DNA of 61,067 nt, counting the filler, from Basidiobolus ranarum (Eukaryota): NCBI GenBank assembly GCA_040143965.1. It is 9 parts of 9 records of this genome, joined end to end, with 100 filler letters (N's around TTAATTAATTAA, not from the genome) between each part and the next. Parts side by side here need not be neighbours in the genome. Positions count along the whole stretch, not along the records: positions 1 to 6,715 come from JASJQH010001261.1; 8 more parts are not named here. One strand, 5' to 3'. Shown one piece after another: positions 1 to 61,067 of the stretch. The notes under the pieces were generated by a model. That model saw only the letters and a list, made by a program, of their open reading frames with translations. It searched no databases and was not told the origin of the DNA. Position 1 is the stretch's first letter; each line of letters opens with the position of its first letter. A program made the translations under genes and the position numbers.

Positions 1-195
1 ATACTCCATTGCTTGAGGTGCTACCTGATATTGTGGTTGTATAACGCAAGAGCCGCCATGTTGTCCACACGATCTATCCTTGTAAGTGGTGCTTGCAACT
101 GCATTTGCAAAACCTGGTAAATTATGGAGTGGTGCTGCCAATGTTCCTTGTACCAAGATGCATGAAGAGACCAAAAGAGTTAGGACGGTTTGCAT
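1..195 (-). CDS. Secreted precursor family, copy 1 (5' part only, cut by window/contig start)
   Basis: Manual translation from ATG at 195: MQTVLTLLVSSCILVQGTLAAPLHNLPGFANAVASTTYKDRSCGQHGGSCVIQPQYQVAPQAMEY, clearly paralogous to copies 2-5. Not in the ORF track. Confidence 0.9.
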   Translation of the reverse strand, partial: MQTVLTLLVSSCILVQGTLAAPLHNLPGFANAVASTTYKDRSCGQHGGSCVIQPQYQVAPQAMEY

Positions 196-825
196 GATTG
201 AGGAGTACAGAACACGAATGAAGCAGATACTGTATAGCCAGAAAGTATCTGCAGAACTGTATTTTATACACTTCTGACGAGTTATCATTTACCACACTCT
301 TTAATCTCGCAAACTATCTTTTATATTGTCCAGTGTTGTTTGCTATGTTTTGTTCATCAAAGTGTATAGAGTTGTAAATCAATTTATGCCATATATCAGT
401 ACCTATCTGGTAGTTTTGATACTTGTCCCACTATCTATACGTACTAGATATCAAACCTAAAGTCATTAGCTTGGTTCCTTTATGAATTGCAAGGTACAAT
501 CATGTCAGGTTATACACTGAACATTATTTATAAACATGCACGTAGATTGAGTCAGAGAATTTTTCATATTCCTATAATCACAATAATAGTGAAAAAAATT
601 GAACAGGAAACAAGAAATGCTCTTTAATGAGAACTTCATGATAAGAGAAGGAATCTTGTGGCTTTACCCTCGAATTGGACTGTAGATTCCTGATCTCGTT
701 CATTAAAAACTGAGCATAGCGCAAATTATATTTAGACTAGCATTTATTGAAATATGACAACAGTAACCATAGCCAATGCTATCATATTATAGCATCATGA
801 GGAATATGGAAGAGTTGATTAGAAT

Positions 826-1527
826 TTAGTGTCTATTGCCACTGAAATATCTGATTTTAAAGGAACGGTGAGCAAATTTCTTGTATTTCTTGTAGGCTCT
901 TTTGGGTCGGTGCATTGGCCACTGAGGAATGATGATCTGGGGTTGAGGTGGTTGAGCTGGTTGGTATATAGTCTGGTCAACCAACTGAGCTTGATCAAAT
1001 TGATTCGAATTAGACAGAGCTTGACTATTTTGGGATGTGCGACCTTTCACTTCGTCAAGTAGTGCTTGTTTGGGCTGAAGTTGGCTCAGATCAACATTCC
1101 ATGAAGGAGCGCCTCGGGTTTGGTCCTCAGATCGAGACTGTTCATCTTCAGCGGGTGCTTGTTCGATTTGGCCTTGATCAGGAGTAGATTCATCATCAGT
1201 TGGCTGCTCTGCACCTTGAGTATCTTCAGCTGGAGCTTGTTCCATTTGACCTTCATCTGGGGTGGACTCTTCGTCTGCTGGCTGCTCTTCACTCTGTTGG
1301 TACACTGGCATCATTTGTGGTTGAGCATAACTATACTCTCCCACTTGAGGGGTAGCCTGATATTGAGGTTGTATAGCGCAAGAGCCAACTCGTTCTCCAC
1401 AGGAACTATCGTTGTAAGTGGTGCGTGCAACTGCATTTGCAAAACCTGGTAAATTATGGAGTGGTGCTGCGATTGTTCCTTGAACCAAGATACATGAAGA
1501 GACCAAAAGAGTTAGAGCTGTATGCAT
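826..1527 (-). CDS. Secreted acidic-repeat protein with cationic C-terminal peptide, copy 2 (233 aa)
   Basis: Hydrophobic N-terminus ending QGTIA-AP, CX6C, two acidic 26-aa repeats, ends PKR-AYKKYKKFAHRSFKIRYFSGNRH; intronless; TATAAAA upstream. Confidence 0.92.
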   Translation of the reverse strand: MHTALTLLVSSCILVQGTIAAPLHNLPGFANAVARTTYNDSSCGERVGSCAIQPQYQATPQVGEYSYAQPQMMPVYQQSEEQPADEESTPDEGQMEQAPAEDTQGAEQPTDDESTPDQGQIEQAPAEDEQSRSEDQTRGAPSWNVDLSQLQPKQALLDEVKGRTSQNSQALSNSNQFDQAQLVDQTIYQPAQPPQPQIIIPQWPMHRPKRAYKKYKKFAHRSFKIRYFSGNRH

Positions 1528-2187
1528 GCTTACAGAGTTGTTGATGACAATGATACTGATATAATTAAGGAAAGAGTTGTACTTTTATACATATAGAACC
1601 AGGAGGAATCATGATATGCAGCACTTTAATCTCACTAACTCTCTGTTTTGTTAGATATCACGCAAGGCCATAATTTATATGGAATAAATCCGACGTGCTT
1701 AGCCAATTTTTTAGTCAGATATAGTACTTCTACTCGATTAGAGCATTAATAGTATTTTTGTGTTAAATCGAATTCGAATTATGGTTGATTTAGCAATACA
1801 GTGAGCTATACTAGTACTCACGACTTCTTTTACTAACCTTTAAGCTCTACTGCTAACAATATTACATATACACACCACTGTTTTTTCCAAAGACTGAAGC
1901 ACACATATGTTAAAAATGGCCATTCTACCTGAATATCTTCCTTCTCTATACTTTTAGCTTATTCACGAAAGTCTCACTTCTATTAACCATTATTATTATA
2001 TCTTATTTGGCGTATGGTTCATAATGGTCCTCCATGGATTTGAACTAAAGATATTTCGAATTCTTTATTGAAGTCTGAACATGTTACATACCATATTTAT
2101 AATGATTTTAATCGCCATAGTAGTGCATAATAGCTATTTTTATCTTGTTATACTAACAAAGAAAGTGTAGTTTACATATATCCGAGC

Positions 2188-2907
2188 TTAATGTCTATTC
2201 CCACTAAAATATCTGATCTTAAAAGAACGGTGTGCAAATTTCTTGTATTTCTTGTAGGCTCTTCTGGGTCGGTGCATTGGCCACTGGGGAATGATGATCT
2301 GGGGTTGAGGTGGCTGGGCAGGTTGGTATATAGTCTGGTCAACCAACTGGGCTTGGTCGAATTGGTTCGAATTGGACAATGCTTGACTACCTTGGGATGC
2401 GTGGCCTTTCACTTCGTCCAGTAATGCTTGTTTGGGCTGTAATTGGCTCATGTTCAAGTTCCATGAAGTGGGAGTTGCTGAACTGGACGGAATGTCTTGC
2501 GATTGATCCTCAGATTGAGACTGGTCGTCCTCAGCGGGTGCCTCTTCCATTTGACCTTGATCAGGAGTAGACTCATCGGTTGGCTGCTCTGCACCCTGAG
2601 TATCTTCAGCAGGAGCCTGTTCAACTTGGTCTTGATCAAAAGTGGATCCTTCGCCTTCTGGTTGTTCTTCACTCTGTTGGTATACTGGCATCACTTGTGG
2701 TTGGGCATAACTGTACTTCATTATTTCAGGGGTTGCCTGATATTGGGGCTGTATAACGCAAGAGCCAGCCTGTTCTCCACAAGATTTATCCTTATAAGTA
2801 GTTTGCGCAACCGCATTAGCAAAACTTGGTAGGTTATGGAGGGGAGCGGCCAATGTTCCTTGAGTCAATATAGAAGCAGAGATCAAAAAAGCTAGAGTAG
2901 TTTGCAT
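2188..2907 (-). CDS. Secreted precursor family, copy 3 (239 aa)
   Basis: Same architecture; ends PRR-AYKKYKKFAHRSFKIRYFSGNRH. Confidence 0.92.
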   Translation of the reverse strand: MQTTLAFLISASILTQGTLAAPLHNLPSFANAVAQTTYKDKSCGEQAGSCVIQPQYQATPEIMKYSYAQPQVMPVYQQSEEQPEGEGSTFDQDQVEQAPAEDTQGAEQPTDESTPDQGQMEEAPAEDDQSQSEDQSQDIPSSSATPTSWNLNMSQLQPKQALLDEVKGHASQGSQALSNSNQFDQAQLVDQTIYQPAQPPQPQIIIPQWPMHRPRRAYKKYKKFAHRSFKIRYFSGNRH

Positions 2908-3700
2908 GCTTGTAAAGGTGTCAATGCCAATGATCCAAGTGTAGAATGATTACCTATCCACGAGGAGAACCACCTTTTATACTACTATTACCTGAAAACA
3001 TCATATAGTACACATTTTTAATGCAACTAGCTCTTCCTCTAGAATGTAGTTTAGTTTCAATTGGATTTAAGTGATTAACGAATTTTCGCAATGAACTCTT
3101 CGTACATTCATTCCATTCTGACAGCAGCAATACGACAAAATACCATCACGTGACAATTTGTGTCAACAATTTTTCTAAAAGCTTTAGTATTAAATAACGT
3201 CTATTCTGTAGCACTTTATAGATTACTCTGTCATATGGTTTATACGATTGTTGTTTTGATTTTTAAAGCTAGCTTGTGCCATTTATGAGAGTGGTTGTAT
3301 ATCAGTAATAATTGACCGCTCAAGCGCGAGGTGTTGGCATTGGAATAGAAGGACTGTATTCTCATAGCTTCGGAATATATGAGTATATATTTGTCTTCAT
3401 AATATTCCGCGGATCTCACTGATAGTGTCGACGGTAGCATAGATTCTCCTCGATCGTGCTCAATACTGAACATACTGGTTAAATATTTCACATCTACTAA
3501 ACTTCTGCCGTTACTATGGATATTAAAGTAAAATCTGTGAATTACATGCGAGTTGAACAGTGTTCTTGGTAATGGGTTCCCGATGAAGTGCAAGATTAAT
3601 CACATTCAATCTGTTTATACTTGGACGAACATTTATTCATGTAAGAGACTGTAGTTGCTGTTATGTATCAATAAGAGAGACACTAATCAATGAAGAGAAC

Positions 3701-4363
3701 TTAGTGTCTGTTTCCACTGAAGTATCTGATTTTGAAAGAACGATGGGCAAATTTCTTGTACTTCTTATAAGCTCTTCTGGGACGGTGCATTGGCCACTGG
3801 GGAATGATGATCTGGGGTTGAGGTGGCTGAGCTGGTTGGTATATAGTCTGGTCAACTAACTGGGTTTGATCGAATTTATTCGAGTCCGACAGAGCTTGAC
3901 TACCTTGGGATGCGTGGCCTTTTACTTCGTCTAGTAGCGCTTGCTGGGGCTGTAGTTGATTCAGGTCAACATTCCATGAAGGAGTAGTAGGAGTCTGTGC
4001 CATTTGACCTTGGTCAGGAGTGGATTCATCTTCTGTTGGCTGTTCTGTACTCTGCGAATCTTCGGCAGGAGCTTGTTCCATTTGGCCTTGATCAGGAGTG
4101 GACTCCTCATCTGCTGGCTGTTCTTCAGTCTGCTGATACACTGGCATTGCTTGTGGTTGTACGTAACTATACTTTCTCGCTTGACGAGTTGCCGGATATT
4201 GGAGTTGTGCATCGCATGACCCCGTCTGTTGTCTACAGGATCTGTCTTTGTAAGTGGTTTGTGCTACTGCATTTGCAAACCCTGGTAGGTTATGGACTGG
4301 AACGGCCAATGCTCCTTGAATCACGACGCAAGATGATATCAAAGTGAGTAGAATAGTTTGCAT
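3701..4363 (-). CDS. Secreted precursor family, copy 4 (220 aa)
   Basis: Same architecture, about 1.6 acidic repeats; identical C-terminal peptide. Confidence 0.92.
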   Translation of the reverse strand: MQTILLTLISSCVVIQGALAVPVHNLPGFANAVAQTTYKDRSCRQQTGSCDAQLQYPATRQARKYSYVQPQAMPVYQQTEEQPADEESTPDQGQMEQAPAEDSQSTEQPTEDESTPDQGQMAQTPTTPSWNVDLNQLQPQQALLDEVKGHASQGSQALSDSNKFDQTQLVDQTIYQPAQPPQPQIIIPQWPMHRPRRAYKKYKKFAHRSFKIRYFSGNRH

Positions 4364-4430
4364 GCTTACTGAATGATTAATGCTGATAAACTAAGAACAG
4401 AATGAATATCGACTAACGGGAACTAAGCAC

Positions 4431-4437
4431 TTTTATA
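4431..4437 (-). promoter_or_regulatory. Conserved TATA box of precursor genes (also 262-268, 1583-1589, 2975-2981, 5831-5837)
   Basis: TATAAAA on the minus strand 56-68 nt upstream of the ATG in all five copies, although the surrounding spacers are diverged. Confidence 0.75.
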
Positions 4438-4962
4438 CAAGTAATACCATACCTACAAGTGCTATCTGAAGTGCTTATATAATCTATCAAACAATCTTTT
4501 GCTAATAGGTACATAATAAGCTAACAAGTAGACTACTAAATTAGAAAATATTTACCTAACGGCCCAAGGTATATATTAGTTAATTAATGGGTATCAATTG
4601 GTCCGTCGAGACAATAAAAACTATGTCTAACTTTCTTACCAGCGTATGTTTGCAGCTTTTAGAATTGTTGCCCAACCAAATCATCAGTTTATTTTCATTG
4701 AATACATATCCATATGAAAGAGTGCTCTATCTACCTGTACGGGTATAACTACTGTGGCTAGTAGTAATTCGTACTCTTTATGTGGCAAATATTATACTCC
4801 AAAGGGTTGTACTATGTACTTTGAAAGTAGCAATAATAACGAAACACCGATACTTTAACATGAGTTGTTAGTGTTAATATTCAGAACACTTTATAGAAGG
4901 TTCAGGTTTTATATTCATAATTGCAAGGAGTTATGTAAATAGTCGGTGAAAAAGATGGAGGT

Positions 4963-5763
4963 TTAGTGTCTGTTGCCGCTAAAATATCTTATCTTGAAAG
5001 AACGGTGAGCAAGTTTCTTGTATTTCTTGTAAGCTCTTCTGGGTCGGTGCATTGGCCACTGAGGAATGATGATCTGGGGTTGAGGTGGCTGAGCTGGTTG
5101 GTACACTGTCTGGTCAACTAACTGGGTTTGATCGAATTGGTTTGAATCTGACAGAGCTTGACTACCTTGGGATGCGTGGCCTTTCACCTCGTCAAGTAGC
5201 GCTTGTTTGGGCTGGAGTTGATTCAGATCGACATTCCATGAAGCAGGAGTAGAGGTATAGGAAGGTCCTCCTTGAGTTTGATCCTCAGACTGAGCTTGTT
5301 CATCTTCAGCGGAAGCCTGTTCCATTTGACCTTGATCGGGAGCGGACTCATCATCCATTGGCTGCACTGCGCCTTGAGTATCTTCAGCTGGAGCCTGTTC
5401 CATTTGACCTTGACCAGGAGTGGTATCAACTTCGGTTGGTTGTTCTGTACTTTGATCATTTTCAGCTGGAGCCTGTTCCATTTGGCCCTGGTCAGGAGTG
5501 GACTCCTCGTCTGCTGGCTGTTCTTCAGTCTGCTGATACACTGGCATTGCTTGTGGTTGGACATAACTATACTTTCTCGCTTGACGAATAGCCTGATATT
5601 GGGGTTGTACATCGCAAGGCTCAGTCTGTTGCCCACAAGATCTGTCTTTGTAAGTGGTTTGTGCCACTGCTTTTGCAAACCCTGGTAGGTTATGGACTGG
5701 AACGGCCAATGCTCCTTGAATCACGACGCAAGATGATATCAAAGTGAGTAGAATAGTTTGCAT
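4963..5763 (-). CDS. Secreted precursor family, copy 5 (266 aa)
   Basis: Same architecture, three acidic repeats; tail AYKKYKKLAHRSFKIRYFSGNRH (one F>L change). Confidence 0.92.
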   Translation of the reverse strand: MQTILLTLISSCVVIQGALAVPVHNLPGFAKAVAQTTYKDRSCGQQTEPCDVQPQYQAIRQARKYSYVQPQAMPVYQQTEEQPADEESTPDQGQMEQAPAENDQSTEQPTEVDTTPGQGQMEQAPAEDTQGAVQPMDDESAPDQGQMEQASAEDEQAQSEDQTQGGPSYTSTPASWNVDLNQLQPKQALLDEVKGHASQGSQALSDSNQFDQTQLVDQTVYQPAQPPQPQIIIPQWPMHRPRRAYKKYKKLAHRSFKIRYFSGNRH

Positions 5764-6320
5764 GCTTACTGAATGGTTAATGCTGATAAACTAAGAACAG
5801 AATGAGTATCGGCTAAGGGGAACTAAGCACTTTTATACAAGTAAAAGCAACTCAATAAGTGCTATTCGATGGGCTTTCATAATCTATCAATCGTTCTTTA
5901 TCTAATATGTACATAATAAGCTATGAAGGAGTGTACTAAATTGGGATGTATATACTTAGCGCCACTCAGCCACGGTAGTTTAAACACTATGGCTGACTTG
6001 TTTGCCAACGGATGTCAGTAGGTTTTAGAATAGTTGCCTGACCCAATCATCAATTTCTTTTCACTGTAAATATGTAAACATTGGAAAAGTGCTCTTTACG
6101 GGTCTAACAAATATAACTAGTAACTTGTACTCTTTATGTGGCTAATATTATTTTCCGACGAATTATACTGTATACATATTTGAAAATAGCAACAGCAATG
6201 AAGCAATTTAACTACCATCTATTCGTTGGTTTGACGCTATTGATACTTGAACATGGCATGTTAGTGTTAATATTCTGAATACTTTTATTGAGGATTCAGG
6301 TTTTATATTCGTACTTACAA

Positions 6321-6432
6321 GAGGTTATGGTGGCTGAGCTGGCTGGTACACCGTTTGGTCAACCAACTGGGTCTGATCGAATTGGACAGTACTTGACTAC
6401 GTTGGGATGCGTGGCCTTTCACTTCATCAAGT
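6321..6432 (-). pseudogene. Internal fragment of a sixth precursor copy
   Basis: Encodes LDEVKGHASQRSQVLSN then frameshifts; DNA matches the DQ.QLVDQTVYQPAQPP region; lacks the N-terminus and the cationic tail. Confidence 0.85.
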
Positions 6433-6445
6433 TGTGGTATATCCG

Positions 6446-6715
6446 TTATAATTGACTGCTCAAGCGCAATGTGCGGGTATTGTAATAGAAGGTATGCATT
6501 CTCATAGCTGTAAAATGTATATGAGTATATATTTGTCTTCATAATATTCCGCGGATCTCACTGATAGTGTCGACGGTAGCATAGATTCTCCTCGATCGTG
6601 CTCAAATACTGAACATACTGGTTAAATATTTCACATCTACTAAACTTCTGCCGTTACTATGGATATTAAAGTAAAATCTGAGAATTATATGCGAGTTGAA
6701 CAGTGTTCTTGGTAA
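6446..6715. repeat. Duplicate of inter-copy spacer 3305-3572
   Basis: Near-identical sequence (gagtatatatttgtcttcataatattccgcggatctcactgatagtgtcgacgg...gttcttggtaa). Confidence 0.9.
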
Positions 6716-6815
6716 NNNNNNNNNNNNNNNNNNNNNNNNNNNNNNNNNNNNNNNNNNNNTTAATTAATTAANNNNNNNNNNNNNNNNNNNNNNNNNNNNN
6801 NNNNNNNNNNNNNNN
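6716..6815. other. Synthetic contig spacer (also 13524-13623, 20330-20429, 27132-27231, 33928-34027, 40722-40821, 47511-47610, 54291-54390)
   Basis: Identical 44N-TTAATTAATTAA-44N, with stops in all six frames; contig lengths fall monotonically 6715, 6708, 6706, 6702, 6696, 6694, 6689, 6680, 6677. Confidence 0.98.
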
Positions 6816-6849
6816 TATATTTGGCATCCATTATTTAATTTTCAACAAG

Positions 6850-7250
6850 TATTGGAAAAATTCAATTTCCAAATTGCTGAATGCAGGTTTATTGTCACAG
6901 GAATTTGAATGAATATATTCCTTTATTTAGATAGATTGCCTGTAAATTCATGCTATGATGAAAATAAAAAAATATAGGAATCTTATAGTCTTCAGTTGCT
7001 ATATTTGCACATACTTGACTGATCAGACACAAATTAACAACCTAAATATACTTTACAACCAAACTAACAGTTGAAAAGCTGCCAAACATCAGAAGTCTAT
7101 GGTAGCATTGAATCTTGGCAAGTAGCTGAGTATTATTACCATTCCCAATTTGAATAAGCTCTTGGCTTTTGGCAAATTTGCATAAAGAATTCAGCCTAAA
7201 TATCTACAACTTGCAGTCATCATATGTCCCATCACTAGTAGATGTGTCAA
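6850..7250. repeat. Dispersed repeat family Y (inverted homologue of about 47650-48030)
   Basis: Reverse-complement similarity, e.g. ttggcaaatttgcataaagaattcag vs ctgaattctttatgcaaatttgccaa. Confidence 0.7.
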
Positions 7251-8629
7251 TGCTTGAATAGATTACCTTTGGTTAAACTATAAAACTGCACATCTTGTTA
7301 TATTCACCACAAAGTCTGTCTTGCAGCTTTCCAAAAAATAACAGCAAATTATCACAAATACATCATAGTCAAAATATAGTAGATCTCAATCTGTGTCTAT
7401 CAATAGGGTTTTGTTGCTTTCATTATGCCTAAACAATGCAACATACATTAGCACATTGAAAAGCACCTAGTATTGGAAGAATACTATAGTCTGGAGTTTC
7501 CTGAACCTATTATATTACCTCCATTAAGGATTTTGCTGATACATTGTTAATCAGATTAAAATATGGTAATATTGACATTTCATATGCAGAAACATCTCAT
7601 TACAGGTATACTCCATCAGGAACTTGCAAATGTATGACCTAGGCCTGTAATTTTTAAGTGTAAGATTTGGCAGGTCATGTATCAAACACTGGAATAGATT
7701 CAGTATATTGTTTTCAAGCCTGAAATAAAATTTTTCTTCTCCAACTACAAAATCTTTGGCCAGTTTCTGTTTCTGCCTGAGACTGGCCAATATGAGTTGG
7801 CTCCATCAGAGTATGTTAAGAATTTTCATAAACAGCTCCCAATGGGGCAAAGATATATTGAAAGAAATCTTTCAAGATTTGACTTGAATATATAAATTGC
7901 CATACTTCCAGTGTTTGTATAAGAATAAACACCTAGAACAGTGGATTTTGATGTGTGTACTGTTATGATGTGAAGCTATGTTGACAATTTCAAGCATTTT
8001 CTAAATCAATTCAAACTTTCATCCTATCTTTTGTTGCCATTTCAGATTGATTTTTCCACTACACTGCTGCATAATTGGATTTTTAATGATGTTGAATAGT
8101 AATTGCAGTGTGGCTAATACAAAGCTCTGGCTCCAGCTGATCCTCTTTAGAAATATAATCTTGGGATTATATTATAGTTAATCCCAAGTTAAGTGTTAGG
8201 CTGACTATCCGGAGAATTGATATCAATGAGCATGTTAATATTTAACTGGGCTTGTTATGGTAAAATCATGAAGTTTAATGCTGTACATGGATGGTAGTAA
8301 TATATATGCCTGGTAGATATATCTCCATTAATCAAACAGAATCTATATCCAGATTGTGTATTTTGCTTTCAAACACTACTTAGCTTACTGATGGCTGGGG
8401 CATGAGCAATACATACAAATAATGTTAGGTTTCAAGAAAATATTCACCCATCTGAACCCATTCAATAACTGCTCAGATTCCATAATTAGAGATTGCAAGA
8501 AGTTCTCTATAAGCACTGGTGACTCAGATACTGATATGATGGATAGTATCATAATAGTATGATTGTTATACCATTCAGAAAGAGGAAGATTCAAGTTAAT
8601 TAGAATTATTGGCCAGCAAGCTTATTAAA

Positions 8630-9190
8630 TTTTTAGATTTTTACATAGCTAAGAATTCTGGGGATTGCAAAAGCTAATAATGTATCACCAAAATTGAACT
8701 GAAGTTAATATAGGGTGAGACAACTGTATTTATACTTAAACTGAAGTTAATATAGGGTGAGACAACTGTATTTATACTTAAACTGATAGAACTGATGAAA
8801 AATGACTCATCAACTGATTACTTATCTAAATACTGCATTGGAGGGTAGCTGCATCAAACTGTGATGGCACAGCAATCAGCTGATGCTTGTTGGGGTGGAA
8901 CAGTCTTAATGATCATGTAATCTGACAGAAGCAAGTTGAGATGATCATGTGATCTTCCATGGAATACAATCATAAAACTATCCCATGACCTACTATGACT
9001 ATCTACAGGAATTTTACAAGATTGCTGAATAATACTGATTGATAACCAAATAACTGTAACTGATGGTACAGATATTACTGATTTGCAATAAGACAGATAT
9101 ACTGATTGTACTGGTATACTACTAATGCTGAATGCTGCATAACCTGGATACATATACTGTCACAATTAGTGTTGCATATTACAACAATGA
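8630..9190 (-). mobile_element. LTR-like repeat homologous to 31125-31678
   Basis: Shared motifs in inverted orientation (tattccatgg...tcacatgatcat, gagtcatt..tcatc); adjacent 8520-8545 also resembles about 31785-31810. Confidence 0.65.
8697..8786. repeat. Perfect 42-bp tandem duplication
   Basis: gaagttaatatagggtgagacaactgtatttatacttaaact at 8701 and 8743. Confidence 0.95.
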
Positions 9191-10069
9191 TTTTGTTTAG
9201 TGAGAAACAATGCAGAGTTTATGGATGTACATGATTGTATATGTTATTAAAGAAACCTTGACTTTTCAGATTCTAGTACTGATATCTGTCAAGCATATTG
9301 ATGAGCACTATGGCCAGAAGCTAGCATCAATATTTGGGTGACATCATCAATAGTATAAGGTGCAAAAGCCAAACTACTATTTGAGCATGCTAGTAGTTTG
9401 ATTGCTGAAGGATTATAAGTGATACAATTGACAAAGTATACATATTATCTAAATTCTTATAGTAGTAAACCCAGTAATTTGTCATTCAAAATTTAGTTTT
9501 CTGCAAAAATTGTCAGAAATTACATAATGCATGCCAACTATGAGGATAAATATCTTACCATGTAGGCTCACCAGCTTAATACCATTAAAAAGCTGCCATC
9601 TCACTATCAAAATTCCTGGCAGAATGCAAGCCTTCAATACTATGATGGTCATCCAACAGTTTTGCTATCCAGAAAAGTGGATGCAATCCAGATCAAGTTG
9701 ATTTTATTTCTGTTTGCGGATTGACAAGTGTTTGCCACTTTACCAGCATGCTGATTAGCAACAGTTGCCAATCAACGGTGATAAAGTATAACAAAGCTAA
9801 TATACACCTGGCTGACAAGATTGGATTGAACTCTCAGCTCCTGAATAATCAAAGCTCCTTCCTCTACTCTAAGTGTTATGGGTGCACTACTGCTTTCTAA
9901 TAACAAAGAGTTTTCCAGACTTACTTGTTTAACTAAACTTGCACTTCTACCTACATCATTCTGCTCATATAACTTGGATAACTCCATAGTATCTTGAATT
10001 TCAGCAGGGTTACCAAAATTTTGAGGAAAAGCACAGCTAGTGGACTCAGTGGACAAAACTTGGTCAAAG

Positions 10070-13000
10070 TATTTAAGGGATTTGCAAGTGTTCGGACAAG
10101 ATGTGGATTTATGGATTAGACACTTAGGTTTATAATGAGTTGTTTATGTCCTGTTTATAGCTTACTATGAAATAGGAATATTAGATGTGCTTAGATCATA
10201 ACAAACATGCCTGTAAAGCATGAGTGAAAATTTGAGTTGGTTTGGAGAAGATTGGGGCAAATTTGTGAAAACTGGTAAGAGTGACCTAATTGACATTTTA
10301 TCAAGGAGGTCAATAAACACACATTTTTGAATATATGTCAGGATAGAGTGCTAAATAGTCTGGATATGAATAAATTCAATACCAAATAGTGGGTTGACAT
10401 TTATCTGATATCAACATTCCTACACAGCTGATTGTTTTTGATATCTCAAGTATCTAAGTTATATCCAAGTAATTCAAATTGTGCTTGAGCTAATGTTTTG
10501 ATTAAGATGTCAGCAAATATGCCTTCAGTAGGGCAACAGACAATTTCCATTATGTGACTTTACATTGTTTCTCTAACAAAAGGATAGCAAATATCTATGT
10601 GTTTTGTTCTAGCATGAAATGTAGGGTTTAAGCTGATAACATAGACCTTTGATTATCTTCAAACATGGTAACAGCATGTTTTTGCATATATCCTAAGTCT
10701 GCCAACAACTTCCCCAGCCTTATAGGTAGTTGGGAAGGAGCAGAATTTCTCTCCCAGGCTGTATCACTGTGGCCTTCACTGTTTGTATCTCTGGAGTGCC
10801 AGAGTATTCCACAACTAGATATACAGTTCCTCTCAAATATCTGAATATATTTCAACCTTCATATACATTGAACTATCTACAATGGATTAATAGGGGAACA
10901 CATGGCCTTTATACAAGTCCTTTTGGGCCAAATCTGACGCAATTCTTATAACTACCCACCATGGACTAATGGACAATAACATAGCTTTAGTTGAGTCATC
11001 TTGTGCCAAATCAGATGCAATTTTGATTAATTTAACACTCAAAGCCATTGGTGTTACAGATGTGCTATTGTCCATGTTGAAAAATTTTTGCATGTCTAGG
11101 ACGTATCTAGACTGGGAGAAGTTGTGAGAAAATAGACAAAATTGGTGAAAGTGATCTGATTGATATTTTATCAATTAGAGTAATAAACACACATCTTTGA
11201 ATGGCAGAATTGAGTACTAAATAATCAGAATATGAATAGGTTAACTATTAAATAATGAGTTGCTATATACCTAATTTCAACACTGCCACTCAACTAATTA
11301 ATTTTTATTTCTTTTAAATCTAACTTATATCTTAATAATTCAAATTGTGCTGTAGCTTTAGGTTTGGTTAAGATGGCAGCAATTATTTCTTTAGTAGGGC
11401 AATGGACAAGTTCAATTATATTATTCTCTATTGCTTCTCTAATCAAAAGATGCCTAATATCTACATATTCTGTTCTAGCATGAATTTTAGAGCTTTAAGC
11501 TAAGAAAATACAACTGCAACTATCTCCAAATACAGTAATAGCATGTTTTGCATGTTTCCTAAGTCTGTCAATAACTTCCTTGTCCACATAACATCTTCTG
11601 TAGTAGCAGAGGCAGCCATATACTCTGCTTTTGTAGTGGAAGGTGTTATGGTAGGTTGGTTCTTACTATTGCAAGTTATGAATCATTTACCTTGGAAACA
11701 ACTGTATCCAGTTGTTGATCTTGCATCACAAAGGTTTCTTCCCAGTCTGCATCACTCTGGCCTTCCAACCTTTGTGCATCAGGAGTGGCAGAGTATTACT
11801 GAACTCAATCTGTAGTTCCTCTCAAATACCTGAATCTTCATTATACTGCAGTTTTGTGCTTGAATCCTGGATTTTTGAGATATAGGCTGACAGCTCCCAA
11901 TCCCATAGCAATATTTGGAAACATTTCAACCATTGTATAAATTCAACTACACATCATGGACAGATAAGGGAACTTCTGGCTGTGATTTGAGTCATTTTGG
12001 GCTAAATCAGAAGAAATTTTGACTAATTTCACATTGGGATCCATTGGTTTTGAGACAGGCTTCCTATTCTCAACGTTGAAGCATTTTAGGATGTCAAGGA
12101 TATATCTAGACTGATTTGGCATGAGTTTTCAAGAAAATAAGTAAGTTCACCCAGATCAGTCATCTGAAATTGGTTTGATAAGGTGCTTTTTGTTGGATTG
12201 AGTGCTTCTAGATCACTTGTGGCTAAGTTTAAGTTTATCCACATATAGTGCCAAGATAGGGATCTATGGCTGGTAGCTTTGATGTTGATACAGTTATATG
12301 CTGTGCTTTTTTGAAATTTGAGAGATTTGAAATTGATATCTATCTTGTTATACCATGCACTGGGGGCTTGCTTGAGTCCACATAGTGCTTTTTGCAGTTT
12401 CTTGACCATAACAGGGTGTTTAGGGTCCACCAATCCATCTGGTTGCTCCAAATAAATCCGTTCATCTAGATTTACTTTTAGAAAGGCTATTTTTACATCC
12501 ATTTGATGTAAATTGACTTTATGGATGGCAGGGAGTGCCAGGATTAATTGAGTGGGGCTAAATGTGGCTACTGTAGCAAAGCCTTGATTAACACCATCTC
12601 ATCAAGTATGGGAATAACCTTTTGCAACTAATCTTGCTTTGTACCTTTCTATGGTTTCCTCAGCTTTCTTTCAGCCTATTGACTTTCTCCCTGATGGAAG
12701 CAGCCTTAAAACCCACATTTCATTGTCCTGAAGTGAGGAAAACTCATCTGACAATGCTTTTTCCCTTTATTTTGATTCTGGACACTCCAGAGCTTGATCT
12801 AGAGTCTGTGGCTCATCACAGAATACTGGATAAGCATATATATCATCATTGGTAGCATTCCACCAGTTCCCTAGCTATTTCTCCTTCTGGATGATCTTTT
12901 GGGTCATGAATCATCCTCTGATGGGCTTGGGACTGGAATTTCTGTTGACCAGGGCTCAAATATGGCTGAAATTTTTTAAGACACTTTGTGAATAGTCCTG

Positions 13001-13409
13001 ATTGGGTTTTCTGGATCAAGAACTGTGGTTTGAGGTAACAGTTGTGCTTTTTCATTGAAATCATATCTCTGCACTTTATTCACTTCTGATTTTTGGTATC
13101 AAATAGTCTACAGGTCTTAGATCCATCATAGTAATCTAGAAATGTACATTTTCTGCTGTTGGGTTCCAATTTTGTGGATTTTTGAGCAGGAATTAAGAAT
13201 ATGACATGCAACCAAAGATCCTGAGACAATCCACACTAGGTGTTAAACTATATAGGTATTCAAATGGAGTAGAATTTTGCAGCAGTCTTGTTAGGCATCT
13301 GTTTTTGAAATAGATGTCAGTGGAGACAGATTCAGCTCAATATTGGTAATCAGATTTTAGATCATGTGACATTGATCTAGCCATCTGTACTATGGTCTGG
13401 TTAGCACAT
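10070..13409 (-). mobile_element. Degenerate Ty1/Copia remnants: integrase-RT-RNaseH-LTR followed by a second RT/RNaseH-LTR
   Basis: MDVKIAFL, LCGLKQAP, MTDLGELTYFL, RSTTGY, HARTKHIDI-like motifs; PPT ttgagtggcag then TGTTG at 11282; second TGTTG LTR start at 10416; many stops. Confidence 0.9.
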
Positions 13410-13523
13410 TAGACTTGTTCCATTTTATTGAGCCAGATCAGGCCAGCTAAAAAGTGTGCCAGCACAAATTGGCATGATTGGGCACTATCTGGCACGATGT
13501 TATTTACAATATTTGAAACAGTT
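13410..13523. mobile_element. End of a putative non-autonomous DNA element (terminus TAGACTTGTTCCA) inserted in Copia integrase
   Basis: Same terminus in inverted orientation at 27331-27343; it cuts the ER(C)ANQTIVQMARSM integrase motif. Confidence 0.55.
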
Positions 13524-13623
13524 NNNNNNNNNNNNNNNNNNNNNNNNNNNNNNNNNNNNNNNNNNNNTTAATTAATTAANNNNNNNNNNNNNNNNNNNNN
13601 NNNNNNNNNNNNNNNNNNNNNNN

Positions 13624-13836
13624 GGGGTTCTCTTCGAGAAGAACCTTCAAGGCACGACGAATCATGGTGTTCTTACCCATAAGGACAATACCTTGACCAC
13701 GAAGGGATTGACGAATTTGGTGCATTTGGTTGGAACCGACATTGTCAACACGGACAATGAAGATGGAGTGGTAAGTCTCGAGGAGACCCTTCAACTTGCT
13801 GAAGTATTCAGTCTTCTTATCAGCCTTGGTAGACAT
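13624..13836 (-). CDS. RPP0: 60S acidic ribosomal protein P0 (uL10), 5' part, truncated by contig end
   Basis: IFIVRVDNVGSNQMHQIRQSLRG..VLMGKNTMIRRALK; probable 5'UTR intron 13843-13913 (GTATGT...TAG). Confidence 0.97.
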
Positions 13837-14667
13837 GTTGATCTAGATTAAAAAAAATCATCATTACTAACACCGAAGATGGATGCGATATTCAACGCAA
13901 ATGATTAACATACCAAAGTAAATCCAACCGGAAGTAGAGAATGAACCGTAGCTCCAGGAAACTGAATTTAAAGTAATGTCATCACATCTCACACGATTCT
14001 GATTGGATACTGTATTTGATGAAAAAAAGTGGAAATCATTGATCAGAATTTTTTTAACCAGGGGATTCTTTTCACCAAGTTCTCGCTTTTGATCGATAGC
14101 TTTCGACTAATCGTGTTTATCCTTCATTACTGATGTAAGCTAGCAATTCATCAGACATTAATCTCGTGCGCGATGGATTGATTAATCGAACAATTTTATT
14201 GGGGAGTCATACAAATCCAGAGTGATCACCATGTTGTCTATTATGGATACCTTCTGGAAATGGGTATTGAATGAATGACTGATCTAACATAATGTAAAGG
14301 ACAAAATATTGAAATAAGTAAGAGGGCCAAGTAATCAGATAGAATAGGGAGGAAAGTCCTGGTAGACCTCTGATATAACGATGGCTCTTCTTGGGTGTAA
14401 TATTAAAGGAAACAGTGAAAATAAATTGAAAAATGAGGTTTGATACGGAACCATCACAGACACCGCTTTTCAGTCAGAATACCAAGTTATAATATGTTAG
14501 ATGTCTGAAGGAAAAGTATCCAAAGCTCTTAATGACAGAAAATGTGAAGAATGCTAAAAAGTCAAGAGAGACGTACACATTTAGATATTTCCAATATAAA
14601 ATGCTACACTAGACGACTGCTTGGAAGAAACAGGTTACATTAAGCTCTAATAGACAACAACCGGGAT

Positions 14668-15969
14668 TTAGGCCCGTGATAAATCAATCACGGTATCTAA
14701 CACTGCGGTTACATCGTCCACATCTTTGAGGTCCTCTAAGAACGGTATTAAATCCAGCAATTCGGTGTCATGGGGGTCGTTAAACCACGAGCTAACGGGT
14801 ACAGCATTAGTGGGGTGGAATATATAGCTGGCTGGTGAATTATCGAGGATCATGACTTGACGTACATCGCGCCCCAATTGTGACAAGTCCTGGTGCAGAA
14901 AGGTGAGCTAACTTTCAAGAAATGAAAATAAAACGAATTTACCTTCACGTAATTCCCGCCATAATTATAACACGATTCTCTGAACAGACGATAGTGAACA
15001 ACTTTGTGAATATCGAGCGTGTCCAACACAGGATCGGCATACTAAAGCAATTGTAGAGTGTCAGAAAGAGTGTATTGAAGGAAAGAGCAGAGTTACGTCT
15101 TTACTTTTGCCAGACTAGCGGTGAAAATTACGATCTCAAATGATTTTCCCACTTCTTTCAAGAATTCGTCTACACCAGGGCGTTTCAAAACATAAACATT
15201 ATGATATTGCCCCTCGATTTCAACTGGAATGACAAAATCAGCCTGCTCTACAACCTGATGAAGAAATACAGTAAGTCTCTTGATGTTTACAACAACTCGC
15301 TTATAATGTATAAAATAAGTTATTCTACTTTGAAAGAGCTGTGCACGAGAGTTTCGTCCAGATCCAAAACAAGGCATTTCCTACCAGTGTGTTCTTTAGC
15401 AATAGGCCCAAGGAGGAATTTAGCTTCGACCTATTTTGAAAATATTTAGTTGAAAGGCTAACCAATATGTTTACCGAAATAATCATACAGGTTCGGGATT
15501 TTCAGCAACAGGTTCGACTTCAGGAGTGGAAGGTGCAGTTTCTTCTTTCTCTGGAAGTAGATTGGTAGATGAGGCTTTGGAGGCCTCTGGGCGTTTAGTT
15601 GTAACAGCGGTGGACACAGATGGTCTGCGCTCTTCTTGAGCTTCATTAAGGAATGCCTTTGCTCCACAGGCACAACTAAGCAATCTAGAGAAGAATGAAC
15701 GAGAGCTCTTTTTCCCACTTTTGCTTTTAGAGGAAGATTTTTTGGCGGTATTGGAAGTAGTATCGCTCGGTTGTATTTCTAAGATAATAAAATCTTTGAG
15801 AACCGAAGAAAAAAGTTGACCGAATAAAAGAAAGTCTAGAGACATTACCTTTCTCTGCTACATCAGACATAACTTGTGCAGGAACATGGCTGCTTTCTTG
15901 TCGTACTTGGGTGATAAGGTTATGTGGAGTGTTGTCACTATTGGTTATTTGAGTAGTTGTCTCTGTCAT
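14668..15969 (-). CDS. PSR1: Small CTD phosphatase (NIF/FCP1 HAD family), Psr1/Psr2-like, multi-exon
   Basis: [16 protein letters not shown] (about 15330-15380), [59 protein letters not shown]-terminal [15 protein letters not shown] introns. Confidence 0.92.
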
Positions 15970-17214
15970 GGTAGGCTTTAGGGTGAAATAACTCTCAAAA
16001 GTACGTTTGTTAAATATTCACAGGCAAAAATGAAGTGACAATGTTAAAGAAAGATGTTCCGCAACAGTATGAAGTCTGTTCGTGATGAATAAAGAGCAAC
16101 TATGTTACAAGGGCGAATCAGGGAAAGGTGTTATTGCAGATATAAAAGGGGGAAACGTGAGGATATAATTAAGAAAGCAGCAAAGAAGACTGATAGCTAG
16201 ATCCACACTATCAATTCATGGAACCTCGTGTGAGTTGCTTCAGCGGAATGATTAAGACTGTAAACTGAATCAATTCTTAATCGCTGAAAGAAAGGGGTTA
16301 TCTATTATAACACATCCAGAAGTATTAAGGATTCAGTAGTGTTAACACAAAAACTAGATATGCGAGCAATCTCCCCTTATTCTTCAGGTACAATCAGCGT
16401 TGCCAGTAAAAAGAAAGGTATGGCATTTGTGGAGTGGATAAAAATCTTGTTATAAACAAAGCTACATCCAATTTGCATTTGAAATTATCGATATTATCCC
16501 TGGATGCACAATGAGTCTAGCTTTGCCATGACTAATGTAGGACACGGTATGACAGAGTGGTACCGAAACAGGGTACATATTCGCTTTCACTCTGTCTTGT
16601 TGAGTTTACGTACTTTACATTAATCTAGCTTTCTATTCCGAAGAAAATGAAACACTAGAGAATGTATAGGTTGCATAATTTCAAAACCAGACATCTTGTT
16701 TCGTTTCCAGCTCTTTCCCTTACATGTATCAACTGTCATCCCTAATTCTTGAATTTCAACGAGTCAACCCTAACCCTGATCCGATCTGAACTAACCCAAT
16801 GAACCCAAATCATATGTTGCGGATCTGAATCCAATCATGGTGCCGGTAATACAGATTGGGTAAGCTATTGAAGTTCCTTAATTGTATGGGAATAGCTGAG
16901 ATATTGGTTATCAAGCATCATGTCATCATCAACCGTCTCTTCACAAGATAGATGGAGATGTCTGATATTTACGATTTATAAGCGTTTGTGCACAATGACA
17001 TCTGCTTTATGGTTAATCTAGTTTTTATAGGATCGGACTGCTTTTATCTGAAATATATGGCAATTTAGTCTTGTAATATCGCTCCAAGAAAATTCACCCA
17101 ACCTACGCAACTCACTTTATATCATTTCACTCTCCACCCTCACTCAATTCGAACTCTTCGATAAACACCCCTTCTCCTTACTCCATCTTATTATAAGGTA
17201 GCATAAAAATCACC

Positions 17215-18709
17215 ATGACCAATCCAATCCAACCAGATCAATTCACCAGCGCTCGTTTCCAAAAGGCACTTCAGATTATTAGCAGCCTTCCGGTTGACAA
17301 TTCCACTCTAAACCCTACAATACAAGAGCGCCTGGAAGTATGTCCTGAGTGACTTTCCATCAATGTTTTTTGTCATTTTTCAAGCCCAGAGAACTAACTC
17401 GATATTTTCTGTTAACTTGATGTGATTCAAGTTCTATGGTCTTTATAAACAGGCCACTGTTGGTAACTGCACTATTCCGAAACCCCCCATCTATGACTTG
17501 GTAGCTAGAAGTAAATGGTTAGACTCATCTAAGAAGTATTAGCTACTTTCAACGATTTAATTCGACTTTTAAACAGGGAATCCTGGTGTTCATATAAAGA
17601 CATAAAGGAGTTACACGCCAAAGAGAAATATGTCGAGCTTCTTGTACAGGTAAAATAGGTTTACTTGGATAGAGTTTCAATTGTAAAGTAGAAGAGCCTC
17701 AACCTCTATTATCAATTTTAGTTTTTGAAAAAATTCCCAGACATACCTCAAGCAAATACACTAGTAAACGCATTTGAACGTTCTCGAAGAGGGTCAGACC
17801 CGGAAATGAGTAACGTCAGTAACGAAGGTAATAAAGTCACTCCCGTTTCGATTCGATATTCTATTTAAATTGAAAAATGTTAACTGCATAGTTTTGGCTA
17901 AATCGGAATCAGACACCGACTCTCCTGTGCCTCTGGATGAAGGTGATCTTTATTCTGATGAAGATCAAATGGCGCAGAGTGGAAGCATCGTTGAAGTTCC
18001 TCGTCCAAATACCTCATACGCCAGTAGGAAGTCTAGAAATTATTCAACAATCGCTGATTACCCAGATCAACTGCTTTCCAGTCACCAATATAACTCAGAG
18101 GAGAATAACAACCTCGGACACTCGTCACCATCGCTACGGTCTTCACGTTACTTGGGCAACATGGCCTATCCTCAGACATTAGTCAGATCCGGGAACGATT
18201 ATCGGGATGACGGTGGCGAGTCCAGCTCCAACCCCGAAGCAGAGAGAGCGTTGGAGTATCTCCAGACTCAAGTTGCTGCCTTAAACGAAAGAATTGAAAT
18301 TTTACGTAGGGAAATCATTGACAGAGAGAAGAAAAAGCAGCTGGAGAAACATGGAGTCAAACATGCTATAAAAGTAAGATCTCTTCACTTAATAATTCGA
18401 CCACAGTTATTAACACATGTATCTATCCATATTATGTTAGACTATCTTCAAGCATACGTTTATTGATTTCGTCATAGCCACTATTGTGTTCGGTTATTTC
18501 TATCGCAAGGGACATCCACTGGCAATTATCATTGGGGCACAACTTCGACAACATCTTTCGCAGATATTCTTGGCAGTTATGAGAACTCTCAAAGGTAACA
18601 TTTACTTTCCAACTTTATGGTTTGCTTCACCTCCATTACCTCTAACCATATCCTACATATAGATGCGCCAAATCTTTGGAAACTCATCAAGCGGTCACCT
18701 CATCAATAG
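17215..18709 (+). CDS. Acyl-CoA-binding domain protein with coiled coil and C-terminal TM (Atg37/ACBD5-like), multi-exon
   Basis: Spliced translation [22 protein letters not shown]...[13 protein letters not shown]...[12 protein letters not shown]...[26 protein letters not shown] coiled coil; hydrophobic [14 protein letters not shown]; stop TAG 18707-18709. Confidence 0.85.
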
Positions 18710-19171
18710 AGCCGAAATAAAAGTGAGTATATGATGGCCTGTGATCGTAGGGCCTCATGCTATATTCTTTTGTAAATGAGAAACGGGCTTCTTGAATGAT
18801 GGGATTATATATATCAATAAAAATTTTAAACCAATCTGCATATACTCTTCATCTTACCAACCTATATCTGCCTGACAAATAGTATGCTAATAGGGAAATT
18901 AAGATCTGATTTAATATATTTGGATTATTCCGATCGATAAATATGGGAATACAGATAAATTATTGCCAATCAGTAGCTCGGTATTTAAGGTAATTTTGAG
19001 ATGAGGGTAAAGTGGGTTAATTCGTTTGATCGAGTGTTAAAATATAATGAAAAAAATTGCCACTTCTTGGACTTTTAGAAATTATAGTTGGAACAAACGT
19101 ACTTGTTGCAAGTCGTAAAATAAAGTGCTTAACTACATCACCCGTTTAGCACTTGGAAAATAGAACTCATC

Positions 19172-20329
19172 ATGCTGCGCAGTTTGGTACGACGCTCTGC
19201 GCTCTTAACCAAGAATTTATCTTACGAATCACTCACGAGTGCTCAACGGAGTGTACGACACTTCAGGATTGTTCGACCTGTAGCCTCAGCTTTATCAAAA
19301 CAAATACCAGGTAGGAATGTCATTCAATGAAGTATTCAACCACTCATTAACTCATACAATTATCTAGAAATTCACTCTCCTACCGTGAAAATTGTCGGAA
19401 ACCAAGTGACTAGTAGTTCATCAAATAGTACTCTTCATACGGAGATTCAAAAACTTGTCCATGAAAATCCCTCTCCTTCCATAAATGATTTTCATCAAGT
19501 ACTCAGAAGTTGTGCAGCGGAGGGGGACTTACAAAGTGCACTTGAAGTTTTGAGCTCTATGTACAATGAAGATGGAGGTAGTCATCACCCAGTTACACCA
19601 TCTTTTGAGACCTATCAGCTTTTATTTCAAACAGCCAGAGAGTCAACTAATGTCGACCTTACCATATATCTTGTTAAAAGCATCTTGGAGAGAAAAGTTC
19701 CCTTGGTTTATGGTTCCAGCCAACACCACGATGTTGCGCTCGACTTTTCTGAATTCACACCAGAAAGTTTAGAAAATAATTTAGAGGTGTGGGAAGCATG
19801 TCTTTCTGCATTGGTCTCTCCAAGAAAAATGTGGTCACCTGATTACGGTCGCCTAGGCACTGAAGCCTTATCGGTGTTGCAGAAAATGAAGGAGATTGGT
19901 GTTAGGTCTTTCAATGAGAACATTTGGGGACTCTTCATTCGGGTAAGATCCGCTTAGTTTACTTATTTTGCATATTTGATATTCACTTATTTTATGCTTA
20001 GACCCTGGGCTGTACCGGAAGTGAGGCCTCCATTCCAGGTGTTCTTCATGAGCTACTCTCTAGCGATGAAGCCATGACACCTAGCATTTACTCACAAGCC
20101 ATCTGCGCCTATTCTAGATGCGGAAACCTCCCCAAAGCCATGGAGCTTTATGATGAGATGATATCTATCTACGGTGCATCTTCTTGTAAAGAACCTCTTT
20201 GGGCACTTGCGATGAATACAAGTAAAGCCGGTGATCTCGCTAGCACCAAGAAACTAGCTGCAGCAGCTAAACCCCTCGATATATCCCAGTCTTCGGGAGA
20301 AGATTCTTTCGATTTTATGCCGCATCTGC
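19172..20329 (+). CDS. Mitochondrial pentatricopeptide-repeat protein, 3'-truncated
   Basis: Arg/Ser-rich presequence MLRSLVRRSALL; PPR-like motifs FHQVLRSCAAEGDLQSALEVLSSM and IYSQAICAYSRCGNLPKAMELYDEM; introns about 19311-19367 and 19943-20001. Confidence 0.8.
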
Positions 20330-20429
20330 NNNNNNNNNNNNNNNNNNNNNNNNNNNNNNNNNNNNNNNNNNNNTTAATTAATTAANNNNNNNNNNNNNNN
20401 NNNNNNNNNNNNNNNNNNNNNNNNNNNNN

Positions 20430-21548
20430 GCCCAGGTTGCGAAGCTGCCACACTAAAAGGTCCTCAAAGTAGTGACTCTGATGACGGTACTGGCAATGCC
20501 CGCAAACAGATAGTACGTTCTCAAAAATTTCAAATAGATCATTATTCGGTTCGTTTTATCTTACCTAATCCTTCATTTCCATCAGATTGGGTTTGCCAAA
20601 TTCCGTTCCAGATTGGAGGCTCTTCAGGCTCGTGACGTCCTCAACGGAAGAAAAGTAGACGCCGATAGAGGTTGTGTCTTGAAAGCTGAAATGGCCAAGA
20701 AAAATTTGCTCACTAAGCGTGGCCTTTCCAATGATAATAGCAATAATCAACTTGGAAACGTAAGCATTAACCTTACACAGGCCCTTACCCCCAATAATGA
20801 CGTCGGGCTCTCTGTAAAAAAAGGATTTAGACCTCTTGAGAGCAGTAACACTGCTGCTGCAGTTGCTGCCTATGATGTGCTTCCATGTGGCCCTATTCTT
20901 CCTTCGGACCTCCTTTCCCCTCAACCACAACTTCATGAATTCTCGGTCAATCCAGAAAATGGAGCCTCTCCAACTGCTTTTGAGGATGAAAGAATCGACA
21001 GCCTTCGTGAAACTGGCGGACCGCCAGGACTAAATGTTCCTGCTTCTCGTGTAGTTGGATACAATTCTAATCGTCTAACTGGACTTGATGCTTTTGCTTT
21101 CCCCAAATTTACCGGAGCCAACTTCAATAGCACGGGAACTTTCTTTGGAAATAGCAATAGTATCGTTGCGGCAAATGAAGGGAATTTCTCTATGAATACC
21201 TCTGAACCTTCGTTCTCTCCTACTCCCTCTAGTAATGCTAGTATCAGTTCAAGTCAGCGTGTAAACTCCGGAGATCAAAATCCCCCTTGTAATACTCTAT
21301 ATGTGGGTAATCTTCCCATGAACACTATGGAGGAGGAGCTACGCCAGCTATTCGCCAGCCAACCAGGGTATAAGCGACTCTGTTTCCGTATGAAACCTCA
21401 CGCAGGGCCTATGTGCTTCGTAGAGTTTGAAGATGTTACACATGCCACTCGTAGTATGAACGAACTTCAGGGACACCTACTTAGTAATTCGATAAAAGGT
21501 GGAATACGACTAAGTTATTCCAAGAATCCACTTGGTGTACGACAGTAG
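20430..21548 (+). CDS. Scw1/Whi3-family RRM RNA-binding protein, 5'-truncated
   Basis: [31 protein letters not shown] (first RRM) and [13 protein letters not shown]...[10 protein letters not shown]...[15 protein letters not shown]; intron 20513-20585. Confidence 0.92.
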
Positions 21549-22597
21549 ATACCAACAGACAATACCTCAATACTTTGCACTTAAACCTATAGACTTTTCG
21601 CAGCATTGCACATCATCTTTCGCAGGTTCTTCAATCATCCACTTGTAATGAATTCTTCCACTGTTCTTCACATCGGCCATTTCATTTGATTACCATACAT
21701 CACTTATATATATATATAGGTAATTGCCATGTAATGTTTTTTATCAGCATCTTTTTACTTTGCTTATGTTATTCTCAAGGAGGGTGTGTTCCCCACTCTT
21801 TCCCACTTTCCCCTATTTTCATTCATGGAAGAGTTTCATTCGATTGGAAATTTTCAAAAAACGTTCATGGGGTTTTTGGTATTTCATTTAAGCATTCTAA
21901 CATTTTAGCATCATTCAAATTCATTTACATGTGTCAATTCGTTACCAATTCCTAACCAACATATTCCCCCCCTCCCCTCCGTCCTTTTCCACTTTGTTTA
22001 TCACATTCGTAAAGAAAATGAATAAAATCATGCCAATCATTTATATATATATTATTGAATCACTTAAGCTGCAAGATTTAATTCATCTGCACTTAGACAA
22101 GTTTGAAAAAATCATAAAATATTGAGAGCAACTTGGAAGTTTGAAGATCGAATCAGAATTTGTGAAATATTATTACTCTCTTGGATATGATTTCAATTAT
22201 TGGCTCACTAAGTTGAAATATTCACTTTATCTATAGAGGAAGCAAGAAAAATTCACAGCAGGGTTGTATGAATTTAAAATTGGATCTTTTTTCAACATAT
22301 CCTTGATATTCCTGCCTGAGGATCTGGTCATAATGAGGATATACTTTGTATTTAGAGATACCTTGTAATATTGCTTTAGTTGCTTTACTCTTAACTGAAT
22401 ATGCTGATTTATATAGTGGAGAAGTAAATCAATTGTTTGAGATATTCATAAGTTTGTATAATAAGATATAATATATTTGAGAGGTTAGCAAGATATAGTT
22501 GTTAAAGAGATATATTGATATTCATAATTAGCTATATAGTCATATATAGCTTGGTATTTAGTTATTTCATATTGAACTAAGACATCTCCTGTTAAAG

Positions 22598-22935
22598 TAT
22601 TTGGGAGCCTGTTGGAAGTGATTTGGAGAATTAGAGGAATTGGTGGTTTTCACTTATTGAGTTGACATTTATAGTTTTGTCAAGAAATAAACAAATAAAT
22701 ACTCATAATATGTTAATAAAGAACCTAGAAATATGTATGCAAAGTTTAGGACTTCTAGAACAAGTTTGATAAATCTATATATCTGAGAACTTCCAAGTTG
22801 GTGTCAATATTCTAAGTAAATTCCTCTTGAGAATAATGGGTTTTGAATAGTGGGTGATATCTTAGTTCAATATAGAATAACTCAATACTAAGCTATGTAT
22901 GACTATATAGGTGTTTAGGCTATGCTTATTTCAAC
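22598..22935. repeat. Dispersed ~330-bp repeat (also about 42200-42530, partly 53560-53670), possibly a solo LTR
   Basis: ttgggagcctgtt.gaagtg...aaacttccaagttg...tactaagctat shared between copies. Confidence 0.75.
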
Positions 22936-23701
22936 TGATTCTGATAGTTCAACCATTTGGCTGACAGAAATGGACTTTCCATATTTGTAGTCATGAGTAT
23001 CTCTAATATAGATGGTTACCATAAAAGTTGTCGTAAGCAATGGCCTAACCGTAACCCTCTGATTCTAAATTACTACTTGTCAAATCATTTTGAATGCTCC
23101 ACATTGCTCGGAAATGTATACAAGGCCTTATATATAGACAAGGAAGCTTTATTAGATTTAGAAAATCATTGGCAGTTGGTGTGTACAACAAAACTAGAAC
23201 ATATAATCTCGCTTTGCTCTAAAAGTTGCAGGACTCATATCCAATGCCACTAGTGCTAGATCCAGCCTCTCTTTTCTGCATAGCGACTCTTTTCAATCAG
23301 TTGAGTAGTAACGTGTCCCAGGCATCCTAAGATTTAGGTGCAAATGTATGGTGGGAACATATTTGTTGCTATCTGGATATTAGTAATGAGAGATAAACCA
23401 TCAACTACATATTGATCAAAGGGTCCAACTAAAAATAAGGTAGTGATACGCTTACAAATACTTAGCGGGGGTACTGCTTTCTCAATCTCGCGACACCTAG
23501 TTAAAACTAATATCTATTGAACTTGCACTCTTTTTTCGGTACTTTATTTTTCAAATGATCAATCCGATAAACTCAGCAGTTAGTTTTCAGGTGCATACTA
23601 CCGACATTCTCTTGCTTACCATAACTGATATTCGTACAATATAAGTTTAAAAGAATTCCACAATATTCAACCTTCACTTATCAATAAAGGTTAATAGGTT
23701 G

Positions 23702-24235
23702 TTATTTTCCGACCAGTTTCAAAATCAATGCCCTTCTTTCCTCTACAGATAAATCTTCTCTGATAGCCAGTACTGGGCAACTGAGCTCTTTCATCCACAT
23801 TTCATGGATGATCAAGCTTCTTCCAGTTGCCCCACTATCATAACCAGCCGACCAATCTATAAACTCTTGCGACATTTGAATTCTTTCCGGGACCGTATAA
23901 ATAATATCTCCATAACGTTCGTACTCTCTCTTTTTGAGCCTTTCTAGTCTCACTTCAGGTGGAACATACAGAAAAACTGCAAAGTCAAAGGCGGTAAGCC
24001 ACTCTTCACCCCAATTAACAAGAGAGCCACCAATTATCCAGCTCTCTTGCTTTGCTAAATCTTCATGTAATAATTCCAAGCGTTTTGCTCGTTCTCTCTT
24101 CACCATATAAGGGGGATCCGAAACTTCCCAAAAATAGTCATCGCTATCAAAATACGGAATATTAAGTACTTTCGATAGATCGTTGCCCTGTGTGGTAGAA
24201 CCCGCACCAGAGGCCCCAAATATGTGAATTTTCAT
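23702..24235 (-). CDS. Intronless bacterial-type adenylate-kinase-like P-loop protein (AAA_17/18-like, 177 aa)
   Basis: MKIHIFGASGAGSTT, FDSDDYFW, WIIGGSLVNWG, VFLYVPPEVRLERLKKRE, WSAGYD, HEMW: motifs I recognise from a bacterial small-kinase family. Confidence 0.85.
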   Translation of the reverse strand: MKIHIFGASGAGSTTQGNDLSKVLNIPYFDSDDYFWEVSDPPYMVKRERAKRLELLHEDLAKQESWIIGGSLVNWGEEWLTAFDFAVFLYVPPEVRLERLKKREYERYGDIIYTVPERIQMSQEFIDWSAGYDSGATGRSLIIHEMWMKELSCPVLAIREDLSVEERRALILKLVGK

Positions 24236-26504
24236 GGAAGAAAAGAGAAGAGTTGCGATTGCACTCTTTCGATGTGAAGCTATTAAGTATCCAACGGTAA
24301 ATTAATCTCATTGGATCCAGAGTGGAATTACGTAGTGGATAAAATGATGTCACTATCTTTGCAATCAATTGGAGTGCCTTGGCTGATGTTAGAGCCATTT
24401 GATTATTCAGCAGCCGCTATCATCTAGTTATAGCTTTTCAGCCCATGCACCTATTTGTCAAGAGGAGATTAACGTCAGCTTAGGATCTTGGGAATATCCA
24501 ATTGGAAGAGGCTAAGATAGGCTATAATGCATATTCAATATCAGGGGAGTTGAGGGAGAAATGAACTTGTTAGCATTATAGTTGAGACGCTGGTTAGATT
24601 TTCCAGATACGAATACTGTTCCTATGAATTACCTTTATTAGGTGGCCGCAGTAGGAGTGTGGAGTAAAGGCTTAATCGGATTACTGTTCGTGGGGTTCAT
24701 CAGTGATTCTTTCCGGTTATGGAGTTTTCACTACCAATTTCATCGACATCAGGGCTTAAAAAGCTCGTCAATATAGGTGTGTGCAGATTAGATCATCCCA
24801 CAGTTGTGTGGTTCTTTCAGAGTAGTCAGCCTCAATGATTCATTTATTGCTGCATTCTATCTCAAGTCAACAATTTCTCATCGTCAGTGTTGATGCGATG
24901 ATTAGAATGCATCCATTTGCAGGCCCTACCAATGACGCTGGCGGTCGATGCTTAGTTGGTATGTAAAGATGCAAATCTATCCATAGGGAAGTGAGTCCAT
25001 GCCAGAAGCAACTCTTATTTATGAATTCAAGGGTAGCGAGTTCCAGAGATCTCGATTGTAAACGATTCTGGGATTATTATTTCTGATCAATTAATAATAC
25101 AATAGACGTACTTCGACATCCTAGTATAATGATAACAATATCACTGCAGAGTGACTTTTAGTGCGCATGTGTTATTACTATTTTCCGTGATACTACATGA
25201 AAGACCTCTCTGCTTGGCACTTCGATTATATGCCAAACAGGCTTTACATGTAAGAAATAAGAAACTCTAATGCTTCAATAGTCCTATATTGAAGTCAGTA
25301 CTATGCTACGTCCATCACCTGTACATGATAAACCTGGATAACTAACAATATTGTCAAGAAAAGCTATTGATACCACGCTTCACTGGATATGTCTACACAC
25401 ACACATTGTTACACATTACGAATATGCCTAAAGCATAAGAGACGAATCCAATGAGCAGGTACATACACTACTATATCCATAGAACCAAGAAGCAAGCTCG
25501 TTTTCTATATATCAACCCTAACTATATTGCTGCTATTCCCCATGGCTTCATCAACTTCTCCAGTTGCTCTAATATATGGAAGCAAATTAATGAGAACATA
25601 TTTGTCTTTACTGAAATTGAAGATTTTCAGTAAGCGTAGATATGCTTTATTGAAAGCAAGTTATCGTGCATTGTGTCATTCATTGCTATCCATTCTAAGA
25701 TTGTATCCAGAGTAAATTACTTGGGTGGGGAAACGTTTACTCGTATTAATCTTCAGAGTGTGGTAATAATTTCTTGTATCGTCCACCATATAGCTCTAAC
25801 GAATTATTGGTTGAGTGTGGGTCATCACTGGCTGTTGGGTTGAGTTTGGGAAACTGATAATTATCCGACTCGAATCAGTTTGACCATGTTCAATCAATGA
25901 CTCTCCATATGTTTGATCCAGCAATAGTTGATTCGGGTGTAACTGAGCTATGTTTAAACCTGTTATAGAGGCTAAAGGAGGGTGACAACTCATACTGGTC
26001 CTGGTTGGGTCAGGCTTGTTCCTCATAAATATGATCAGGTGTAGTCTCAGGTAGATTTTCAAGTGACTCATCTGGAGTTACTAGGGTTGGGTCTGTTTCA
26101 AACTCATACGCTTTGACAAGGCGTTGCTCATCGTTCAAGTTTTGACTGGCCATCGGGCGGATTCTCCAGTGTCTGACCTGTTTCTACATTGTCTCCCTGA
26201 CTGGAATTTAGTTCTTCCTGAAGTTGTTCAGGCTGCGATTGTTCATCAACTTGTGACTCCACTGTTGATATTGGCTGGTTTTCAGTGAAGCCATCTCTTG
26301 TAGTTGGGAATGTCGGGTAGAGGTTTCACGCTGCATGCTTTCTAGCGATACACTTGATTCCGTGTCTGGCTATTTCACTTCCGAGAGATAATCCTGGGTT
26401 CTTCCTCTAAGAACTTAAGTGAACATTGTAGAAAATCCTAACCCTAAATCACCTTGCATAATGGAGTCCGAATTGAAAACTTGACAATCCCAATATTGGG
26501 TATT

Positions 26505-26528
26505 CCTAACCCTAACCCTAACCCTAAC
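26505..26528. repeat. Short interstitial (CCCTAA)~4 telomere-like repeat
   Basis: cctaaccctaaccctaaccctaac; shorter versions near 26437 and 16766. Confidence 0.7.
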
Positions 26529-27231
26529 TTATTCACTCAGTCTACAATCATTATTACTTGGGATTACTTGACATATTTGGTAGTATACCAGCTTTAATGC
26601 AGATTATTGGATTTCCAAATATATGCATGCTCATCTGGGACAGTGGTTGTTACACTTGCTATTCAATCGTTATACCAATATTAACTGGCGGGGTGGAAGC
26701 AAGGGTGAATATCATGAATCAACAGTAATGACGAGTTAATTTTCATGTCAACTCTGATTTCATGGTACCTGTAGATATCCGTTCTATAGTTGGAAATCAT
26801 TTTCATCCGCCAGATTTCCAATTCTGTCTCACTCAACATACGAATAAAATTGGTACCACAGAAACGACTGGCGATCTTCCAAGATGAGATTGGTGCCAAA
26901 AATACTCGACGGTGGGGTTAATCACGATGGAGTATCAGTTCTTGATTGGACCAGTGATTTGTGAAAGTGAAATAAACAAATCAATTGAAGTTACATGTTT
27001 TCTGACAAGCATAACATACTGAAGCATGCGTGGATTTGAAGCTCAAGGCCCAGATGGACGAATGATTGTAGTGTCCTTAGGTAGAGGTATATGGTGTTGC
27101 TTTGACTAAGCAGGCTCGTCTGCTTAGTCATNNNNNNNNNNNNNNNNNNNNNNNNNNNNNNNNNNNNNNNNNNNNTTAATTAATTAANNNNNNNNNNNNN
27201 NNNNNNNNNNNNNNNNNNNNNNNNNNNNNNN

Positions 27232-27343
27232 CCGATCGAGTGTTATAGGACCCAGCCATGGTAATTGACAGATCGCGCCAGATGGTGTGCTAGCAGGCTG
27301 GATCAAGCGGCACGATCTGACCTGGTCCGATGGAACAAGTCTA
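27232..27343. mobile_element. End of the same putative non-autonomous element as 13410-13523
   Basis: Ends TGGAACAAGTCTA; GC- and CpG-rich, in contrast to its flank. Confidence 0.5.
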
Positions 27344-27599
27344 ATCTTGAGCATAGTGAACAGAAGAAAATCATCACATGTTTAATCCATTTTGGCCTGA
27401 TAATTTAATTCCCATTATAAAATTATTAAGTTATATTTGATATTAATCAATTTTCTCCATTTCATGCAACAAAACTCAACAGCAACCACTTAGGAGTAGA
27501 CTTATATAGTTGTAACAAGTAAAAACTGTACAGGATTGTTTGTACCAGTTCAGAATCTTAGTGGGCCACAGCATCACTAAGCATCAGCTACACTAAGTA

Positions 27600-30500
27600 A
27601 AACATTTTGTTCAAGGATTGAAAGGAAGCAGCAAGATGAAAGTAAAATACAAAGCCCCAGACATCTTTAAACAGATACTCAAGATTGTAATCACCTTTAA
27701 CATAACAATGTATGGTGAAGGACAACCATGTGCTAAGGAGAATAGACAACCCCAAAGTCACCATATACAACCAATCAAAGAAACTCCAATGGAGATTGAT
27801 TTCTTCCACAGAGGGTCCACTACCAAAGAATGTAATCAATGACAATTATGCTTAACATGCCGTAAGAATGGTCATTATGGTAGATATTGCCCAGACAGAG
27901 AGCTAAGGGAGGATATGAAGACCCATAACATTGCTGTGAATAAGGAAGAGTCAGACAACAATCAGAAAGAAGACGTTGAGGCCACTTGACAACTAACTGC
28001 TTAAAATCTTTGTTTTGCAAATGAGAGCTCAGGAAGACTACTACATCTTGATGGCAATATAAATGAAGTTACCACCAGAAACATGACTGATTCAGGAGCG
28101 TCACTTGCAAATAGATAATCCTGTTTTGCCAACAGAGCAGGAAGCTACCAAAGACTTACTCCCTCGACCTGAGCTTCTACTGTCAATGAAGCAGCACACT
28201 CTATTTGTTTAGTAAAAAGTGCTATTAGATCACTGGAGGAGACTACTAGGTTTAGATAAAGGCTTATTTGTTTAAGAGCTGTAACTTGGACTTAGCACTT
28301 GATAAGACTTGGCTATTTCAGTGGATTCCATATATTGACCTAACTACTCACAAGTTGACTATGACAATAGATGGCAAGACCTAACAGCTTACCCCTGCCA
28401 AAATGAAGTATAACTTTATCACAACCCACCAGAAGGGCAATATGTCTCACAGCAAAAGTCCATTCAGCTAAGCTGTCAGGAAGAATCAAGAGATGTTTCT
28501 AATTGCTTTTGTGAAGCACAAGGAGTCCAAGGATATCCCAGCTTCCATGAGAGATGTATTGAGTAAATACCAGGATGTGTTTCCAGAGGAATTGATGGAG
28601 CTTCCACCAGCCAAAGAGGTAGACCATGCAATTAATACAGGAGAGAGTTGACCTATTTGAAAAGCACCAAACTACATGAGTGCCATGGAGCTATAAGAAG
28701 TAAAAAAGCAGATTTACCAAGTCTTAGAGCAAGTATTTGTAAGAGCAAGCAAGCCGCCATGTGGAGCACTAGTCATGTATGTCAAGAAGAAAGATGGAAC
28801 TCTAATAACATGTGTTAACTATTGTGCCCTGAACTCAATCACATCAAAGAACCAATATCCCCCCCCTAGGACAGATGAGCTACTGGATCAACTCAATGGA
28901 GCCAAAATATTTGCAAAACTGAACTTATGTCAGGCTACAATCAGATCCAAGTGAGACTAGATGATATACCCAAGACTCTCTTTTGGTCAAGATATGGACA
29001 CAGGATTATCTTGACATAGGTTTTGGCCTGACCAATGCACCAGCTATTTTTATAACATTAATGCTGAATGTCATTGCCAAGTACTTAGGCTAGTCTGCAT
29101 TTATTTACTTAGGTGACATTCTGATCTATAGTAAGAGTCACAAAGAACATGTACAATATAGTAGAAAAGTCTTTGAGATGCTCCAAGCAAACCAACTCTA
29201 TGGAATACTCAACAGGTGCCAGTTCTTGAAGTTTCAGGTGGAATATCTAGGACACACTGTGACAAGCTCAGGATTAGCCATAGATCCCAGATTGGTTGAA
29301 GTAATCCTGAATTGGAACATCCTACTACCTTATCTGAACTCAGCAAACTCTTAGGAATGGTTTCCTACTGCTGAAGATTTGTAAAAGGATTTGCCTCAAT
29401 CTCTGCCTCAATGACCAAACTGCTACAGAAGGAGAGTGTCATAACTTGGAGCTGTTGATGTGACGTAGCTTTTGAATCTATGAAAGCTGAACTGGCCAAG
29501 TTACCCACTTTGAAGATTGCAGACTTTAATCAGCCATACATTCTCACTACTGATGCCTCAGACCTTGCCTCAGCAGGAGTCCTTAGGCAAGTTTGTGAAA
29601 AGGAGATACTTGCAATTATCCAATGTCTTAAAGTTTGGTGATCCTCTTAAGAAGGAGTCAAGACTACTGTGAAGAGAGACCATGCCTCTCCAAAGTATGT
29701 TAGTACCCAACAGGGGCTATCAAGAAGAAAAGACATGGAGTGAAGACCTTCAACAGATTAATCTGGATCTTACCTATGACCCTGGAAAAGTCTATGTTGC
29801 AGCAGATGCCTTGTCTTGAGCTTATAGTCTTAGGAAGTCCATGTCACTGAAGTATTTGTTTGGCTTGTATTAATACTACAACTCTAGAAGGACCAAACAT
29901 TCCAAGAACCAATGGGGGAGGACGTACAAAAATAATTCATTCAGAAGCAGAGAAATTTGTTGTTCAAGAATAAACCTTTTATTGTATCATTGTTGTTTAG
30001 CCAGTACCTTGCTGCCCCTTTACCAATTAATTGGACCTGGTTCACTAGCAATATAATGGCTATGTATATCTGAAATTGTAGGAACACTCATCCTATTAAA
30101 GACCAGAGCCTGGTAGCCTAAGATGAAGACTGATATGGAGAAACTGATCAAAACTTGCCTTCATTGTCAAATTGTTCAGAGTTAAACCCAGACACATGCA
30201 GCGGTATCCCCTTTGTAGCCAGTAGGACAATTTGAAAGATGGGGAAATGATTTTGCAGCAAGACTACCCATAGCTAAAAGAGGCAAACAATGGATTCTTG
30301 TTGCCATCAATTGTGCAACTGAGTGGCCAGTGCCAAAGCAGTACCAATTGCCAGTGAAGAAGCTTCAAGTTGCATACAACATGAAGTTTGGATGAAGTTT
30401 GGATGCCCAGTTGAAATTCTGTCAGACCAAGGAGCTAACTTGAAGACATCAACCCTAATAGCCCTGTTGGAGCTTGAAAATATCAAGCATTTAAAGACCT

Positions 30501-31124
30501 CTGTCTATCATCCAAGAACTAATGGAGCCACCAAGAGATATAATGGACTTTTTAGCAGGATAACATCCTAGTGTGCCAATTGATCAGCACACAAGAGGGA
30601 TGAGTACATTGAACAAGCTTTATTTGCTGGCCATATCAGAGTACATAGTACAACTCAGAAGTCCTCTTTCTACCAAGTCTATGGATGTCATCCAAAGAGC
30701 CCAACAGATGCCTTGTTACCAAAACTTACCAACCATGTGGAAGTGAACTTGGCCAAATCATAGCAAAGGAGAAGCATGCTTAGGGGGGAAATACAGCAAA
30801 AGCCTGAGTGAAGTAAATGCCTCAAAATGAAGACTTGTTTTCACAACACTGTAAACCCATAGTCAATTGCTGAAAGAACCTCTGTGCTATTAAGAAATAA
30901 CACCAAGAAGAAGCTTGAACCTCTTTGATAGGACCTTTCAAGGTCATCAAAAAACACCATTCTAGACATATCTGATAGTGAATATACATGGAGTCACCAT
31001 CAAAGACTCCATGATTTGGGACAAACTAAAAGTTGGCAGACTTCAAGAAGATGATCCACCAACAAATATTGCTACCACCAGAAGAAAGACTCAGGAGAGC
31101 CTTCTTAACCATAGAGATGGAGAA
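27600..31124 (+). mobile_element. Degenerate Ty3/Gypsy retrotransposon (gag-PR-RT-RH-IN)
   Basis: CLTCRKNGHYGRYC knuckle, DSGAS protease, VKKKDGTL..CVNYCALN, YLGDILIYS, TDASD, FERWGNDF, SDQGAN, YHPRTNG, GPF; many stops and frameshifts. Confidence 0.93.
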
Positions 31125-31678
31125 TGCTATGATTTTTGATTTGCTAATCACTGCAGCTTAAGTTTTGGTTAGGTTTTCCAAACTTCAGTATTATTGGTAT
31201 ATTGATACTGTCAGTATAGCAGTATTATCCACAGATCTGATCAATTGATATCACTAATTAGCAATTATCTAGATATCAATCAATATTAGTCAGCAGTCTG
31301 AAAATGTTCCAGTAGTTAGTCTTGGTAGTCATATGATTACTTTATGAGCATATTCCATGGTTAGTCACATGATCATATATCCTTACTTCTATTAGGTCAC
31401 ATGATGATCTTGAATGTGCCAACCCAACATGTATCAGCACATTGCTATGCTGCCTCAGAATGTCTTAGCCAAGAATTGTGCCATCTCAGTATAATGTAGC
31501 TAAATCTGGATATAGCAATTGGTTAGTAATCAGTAAATGAGTCATTACTCATCTGCTCTATCAGTTTATATATACATACAGAAGTATCTCTGTCAATAAA
31601 GTTCAGCCAAGTTTTAGTGAATATAATATGGGTTTACTCAACCCCTATATGATTTTTAGCTACTTACAAATTATAACA
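31125..31678 (+). mobile_element. LTR (TG...CA) after purine tract
   Basis: agagatggagaa|TGCTATGA...TTATAACA; homologous to about 8630-9190. Confidence 0.65.
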
Positions 31679-32369
31679 ATTTGAGGACCTCACTTAAGGA
31701 TTGCATAAAATTGGCTACTGTCTTAGAGAACTATGGATTAATGCATATGTTCTCAAGAACTTCATACCCAAGGTTTTGCTAATATCCATCACAAATTGTA
31801 TCAGTATCTCCGTCAAAGCTCATCATTGAATTAATGTTGCTAAATCAATATTCTTTCTGCTATCTGGTAGATATCTTGCAACACTATTCCACCTTCACAA
31901 TTCTGATCTTGGCATACTCATCCACCAGATGTAGAATTCTTTTATTACTAGACTATGACATCATATTTGCTCTACCATCCTCTCTTGAGCTAGTTCATCC
32001 TTCTGGCTTATATGGAAATCTTGTAGTTGGGAATATTCCATTAAACCTAGCTAATCAGGTTATCCTATAAAAAGTATATTTCTGCCAGGACCTTCTATGG
32101 AAGGTCTCCTGTTCATCTTTATATCCTCCCCTTTTGTATTAGTCCTTGTAGTACTAAACATCCTGTTACTTGAACTTGCCACAGTATATTCCCTTTTTGG
32201 TATATCATGTTTCAACTTGCCATATCTATGTAGGCTCTCTGCTTTCCTTCATCAGATTATGGTCTGATAAATGCCAGCTATCAGTAAAGATTCCTGCCAC
32301 AGTGTTTCCCCTTTCCAGTGATGTCATTCTGATACAAGTGTTTATGGGATTGGGAAGTGTTTTGAACAG

Positions 32370-33700
32370 AATGTAGATTTGTGAATTGGAGACTCAAGTT
32401 TGATTGAATTGAATATGTCCAATTTAAAGTGTACTAAGAAATAGGACTATTGGATGGGCTTAGATTGTAGCAAACATCCCTGTTAAGCATGAGTGAAATT
32501 TGAGGTGATTTGGAGAAGTTTTGAGAAAGTAGTGAAAATCGATAAAAGTGATCTAATTGATATTTCTATCAATGAAAGGATTAAACACATGTTTTTGAAT
32601 AGCAGAAATGAGTGTTTAATAATCACACAATGAATAAATTAACTGCTAATTAATGAGTTGCTATTTACCCAATTTCATCATTCCTACACAACTAATTATT
32701 TTGTATTTCTCCTAAACCAAACTTATATCTTAATAATTCAAATTGTGCTTTAGCTAAAAGCTTTGTTAAGTTGTCAGCAATCATTTCTTCAGTAGGGCAA
32801 TAGACAAGTTCTATTATATCATTCTTTATTGCTTCTCTAACAAAAGGATGCCTAAAATCTATATGTTTTGTCCTAGTATGAAATGTAGCGCTTTTGGCTC
32901 ATGAAATATAATTTTGATAATCTTCAAATACAAAAATAGCACATTTATGCATGCATCCTTACTTGGAAAATAACTTCTTTACCTATATTTCTTCAAGTAA
33001 AGCGGCAGAGGCAGTCATATATTCTGCTTCTGTAGTGGAAAGTGCTATGGTTGGTTGCTTCTTACTTCTCCAAATTACGGCTCCATTACCACAGAGAAAA
33101 GTGTACCCAGTTGTGGATCTTCTATCATCAAGATTTCTTTCCCAGTCTGCATTACTATAGCTTTAAAATTTTGCACATCAGGAATGGCACAATATTCTAG
33201 AACTGGTTCTACAGCTCCACTCAAATATCTGAATATTTGTTTTACAGCAGTATGTGGGCAGATCCTGGATTTTTGAGATATTGGCTGACAGTTCCCACTG
33301 CCACAGCAATTTCTGGATTTGCTCCAACCAATGTATACATTAAACTACCTACCATGGACTGATAAGGGAACTCCCGTCTTTGAATGTGTCCTTTTGGGCC
33401 AAATTGCAAGAAATATTGCTGAATTTTGGATTGGGATCAATTGGTGCAGATATAGGCCTGCTATTCTCCATGTTAAAGTGTTTAGGGATGTGTAGGATTG
33501 ATCCAGACCAAAATAGTATCATTCTCTGATTAGGTTTTTCTCACTTATGTTGGATTCAGAGGCATTGCCTTATTTCACCCTTATCTGTGATCTGAAATAG
33601 ATTTCATGAGCTGCTTTTCTTCTAATGAATCACTTCTAGATCATTTGTGGCTACAATCCAGTCATTCACATGTAGTGCCAAGATAAAGATCCTTGCATGC
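32370..33700 (-). mobile_element. Copia RT-RNaseH-3'LTR remnant
   Basis: ALHVNE (LYVDD-like), RRSTTGY, ALSTTEAEY, HTRTKHIDF; LTR starts at about 32680 and is homologous to 10070-10416. Confidence 0.88.
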
Positions 33701-34639
33701 TGTTGTGGAAAGAAAAATCTGAAGCCCTAACTACATTCAAGTGCTACAAAGCAATGGCAGAAAAAGAATCAGCACAAAAAATAGGAGTACTGAGGAGTCC
33801 AAATGGTATGGTTCATCTGTGCAAGCTTTATTGGGCCTTGGCTCAATATTAGAGTAAGTGTGATTGCAATTGGTCATGCAAGCGGGTGCTGTGATAAAAG
33901 TGTTTAGGGGATTTGGATGTGTTTTGGNNNNNNNNNNNNNNNNNNNNNNNNNNNNNNNNNNNNNNNNNNNNTTAATTAATTAANNNNNNNNNNNNNNNNN
34001 NNNNNNNNNNNNNNNNNNNNNNNNNNNCAGAATCACTATTTTTGCAAAACTCCTCCAAATCACCTCAAATTTTCACCTCTGCTAAACAGTCTGGGTAGTT
34101 AAGCTCTAAGCACATCAAATAGTTCTATATCATAGTAATGCATAAACAGGACCTATTCAATTCAATAAAACCTAAGTGTCCATTCATAAGTCCAAATTTT
34201 GTCCAAAATACTTCCAAATCCCCCAAACATTTTATCAGTGATCTCCCAGTTTGAAATATAGCCACTACTGCTTCTGACATTGTGTTGGGCATTTCAATAG
34301 CCTGAACTTTGTATGAAAGGTCCATAGGAATGCTCTTTGCTTCATTGTATTGGCTGGAATTGGAAGAAAATGGATTTTTGTCAAGATTTGAGGCCAATAT
34401 CAGTGAGAATACTTCATTTTCTTCAAACATATATTTCCTTGTATTGAACAACTTTGATACTTTGTAAATAGAGTTTGTAGGACTTAGCTTAATGACTATA
34501 ACCCCTAAATAAGTAAGCTTACTTTTTGGAACAAACTTGGACTAATTTTCGTCATAATTTTGGAAAAACAATGCATCCAAAGTTTTTAAATTTTTACATC
34601 ATTGTGCCATTTAAAAGTGTATGTTCATTGCTGCAGCTG

Positions 34640-37600
34640 TTGGAAATATTAATTAGATTGCTTCCACCAATTTTCACTATTTTCTGAATACTTCTCCAAA
34701 TCACCTCAATTTTTCACCTATGCCTTACAGGCATGTATGTTATGATCCAAGCACATCCAATAGTCCTACTTCATAGTAAACTATAAATAGGGCTTGTTCT
34801 AATTAATAAAACTTAAGTTTACAATTCACAAATCTAAATCTTGTGCAAGCTACTACCAAATCCCCTAAATACTTTGAATAGGTTATGAGTGCCAGGCTAG
34901 CTATTAAAGTAAAGTTGACCAGTACTATTACCAACACCTTGTATCCACAGAGATGTTTGCTAGTGACTACTTTCACCTTCGGAAGTTCAATATGCAAATA
35001 GTGCTAGAAGACAAGGACCTTTGGGGATATGTTCAAGGAGAAGAAATTGAGCCAAACCAACCATCAGAAGCTATCCTTGCCTTTCACAAGATGCAGAGGA
35101 AAGCACTCTCCACACTTTGTCTACATCTGAAAGACTCTCAATTGAGACACATGCACTGAGCTAATATCATCTAAAATGCTTGGAAAACACTTGAGAGACA
35201 GTTTGAGACCAAAAGACTGACTAATAGACCATATCTCTGGGCAAAACTACTCCTAATATGGATGAGTTCTTATAATTTGGGGTATGTAAATAAGACACTT
35301 AGTTCTTATTGGATTGAATATGTCCAATCTATAGCTTTACAATGAAACAGAGCTATTGAACATGCCTACATTGTAACAAGCATGCCTGTAAAGCATGGGT
35401 GGAGATTTGAGATGAATTGGAGAAGTTTTGGGATAATAGTGAAAATTGGTAAGTGTTATCTAGTTGACATATCTATCAACTAGAGCAATAAAACACATTT
35501 TTGAATGGCAAAATTGAGTGCCAAGTAATCAGGACAAGACTGAACTAACTTCTAAGTAATGAGTTGCTCAACAGGCAAATTCTACTTAGGTGATGACTAT
35601 GCACAAGATGCAGCTGGTAAGGGCACACCATTTGCAAAATTTGGATAATGTACTCTATATACCAAATAAAGCCCAGAACCAAATGGCAGTAAGCCAAGCT
35701 ACAGCTCAGGGACTAAGCTTCACGTTTAGCATGGCAGGATGCACTATCACAGATCAGAATAATACCAAGTCTACTACAGAATTCAAAACTCAAAACTTAT
35801 ACAAGCTTGGAATCAACAAATTTCATCCTGAGCTTGCAAACATGGCCCAACACCAATTATATTAGCTGTTGGACATGGCATAGAAGATTAGGCCACTTTG
35901 GGGAAAATACTGACCCAAATGAGTGTAAATCAGCCTGTTTCAGACTTCAAAATTGAAAATATCACCAACTTGGATTTATATGAAGGTTGCATTCATGTAA
36001 AAATTCACAGACAGCCATTTTCAAGCTCTGGAGTGACCAAATCTTCTCCCAATCTTATTGTGATTTATTCTGACTTATGTTGGCCTATGAAAAAATCCAA
36101 CTAGGTGGCAAAAGATACTTCATCACCTTTATTCTTGATAAAAAAAGATATACTTGGGTATTCTTTCTCAAATCACTATCAGAAGACTTAACTATGCTCA
36201 TGCACTATGGAGTAATGGTAGAGAAGAAATCTGCACATAAAATAAGGGCACTTAAGCATGGTTGCAAGGGAGAATTGTGCTCTAAAAATGCTGGTAGTTA
36301 TTGCTCTAAACATGCAATTAAGCAACAAACTGCTAAACCATATACTCCACAGCAAAGTAGAGGTGCAGAACCTGCTAATAGCACCATATTAGAGATTGCT
36401 AGATTCATGATAAAAGATCAAAAGCTAGATCAGCAATGTTAGGCTGAATATGTCTCCACTGCAGTCTATCTTGAAAACAGATGCCCATCAAGATTGCTTC
36501 AAAATTCCACTCTAATAAGGCCCTGTATGAATCAAAACCAAGTGCAGATCATCTCAGGATCTTTGGGTGCACAGCATATAGCCTAATTCCAGCTTAAAAA
36601 TGCTCCTAATTGGAATATAAAAGCAGTAAATGCATATTTCTTGGTTACTGTGATGTATTGCAGGCCTACAGACTGCTCTATACCAAAAAACACAAGTTAA
36701 TCAAGTACAGTGATGTAACATGAGAAGGAAAAGATGCTTTTTCATCAAAAATCACAATTTCTGATCCAGAAAATATAATCAGCACTATTCAGAATGTGTT
36801 TGACAAGATTCCAGCTGTATCTCAGCTCAATTCAACCAAATTTACAGACCCTATTACTTCAGAAGAAGATTTAGGACCTTGAAGATCATCCAGAAGGACT
36901 AACAAGCTAGAGAGCTTATGGAACACTCCCAATGTGTATGTCTTCACTTATGCAGCATTGAGTGATAAGCTAGAGAATATATATCAAGCTCTGGAGTTTT
37001 CAAAATCCAAATTATGGGAAAAAGCAATATCTGATGAGTTTGTTTACTTCAGGACATTAAAAACATGGGTTTTAGGCCCTCTACCATCAGTGTGAAAGCA
37101 AATAGGTTGCAAATGGGTTTAAAAAGTCCAAAACCTAGCTGCTGCAATCATAGGTACAATGCTAGGTTAGTTGCAAAAGGTTATACCCAGACTCCAGGAG
37201 TTAACTTTACTGAATCTTTTGCTCAAGTAGCTAAGTTATCTCCATTAAATGAATTTCAGCACTCTCACCCAACTATAACTTTGATTGATCAAATGGATGC
37301 AAAAATAGCATTTCCATATGGATATGTAGAAATAGCAACCTTTATGGAACAACAACATGAATTTGTCAACCTAAAACATACTGATATGGTATTTATACTG
37401 CACAAATTGCTATATGGCCTCAAGCAAGCACCCAGAGTATGGTGCATCAAGTTAGATAGCTATTTAGAATCACTGGAATTCAAAAAATGCCCAGCATATT
37501 GCTGTTTTTACATCAAAACCACCAGAGATAGGATCCTTATCTTGACACTGTATGTGGATGATGTGATCATAGTCCCAAATGCTCAGGAAGCATTTAATCA

Positions 37601-38290
37601 GACAATAAGCTGCTTGTTAAAACAGTTTCCAATGATGGATATGTGTGCATTATAATATTTCCTTGTAATCCAAATCAAGAGAGATATGCTCAATGAGAAA
37701 GTTGTGCTGAATCTACCTAGATACAACCCAGACATCCTAAAATGCTTTAACACAGAGAATAGCAAGCCTATATCAGCAACAAAGGTTCCCTATGTGAAAT
37801 TAATCAAATTTTAGCCAATTTGGCTCAAAATGACTTATAACAAAGCAAGGAGTCCCTTATCAATCCATGGTCCCTATTTGATGTACTCAATGGTCAGGAC
37901 ACATCCAGATATTGCTTTGGCAGTGGGAACTGTCAGCTAGTATCTCAAACATCCAGGACCTGGGCACAAAACTGCAGTAAATTTAATATTCAAGTACTTG
38001 AGAGGAACTGCAGATTTAGTTCTGCAATAATTTGGCACTCCTGATGCACAAAACTTTCAAGGCTGCAATAATGCAAACTTGGGAAGAAACCATGATAATA
38101 GAAGATCAACAACTGGGTACACTTTTCTCTATGGTAATAAAGCTATAACTTGGAATAGTAAGAGGCATTCAGCTGTGGCACTTTACACTTCAGAAGTAGA
38201 GTATACAGCCACCTCTGCTAGTACACAAGAAGCTATGTAGCTAAGGATGTTACTTTCAGACTTAGGATACATGCAAATATGCTGTTCAAG
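34640..38290 (+). mobile_element. Near full-length degenerate Ty1/Copia element, with an inverted LTR at about 35273-35570 inside gag
   Basis: 5' LTR ends at 34880; PBS GGTTATGAG; gag LEDKDLWGYV; WHRRLGH; YSDLCWPM; YTPQQSRGAE; ARLVAKGYTQ; LYGLKQAPR; LYVDD; RSTTGY. Confidence 0.92.
34881..34893 (+). promoter_or_regulatory. Copia-type primer-binding site (internal tRNA-iMet type)
   Basis: GGTTATGAGTGCC directly after the LTR end; resembles GGTTATGGGCCC of Drosophila copia-like elements. Confidence 0.7.
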
Positions 38291-38340
38291 AGCTCAGGTT
38301 TAATTAAACTGTCAAAGAATTGGATCTAATTCATTGAGAT

Positions 38341-38670
38341 TTGTATAAACTTGTGCAAAATATATCTTTAGGATGGAAAAAACATCTAATCACATTTCTT
38401 GATGATTTACAAGATTCATTTGGGTTTACTTATGGAAAGCAAAAAGAAGCTCTCATTAACTTTAGAAACTTAGAAACACTTATGCAGGCCGAAACTAGGA
38501 CTAAAATTAAAAAAGTACATATTAATAATAATGGGGAATGTACTTCAACACTATGTAATCACTTTTGCAAAGTTTATGAAATTAAGCAAGAAACTACTGC
38601 CCCCTATTCACCTCAATAAAATGAAGTTGCTGTAAGGGCTTTGAGGACTGTAATTGAAAAGGGCATATCT
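38341..38670 (+). mobile_element. Second Copia integrase fragment
   Basis: ITFLDD, KIKKVHINNNGEC, TAPYSPQ*NEVA. Confidence 0.8.
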
Positions 38671-40721
38671 CCCTAACAGAAATATGAGGGTTGTTATAAT
38701 AGGAAAACTGTCGCAATAATAATCCATTTTGGATTGACAGTTAACTTACCATCATAAAATCATCAAGGTAGATTTGATTTTAATCGTTTTTTTAATTTCA
38801 AGGGTGATATTTCAAGATCTTGCAAAATAGTTGCATTTGATGGGCTACAATCTCAGCAAACTATATATCAACACACTTGCAAATAATGTAACTCAAACCT
38901 TACACATTTTCCACTTGAATGCTAATTTGTTACCTTTGAGTGCCCTAGTTTCTTTGATATATTCACATGAATATTTTTACATAGTTCTTCATACTCAAGG
39001 TTTAGCTCATATCCAATGCAAGTTTGTATCAATATCTCCATCAAAGCCCACCATGGTATTAACATTGCTGAATCAACATTTTTCCAGTTATCTGGCAGAT
39101 ACCTTGCAATTTTGTGCCACTCTGTATTGAGTTCTTCCCAGGTATCTGCATGGTCAACACCAGGCTGAATGTCAATTTGGATGTTAGTCTTCCAAAGCCA
39201 CTCTCTGCATACTTGCACTGCATTCTTCCTTTCATACTTTTGAATATACTCAAGTACTTTTACTATTTCTATTTGTCCTTGTAGTGTGACACTACTGAGG
39301 GTGCTTTGCGGTGTTTTTGCTGCTTTGCTTGATTTAACTTGAGTGCTAATTTCAACATTTTGAAAAGTACCAGTTGAGGTTGGAGGGCCAAGAGTTTCTT
39401 TGGTGGTATTTTGGCTTGCTGAGAGGTGACAGGTGTTGGATAAACTTCCAAATTTAGCACTCTTCCTACCGGTATACCTGGTTCCATTGTATAATTAAGC
39501 CTTTTAGTCAGTTTATTTAACTCTGGAAATACAGATCATCATAATGTTGTGAAGAATTTGGTGAGTGGGACAGTGGAGCCCCAACTGTAGAGCCTGAACT
39601 CACTGGCTCCTTTGCTTTGCCCTGGGGTTTACTAACTTCCTGCCCCTTAAGTACTTCCTTAGCTGCTTTTCTTTCTTTTCCAAGGCAATAAATATGTACA
39701 TAATAGATATGTTTTATGACTAGGCATATACTAGCCAAATTGCCATTTGCTTGCAAAAACCCAGGATAGGCCACATGAAATAAGTCAAGAACCTTCAGAG
39801 TAATGCCAGATTTTGGGTTTTCCATCATTGGCACAAATCAAGGTGATTTTGGGTAAGATTCTGCACAGTTTCCAAAATTTTAAACTGTTCTTCATCAGAG
39901 CAAGTGATGGCAGCTCTGACATTTGGAGCCTTATGGTTTGCTGGTCTTCCTTTGAGAATTCTACTTTGATGTGCCCAAGCAATCTTGGGTGGTTGTGTAG
40001 GCTTCATGGTTCAAGAGATGTTCTTCTCTGCTAGATTGTCACAGTGACATTTGTATGAATGGTGTGGAATTTATTAAAATTCTGTATGAGAATGGACTGA
40101 GGGAGCAGCATGTTGCAGTAGCTCAAGCACAGCATTCTGAAGAACTTTTATTATTGTTGAGTGACTCTCCAACTGTTGCCTAGTTGCTTCAGAATGCTGC
40201 TTCAATTGTGATATTGCAGTATTAATGCTTGTTATAGCCTGTTTATTAACTTTGTAGTTTTACTTACAATTGTATGCAAATATTTACAGTGCTCTGCCTG
40301 CAATTCACTTGTTGTAATAATTTTATCCAAATTTTCTACAGAAGGTTGTTCAGCAATTGGCAAAGTAGCAATTTAGAAAGTTGATGCTCTTGATGGTATT
40401 TTTGCTGAACTTTACTCAACTATTGATTTACTAAGTAACTGGAGGAACACAATCTCTTCACTTGCACTCTTACTGGAAAGGAACACATCTGGTAAACAGA
40501 GTAATGCTTCAGCATTACTTGAGTTAGTTTCCAGCATGCTTATGCCTTGCAAAGTGGACAGTGGATTGCTGGACTGCTCCTCAATGAAGTCCTCTGTTGT
40601 TGCTGGTTTTTTTCCTTTTGTGCCATCAGGCTTTTGCTTGGAAGCCAACTTGGCTTCAAATGTTGAATGCTTTTTGAATGGAATTGAAATTTTCAGATGG
40701 TAAACTTGGTGTAATGGAATT
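38671..40721 (-). mobile_element. Unclassified repeated element X, copy a
   Basis: Collinear homology with 43089-45130 and 45841-47510; degenerate long ORF on the minus strand. Confidence 0.8.
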
Positions 40722-40821
40722 NNNNNNNNNNNNNNNNNNNNNNNNNNNNNNNNNNNNNNNNNNNNTTAATTAATTAANNNNNNNNNNNNNNNNNNNNNNN
40801 NNNNNNNNNNNNNNNNNNNNN

Positions 40822-41205
40822 ATGGCCCATTATGCACGGAAAGATATTCAAATGTCAAACGGAGTCATCATTCCAAAGGGACAAACTGTGATTTGCAATC
40901 TGCATTCAGCGCATTTCAATGAAGCTCAAGGAGAAAATCCATTGGAATTTCAACCATGGAGATTTGTAGGCCAACCTAAAACAGCAACAAGAGTTGGCTC
41001 CGATTATCTTCCATTTGGTGTTGGACAACGTTCTTGTCCAGGTCGTTACTTAGCCATTCAAGAGATCAAAACTGTCGTTTGTATGATTGTCACTTCTTAT
41101 TCCAAAGTTGAATTCGAAGATCCTGTAGTGGGTGCGCAAATGCTTCATATTAGATTTGGCTCACTAGTTAAGACAGGTTTGATATTCACCAGTCGCGAGG
41201 CATAA
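40822..41205 (+). CDS. Cytochrome P450, C-terminal part (5'-truncated)
   Basis: FQPWRF (PERF-like) and heme motif PFGVGQRSCPG. Confidence 0.95.
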   Translation: MAHYARKDIQMSNGVIIPKGQTVICNLHSAHFNEAQGENPLEFQPWRFVGQPKTATRVGSDYLPFGVGQRSCPGRYLAIQEIKTVVCMIVTSYSKVEFEDPVVGAQMLHIRFGSLVKTGLIFTSREA

Positions 41206-43088
41206 TACTAAATTTACTTTTTCATTTGAAATGGTTATGTTTCTGTTAATTGATATTCGTTTTGACTAATTGCATGCTACCCTGATGTACTTAAACTACA
41301 GTTTTAATCGATTTACTCAATGTACTGAAGTCTAACACTCAAGTGAATGAGATGCTGACTTGACATTCACCTCTTTCCTGAAAAATATACTGCAATAGGT
41401 TCGTATTCTTAAATAAAACCCCTTAATCTTTAGAAGTGTATTTTTTCATTACATGATAACTGAGTGCTGCGACGGCTTTTAGTATTTGTTGTTTTTCCAA
41501 TTTCCCAAACTCTTTTATCCTGCATATTGAACAGCATAGCCTACCTGACCTAATGATGAAATGGGACCAGTTAACTGTAAAATCGCCCCTTTCTTTGAAT
41601 AGTTAATTGGCAGTATTTGATGTTATGCAGTCCACTGCTCAATATAAAGCCATCAAAAAGTAATATCAAGAATTGCCTCAATACATTTGTGATGTTTACC
41701 TAGTATGGGTTGATATAAGATGATACCAATGTTGGGCTTTGACAGATAATATCATACCCTTCACATATTCAAGATTCTGATGCTTGCTCATACCATTTCT
41801 ATTGTGATAACAGCGCTGCATCATTAACGCAGAAGTTCCTTATAGTAATGGATATTTAATGAAATGATAATTAGCTCTTAACCTGTGAGAATTCCACACT
41901 TGGTAATCTGCCTTGCAAAGTTTTTCCAAACTTTTTTCTACTTTTATTCTTTCAAACTGATATTAGCAAAGCAGCTTTGCATCCCAAACATATGCATATA
42001 TTATTAAAGCTGTCATAAATTCTTGTATAATAGAATTCCTCACACTCTTACATTTATTCGATTTTTCAAATATACTGATATGATTATTCTTGCAGACAAC
42101 TGTAGTCACCAAGCTTCTTTTTGTTAGGATCCCATAATGTCTCAGCTTATTGTAGTATCCCACCATATGAAGGATTGTTTGGTTACTATTTCTGTCAAAG
42201 CATTTGGGAGCCTGTTAGAAGTGGTTAGGAAATTAGAAAAATTGGTGGTCTTCACTTATAAATTTGTTCAGTTAAAAGTTGACAAATATAGTTTTGTCAA
42301 GATGTAAACAAACTAACATGTAGAAAGTGTTAAGCAAGATCCCAGGAGCATGTGCACAAAGTCAGGGGCTTCTAGCACAAGTTTGAAAATTTATATATAT
42401 ATCTGAAAACTTCCAAGTTGTTAAAAATATTCTAAGTAAGTTCCAATTGAGAATCATGGGTAATATCTTAGTGAAAAGTGAGTTAGCTAAGTACTAAGCT
42501 ATATATGACTCTGCTGGTGTTTAGGCAATGCAAATTGTAATAATTTCTACTTCAGCAAATTTAAATAAAATCTAACTTCTCTGACATATTGCATCTGGAA
42601 AATCTCTCTGGAATGTTGCTGGTGGGCATACTGAGCTGCATGACACTGTTACTAAAGTATCAACTAATAAAAACGTCACTGCCAAATTTCATTTGATAAT
42701 AGTTCCATATGTCATAGCTAGCCTTGACTGTGTCACAAATTTGAACTAGTAGTGAATCTGATGTTCATTTCATCATCTGACACAGCACATGAGGAACTAT
42801 CCATTGCCTTATACCTCCAATCAGATCATCTGGCCTATTACTTAATAAATGTTGATAAGAATCTATCACTAAGTAATCTGCAATGACATAAGTCAATGTA
42901 ACTTGTAAGAACTATAACCATTGACTTTCACTGCCAATACTCCAGCAGCTGCATGACTCACATATCTCCCTATATATCTAACCACTCATATATTATTTTT
43001 CAGACTCTATAAAGTATTATCTTGGTGCTGACTAATAATCTTTGCTATGCAAAGTATAAATCACACTGACTGGGATTTTTGGCTTAGC

Positions 43089-45840
43089 CCCAACAGAGAT
43101 TTGAGGATTATTATAGTAAGAAAATCATCACAATTTCAATCCATTTTGGATTGATTTTTTACTTACCTTCTTCAGATTGTCAAGTTAGATTTGATTTTAA
43201 TCAATTTTTTCAGTTTCAGGAGCAAAACTTCAAGATCTTGGAAAATAGCTGCACATGATTGGCTACAATCTCAGAGAACTATGGATTAACACATGTGCCA
43301 AAAATATAACCCAAATTTTACACATTTACCACTTGAATGCTAATTTGCTGCCTTTGAAATCCCAGGTTATTCTGATGTATTCTGCTGAATGTTTTATAAA
43401 GTTCTTTCTGCCCAAGGTTTAACTCATATCCAACATAAGTTTCTATCAATATCTCCATCAAACCCCCCATTATATTAATGTTGCTGAATCAACATTCTTC
43501 CAGCTATGTAGTGGATACCCTGCAATAGTGTGCCACTCTGTATAAACTTCTTCCCAGATATTGGCACAGTCAAAACCAGACTGAATGTCAAGTTGAATGC
43601 TCTTCTTCTGAAGCCACTTTTTGCATACTGGCACTGCATTTTTCCCTCCATTCTTTGGAAAATACTCCTGAAGCACTTTTACTATTTTTATATGTCTTTG
43701 TAGTGTGATCCAACTAAGGGTACTTTGTGGTGTTTGTGTGACTTTTTGCTTTCCTTTAAGTTTGGGGCCAATTTCAACACTTTGAGAAGTACCTGTTGAG
43801 GTTGGAGAGCTGTGAATTTCATTTGCTGCTGTTTTGGCTCATTCAGAGATGTCAGGTGTTGGCAAAACTTCCAAATTTAGCACTCTTCAAACTAGTATAC
43901 CTGGTTCCATGGTGAAATTAAGCTTCTTTGCTAATATATCCACATCTGGAAATGTAGATCATTGTACTGGTGTGAGGAGTTTGGTAAATGGGACAATAGA
44001 GCCTGAACCCACTGGCTCCTATGCATTTCCCTTGGGGTTACTAACTTCATGTGCCTTGAGTACTTCTTTAGCTACTTTTCTTTCTTTTTCAAATCAATAA
44101 TTGCATGTAGTTTTGAGATGTTTCAAGAGTAGGTCTATACTAGCCCAATTTCCATTTACTTGCAAAAACCCCGGATAAGCCACATGAAATAAGTCAAGAA
44201 CCTTCATAATAACAACTGAATTTTGGTTTTTCCACAATTGGCTCAAATCAAGGTGATTTTGGGCAAGATTGCATGCAATTTCCAAAATATCAAACCACTT
44301 GTCAATACTGCAGGTGATGGCAGCTCTGAGACTGAGAGTTGTTTGGGTTGCTAATTCTCCTATGAGATTTCTACTTTCATGTGGCCAAGCAATTTTTGGT
44401 TGTTGTGTAGGCTTAATGGCCCAACACATATTCAGCTCTGCTAGATTGTCATGGTGATGTTCATATGTATGGTGTGGGATTAAATGAAATCCTCTATGAA
44501 AATGGATGGAGAGAGCAGCATGTAGCTGTAGCTCAAGTGTAGAATTCTGAAGATCTTGTATTGTTGTTGAGTGACTCTCTAACTGTTGCCTAGTTGCTTC
44601 CAAATGCTACATTAATTGCAATATTGTGGCATTATTACTTATCATGGCTTGTACCGCAACTTTGTAGTTTTTACTTAAGCTCACATACAAATCATTTTGG
44701 TGTTCCGCCTGGGATTCCCTTGCTGTAATAATTCTATCCAAATTTTCTACAGACAGTTGTTTAATAGGCAGCAAGGTAGCCACTTTGGAAGTTGGTGATC
44801 TTGAAGACATTTCTGTTGATCTTTGCTCAACTATTGATTCACTAAATAATTGAGGGATTACAACCTCTTACTTGCACTATTGCTTAAAAGGAGCATATCT
44901 GGTAAATTGATTAATGCTTCATTGTTACTTGAGTTAGTTTCTGGCATTGTAATGCCATGCAAAGTGGATAGTGGATCACCAGACTACTCATTAAGTAAGT
45001 CCTCTGTTCTTGCTGGTTTTTTTCCTTTCATGCCAACAGGCTTTTACTTTGAAGCCAATTTTAATTTAGGTTTTCGATGCTTTTTTAATGGCATTCAAAT
45101 TTTCTGATGGTAAACTTGTTATAATGAATTTGCTTAGAAAGAGCTTATAAAAAACAAGATTGCCATCCATTACCAGAGAAATGTTGCAAATCCCCTGATG
45201 ACTAATCTGTGACACCATCTCAGAATCAGTTGATGTTATTGATGGGCTATACCAAAAATACCTCCCTTACACAGGAGGCATTCTTTCTTCTACCATATCC
45301 TTCTTATGCTGCAATACAAATATTGAAAGAAGTCCTGCTCTTTTTGTCACAAATTCTTGTGCTATATAAGTTGGAGGCTTCATATAAAAATAATCACAAG
45401 CATGGTCACTGTACAAAGCCATCAGCTGCACAAAGCCTGGTGAATGTCAACAGTAATAAGTGCAAAAAATTGGCTTTAGTTTTGCCCACTGAGTCCACTG
45501 GCTGTACTTTGCCTCAGAGTTTTAGTAACATTGCCAAAAGTCAAGATACTGTGGAGTTACCAGAGTTATATGACCAGAATGATATAGGTAGAAATGCAAC
45601 TTTGGTCAAACTAGTAAGTCCAGACAGCTTTGAGGAGATGCTACTAGATGTTAACCTTGGTTATTCCAGTACTCATGGTGGTATATCAAAAGTTGATGAA
45701 GAAAACAATATTTTTGTGATAGATTCTTTGTTATCAGCAAGTATTGGTCCACTTATAACACTACAGTAAACAAAACAGCTTTGATTATTGAGGAGTGGAG
45801 AGTTCAATTCAATCTTAGCAACCAGATATTTATTAATTTT
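43089..45840 (-). mobile_element. Unclassified repeated element X, copy b (includes divergent plus-strand ORF relic about 45209-45780)
   Basis: Homologous to copy a; about 45480-45830 is also homologous (inverted) to about 9790-10060. Confidence 0.8.
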
Positions 45841-47510
45841 CCCTAACAGAAATTTGAGGATAGTTATTGTATGAAAAGCATCAAAATTTTAATCCATTTG
45901 TGATTGCCTGTTTACTCACAATCACAAAATTGTCAAGTTAGATTTGATTTTAAATAATTTTTTCAGTTTAAGGAGTGAAATTTCACGATCTTGCAAAATA
46001 GTTGCACATGATTGGCTACAATCTCAGAGAACTATGCATCAACACATGTACAAGAAATGTGACTCAAATTTTACACATTTACCACCTGAATGCTCATTTG
46101 TCACCTTTGAAATTCCTAGTTTCTTTGATATATTCTCCTGAATATTTCATAGAGTTCTTCCTATCCATGGTTTAGCTCATATCCAACATCAGTTTGTACC
46201 AATATCTCCATCAAAGCCCACCATTGTATTAACATTGCTGAATCAACATTCTTCTAGATATCTTATGGATATCCTGTGATATTGTGCCACTCTGTATTAA
46301 CTTCTTCCAAGATACCTGCATAGTCAACACCAGACTCAATGTTGAGTTGAATGTTCTTCTTCAGGAGTCACTTTTGGCATACTTGAACTGCATTTTTCCC
46401 TTCATACTTTTGAAAATACCCCTCAGGCACTTTGACTATTTTCATATGTCCTTGTAGTGTGACACTACTGAGGGTGCTTTGCAGTGTTTGTGTGGCTTTT
46501 TGCTTGCCTTTAACTTTGGTGCTAACTTCAACACTTTGAAAAGTATCAGTTGAGGTTAGAGAGCCATAAGTTTTGTTTGCTGGTGTTTTGGCTTGTTGAG
46601 TGGTACCAGGTGTTGGATAAACTTCTGAATTTAGCACTCTTCCAACTGGTGTTCCTGGTTCCATAGTGAAGTTAAGCTTTTTTGCCATTATATCTGACTC
46701 TGGAAATGCAGATCTTTGTAATGGTGATAAGAGTTTGGTAAGAGGGATAGTAGAGCTGAAACTCACTGGCTCCTTTCCTTTTCCCTTGGGTTTACTAACT
46801 TCCTGCTGTTTGTGTACTTCTTTGGCTACTTTTCTTCCTTTTCCAACTCAATAAATGCATTCATTTTTGAGATGTATCATGAATATGCCTATGCTAGCAC
46901 AATTATCATTTGCTTGCAAAAACCCTGGATAAGCACCATGAAATAACTCAAGAACCTTCACAGTAACACCTTGTTTTTGGTTTTTCTACAATTAGCTCAA
47001 ATCCAGGTGATTTCTGGCAAGATTCTGCACAATTTCCAAACTGTTAAACAACTCTTCTTCAGAGCAAGTGATGGTAGCTCTGACAATCAGAGTCCTTTGG
47101 TTTGCTAGTTCTCTTATGAGATTTCAACTTTCATGTGCCCAAGCAATTTTTGGGTTGTTGTGTAGGCTTAATGGTCCAACCCACATTCTGCTCTGCTAGA
47201 TTGTCATAGCTATGTTCATATGTATGTTGTGGGATTAATTGAAATCCTGTATGAGAATGGACAGAAGGGGCAGCATGTGGTTGTAGCCCAAGTACAATAT
47301 TCTAAAGATCCTGTATCATTTTTGAGTGACTCTCTAACAGTTGACTAGTAGCTTCCAAATGTTGCATTTAATGCAATGTTGCAGCATTATTGGTTGTCAT
47401 GGCCTGTATAGCAACTTTGTAGTTTGTACTTATGATTGCATACAAATCATTATGGTGTTCTGCCTGCAATTGCCTTTTGGTATTATTGATAGCCAAATTT
47501 GATAAGCTGG
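45841..47510 (-). mobile_element. Unclassified repeated element X, copy c
   Basis: Starts with the same ccctaacagaaat.tgagg end; collinear with copies a and b. Confidence 0.8.
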
Positions 47511-47879
47511 NNNNNNNNNNNNNNNNNNNNNNNNNNNNNNNNNNNNNNNNNNNNTTAATTAATTAANNNNNNNNNNNNNNNNNNNNNNNNNNNNNNNNNN
47601 NNNNNNNNNNTATTTCTGTTTGGGGCATGGGGTGATCTATTCAAAGATTGACATATCTACTTGTGGCAGGACAATTGTTGACTCTAAGTTGGGGATATAT
47701 TGACTGAATTCTTTATGCAAATTTGCCAAAATCCAAGAGCTTAGTCTCATTGTGATTGATAACAAGAGTCAGCTATTTGCCAACTGTCAGTGCTGTTCAA
47801 CATTTCAGATATTTAGCAATTTTTCTACCATTAGTTTGCTGGTAAAGCATATCAATGTTTTTAAGTTATGTCTAATCAG

Positions 47880-48680
47880 TCAAATATGGGCATATGCAGA
47901 GCCTAAACACAATGAGATTCTTGTATTTTTTGATTCTCATTATGGCTGCAATACAAAGCCAAAAATATCTAAATAAAGCATGTATATTAATTCAAATTCC
48001 CACAGCAATAAACCCAGTAATCTGCAACTCAAAAATTAATTTTTTGCAAAAATTGTTGGAAATTTAATAATGCATGCTAATTACAAGGATTGGTACTTAA
48101 CTATGTATGAAAACTGCTGAAATACCATCAAGAAGCCAGTGTCACACCATGAAAAAGCATGGCAGAATGCAAGCCACCAATATTATGATGGTTCTCTGTT
48201 GGTTTTGCAATTCAGTAGGGTGGATCAGATGTAGATTAAGTTAATTTTATTTTCATTAGGGTGATGTTGTTGAGTTATATCTGATCAATCAAGTATGTGC
48301 ATATATGGAGACTAAACACAACAAGATTCTGGTGTTTTTTGATTCTCATTAAGGCCAGAATTAAAGCCTAAAATATCTAAGTAAAGGCATGCATATTAAT
48401 CTGATTTCCTACAGCAGTAAACCCAGGAGTTTACCTTTCAAAATATGATTTTTTGTGAAAAATATCAGAAATCAAATAACTCATGCCAAATTTGAGTATT
48501 AACATTTTACTATGTATGAGTGATGTCAAAATACTGTCAAGAAGCCTCCATCCTGCCATCAAAATCCCTTGCAGAATGCAAGCCACCTATACTTTGATGG
48601 TTTCCTGTTGGTTATGTGATCTTGAAAGGTGGATACAGTCCAGATCAAATCTTTTTTATTTATGTTTGGGTGGTATTTAC
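47880..48680. repeat. Two diverged tandem ~410-bp units of repeat family Y (also about 9440-9720)
   Basis: ctaaacaca..agattct.gt.ttttttgattctcatta at about 47903 and 48312; gcagaatgcaagcc at about 48162, 48571 and 9619. Confidence 0.75.
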
Positions 48681-48899
48681 CTAATATTAGCATTTTCAAG
48701 CATTCTTTGATCATGGATATGCCTTATCACTCTACAATTGGGCTCTTCATAAATTTACGATTAGAAAGCCTTTTGGCCAGCAATTCTGCTCAATATGAGT
48801 ATTCCCCAACTGAGCATTATAAGAACACAATATTATTATGCTCTCACTTATATCAGGCCTAAAATCTCCTAGTAATTGCAAAAGCTTTCTACACCTACT

Positions 48900-51800
48900 T
48901 ATATATGAGTTCAACAACATTGCAATGGGGCAAGTCAAGGTCTTGTGATGATGGGGCATTACAGTGTATGGTTTGGTAATATCCCAGCTAAGAGAAAAAT
49001 TGGGGATTCACAGACAAATTGCCATGTTGTATTTCCAAATGTATGAGATTGAAACTGTGAAATCAGCAGAAAGCACACACTACTTTTATTAAATACTTAC
49101 AGAATCAATATCATTACATATGTGGAAACCAGAATTAATGCAACATGCATTTGGCATGAATATCAAGTATTAAAGGTACAACAGAATCAGGACTTAATTG
49201 TCAAGTAGCAGGTATCTCATCATTCTTGAATACATTAGTAAAAGAATTACTTGACTCACCCATATCAGTAATTTGAAATTTGTTTGCCCATTTGTGGTCA
49301 ATATCTGGTAAACCATCTGTAGTGCTGAGAAAACACTCCTATTATCAGTAATGGTAATGCATATAATGTGATCAGCGGTGCACTTTTAAAATTCCAGTTA
49401 TTAAATATAAACATCAATCATCTTTAGCATGTTCTAAATGCTGCCTTTAGCAGATACAGAAATATTTGCAATTTTCAGATCATATCAGGGTGTTATGGGC
49501 AAACTAATATATCTTGTTGCTACATAGATATCTCTTCATCTATATTTTCATACAGAGAGGCTGGTTTTACTACCATTTAATGCAATTCAAGGTTATGCAT
49601 GGCTAAAGGTACCAAGACTGTTCTGCAGGAACTAAATTTAGCTACTGGGCCAAAGGTTATCTTGAACACCTCCTGGAGTCTGTGATTAACTGGTTACAAT
49701 GCATTTTGTTTAATACCTTTTAATAGCTCAGCCAGCTTGGTCTTTCACTTAATATAAACATTTGCAACATCTTTGCTTTCTACATGATGATTGTGTACTT
49801 ATAGCCCAGGTTTTATTGTCCTGGAGTGAAGAATGATGATCATCAGACATTGCACTTTCACTTGATCTTGATTCTAAACACTGCAAATGTGAATTGAGAG
49901 CCTGTGGCTTGTTTCAATATGCCCACAAAGTCTTGATATCTTCATTACAACTGTCCTACTAGTGGTTCAATTCCCCTTTTGAACAAATTTTTAGGTTCTG
50001 GATCTTTCTGTGTTCCAGTTGGGGTTATATATTTGGGCATACTGGACTCCTAAATTCATGGAAATTTGTTTTACACTTTCTCAAAAGTGCAGGTTGTGAT
50101 ATCTGGATCAACAACTGCAAGCTGTGAATCAATAAAGGGTTTCAAATGGAGTATAGTTTTGTAGCAATCTGGTTTGGTATTAACTATGACACTGACTGCT
50201 GTAGAGACTTATTCAACCCAATATTAGTAATCAATCTTTTTAATGTTTCAAGTATATAGATGCTGTTCCCAGGCCCACATAGTTCAGCGTGAATCAGGGG
50301 TAAGCTTAGTTTGTGTAGGGCTTTAAACCTAAAAATATGTAAAATGATCTAATTACCATATCAAGCATTGGAGCAAAAAGTACGTGCTTGCAAATCTCAA
50401 AACCAGCTGCTACATTGTATGAAGAAGAACATATTTATATATCAGGGAGATTTCCTAATCAAGGCCAAAAATAAGGTAGAGCATGTATACATGTATGGAA
50501 ATATGCAGAGCTGCATCAAGCAAAGCAACTCGGCAAAAGAAACATGTACATATCTCTTAAGTCCAACTTGAATATCCAGGGCATATATTCACAAGTTCAG
50601 AGGTTGCCACTTGTATCAGAAGAGTTGAGATCAATTCCAATTAGCAAAATTGTGAGTGGATTTAATCTCTCCAGAGTTTGAAAATGGCTGTCTGGTATAT
50701 TTTGCAATATGCATCCTTCACATTAAGCTAATTGGGTTATATTTTCAATTTCCAAGACTGAGACAAGCTGATTTTGAATCATTTGGGTCAGTTTGGTTCC
50801 CCAATGTGGCCCAAACTTTTATTCCACATTTGACATCATATTTCACCAGTTTTACCCAGTTTGCATGCTCAGAATGCAATTTGTTGATTTCTAGCTTGAA
50901 TCAGTTTTGAGGGTTGACCCCAGTAGATAATTTGATATATTCTGTTCTGTGATAGTGCATCCTCCCTAGGTGATCACAAAATATAGTTCTTGAACTGTTG
51001 GTTGGCCTATGGAGAGTAGCTTCTTGACTCTATTTGGTTCACAGAGTACATCAACCAGTTTTGCAGGTGATGTAGCTGATTTGATCAAAGTTGAGCACAA
51101 CTGTGCCTGAACTAACTGTATCAAGTGCATAGTCACCTCCTGAGAAGACTATCCTTGTTTAGATGGGTTTTAGGCTGAAAACTAATCTTTCTTGTTAGTC
51201 ACTTACTGGGAAGCTCCTTTATAAATGTGTTCTGTTTCAGAGGCTTCCTTAGTTGTTATTGATAGGGCTGAGACAATTAGACACCCCAATTAGTGTTTAC
51301 TTGATAAGATTGTTCCAATTTTAGTGTTCTCCCAAGATCCTCTTTTGGTAATCTTTGACTAAATAGCCAGGTTTCTTGCAAAACTTGCAGATCATGGATT
51401 TGCTATCAGAGGCACCATTATTGAGGCTTGTTGGCCATTTTAAAGCTCCCAAAATGCTTGATTTGCATTATTTTGCTGAGAATCAGATCTCCATTCTTCA
51501 TTCAAAAGCTTGGCTCCAACATGTTCCATGTTTAATAGCACTGATCTTGATTCTAGGTCAATTGGAAGGTTCCTTTATTCAACTGGCAGGCTCCTAAGTA
51601 GTTTTATGACTATGACATCCTTATATAGAGGTACTCCATTGATGAGAGCTGAGCTGCCATAGCTTGGATCATCTTGAATGACTTGCCATAGAACAACCAG
51701 AAATCATCTGAATTGAGAAACACTATTGTTATAGATATATCTTATGAGTCAGACTTTTAGTCTTAAAGAGTTCCTCAAGTGTTATCCAAGCACATTGGAT

Positions 51801-52435
51801 ATTTCTGGCAGAGTGCATGTGCCCCAATTCCAAGGCTCTTGGATGTAGACAAAGTGTAGAGAGTGCTTTCTTCTGTTTCTTATGAAAGACAAGGATAGCT
51901 CCTGGTGGTCCCTTTGGCTGTATTTCTTCTCCTGTAACAAATCCCCAAAGGTCTTTGTCTTCTAGCACCATTTGTTTTTTGAACTTCCAATAGTGAAAAT
52001 CTTCATTGTCAAACTTCTCTGTTATCACAGAAGTATTGGTAATAGTTCTAATAGATATTCCTTTAATAGCTAGCTGGGGGATCATTATCTGATCAATATG
52101 CTTAGGGGATTTAGAATTGTTTGGACAAGCTTTGGATTTGTGAATTACACAATCAAGTTCTATTGAAAAGCACATGTCCAATTCATAGTTAGCTATGAAA
52201 TAAAACTATAGACGTGATTAGATCAGAATATGGATGCTTTAAGGTGTGGGTGAAAATCTAAGGCAATTTGGAGAAGTTTGACAACAGAGTAAAATTTGGG
52301 GAAATCATCTAATTGATCCATCTATCAATTAGAGCAATGAAAACACAGCTTTGAATGACAGAACTGAGTGCTTATTATACAGAGTGTGAATATTCTAATC
52401 ACTTAACAACTGTTGTTATTTACCAAATTTCAACA
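48900..52435 (-). mobile_element. Highly decayed Copia element with 5' LTR (about 52095-52435)
   Basis: LTR begins TGTTG at 52435; gag FHYWKFKKQMVLEDKDLWGFV; CKFCKKPGYLVKD knuckle; integrase and RT relics. Confidence 0.85.
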
Positions 52436-52619
52436 TTATGTTGACAAATGAATCTCTTGGTTTATATGCTAGCTTGTATAGGCAAGCAGAAGTAGCTCAG
52501 ATATGAGCAAGTGATGTTCTGGCATAATCTCATAACTAGATTTGATATGTTTTTCTGTTTTTGCATTCTCTCAAAGCAATTATTGCTTAAATAACCAGCT
52601 ATGTTACCTTAATCACAGG

Positions 52620-53330
52620 ATTTGTTAACATCCTTTGTAAAGCACTTTTGTTTTTTATAGGAAGGTTTCCAATACCCTTTTAAAGCTTTTCCCCATTTTT
52701 TTGGTTTGATCCTAATATCAATGAATCTTTATCCCGCAGTCTGCCAAATACATAATTTAAGATCAAATTATCAGTGGTGGACTCTGAACCTATGTATAAG
52801 CTTTGGAACTTGTGTAGCACACTATTCAGGATGGTAACTATAATATTTTGATATGTAGTAGGCACTCCAATGCATCTAACTTATCTAATGCAAAAGTGAT
52901 TCTGTTAATTAGTTTTTTAGTGTCTTCTCCTGGCTTCATTCATAAGTTATAGAATTATCTTCTCAGAGACATCTTGTTGGCAGCAGAACATGCATGGAAG
53001 GCATCTTACAAGGCCTTCCATACCTTCTTGCAGGTTTTGTCTCCTGAACATGGAATTCACAAAGCTTCCTTAGCTTTGAGACAAATTGTGTTAAAAGCAC
53101 TTTGTTCTTGAGCAATCTAGAGTAAGAATTGATAAAAGTGCTTAGGAGATTTAGAAGTATTTGAACAATGTTTGGATTTGTGGTTTAGATGCTTAAATTT
53201 TATTAAATTGAATATGTCCCATCTATAGTTTACTACAAAATAGGACTATTGGACATGCTTAGATCATAACAAACATGCCTGTTAAGCATGGGTAAAAATT
53301 TGAGGAGATTTAGAGAAGCTCTGGAAACTT
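52620..53330 (-). mobile_element. Copia gag (UBN2-like) fragment plus LTR fragment
   Basis: ANKMSLRR*FYNL and IVTILNSVLHKFQSL; 53130-53330 matches the Copia LTR family. Confidence 0.65.
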
Positions 53331-54158
53331 GAAGAACAAAAATTGCAAAGAGGGTGTGCCCAGGGTTTAAAACATGGCAAAGTATTTGGCAGTCAGCTGG
53401 TAGTGGCTTGGAGAACTAGAGAACTTATTGATTAGAAAGTTGATTTGTATACTTGGGCCAAGTGGTAAGCAAACTAACAAGAGGAATGTGTTCGGGACCA
53501 GGAGCGTCTATGTCAAGTTTGAGGCTTCTTGTACAAGCTGAAAAAATACATATCTACAAACTTCTAAAATGATGCATATATTGTGAGAGAAATCCATTTG
53601 AGAATATTGGGTAATATCTTAGTGAAATATAAGATAACTGGATATTATGCTATGTGTGACTATGTAGATACTTTCAGTTTACAAAAGTTTAATGGGAAAG
53701 TTGCCTACTTTAAGGTTTCTGAACTGTGATCACTCATTAATGTAATATAATTGTCAAGTATATAAAAACTTTTGAGAGTCAAGTAAGCTAGAATTATACT
53801 CACTAAAGCTGGACTGAGGTTTTCTGAAAAGGAAACTTCTATACTTAAACCTCAACTGAAAGAGCAGATAAGTAATGGCTCATCCACTAATGACCAATTC
53901 AAGTGCTCAATGAGGGTATGGCTACAGCACAATAAGATGGGGCAGCTCTTGGTAGAGATGTCTGAGATAGCACAGTAATATGCTGACATTTGTTGCCACA
54001 GCATAGTCAAAACATCCTGGGATATCACAACATTCAACTGATACATGTTAGGATGGCATATCCAAGATCTTCATATGATCTAATAGAAGGGAGGGGGTAT
54101 AATCAAATGACCATACATGGTATATGATTACTGTTGAAATTATTTAGGGATAAATATT

Positions 54159-54230
54159 GGTCTGGCCAGGGTTTGAACCTGGGGCCTCCTTCACTCTAGC
54201 AAGGTGCTCTAACCACTGAGCTATCAGTCC
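54159..54230 (-). pseudogene. tRNA-like pseudogene or tRNA-derived SINE head
   Basis: GGACTGA TA GCTC AGTGGTTA GAGC A CCTTG CTAGAGT GAAGG AGGCC CCAGG TTCAAAC CCTGG CCAGACC: intact D and T arms and A/B boxes, mismatches in the acceptor and anticodon stems. Confidence 0.75.
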
Positions 54231-54390
54231 TTGTATGCTATGCCTATATTGCTAGGGGACCTGAACCTAGTCTGTTGATGTATGGTACTTNNNNNNNNNN
54301 NNNNNNNNNNNNNNNNNNNNNNNNNNNNNNNNNNTTAATTAATTAANNNNNNNNNNNNNNNNNNNNNNNNNNNNNNNNNNNNNNNNNNNN

Positions 54391-56971
54391 TCCGGTTTTG
54401 CTTGTGCTATTGCAGTATCGCTAATCCGTTTAGAGATGTAACCGGCCCAGTCATCAACAGGCACTTGAGTGTTTAGCACACAATCTTCATACATATCTTG
54501 GATGCTAAAATTCTCGGATATTTTCTGACCAAAAAATTGCGAGTTCATCTAATGCGTTGTTAGTTGCGGCCTAGTGTTACCACATGAGCGAAATGCTAGT
54601 ATTCATACCTTGATGGAGAGGGCCAAAGTGAAAAAGTATTGCTATTGAAATGCTAATGAATTAGAAAGCGCAAAATACGGAATGATAAGCGAATGCTCGT
54701 ACCTGCTTCATACGCTCGATATCTGCAAGATGCCTATCCAAGATGTACTATTATCATGAAGAGGTTAGGCCGTCTGCTTGATGTTAACATTGTAATGGCC
54801 AGGCTTACCTGATCATTATCATAGTCCCAATACATGGAGGAGACAGATTCCCTGTAATTAGTATCTTCATTGGTAGATGGTCGAAAAAGACTAACAGAGG
54901 TAATGCTTTCAACGATTTTCTTGGTTTTAATTTCTTGCTCTTCAAGAGAACGTCTCATAGCCTGGAGTTTGGTATCGGAAGCGATTGTCATATCGTGGAT
55001 AACCTAATGGAGTTCAAGCTTCAATAAGAAACGTCAAAACGCGAAGATATCAATGCCACCTTACTTGTTCGAGTGATTGAATGGTCGCGTTTGCAACATC
55101 TAACTGTAGTTGAAGTTGACGAATAGACAGCGTTGATTCCGACTGATGCTTGTTAGCTAGTTGCCTAATCATACATTGAAAGTTTACGCTAGATGTACCT
55201 TATCTGTTCTACCACCCACATTTGCTTTGAGTAATTTTCTAATTCTAGTGTCTATATTCCAAAGAAAAGTAAATATGCTGATTGATTACTGCGAAGTATA
55301 AAGTGAGGCACCTTTAAAATCGTATTGAAAGAGATTGTCAGTAAGCACTTGCTTTGGAATAGAACCAACGGCAAATGGCCAGTATGGACCCGAATACGAA
55401 AAAGAAACCGACAAGTATGGTCCAGTTCTAAAGCCCTCCATGATTTTCCCGTTTCTACAGATGAAAGTTAGAGAAGGGGCTGTTTGGGTAGACTGTATAG
55501 ATAGTAGAGAGCATTCAATACTTGTGAAAATAAGTCACCGTCATGAAATATCTGCCTGATTCTAGGGTTATTTTCCCCTCCATTTCTTTACTGTAATGCT
55601 GAAGCTATGCTTTAGTGTGGAGCAAGATGGCAACAAGTGTGTCAATAGCTTACAATTCCATCGTGATCTACGACTTTCGTACCGCCAATATATAAAGCAC
55701 TACCATCGTTAGACTCAGTGTAGAACTTGTACAGACCGTCATGCGGAACGGTAACAAAGCATGTGAATCGAACTGCAAAATTTCCAGTATCTACGCATTG
55801 TGTCAGTACTTTTATATCGAGTTGAACTAGACTGAACAGCTCACCTATGATATTACGCTCGGCTCCATATTTGTCAAATATGTTGATTTCGCTCGACTCA
55901 TTGATCATCATATTCCCAACAATACCAACATTCTATAACAAAAAAATATATCTTAATTACTACCATAGCCTTCTTCTGATCAGGTGAAAAGTGCGCTTAC
56001 ACTTGGCGTCAGGGAATCGAAATCTGGAAGCGTATCAAACTCTCCTTGATAGTATTCAAAAAAGATCCCGGATTTAAGATCATGAAAGTCGGAATCCGTG
56101 ACTGATGGAACCTCGGATACTCGTTTACTAGGATCATTCTCGAACTTGATCCTTCTAAGAAATGAAGCCGTCCCACCGAGGCTCTGGATTCATTGTTTAG
56201 TACCAACCCAACACCTCAGGCACCATACAGAAATTCACCACCCTTAATAGAATTATGTCCGTTTTTAGCAGCGGGACAGGATTTTTTGTGATGCTCTAAT
56301 TCTTTGCGCACGACTCGTTCAGAGCAACCAGTAAACGGACAATGTAAAACACGATATTGACATTCTACATCATAGTGTTCTTGAAAACACTTTCGTTGCA
56401 TGGTTATCTGAAAGAAAAAAATGTCAACTTTCCTTACATTGCTGGAATTAATAAGTGCATATATACTTGACAAGCCAAGCATTTTACGGGCAATTTATCG
56501 ACCTATATTCAACAATTATCAAAATCATCATTTTAGTAAATGCCAAATGGAACACAAAAGTATGAGCTCTTTATACATTCTCGGTAAGATAAGGTTCAGG
56601 TATGTCTACATTCTGACATAACTCTTTGCAGACAGGGCATTTGAAAGAAGGCAAAGTGTCAGATTCATCATAGAGGGAATCCGAGCCATCCTCTCCGCTA
56701 TATATATAGGTGCCTTCTTCTTCGTAGGTCTTAGTGGAAATTAGCCATTGAGTTATGCACTCACGACAAAAACTGTGTATTATGCAAGAACAAATGAACG
56801 TAAGTATCGGCGCACTTAGGGAAGGGAATTGTTGAAGGCTCGAATATCTTACGTGTGCTGACAGGTTGTTTGAACAGGGTCGAGAAAAGGATCAGAACAG
56901 ATAGGACATAGTAAATCTGAATCTATAATTGAGCAATAGCAATATAGTGTATCGAGAGGAGGATTTGTCAT
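54391..56971 (-). CDS. Multi-exon RING-finger / TRAF-type zinc finger / PA14 / coiled-coil protein, 3'-truncated
   Basis: MTNPPLD..LLCPICSDPFLDPVQTTCQH|.FCRECITQWL...CPVCK; CPFTGCSERVVRKELEHHKKSCP; FAVRFTCFVTVPHDGLYKFYTESNDGSALYIGGTKVVDHDG; LQLQLDVANATIQSLEQ. Confidence 0.82.
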
Positions 56972-58173
56972 GTGTTAGATGGATAGGTTCATACAGAAGA
57001 AGAGTAGGTGTATAGCAAGTATTAAAGAATTTTCGATACCTTGGTGATTAAGAGTATGGCTAATATAAGAACCCTAGTATAACTTTTAACGTGTGTGTAC
57101 AACGCTACACAAAAGAAACAGAATAAAGTATCTCTTGCCTTTGCACATGCATCAGATAGCTATCTTGTCATCCATCAAACACTCTTCCATGCATCATTTT
57201 TCAAGTTTTTGGGTAGCTTCTGTTCTAATCTGGTGAAGATGTTTCCTTGTGCCTTGAATTTACCCAAGTAATAGGCACTGTTACGCGCTCTAAAAACGGT
57301 ATTTCTTAGTGGAAGTGTATCAGTTATCAAATAGCTTGCTTCTAATTTCCTCAAATGGATTGTTGTAGCACGTCACTATTGCGTCCTGAATAGCCAGAAT
57401 CCTGTACAGTTGGATATCACTTGACCGCCATGTCCTTCTGTCACCGACTGTGTTATGAACTTCAAAGATAGGAAGAAGTGGACGCCTGTTAGAATTAGAC
57501 GGCGACCTTGAGAACAAGATGTGCAGATTATTTAGTGCCACACCACTTAGGTAATCTGATTTCTAGTACTAGAATCGAGTATAAAGTACATGTTATACCA
57601 ACCAAGTCACGGGATTTGATAGATAAATATCAATTTTTACACATCTACCAGCACAAGGTATGAGGATCGATTACCCTTGAGACCCATTTTCGAGCTTTAT
57701 CTTCAAATGATGAATCAATAGCGTCATATTGTCAGTAATACGATTTAAACCAATTTCCTCAAATGCTCTACAGATATCCTCCATAATCAAATAGATTGGA
57801 GAGCAATACAATAGTTACCATATATTAGGACTTAGCAGAGTGAATTACTTGGGGGAAATTACCTGTGTTCTAGTGGTACTCTAATATGTAAGTGTTCTGC
57901 TTGTGAAGTGCTTTCAATCAACCAAACTATTTATGTATCTATATATACACAAACTTCACTAAGAAGTTACTTAGGAACTTTCCTCCGCAGCCTGAGGCTT
58001 TATCATTGTGACTATTCATCAAATAGATGTGCCATGAGGATTATCAAAGATGGAAAGAAAAAATTTGGGGTATCAGAAAAGGTCCAAAGGAAAGTAAAGA
58101 TAATACAGTCTAGAATATTCAGTATCAATCACCGAGTTTCTTGTAACAACCACCTCCAGTTGCTGCGTAAACT

Positions 58174-58849
58174 ATGTCTTTGCTTACTACTCTCACTCGT
58201 CGCATACTTCCGGTTGCATACCGGACAAGACTCATGTCAACTAAAACGTAGATATTTATTTAGAGAATTAGTTGTTGTAACGAAACTCAATATTTTTCCA
58301 TTTAGTCTCACTGTAAACTTCATCACCTCTGAAGGTGACAAGGTTACGGTAAAAGCTGCTGAAGGTGACAACATAATGGAAATCGCTCACCAAAATCACA
58401 TTGACCTCGAAGGTATGTCAAAGTATTATGCCACTGACAAAAAGTTTCACTAATGAATAATGTTGGTTTGGTTAGGTGCCTGTGAGGGCTCTCTGGCGTG
58501 CTCTACTTGCCATGTTGTTATACCAGAAGAATATTACGAGAAATTGGAAGAGCCCAGCGATGAAGAAAACGATATGTTAGATCTTGCTTTTGGGTTGACT
58601 GATACGTAGGCACTTGACTTATGACATTTCGTTATATTACCTTAATTTTGACCTTATTCTTGTCAGTTCTCGTCTCGGTTGTCAAGTCATAATGACGCCT
58701 GAACTAGATAACATTACTTGTAAAATTCCGTCAGCAACTAGAAATATGGCGGTCGATGGTACATACTTCCGAAAATTCCTCTATTCCTTTGTTTCATAAG
58801 CTAACGGTTTCTCGACCCTTGATTAGGTTACAAGCCCAAGCCGCACTAG
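58174..58849 (+). CDS. YAH1: Mitochondrial 2Fe-2S ferredoxin (adrenodoxin type), 5 exons
   Basis: Presequence [72 protein letters not shown]. Confidence 0.95.
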
Positions 58850-61067
58850 TGTTCCTTTTACTCAACAAACCATGCAGCATATGATTTTTCCATATTTCTT
58901 CTGGCTGACAACATGTTTTCATATGATATTATTGCCGTCGAAATTCCGTCAATGTTCAATTCATTTTTTAAAATAGAAAGAGCAGTAATATTCTTTCCTA
59001 GCTTCCTATTTATGTCTTTTCCCAAAGTTTTTAAAATTACACATGTTGATGACATATAATTCTCTTATCCAACTTGGCATTTGATTCCATTTACAATTCA
59101 TATAAGATATTGCGTGCTTCGGCCCTTAGTGAGTAATTTATCATGTTGAAAAGAACCATGAAGCGGCTGATCTGGCATTGAAACTGATTAGGGGCTAAAT
59201 CATAAGCTATTAAAGAAAGGCTAGAAATTTCCATGGAGAAGCTATGTAGTTCGACTTTTCATTTAATTGTATGCAACAGTAGAGTTATATACTGACCAAA
59301 GCAGCCAAACCATTGTACAGTATCTAATTCTATGTTGCTAGAAGCAGCTTGAGGCTTGCATTCCATCTCGTTAGTGTTGATATGCCACAAGGCTTAGTGA
59401 GCTATAGGCGGCACTTTATCAGTTACTAGACTGGTGAGCTTCGGTTGAAGATGTGTATGTCTATGCTCACTTCGGTACGCCTTTATGCATGGATTTGGAA
59501 CACGAAGGTTAATTGATTCGATATATGAATTACATTTAAGAGATCTAGCTTTTTCCTGCGATCAAATTGGCATTCCAGTAGGGAACAACAGACATCTACG
59601 GATAAGAAACAGCTGTGAACAAGAAACTGCTAGCGGCAAACAAGTATGTATATCTACAATATTTTGGAGGCTTGAAACCAAATTCCCATGGACAGTGATC
59701 AAAGTGCCATCCTCGCAAGATGTAAACTAGACTTGGCCTGGTAATCTTATCAGTATCAAAGATAGACTGTATATACAGACACATCCTAGTCCCACCTGTA
59801 TTGAATGTATGTGCAATGCTAGGGCGCAGTATATTCAAATAATTGTCCGTGTCATTCAGTGTTCCGATCTATGCTTGCTATATTCATCGATACTCACATG
59901 GCTTGTCCAGATTGGGCAAAAAAATAACTCTTTTTTGACAACCTCATTCCATGAATTAAAATAGTTACCAACCAGAACTAGCCCATAGTAGAGAGGGGAT
60001 TTTTTAAAGCGCAAACACGCGTATCTCACAAGTTTAGCTATTACTGAGCAAATCCAAAAACTGGTATTTCTTTTTCTTATCCAGCTCATCTGAAGAATGC
60101 ACCACTAGTAAGACGCGACCAAGGCGGATCTTCAATAATCGTTGTGTTTCAGAAACCTACCAATTAAATAGAATCCTGTCTCCAACGGCTAATCTATTGC
60201 TTCCACATCTTGCAAAGCCTGGAAATATGCCAAGTCTCTCTCGCAGGTGACCTTAAGACTCCTCGTATGGACTGCCCAGTACTCGCTTATTGTTGAACTA
60301 CGTAACACGGCAAAACACAAACGCATCTCTGCCCCTTGGCCATCTTTGGATGCTCTAGTCTTATCCATTTCCTGCCTCCTCCATTGCTTGCTTAGTGCGC
60401 ATGCTTATGCAGTCCTCTTGTATACCGTGGCCGAGGGTAGCTTGGGTGGAATGTGTGGTCCCAAGCCCTCTACCAGGAGGCATCTTCGTACACCATCTAT
60501 TGTTGTCAGCACTATACACTATTGTGTTGCCGTACACCATCAGGAAGAAAGGGCTTTAAAAAGTAGGCAGTTTTGCAAACTAAATCGACAATGATTTGCC
60601 ACGGGAGCTGAATTCATCGAACCGATCTTTAGACTGTAAGTCAAGGGTGAGCCTCAGGAAATCAGTTACGGCCGTCGGTTGGAAGCAGAAACCGACCTGT
60701 CACCCAGATGTAAAAAACGCTGCGTGACATCACCACTCCGGATGAGCTGTCTGCTCAGAACGTCATTCAGGAATGGCTGAGTGGAATCACTTTGCAAGAT
60801 CACCTATGAATCCACAATATGCCAACGCTCATGTCAAACTGATCACAGGATCAAATTAACAGTCTCAAGGTGTAAATTCCATGTGCGAGTGGAACATCTG
60901 AGCACTCTGGTGACTGAGATTCATTATGCTGATTCTTTACCGAAGCCGATCGCTCACTGGACAGGATCTTATGAAAAATCAGCTTTGACTGTGCTCATCG
61001 AATCACCTTCCTCACTATAATAGATTAATTTCTATTCGACTCTGATTATAAAACCCATCCTTCATTC

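Follow-up and report, generated by a model that had tools for sequence, protein, structure and literature searches.

A tandem array of Basidiobolus orphan genes encoding putatively secreted proteins with a strongly conserved cationic C terminus

A tandem array on one short contig

The DNA analysed here (the window, 61,067 nt) comes from Basidiobolus ranarum (GCA_040143965.1), which belongs to an early-diverging genus of frog-gut fungi, and consists of nine contigs of ~6.7 kb joined by artificial N spacers. The array occupies one short contig (window positions 1–6715) and, given the spacers between contigs, nothing past 6715 counts as its linked context. This contig holds the array only, with no modifying-enzyme gene on it. 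The array lies on the minus strand throughout and consists of four complete paralogues (g1–g4), a 5' fragment and a decayed remnant. The start-to-start distances of the complete paralogues are 1362, 1513 and 1262 nt, in agreement with an earlier note on this DNA that had described same-strand tandem copies about 1.3–1.5 kb apart.

1–195, minus strand: further paralogue, 5' part only, 65 codons encoding the signal peptide and the N-terminal piece with CX6C, from an ORF scan; runs off the contig end
262–269, minus strand: TATA box (GTATAAAA), 67 nt upstream of the fragment gene's ATG, motif match
826–1527, minus strand: g1 (P0001), complete ORF, 233 aa, site RPKR, tail at 829–897
1144–1292, minus strand: 78-nt (26-aa) acidic tandem repeat in g1, 1.9 copies, repeat detection
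1583–1590, minus strand: TATA box, 56 nt upstream of the g1 ATG, motif match
2188–2907, minus strand: g2 (P0002), complete ORF, 239 aa, site RPRR, tail at 2191–2259
2975–2982, minus strand: TATA box, 68 nt upstream of the g2 ATG, motif match
3701–4363, minus strand: g3 (P0003), complete ORF, 220 aa, site RPRR, tail at 3704–3772
3989–4133, minus strand: 78-nt acidic tandem repeat in g3, 1.9 copies, repeat detection
4431–4438, minus strand: TATA box, 68 nt upstream of the g3 ATG, motif match
4963–5763, minus strand: g4 (P0004), complete ORF, 266 aa, site RPRR, tail (F to L variant) at 4966–5034
5295–5524, minus strand: 78-nt acidic tandem repeat in g4, 2.9 copies, repeat detection
5831–5838, minus strand: TATA box, 68 nt upstream of the g4 ATG, motif match
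6316–6431, minus strand: decayed remnant, conserved core only, with a frameshift and a stop and lacking tail and start, from sequence comparison

The remnant is fused to a copy of the g2–g3 intergenic region (6430–6715 against 3290–3572, 77–100% identity). A second decayed relative lies elsewhere in the window, at about 25706–26200.

The motif GTATAAAA has six matches in the 61-kb window, five of which are located 56–68 nt upstream of the five ATGs. Paralogue identity is 72–94% over coding DNA and falls to a near-random 35–55% in flanking DNA. By segment, omega among the window paralogues is 0.06–0.13 for a conserved core, 0.06–0.19 for an acidic spacer, 0.14–0.35 for the N-terminal mature part and 0.6–1.0 for the signal. 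The combination of diverged flanks, preserved coding sequence and omega below 1 in each mature segment argues that the ORFs of the array are real, functional genes, and the layout shared by the four paralogues is far beyond chance. That the array consists instead of non-functional or mis-called ORFs, a repeat or pseudogene array, would accord with the existence of the remnant and of the second decayed relative, but is effectively refuted by selection and the flank comparison, given four intact ORFs with omega well below 1 in each mature segment between randomised flanks, conserved TATA boxes and intact, orthologue-grade copies in two other genomes.

An exhaustive profile (HMM) search of 1.84 billion representative proteins returned 27 matches; besides the window's own, names were retrieved for 24, all of them Basidiobolus. 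The 65-aa product of the 5' fragment was recovered again as P0041. Every named relative belongs to Basidiobolus, as expected for the fungal origin proposed earlier, and relatives occur in two other genomes of the genus, both with intact copies. Gene models of the family number at least 21 in B. ranarum and at least 26 in B. meristosporus. An 11.7-kb contig of B. ranarum has family members at seven of eight consecutive locus tags, so that the idea of an amplified tandem family now extends beyond the window. An hmmscan of the four proteins against Pfam (E up to 1) gave only one sub-threshold match, to IFT57; PDB sequences and ESM Atlas features provided no usable match, and the AF2 model is too low in confidence to define a fold. 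The earlier failure to recognise a known family is thus borne out, as Pfam, PDB and the ESM Atlas gave no match and the profile search no named relative outside Basidiobolus. On these searches the family is an uncharacterised, Basidiobolus-restricted orphan.

Modular proteins ending in a basic tail

Each protein is composed, in order, of a signal peptide, a short N-terminal CX6C piece, an acidic spacer of 26-aa repeats, a ~60-aa Q/N/P-rich core and a basic tail. In the window copies the most hydrophobic N-terminal 10-mer (Kyte–Doolittle, KD) scores 2.45–2.52 and starts at residue 5–6, and AF2 models a helix at residues 3–15, both of which uphold the signal-like N terminus claimed previously. 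By a simple hydrophobicity rule, 38 of the 52 family models that start with M carry such an N terminus, all window copies included, and the same rule finds no hydrophobic segment after the signal and no GPI-like C terminus in these models. We infer that the proteins are secreted. The mature protein has only two cysteines, which form the conserved CX6C motif. The spacer is built from 78-nt (26-aa) tandem repeats devoid of K and R, in variable copy number (1.9–2.9), and the 2.9 copies in g4 account for its extra length.

What had been described as one D/E/Q-rich spacer is really two parts; the acidic stretch is present, but it is followed by a separate, strongly conserved core that had been overlooked and that extends over a wider range of relatives than the tail. 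The core carries short invariant, Pro-flanked motifs, such as P-Q-I-I-I-(P/T)-Q, and the distance from the core motif to the C terminus is fixed at 44–46 residues in nearly all full-length members. Composition is skewed (Q 16%, P 10%, with a K/Y/F-rich end). The AF2 model has a mean pLDDT of 49.7 and no secondary structure beyond the signal helix, with confidence raised only at residues 190–210 (pLDDT 68–80), the P-Q-I-I-I-(P/T)-Q segment, and the proteins are accordingly predicted to be intrinsically disordered.

The four complete proteins share a C-terminal sequence made up of RP(K/R)R and then AYKKYKK(F/L)AHRSFKIRYFSGNRH, after which comes the stop codon. The 23-residue tail contains 5 K, 3 R, 2 H, 3 Y and 3 F, no D or E, and has a net charge of +8, so its reported sequence and composition hold in all four complete ORFs. 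Across the 23 codons, pairs of window paralogues differ by 6–12 synonymous and 0–1 non-synonymous changes; synonymous sites are saturated, and omega is at most 0.012 where calculable, or at most 0.04 with the dibasic site included (four window paralogues). The tail is under extreme purifying selection and is among the most strongly constrained short peptide segments demonstrable from paralogues alone.

The physical properties of the tail do not favour a lytic peptide. Its helical hydrophobic moment at 100 degrees (0.283) is matched by 32% of 5000 shuffles, its mean hydrophobicity is −0.42 and AF2 places no helix in it; it is not amphipathic beyond chance, and a membrane-lytic helix of dermaseptin or candidalysin type is therefore unsupported. 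The proposal that the acidic spacer neutralises the tail fares no better, since the tail is constant at +8 and the net charge upstream of the core spans −28 to +9, so that neutralisation is not stoichiometric, although P0043 and P0049 do have an acidic run directly before the tail. These divergent members retain the core but bear different basic ends, with 10 Arg and 4 Cys within the last 21 residues in P0043 and an Arg/Tyr-rich tail in P0049, and a cationic C-terminal peptide thus appears to be a recurring theme across the family.

Proposed readings: processed peptide or intact surface protein

The dibasic site before the tail had been taken as a family feature, and this stands for the window clade, where 11 of 13 members carry KR or RR ahead of the tail, the remaining two having RK and TR, and R-x-x-R is present at the site in 12 of 13 close relatives. 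Elsewhere it does not. No B. meristosporus member (0/15) has KR/RR at the homologous position; 14 of 15 instead keep a KR six residues further in, which also lies upstream of a common FK(I/V)RY...GNR end, and four of six other tail-bearing members (P0033, P0034, P0037 and P0038) lack any KR/RR. The P(K/R)R position therefore looks clade-specific, with one KR/RR per protein.

We tentatively propose, as the best reading, a kexin-processed pro-protein that would release a non-lytic cationic peptide; here we infer cleavage, secretion and target from the sequence. Late in the secretory pathway, a kexin/furin-type convertase would cleave the disordered pro-protein at R-P-(K/R)-R|A, a site that the predicted disorder should leave exposed, and so free the non-amphipathic 23-residue tail (+8). 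The freed peptide may act on polyanions or a specific target, histatin-like in composition rather than dermaseptin-like. Its most plausible role would be interference with gut or soil microbes, with tandem amplification serving dosage. Kex2 specificity is established for KR/RR, and a permanently attached tail would be expected to lose kexin-prone sites, so the retention of KR/RR in 11 of 13 members and of KR in 14 of 15 from B. meristosporus argues for cleavage. The recurring cationic C termini and a genus rich in Kex2-processed precursors (see below) also count in favour of a processed peptide. Against it stands the lack of a family-wide dibasic position; in B. meristosporus a cut at the KR would separate the invariant KKYK motif from the remainder of the tail, and HRPRR may be no more than the start of the basic cluster. 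Moreover, the wider conservation of the core and the purifying selection on the spacer suggest that the whole protein matters and not the 23-mer alone. Antimicrobial peptides usually diversify, which this invariant tail has not done, and the tail is not amphipathic beyond chance.

The main rival, which we consider a real possibility, is an uncleaved structural or surface protein that the basic Lys/Tyr/Phe-rich tail would anchor ionically to polyanions, such as polymers of the fungal wall itself, the mucus of a host or the surface of an insect, on hyphae, conidia or the sticky capilliconidia. Variants would have the Gln-rich core cross-linked to the Lys-rich tail, or an adhesive matrix formed together with the acidic block, a polyampholyte following the logic of mussel and sandcastle-worm glues. 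Purifying selection on all modules rather than the tail only, a core that is the most widely conserved element, its fixed spacing to the C terminus and the shifting dibasic site are all in line with an intact protein, as is the Q-, P- and K/Y/F-rich composition, and an invariant tail fits a module that binds one fixed partner. Abundant structural proteins are commonly encoded in tandem arrays. It is harder to explain why a KR/RR that Kex2 would normally cut in a disordered secreted protein has nevertheless been retained, and the proteins have no GPI signal, PIR repeat (Pfam, E up to 1) or hydrophobin-like cysteine pattern. An autocrine, developmental or pheromone-like signalling peptide, released from a precursor with the layout of plant CLE, RALF or RGF, is improbable. 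A specific receptor would account for the invariance of the tail better than a generic membrane target, and the arrangement of a dibasic site and a hyper-conserved C-terminal peptide behind a more variable N-terminal region is as expected; a signal would, however, not usually be encoded by more than 20 gene models per genome with the same peptide, conservation is just as strong in the core, and we know of no receptor candidate and of no peptide pheromones in zygomycete-grade fungi. Less probable still is a RiPP-type precursor, in which a short conserved stretch would be cut out and modified, for instance the Tyr-rich tail or the segment P-Q-I-I-I-(P/T)-Q. The invariant Pro-flanked core motifs, the raised AF2 confidence of that segment alone and the rich secondary metabolism reported for Basidiobolus (PMC7466969) lend it some appeal, but the conserved region spans ~90 aa rather than a short core, there is no KR-flanked core-peptide repeat as in dikaritin or KEP precursors, and the array contig carries no modifying-enzyme gene.

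What we describe is an interesting orphan family and not a demonstrated antimicrobial system. To our knowledge, hardly any ribosomal cationic peptides have been described from zygomycete-grade fungi, nor do we know of work on how Basidiobolus persists alongside the bacteria of the gut, attaches to insect vectors or constructs its surface. The family offers a cheap, well-defined target for distinguishing a new fungal peptide class from a new kind of wall or adhesive protein.

Comparison with known systems

With fungal Kex2-processed precursors (alpha-factor, Ece1/candidalysin, KEPs and the Ustilago Rep1 repellents), the family shares the fungal origin, the signal peptide and an accessible KR/RR. 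KEPs are defined (PMC6339444) by at least three repeated peptides, each flanked by KR/RR; the Basidiobolus proteins have the signal-like N terminus but, with a single site, a single C-terminal peptide and 26-aa repeats without K/R, they are not KEPs. B. meristosporus has the most KEPs (43) among 1461 strains according to PMC7329392, a count which suggests that Kex2-processed secreted precursors are unusually frequent in the genus. Ece1 likeness was rejected as well, given a single site and a hydrophilic tail in place of several KR-bounded peptides with a hydrophobic amphipathic helix.

Several wall-protein families were considered and set aside. Yeast PIR proteins are secreted, Kex2-processed and linked to the wall through short Gln-containing motifs, and the core has comparable Q-x-x-D-Q-T-x-Y-Q-like strings; the PIR repeat (PF00399) has no match at E up to 1, and neither a D-G-Q motif nor tandem PIR repeats are present. 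The last 20 residues (mean KD about −1.4) are not the hydrophobic signal of a GPI-anchored protein, and the CX6C pair is not the eight-cysteine pattern of hydrophobins.

Plant CLE, RGF/GLV and RALF precursors, the last released at a dibasic site, similarly form multigene families in which a signal and a pro-region that varies are followed by a C-terminal peptide under high conservation. They differ in having no homology to this family, which adds a second conserved module of ~60 aa and very many copies with an identical peptide. Histatins, the unstructured, His/Lys/Arg/Tyr/Phe-rich cationic peptides of saliva, resemble the tail in composition and physics only, both being short, unstructured, non-amphipathic, basic and aromatic; there is no homology, and the tail has just two His and a fungal origin.

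A further comparison is with amphibian preprodermaseptin-type and mammalian cathelicidin precursors, which share the order of signal, anionic or conserved pro-region and C-terminal cationic peptide, but have no sequence or Pfam relationship to the family, in which the position of the putative cleavage site varies. In dermaseptin precursors the signal and the acidic propiece are conserved and the mature peptide is hypervariable. Here this is reversed (signal omega 0.6–1.0 against at most 0.04 for the tail), with the signal and N-terminal part most variable and the tail invariant. Cathelicidins come closer, in that a conserved pro-part, here the core, is joined to different cationic tails in each subfamily. 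By analogy, though we regard this as rather unlikely, an early-diverging gut fungus might have evolved its own host-defence-style peptide system, in which the genus-specific core would be the chassis that carries exchangeable cationic C-terminal warheads through secretion and processing, and amplification in tandem would help the fungus to compete with the gut bacteria of amphibians and reptiles. In the present subfamily the warhead would be the 23-mer rich in Lys and Tyr, and in sister subfamilies a tail that is either Arg/Cys-rich and hairpin-like or Arg/Tyr-rich. Mussel foot proteins and sandcastle-worm cement offer a different, purely compositional analogy: they too are secreted, disordered proteins that combine a Lys/Tyr-rich basic segment with a strongly acidic block, unlike the present family in their Gly-rich or DOPA-context repeats. 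Basidiobolus makes adhesive capilliconidia, and a polyampholyte of acidic block and basic tail serving as a spore adhesive would be as unusual as the cathelicidin-like alternative.

The array and selection on its genes

The array occupies positions 1-6715, a single short contig, while the 61-kb window as a whole consists of nine ~6.7-kb contigs joined artificially. Each joint (6716-6815, 13524-13623, 20330-20429 and so on to 54291-54390) is made of 44 N, the 12-base all-frame stop linker ttaattaattaa and a further 44 N, so that sequence past 6715 is not physical context for the array and contigs across the joints are unlinked. On other contigs, an ORF fragment at 37038-37655 (plus strand) matches Pfam RVT_2, a Copia-type reverse transcriptase (E = 3e-30), and thus represents a retrotransposon remnant; an ORF with an RRM domain lies at 20538-21548. 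The copies in the array are spaced at 1262-1513 nt. In the following, the tail denotes the C-terminal cationic 23 residues, the core a ~60-residue module and the spacer the acidic stretch that precedes the core.

Features of the array (window positions)
1-195, minus strand: fifth copy, 65 codons (protein P0041), cut off by the contig end
826-1527, minus strand: g1, intron-free ORF of 233 aa (protein P0001); tail codons 829-897
2188-2907, minus strand: g2, intron-free ORF of 239 aa (protein P0002); tail codons 2191-2259
3701-4363, minus strand: g3, intron-free ORF of 220 aa (protein P0003); tail codons 3704-3772
4963-5763, minus strand: g4, intron-free ORF of 266 aa (protein P0004); tail codons 4966-5034
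6316-6431, minus strand: sixth copy, a frameshifted remnant that covers just the core, joined to a duplicate of the sequence between g2 and g3

All four complete proteins share the C-terminal end RP(K/R)R-AYKKYKK(F/L)AHRSFKIRYFSGNRH, confirming the tandem paralogues with a common cationic C-terminus described in an earlier note, whose account of the tail composition also agrees with the computed one. A GTATAAAA TATA box is identical in g1-g4 and the 5' fragment, 56-68 nt upstream of each ATG, and five of its six matches in the whole 61-kb window are those before the array ATGs. The sequence next to the remnant (6430-6715) matches 3290-3572 at 77-100%, and this copy of g2-g3 intergenic DNA is the scar of unequal recombination within the array.

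Outside the ORFs the paralogous units are 35-55% identical, which is near random, while coding DNA is 72-94% identical; the exception among the diverged flanks is the region upstream of g3 and g4, at 71-99%. Judged by sequence comparison, g1-g4 are real genes. Pairwise Nei-Gojobori estimates of dN/dS (omega) among these four copies are 0.6-1.0 for the signal peptide, 0.14-0.35 for the N-terminal mature piece, 0.06-0.19 for the acidic spacer, 0.06-0.13 for the conserved core and at most 0.04 for the tail together with the R-P-(K/R)-R site immediately before it. Over the 23 tail codons, paralogue pairs carry 6-12 synonymous differences across ~12 synonymous sites, i.e., saturation, and only 0-1 non-synonymous differences. 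Gene conversion was rejected as the source of tail identity, since the g3 and g4 tails differ at 10 synonymous positions. The same two genes show 0 differences over the 20 codons of the signal peptide, a sign of recent conversion at the 5' end, and the divergence of the tail codons despite identical signals means that the tail is kept by strong protein-level selection.

The comparison of g3 (3701-4800) with g4 (4963-6200), both on the minus strand, reveals a mosaic, with 99% identity around the ATG and upstream regions 71-79% alike, while the 3' ends are old, with saturated synonymous sites in the tail and a downstream identity of 37-41%. This pattern is consistent with a tract of gene conversion or unequal crossover at the 5' end. 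Among g1-g4, synonymous differences affect a greater share of tail codons (6-12 of 23) than of core codons (~14-18 of 61), which probably reflects the small numbers and the abundance of two-fold codons.

A protein family predicted to be disordered, with all named relatives in Basidiobolus

The family alignment displays three conserved elements, as opposed to the one picked out in the earlier note: a CX6C pair near the N-terminus, the ~60-aa Q/N/P-rich core (LQPxQALLD...ALSNSNQFDQAQ..DQT.YQP...QIII...) and the basic tail at the C-terminus. Acidic tandem repeats of 78 nt (26 aa) make up the spacer proper, and their varying copy number (1.9-2.9) accounts for the length differences between paralogues. 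It is the core that defines the family, as divergent members retain it with quite different C-termini; the last 21 residues of P0043 hold 10 Arg and 4 Cys, and the end of P0049 is rich in Arg and Tyr and contains 2 Cys, each with an acidic run directly before. In nearly all full-length members, 44-46 residues separate the core motif from the C-terminus. Longer members (P0025, P0030, P0033, P0034, P0038, P0043 and P0046) carry another conserved motif, LLRQVFTTVTRK...KYQAGPS, N-terminal of the core; its origin as an ancient duplicate of the core was rejected (hhalign probability 0.3%). AlphaFold2, run with a family alignment of 20 sequences, returned a mean pLDDT of 49.7 and a pTM of 0.13, with no secondary structure besides a signal helix at residues 3-15 and pLDDT values of 68-80 only at residues 190-210. 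The protein is predicted to be disordered.

The proteins belong to no known family: none was recognised from the sequence in the earlier note, and database searches bear this out. Pfam assigned no family to window proteins in this array, a PDB sequence search gave one meaningless match for the C-terminal 90 aa (E = 9.8) and none for the last 28 aa, and the ESM Atlas yielded no usable feature match for the whole protein or residues 150-239, its structural matches staying below a TM of 0.5 throughout (query model pLDDT 0.41). A word-indexed protein search (E up to 1e-3) retrieved 28 proteins, namely the window's own four and 24 relatives, all annotated "hypothetical protein" from Basidiobolus ranarum or B. 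meristosporus. When the family profile was run as an HMM exhaustively against 1.84 billion representative proteins (E up to 1e-3), only 27 matches resulted: 24 named as one of these two species, the window's own fragment P0041, and P0030 and P0035, which look by eye very much like P0025 and P0028, both named as B. meristosporus. Among JGI metagenome contigs, 135 pattern matches included 0 relatives.

Named family models number at least 21 in B. ranarum K7432 and at least 26 in B. meristosporus, where P0026-P0028 and P0035 have the appearance of adjacent-gene fusions. Of the eight consecutive locus tags 009542-009549, all on an 11,675-bp contig of B. ranarum, seven belong to the family, and the tandem array is thus present in that assembly too. 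In a maximum-likelihood tree g3 and g4 form a pair (support 100/98), while g1 and g2 fall into an unresolved group with B. ranarum copies (best identities 83-85%) and are not paired with window copies. The B. meristosporus copies group in a separate clade (100/100) in seven of eight cases; the remaining one, P0031 (Bmer_307623), sits on a long branch and is unplaced. By this tree the window derives from a Basidiobolus near to the B. ranarum K7432 assembly without being identical to it. Elsewhere in the window, at ~25706-26200 (minus strand), a divergent subfamily is represented by a decayed pseudogene, closest to B. ranarum P0037 and P0051, with recognisable pieces in different frames and stops between them.

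Release or retention of the cationic tail

Several features speak for a prepro-peptide. All window copies have a signal-like N-terminus, as do 38 of the 52 family models that start with M; most of the others are visibly truncated, and no transmembrane or GPI-type segment was found in the family models. Given the predicted disorder, the R-P-(K/R)-R site should be accessible. Within the window's clade of 13 members, 11 have KR or RR there (RR in 9, KR in 2) and 12 have R-x-x-R, and 14 of 15 B. meristosporus members keep a KR. According to PMC7329392, no fungus is richer than Basidiobolus in repeat precursors processed by Kex2.

Other features count against it. The B. meristosporus KR lies six residues further in, within the invariant KKYK motif, and 0 of 15 members have a dibasic pair at the position that corresponds to the window's site; tail-bearing members outside both main clades lack KR/RR in four of six cases, and in the window's own clade P0005 has RK and P0010 TR. 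The position of the dibasic site is not conserved across the family. The hydrophilic tail is not amphipathic: its helical moment of 0.283 is reached by 32% of shuffled tails and its strand moments of 0.17-0.19 by 48-68%, which leaves a dermaseptin-type or candidalysin-like lytic helix unsupported. The proposed neutralisation of the tail by the acidic spacer holds at best qualitatively, as net charge upstream of the core ranges from -28 to +9 against a constant +8 in the tail. Conservation is moreover the inverse of that in amphibian antimicrobial peptide precursors, which, like the missing amphipathicity and the shifting charge, weighs against this reading.

We tentatively favour, as possible rather than probable, a pro-protein that would be cut by kexin, freeing the tail as a non-lytic cationic peptide. 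Such a peptide might act on a specific anionic target, most plausibly in microbial competition in a gut or soil niche. In the main rival, a somewhat more doubtful proposition, the tail would remain part of a disordered wall, spore or adhesive protein and would anchor or glue it. This rival draws support from the selection seen in every module and from the constant spacing between core and end; the persistence of kexin-prone sites speaks against it. A precursor of a signalling peptide seems unlikely and a RiPP precursor very unlikely, and an array without function is scarcely credible.

Novelty and relation to known systems

The family proteins are already in public databases as 'hypothetical'. 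[quoted passage not shown] What emerges is an orphan family that is cleanly defined, open to test and marked by unusually strong selection, its function being entirely inferred. The B. meristosporus KEP type 'S-3', described in PMC7329392 as rich in Y and D repeats, is by that description probably a different family. In composition the tail resembles the histatins. If released, it would make the family a variant of the known theme of secreted precursors that end in a cationic peptide; alternatively, these proteins could represent a new type of surface protein in fungi.

What the first reader, a model, noticed from the sequence alone, without database searches (positions are those of the whole stretch)
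826..945. C-terminal tail is under strong purifying selection while the rest of the protein drifts
Seen: across copies 2-5 the last ~40 residues differ only by K/R at the dibasic site (the site is retained) and one F/L, yet the DNA differs at many third positions. The terminal Gly is GGC/GGG/GGA/GGC and the Ala of AHRS is GCT/GCA/GCC/GCT. The middle of the protein carries indels and many replacements. Inference: conservation is at protein level, not recent gene conversion, so the tail is the functional module.
Basis: partly seen in the sequence, partly recalled or inferred. Interest (0 to 1): 0.75.

Follow-up and report, generated by a model that had tools for sequence, protein, structure and literature searches.

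The report
Conserved cationic tail, Basidiobolus secreted proteins
A row of duplicated genes in a Basidiobolus fungus encodes secreted, floppy, acidic proteins whose last 23 strongly positively charged residues have been kept almost unchanged by selection while the rest varies, which suggests the tail is the working part, possibly a peptide that is cut off, although its function is untested.

Summary
Four intact minus-strand paralogues (826-1527, 2188-2907, 3701-4363, 4963-5763) differ in their last 40 residues only by K/R and F/L. The quoted Gly and Ala codons are exact.

- **Selection on the tail:** the last 46 codons give pN 0.009 and pS 0.43, a ratio of 0.02, against 0.22 for the whole gene. 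So few replacement columns in any 46-codon window occurred in 0.0001 of 20,000 column shuffles. The 3' flanks are unalignable directly after the stop codon.
- **Refinement 1:** only the final 23 codons carry abundant synonymous change (pS 0.74). The 18 codons before them are also conserved as DNA (pS 0.10).
- **Refinement 2:** the rest of the protein is constrained (ratio 0.15-0.30), not drifting freely.
- **Refinement 3:** the conserved unit is about 85 residues long, made of a Q/N-rich core, a linker and the tail.

The family was found only in Basidiobolus. It has no Pfam or PDB relative and is predicted to be disordered.

My best reading, at about 0.4 confidence, is a prepro-protein. An acidic region masks a +8 cationic, aromatic C-terminal peptide that may be released at an R-P-[K/R]-R site. 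The main rival is an uncleaved binding or anchoring module.

The parts
1..195 (-). Copy 1, N-terminal 65 codons only. It is cut by the end of the contig.
   Evidence: ORF list and motif scan. The same 65-residue protein appears as P0041.
826..1527 (-). Copy 2, an intact single-exon CDS of 233 aa. Layout: signal peptide 1465-1527, acidic repeat region about 1105-1287, conserved C-terminal module 829-1080.
   Evidence: AF2 gives a helix at residues 3-17 only.
829..897 (-). Copy 2 tail, the last 23 codons (A-Y-K-K-Y-K-K-F-A-H-R-S-F-K-I-R-Y-F-S-G-N-R-H). Net charge +8, 6 aromatic residues. The equivalents are 2191-2259, 3704-3772 and 4966-5034.
   Evidence: pS 0.74, pN 0.009; 15 of 23 columns vary synonymously only and 1 carries a replacement.
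898..951 (-). Copy 2, the 18 codons P-P-Q-P-Q-I-I-I-P-Q-W-P-M-H-R-P-K-R. They include the R-P-[K/R]-R furin/kexin-type site (898-909). Both protein and DNA are conserved here.
   Evidence: pS 0.10; 2 of 15 degenerate, amino-acid-invariant codons vary, against 73 of 127 elsewhere (Fisher p = 0.0017, post hoc).
952..1080 (-). Copy 2 Q/N-rich core of the C-terminal module (L-Q-P-K-Q-A-L-L-D ... Q-T-I-Y-Q-P-A-Q). This is the part conserved across all subfamilies.
   Evidence: invariant columns; identity 0.56 between species sets.
2188..2907 (-). Copy 3, intact CDS of 239 aa.
3701..4363 (-). Copy 4, intact CDS of 220 aa.
4963..5763 (-). Copy 5, intact CDS of 266 aa, with three acidic repeat units.
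   Evidence: 78-nt spacing of D4.
1582..1590 (-). TATA-like box (G-T-A-T-A-A-A-A-G in gene orientation), 55 nt upstream of the copy 2 ATG. The same 9-mer lies at 2974-2982, 4430-4438 and 5830-5838, 67 nt upstream of copies 3-5.
   Evidence: 4 matches in the window, all at these places; 0.77 expected by chance.
6329..6432 (-). Relic of a sixth copy. It is a core fragment with a frameshift. It lacks the 148 nt that hold the linker, tail, stop codon and first 27 nt of 3' flank in copy 5, and it lacks everything upstream of the core.

Best explanation
**Shown.** The first contig of the window (1-6715) holds a tandem array of single-exon genes with TATA-box promoters. The genes belong to a family found only in Basidiobolus. 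There are four intact copies, one cut by the contig end and one relic.

Each protein has:
- an N-terminal signal-like hydrophobic helix;
- a variable, strongly acidic, repeat-bearing region;
- a conserved C-terminal module of about 85 residues, made of a Q/N-rich core, a Pro/Gln/Ile linker and a 23-residue tail of net charge +8 that is rich in Tyr and Phe.

The tail has been held almost invariant by purifying selection at the protein level, over a divergence at which synonymous sites are near saturation.

**Inferred.** The protein is a prepro-form. It enters the secretory pathway, and the acidic region keeps the polycationic end soluble and inactive. In the window's subfamily a kexin/furin-type protease cuts after R-P-[K/R]-R and frees the 23-mer. 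The further K-K and K-[K/R] pairs may allow a shorter form.

The freed cationic, aromatic peptide would then act on a conserved, negatively charged target. That target could be microbial envelopes in the gut or soil niche, or less likely a receptor of the fungus itself. Tandem duplication would raise the dose of one and the same peptide. That would explain why all paralogues keep the tail while signal peptide, pro-region length and repeat number vary.
For: - **Selection:** searches give a tail dN/dS of 0.01-0.02 with pS 0.43-0.74 and a permutation fraction of 0.0001.
- **No homogenisation at the 3' end:** (flanks 40-50% identical).
- **Real genes:** the TATA 9-mer occurs only upstream of the four ATGs. 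The full-length ORFs match annotated Basidiobolus ranarum proteins at 68-81% identity.
- **Architecture:** the region between the signal peptide and the site has net charge -11 to -23, against +8 for the tail. All [K/R][K/R] pairs lie in the tail region, apart from one R-K at residue 63 of copies 4 and 5.
- **Acidic N-region across the family:** net negative in 27 of 28 complete family members.
- **Cleavage-type site:** R-P-[K/R]-R precedes the tail in 11 of 13 ranarum-type members. That it matches the furin/kexin consensus R-X-[K/R]-R is my own knowledge.
- **Distant members:** P0044 and P0050 have an acidic linker followed by a Cys/Arg/Tyr-rich basic end. This is the same acid-then-base logic.
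- **Accessibility:** the protein is predicted disordered (mean pLDDT 49.4), so a site there would be accessible.
- **Literature:** passages of PMC7329392 report that B. meristosporus has the most Kex2-processed repeat proteins of 1461 fungal strains. Kexin processing of secreted peptides is therefore plausible in this genus.
Against:
- The [K/R]-R site is not conserved outside the window's subfamily. It is absent at that aligned position in 11 of 11 meristosporus-type members and in the long-type members P0034, P0035 and P0037. Two of 13 ranarum-type members have R-K or T-R instead.
- Basic pairs inside a Lys/Arg-rich tail are expected anyway, so they are weak evidence for processing.
- The fixed core-to-end distance (43-45 residues in 31 of 42 sequences) and the conserved linker suggest that core, linker and tail work as one unit.
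- From my own knowledge, host-defence peptides usually diversify in the mature part and conserve the prepro part. The pattern here is the reverse.
- The tail is not a marked amphipathic helix or strand. Its hydrophobic moment is within the range of shuffles.
- One family member, P0034, has a basic N-region of net +9 rather than an acidic one.
Confidence: 0.4

Rival explanations
1. **Uncleaved binding or anchoring module.** Core, linker and cationic tail stay on the secreted protein and act together. The tail sticks the protein to a negatively charged surface, such as the fungus's own wall or spore surface, mucus, or another organism. The variable acidic repeat region is the part that is displayed.
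For: - The distance from the core motif to the C-terminus is constant at 43-45 residues in 31 of 42 sequences.
- Core, linker and tail are all more conserved than the N-terminal parts.
- The pattern of a conserved end plus a variable region that changes repeat number is, from my own knowledge, typical of surface proteins with a conserved anchor.
- The [K/R]-R site is not conserved across subfamilies.
Against: - An exposed R-X-[K/R]-R site in a disordered secreted protein would normally be cut in a fungal Golgi (own knowledge).
- No fold is predicted for the module.
- No relative with a known binding function was found.
Confidence: 0.3
2. **Intracellular role.** The tail is a sorting, retention or quality-control signal, or a recognition site for a modifying enzyme. 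It is needed to make or route the protein and not for the protein's extracellular action.
For: Extreme conservation across all paralogues fits one shared endogenous partner. The family is disordered and shows no catalytic features.
Against: - No known eukaryotic sorting motif was recognised by inspection.
- Distant subfamilies replace the tail by unrelated Cys/Arg-rich ends. That is hard to reconcile with one conserved cellular receptor.
Confidence: 0.1
3. **Homogenisation or DNA-level constraint.** The conservation of the tail comes from gene conversion among array members, or from a constraint on the DNA or RNA, and not from selection on the protein.
For: - The 18 codons just upstream of the tail have pS 0.10. 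They keep different synonymous codons for the same amino acid in all four copies.
- Conversion or recent duplication does occur in the array: copies 4 and 5 share a 92-nt identical 5' run.
Against: - In the last 23 codons, 15 of 22 amino-acid-invariant columns vary synonymously and pS is 0.74.
- The flanks diverge directly after the stop codon.
- RNAalifold gives a covariation term of 0, and 1 of 30 predicted pairs shows a double change.
- This rival can therefore hold for the 18-codon patch at most, not for the tail.
Confidence: 0.03

Closest known systems
Kex2-processed repeat proteins (KEPs) of fungi (PMC7329392; passages read)
   Same: Both are secreted fungal precursors with basic-pair sites and gene families that are often lineage-specific and duplicated. 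Basidiobolus meristosporus is reported as the strain richest in KEPs (43).
   Different: KEPs are defined by tandem repeats separated by Kex2 sites. Here the 26-residue acidic repeats carry no basic pairs, and the only candidate product is a single C-terminal peptide. I could not check whether the paper's Basidiobolus type S-3 is this family, because its figure and supplements were not available.
Host-defence peptide precursors of animals (signal peptide, anionic propiece, basic-pair site, cationic C-terminal peptide; e.g. amphibian skin peptide precursors, cathelicidins); recalled, not tested by any search
   Same: The order of parts and the charge logic match: an acidic region of net -11 to -23, then R-P-[K/R]-R, then a 23-residue peptide of net +8. 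Both occur in tandem gene arrays.
   Different: There is no sequence relation; the family has no hit outside Basidiobolus. The evolutionary pattern is reversed: here the cationic end is nearly invariant and the signal and pro parts vary. No activity is known.
Candida albicans Ece1/candidalysin-type kexin-processed secreted peptides and Ustilago Rep1 repellents; recalled
   Same: These are fungal secreted polyproteins cut at Lys-Arg in the Golgi to release short functional peptides.
   Different: Those precursors yield several peptides, which are hydrophobic or amphipathic. Here there is one polycationic peptide at the C-terminus. No homology was detected.
Histatin-like His/Tyr/Lys/Arg-rich cationic peptides; recalled resemblance in composition only
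   Same: Both are short, disordered, strongly cationic peptides with Tyr, Phe and His.
   Different: There is no alignment and no evidence of relation. The PDB search with the last 45 residues found nothing below E = 4.

Membership tests
Kex2-processed repeat proteins (KEPs) | N-terminal ER signal peptide | tested here: met
   By inspection of the first 21 residues and the only predicted helix, residues 3-17. No dedicated signal-peptide predictor was available.
Kex2-processed repeat proteins (KEPs) | Tandem repeated peptides separated by Kex2 (K-R/R-R) sites | tested here: not met
   The 26-residue acidic repeats lack basic pairs. Basic pairs lie only in the tail region, apart from one R-K at residue 63 in two copies.
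Host-defence-type prepropeptide architecture | Anionic propiece followed by a basic-pair site and a cationic C-terminal peptide | tested here: met
   Met in the window's four copies. [K/R]-R is present in 11 of 13 ranarum-type members but in 0 of 11 meristosporus-type members at that position.
Host-defence-type prepropeptide architecture | Conserved prepro region with a diversifying mature peptide | tested here: not met
   The pattern is reversed: signal peptide dN/dS 0.76, tail 0.01-0.02.
Host-defence-type prepropeptide architecture | Release of the peptide and antimicrobial or membrane activity | not testable with these tools
   This needs peptidomics and assays.
Curlin-repeat / Q-N ladder functional amyloids (a lead from memory) | Match to the curlin repeat profile or to a solved curli subunit | tested here: not met
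   No such Pfam hit at E up to 1 for the 4 window proteins or at E up to 10 for 10 divergent members. The PDB profile search found nothing below E = 5.
GPI-anchored wall proteins | C-terminal hydrophobic stretch after a small-residue omega site | tested here: not met
   The last 23 residues have net charge +8 and mean Eisenberg hydrophobicity -0.42.

The most novel reading that the evidence does not exclude
Basidiobolus carries a genus-specific, dosage-amplified system for a ribosomal peptide. Dozens of paralogous precursors all deliver one nearly invariant polycationic, aromatic peptide of 16-23 residues. The fungus would use it in the vertebrate-gut or soil niche against competing microbes, or as a signal of its own. 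That would be the first host-defence-like or signalling peptide family described in Zoopagomycota. Its selection pattern, with an invariant product and a free-running precursor, is the opposite of animal defence peptides.
Probability: 0.25. Interest if true: 0.65.

Novelty: new variant of a known kind. Interest (0 to 1): 0.45.

Why it matters
Basidiobolus is an understudied gut-associated fungus and an occasional pathogen. Its lineage-specific secreted proteins are all annotated as hypothetical.

This family is large: at least 28 cluster representatives in two species, arranged in tandem arrays. It carries one of the clearest within-gene contrasts in selection one can ask for, and that contrast points to a 23-residue element that can be synthesised and tested directly.

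If the tail is a released peptide, it would open ribosomal bioactive peptides in early-diverging fungi. If it is an anchor, it would define a new way of fixing disordered acidic proteins to a surface. Either way, the finding turns an orphan family into a testable hypothesis.

Tried and rejected
- **Whole-genome search:** no genome is held for this window.
- **Pfam:** nothing reached a curated cut-off, either for the 4 window proteins or for 10 divergent members at E up to 10. Sub-threshold names such as IFT57, ProSAAS and Myticin-prepro are taken as chance.
- **ESM Atlas:** no usable hit by features, and structure matches had TM 0.45 or less on a model of pLDDT 0.41.
- **AlphaFold2 with a 19-sequence alignment:** mean pLDDT 49.4 and no fold. 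I therefore ran no fold search, since a low-confidence model gives meaningless matches.
- **PDB sequence and profile searches:** nothing below E = 4.
- **Complex prediction on two copies of residues 150-239:** no verdict (score 0.00). This is evidence neither for nor against self-association.
- **Second module as an old duplicate of the core:** some long family members carry a second conserved module (P-L-L-R-Q-V-F-T-T ... K-Y-Q-x-G-P-S). hhalign gave probability 0.27% for a relation to the core (after a failed regex), so the idea is rejected.
- **Conserved RNA structure for the low-dS patch:** RNAalifold gave no covariation, so this is not supported.
- **Amphipathic helix or strand in the tail:** the hydrophobic moment was no higher than in shuffles.
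- **Earlier scan notes:** nothing on this genome. The word search returned only unrelated analogies in other genomes.
- **Literature:** searches for 'Basidiobolus' with 'secreted', 'Kex2', 'antimicrobial peptide' or 'transcriptome', and for the locus-tag prefix K493DRAFT, listed no paper on this family. I read only listings and abstracts, plus passages of PMC7329392, PMC9391592 and bioRxiv 10.1101/2025.03.31.646025. Supplements were not available and could list these genes.

Full report
**Setting.** The window is 61,067 bases at 37% G+C. It holds 16 blocks of 44 N, in pairs at steps of about 6.8 kb. The stretches between the block pairs shrink steadily from 6715 to 6677 bases. The window is therefore a chain of separate contigs of a fragmented assembly, and only bases 1-6715 are true context for the finding.

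The other contigs carry ordinary eukaryotic and retro-element fragments: RRM_1, AAA_18, RVT_2 and a copia-type gag. No whole genome is held for this window.

**The array.** On the minus strand of the first contig lie four intact ORFs, here called copies 2 to 5:

| Copy | Coordinates | Length |
|---|---|---|
| 2 | 826-1527 | 233 aa |
| 3 | 2188-2907 | 239 aa |
| 4 | 3701-4363 | 220 aa |
| 5 | 4963-5763 | 266 aa |

- A fifth copy is cut by the contig start (bases 1-195).
- A decayed relic lies at 6329-6432. It has a frameshift, has lost the 148 nt that hold the linker, tail, stop codon and first 3' flank bases, and has lost everything upstream of the core.
- A 9-base TATA-like box occurs four times in the whole window, each time 55-67 nt upstream of one of the four ATGs. 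By chance 0.77 matches are expected.
- The ORFs run uninterrupted from ATG to stop. They match annotated full-length proteins of Basidiobolus ranarum at 68-81% identity. They are therefore real single-exon genes.

**Checking the observation.** The protein alignment and codon alignment confirm every detail.
- The last 40 residues differ only by K/R (AAA versus AGA) and F/L (TTT versus CTT).
- The Gly codons are GGC/GGG/GGA/GGC, and the Ala codons of A-H-R-S are GCT/GCA/GCC/GCT. That Gly is the fourth residue from the end, not the last.

Nei-Gojobori counts pooled over the six pairs:

| Region | pS | pN | Ratio |
|---|---|---|---|
| Signal peptide | 0.31 | 0.23 | 0.76 |
| N-terminal mature part | 0.44 | 0.13 | 0.30 |
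| Acidic repeats | 0.54 | 0.12 | 0.22 |
| Core region | 0.48 | 0.07 | 0.15 |
| Last 46 codons | 0.43 | 0.009 | 0.02 |
| Whole gene | 0.45 | 0.10 | 0.22 |

- By columns, the last 46 codons hold 2 replacement and 20 synonymous-only columns. The rest of the gene holds 67 and 55 (Fisher p = 4.8e-5).
- Against the neighbouring core region alone (12 and 17) the contrast is weaker, at p = 0.013.
- A window of 46 columns with 2 or fewer replacement columns arose in a fraction of 0.0001 of 20,000 column shuffles.
- The 250 bases after the stop codon are 40-50% identical after alignment, which is essentially unrelated.

**Refinements.**
1. *The synonymous changes are concentrated in the last 23 codons.* There pS is 0.74, and 15 of 23 columns vary synonymously only. 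The 18 codons before them (P-P-Q-P-Q-I-I-I-P-Q-W-P-M-H-R-P-[K/R]-R) are almost invariant as DNA, with pS 0.10. Only 2 of 15 degenerate, amino-acid-invariant codons vary there, against 73 of 127 elsewhere (Fisher p = 0.0017, chosen post hoc).
   - Different synonymous codons for Pro, Gln and Ile are kept at fixed places in all four copies, so simple codon preference does not explain the pattern.
   - RNAalifold found no covariation.
   - I leave this patch unexplained. It could be a short conversion tract or a nucleic-acid-level constraint.
2. *Conversion or recent duplication does act in the array, but at the other end of the gene.* Copies 4 and 5 share a 92-nt identical run from the ATG, and their upstream regions are 78% identical.
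3. *The rest of the protein is relaxed, not neutral.*

**Relatives.**
- The word-indexed search found 28 proteins at E of 0.01 or less: the window's own 4, 11 named Basidiobolus ranarum and 13 named B. meristosporus CBS 931.73.
- A profile built from 22 members was scored against 1.84 billion cluster representatives. Only 28 proteins reached E of 0.001 or less.
- Of the more distant of these, 10 of 10 that I looked up are from the same two species: 6 B. ranarum and 4 B. meristosporus. The remaining 14 new representatives were not looked up, but by sequence they are plainly the same family.
- One 11.7-kb B. ranarum contig alone carries seven members.
- In a tree of the C-terminal modules the window's copies interleave with B. 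ranarum copies, with weak support. The window therefore comes from the ranarum side of the genus.

**What is conserved across the family.**
- Between the ranarum-type and meristosporus-type sets, identity is 0.26-0.30 in the signal, N-terminal and acidic parts. It is 0.56 in the core, 0.48 in the linker and 0.68 in the tail.
- Across all subfamilies the only invariant residues lie in the core, of the form A-L-S-x-S-N-Q-F-D-Q-x-Q-x-x-D-Q-T-L-Y-Q.
- The end of the core lies 43-45 residues from the C-terminus in 31 of the 42 sequences that have it. 53 sequences were held, and 11 of them are fragments or fusions without the core.
- The tail motif K-K-Y-[K/R]-[K/R] ... F-K-[I/V]-R-Y-F-S-G-N-R is shared by most clades.
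- The most distant members replace the tail with an acidic linker followed by a Cys/Arg/Tyr-rich basic end.
- The region between the signal peptide and the core is net acidic in 27 of 28 complete members. The exception, P0034, is net +9.
The other two have R-K and T-R. At that aligned position it is absent in 11 of 11 meristosporus-type members, of which 10 have K-K-Y-K-R a few residues further on.

**Structure and known families.**
- Pfam gives nothing at the curated thresholds.
- PDB sequence and profile searches give nothing below E = 4.
- The ESM Atlas gives no usable neighbour.
- AlphaFold2 with 19 sequences predicts only the signal helix, with mean pLDDT 49.4. The linker reaches 66-78.
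- The protein is best described as intrinsically disordered.
- A homodimer job on the C-terminal module gave no verdict.

**How it most likely works.** What is shown is a secreted-type, disordered, acidic protein with a +8, Tyr/Phe-rich 23-residue end under extreme protein-level constraint. It is multiplied in tandem and restricted to one genus.

My preferred inference, at about 0.4 confidence, is a prepro-protein.
- The acidic region would neutralise the cationic end.
- In the window's subfamily a kexin/furin-type cut after R-P-[K/R]-R would release the 23-mer. That this site matches the protease consensus is my own knowledge.
- The peptide would then act on a conserved anionic target.
- Gene duplication would serve dosage.
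- Passages of PMC7329392 show that kexin-processed secreted precursors are unusually numerous in B. meristosporus. The family described here fails the KEP definition, because its repeats are not separated by basic pairs.

The main rival, at about 0.3, is that core, linker and tail stay attached and form one binding or anchoring unit for an anionic surface, with the acidic repeats displayed. The fixed core-to-end spacing and the non-conserved cleavage site favour this rival.

An intracellular sorting or recognition role has about 0.1. Homogenisation is excluded for the tail proper.

**Novelty and value.** The family is unannotated. I found no paper on it in five literature searches. Only listings, abstracts and some passages were read, and supplements were closed.

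The architecture is a known kind: signal peptide, anionic region, cationic C-terminal peptide. The family is new, is restricted to one genus, and shows the reverse selection pattern of classical defence-peptide precursors. I therefore rate it a new variant of a known kind, with moderate interest (0.45). The selection signal is solid and the element is directly testable, but the function remains inferred.

Noticed in passing
window 898-951 (copy 2) and equivalents 2260-2313, 3773-3826, 5035-5088: The 18 codons before the tail are almost invariant as DNA in all four copies (pS 0.10, against 0.74 in the tail and 0.46 elsewhere). They use different synonymous codons for the same amino acid at fixed places. 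This could be a short conversion tract or a nucleic-acid-level constraint. No RNA covariation was seen.
   Followed up: partly
window 4272-4363 and 5672-5763, plus upstream regions: Copies 4 and 5 share a 92-nt identical run from the ATG, and their promoters are 78% identical, while their 3' halves are as diverged as those of other pairs. This indicates recent conversion or partial duplication at the 5' end only.
   Followed up: partly
window 6329-6432 (minus strand): A relic of a sixth copy. Only about 100 nt of the core remain, with a frameshift. The segment encoding the linker, tail and stop codon is deleted, and the flank continues as in copy 5.
   Followed up: yes
window 3376-3572 and 6518-6715: Intergenic stretches 98-100% identical over about 200 nt, with a 77% identical stretch next to them. 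This is evidence of a larger duplicated unit, about 3.14 kb apart, within the array.
   Followed up: no
window 5261-5532 (copy 5) and aligned regions of other copies: Length differences between paralogues come largely from the copy number (1 to 3) of a 26-residue (78-nt) acidic repeat of the form E-Q-P-x-D-E-E-S-T-P-D-Q-G-Q-M-E-Q-A-P-A-E-D.
   Followed up: partly
window 6716-61067: The window is a chain of separate contigs of about 6.7 kb, joined by paired 44-N blocks and ordered by falling length. The later contigs hold unrelated fragments: RRM_1 at 20613-21548, AAA_18 at 23702-24235, RVT_2 at 37065-37655 and a copia-type gag at 51729-52181.
   Followed up: partly
proteins P0025, P0029, P0034, P0035, P0037, P0044, P0048 (Basidiobolus): Long family members carry a second conserved module (P-L-L-R-Q-V-F-T-T ... 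N-[I/V]-K-Y-Q-x-G-P-S) N-terminal to the core. hhalign shows no relation to the core (probability 0.27%).
   Followed up: yes
proteins P0026, P0027, P0028, P0033 (B. meristosporus): In these gene models the family protein runs on past F-K of the tail into a neighbouring gene that holds the second module. They are probably annotation fusions that splice out the end of the tail and the stop codon. They suggest that the two module types are neighbours in that genome.
   Followed up: no
window 829-1062, 2191-2424, 3704-3859, 4966-5121 (plus strand): An antisense ORF of 51-77 codons stays open opposite the conserved 3' end in all four copies. I take it as a by-product of the sense codon content and did not test it.
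   Followed up: no
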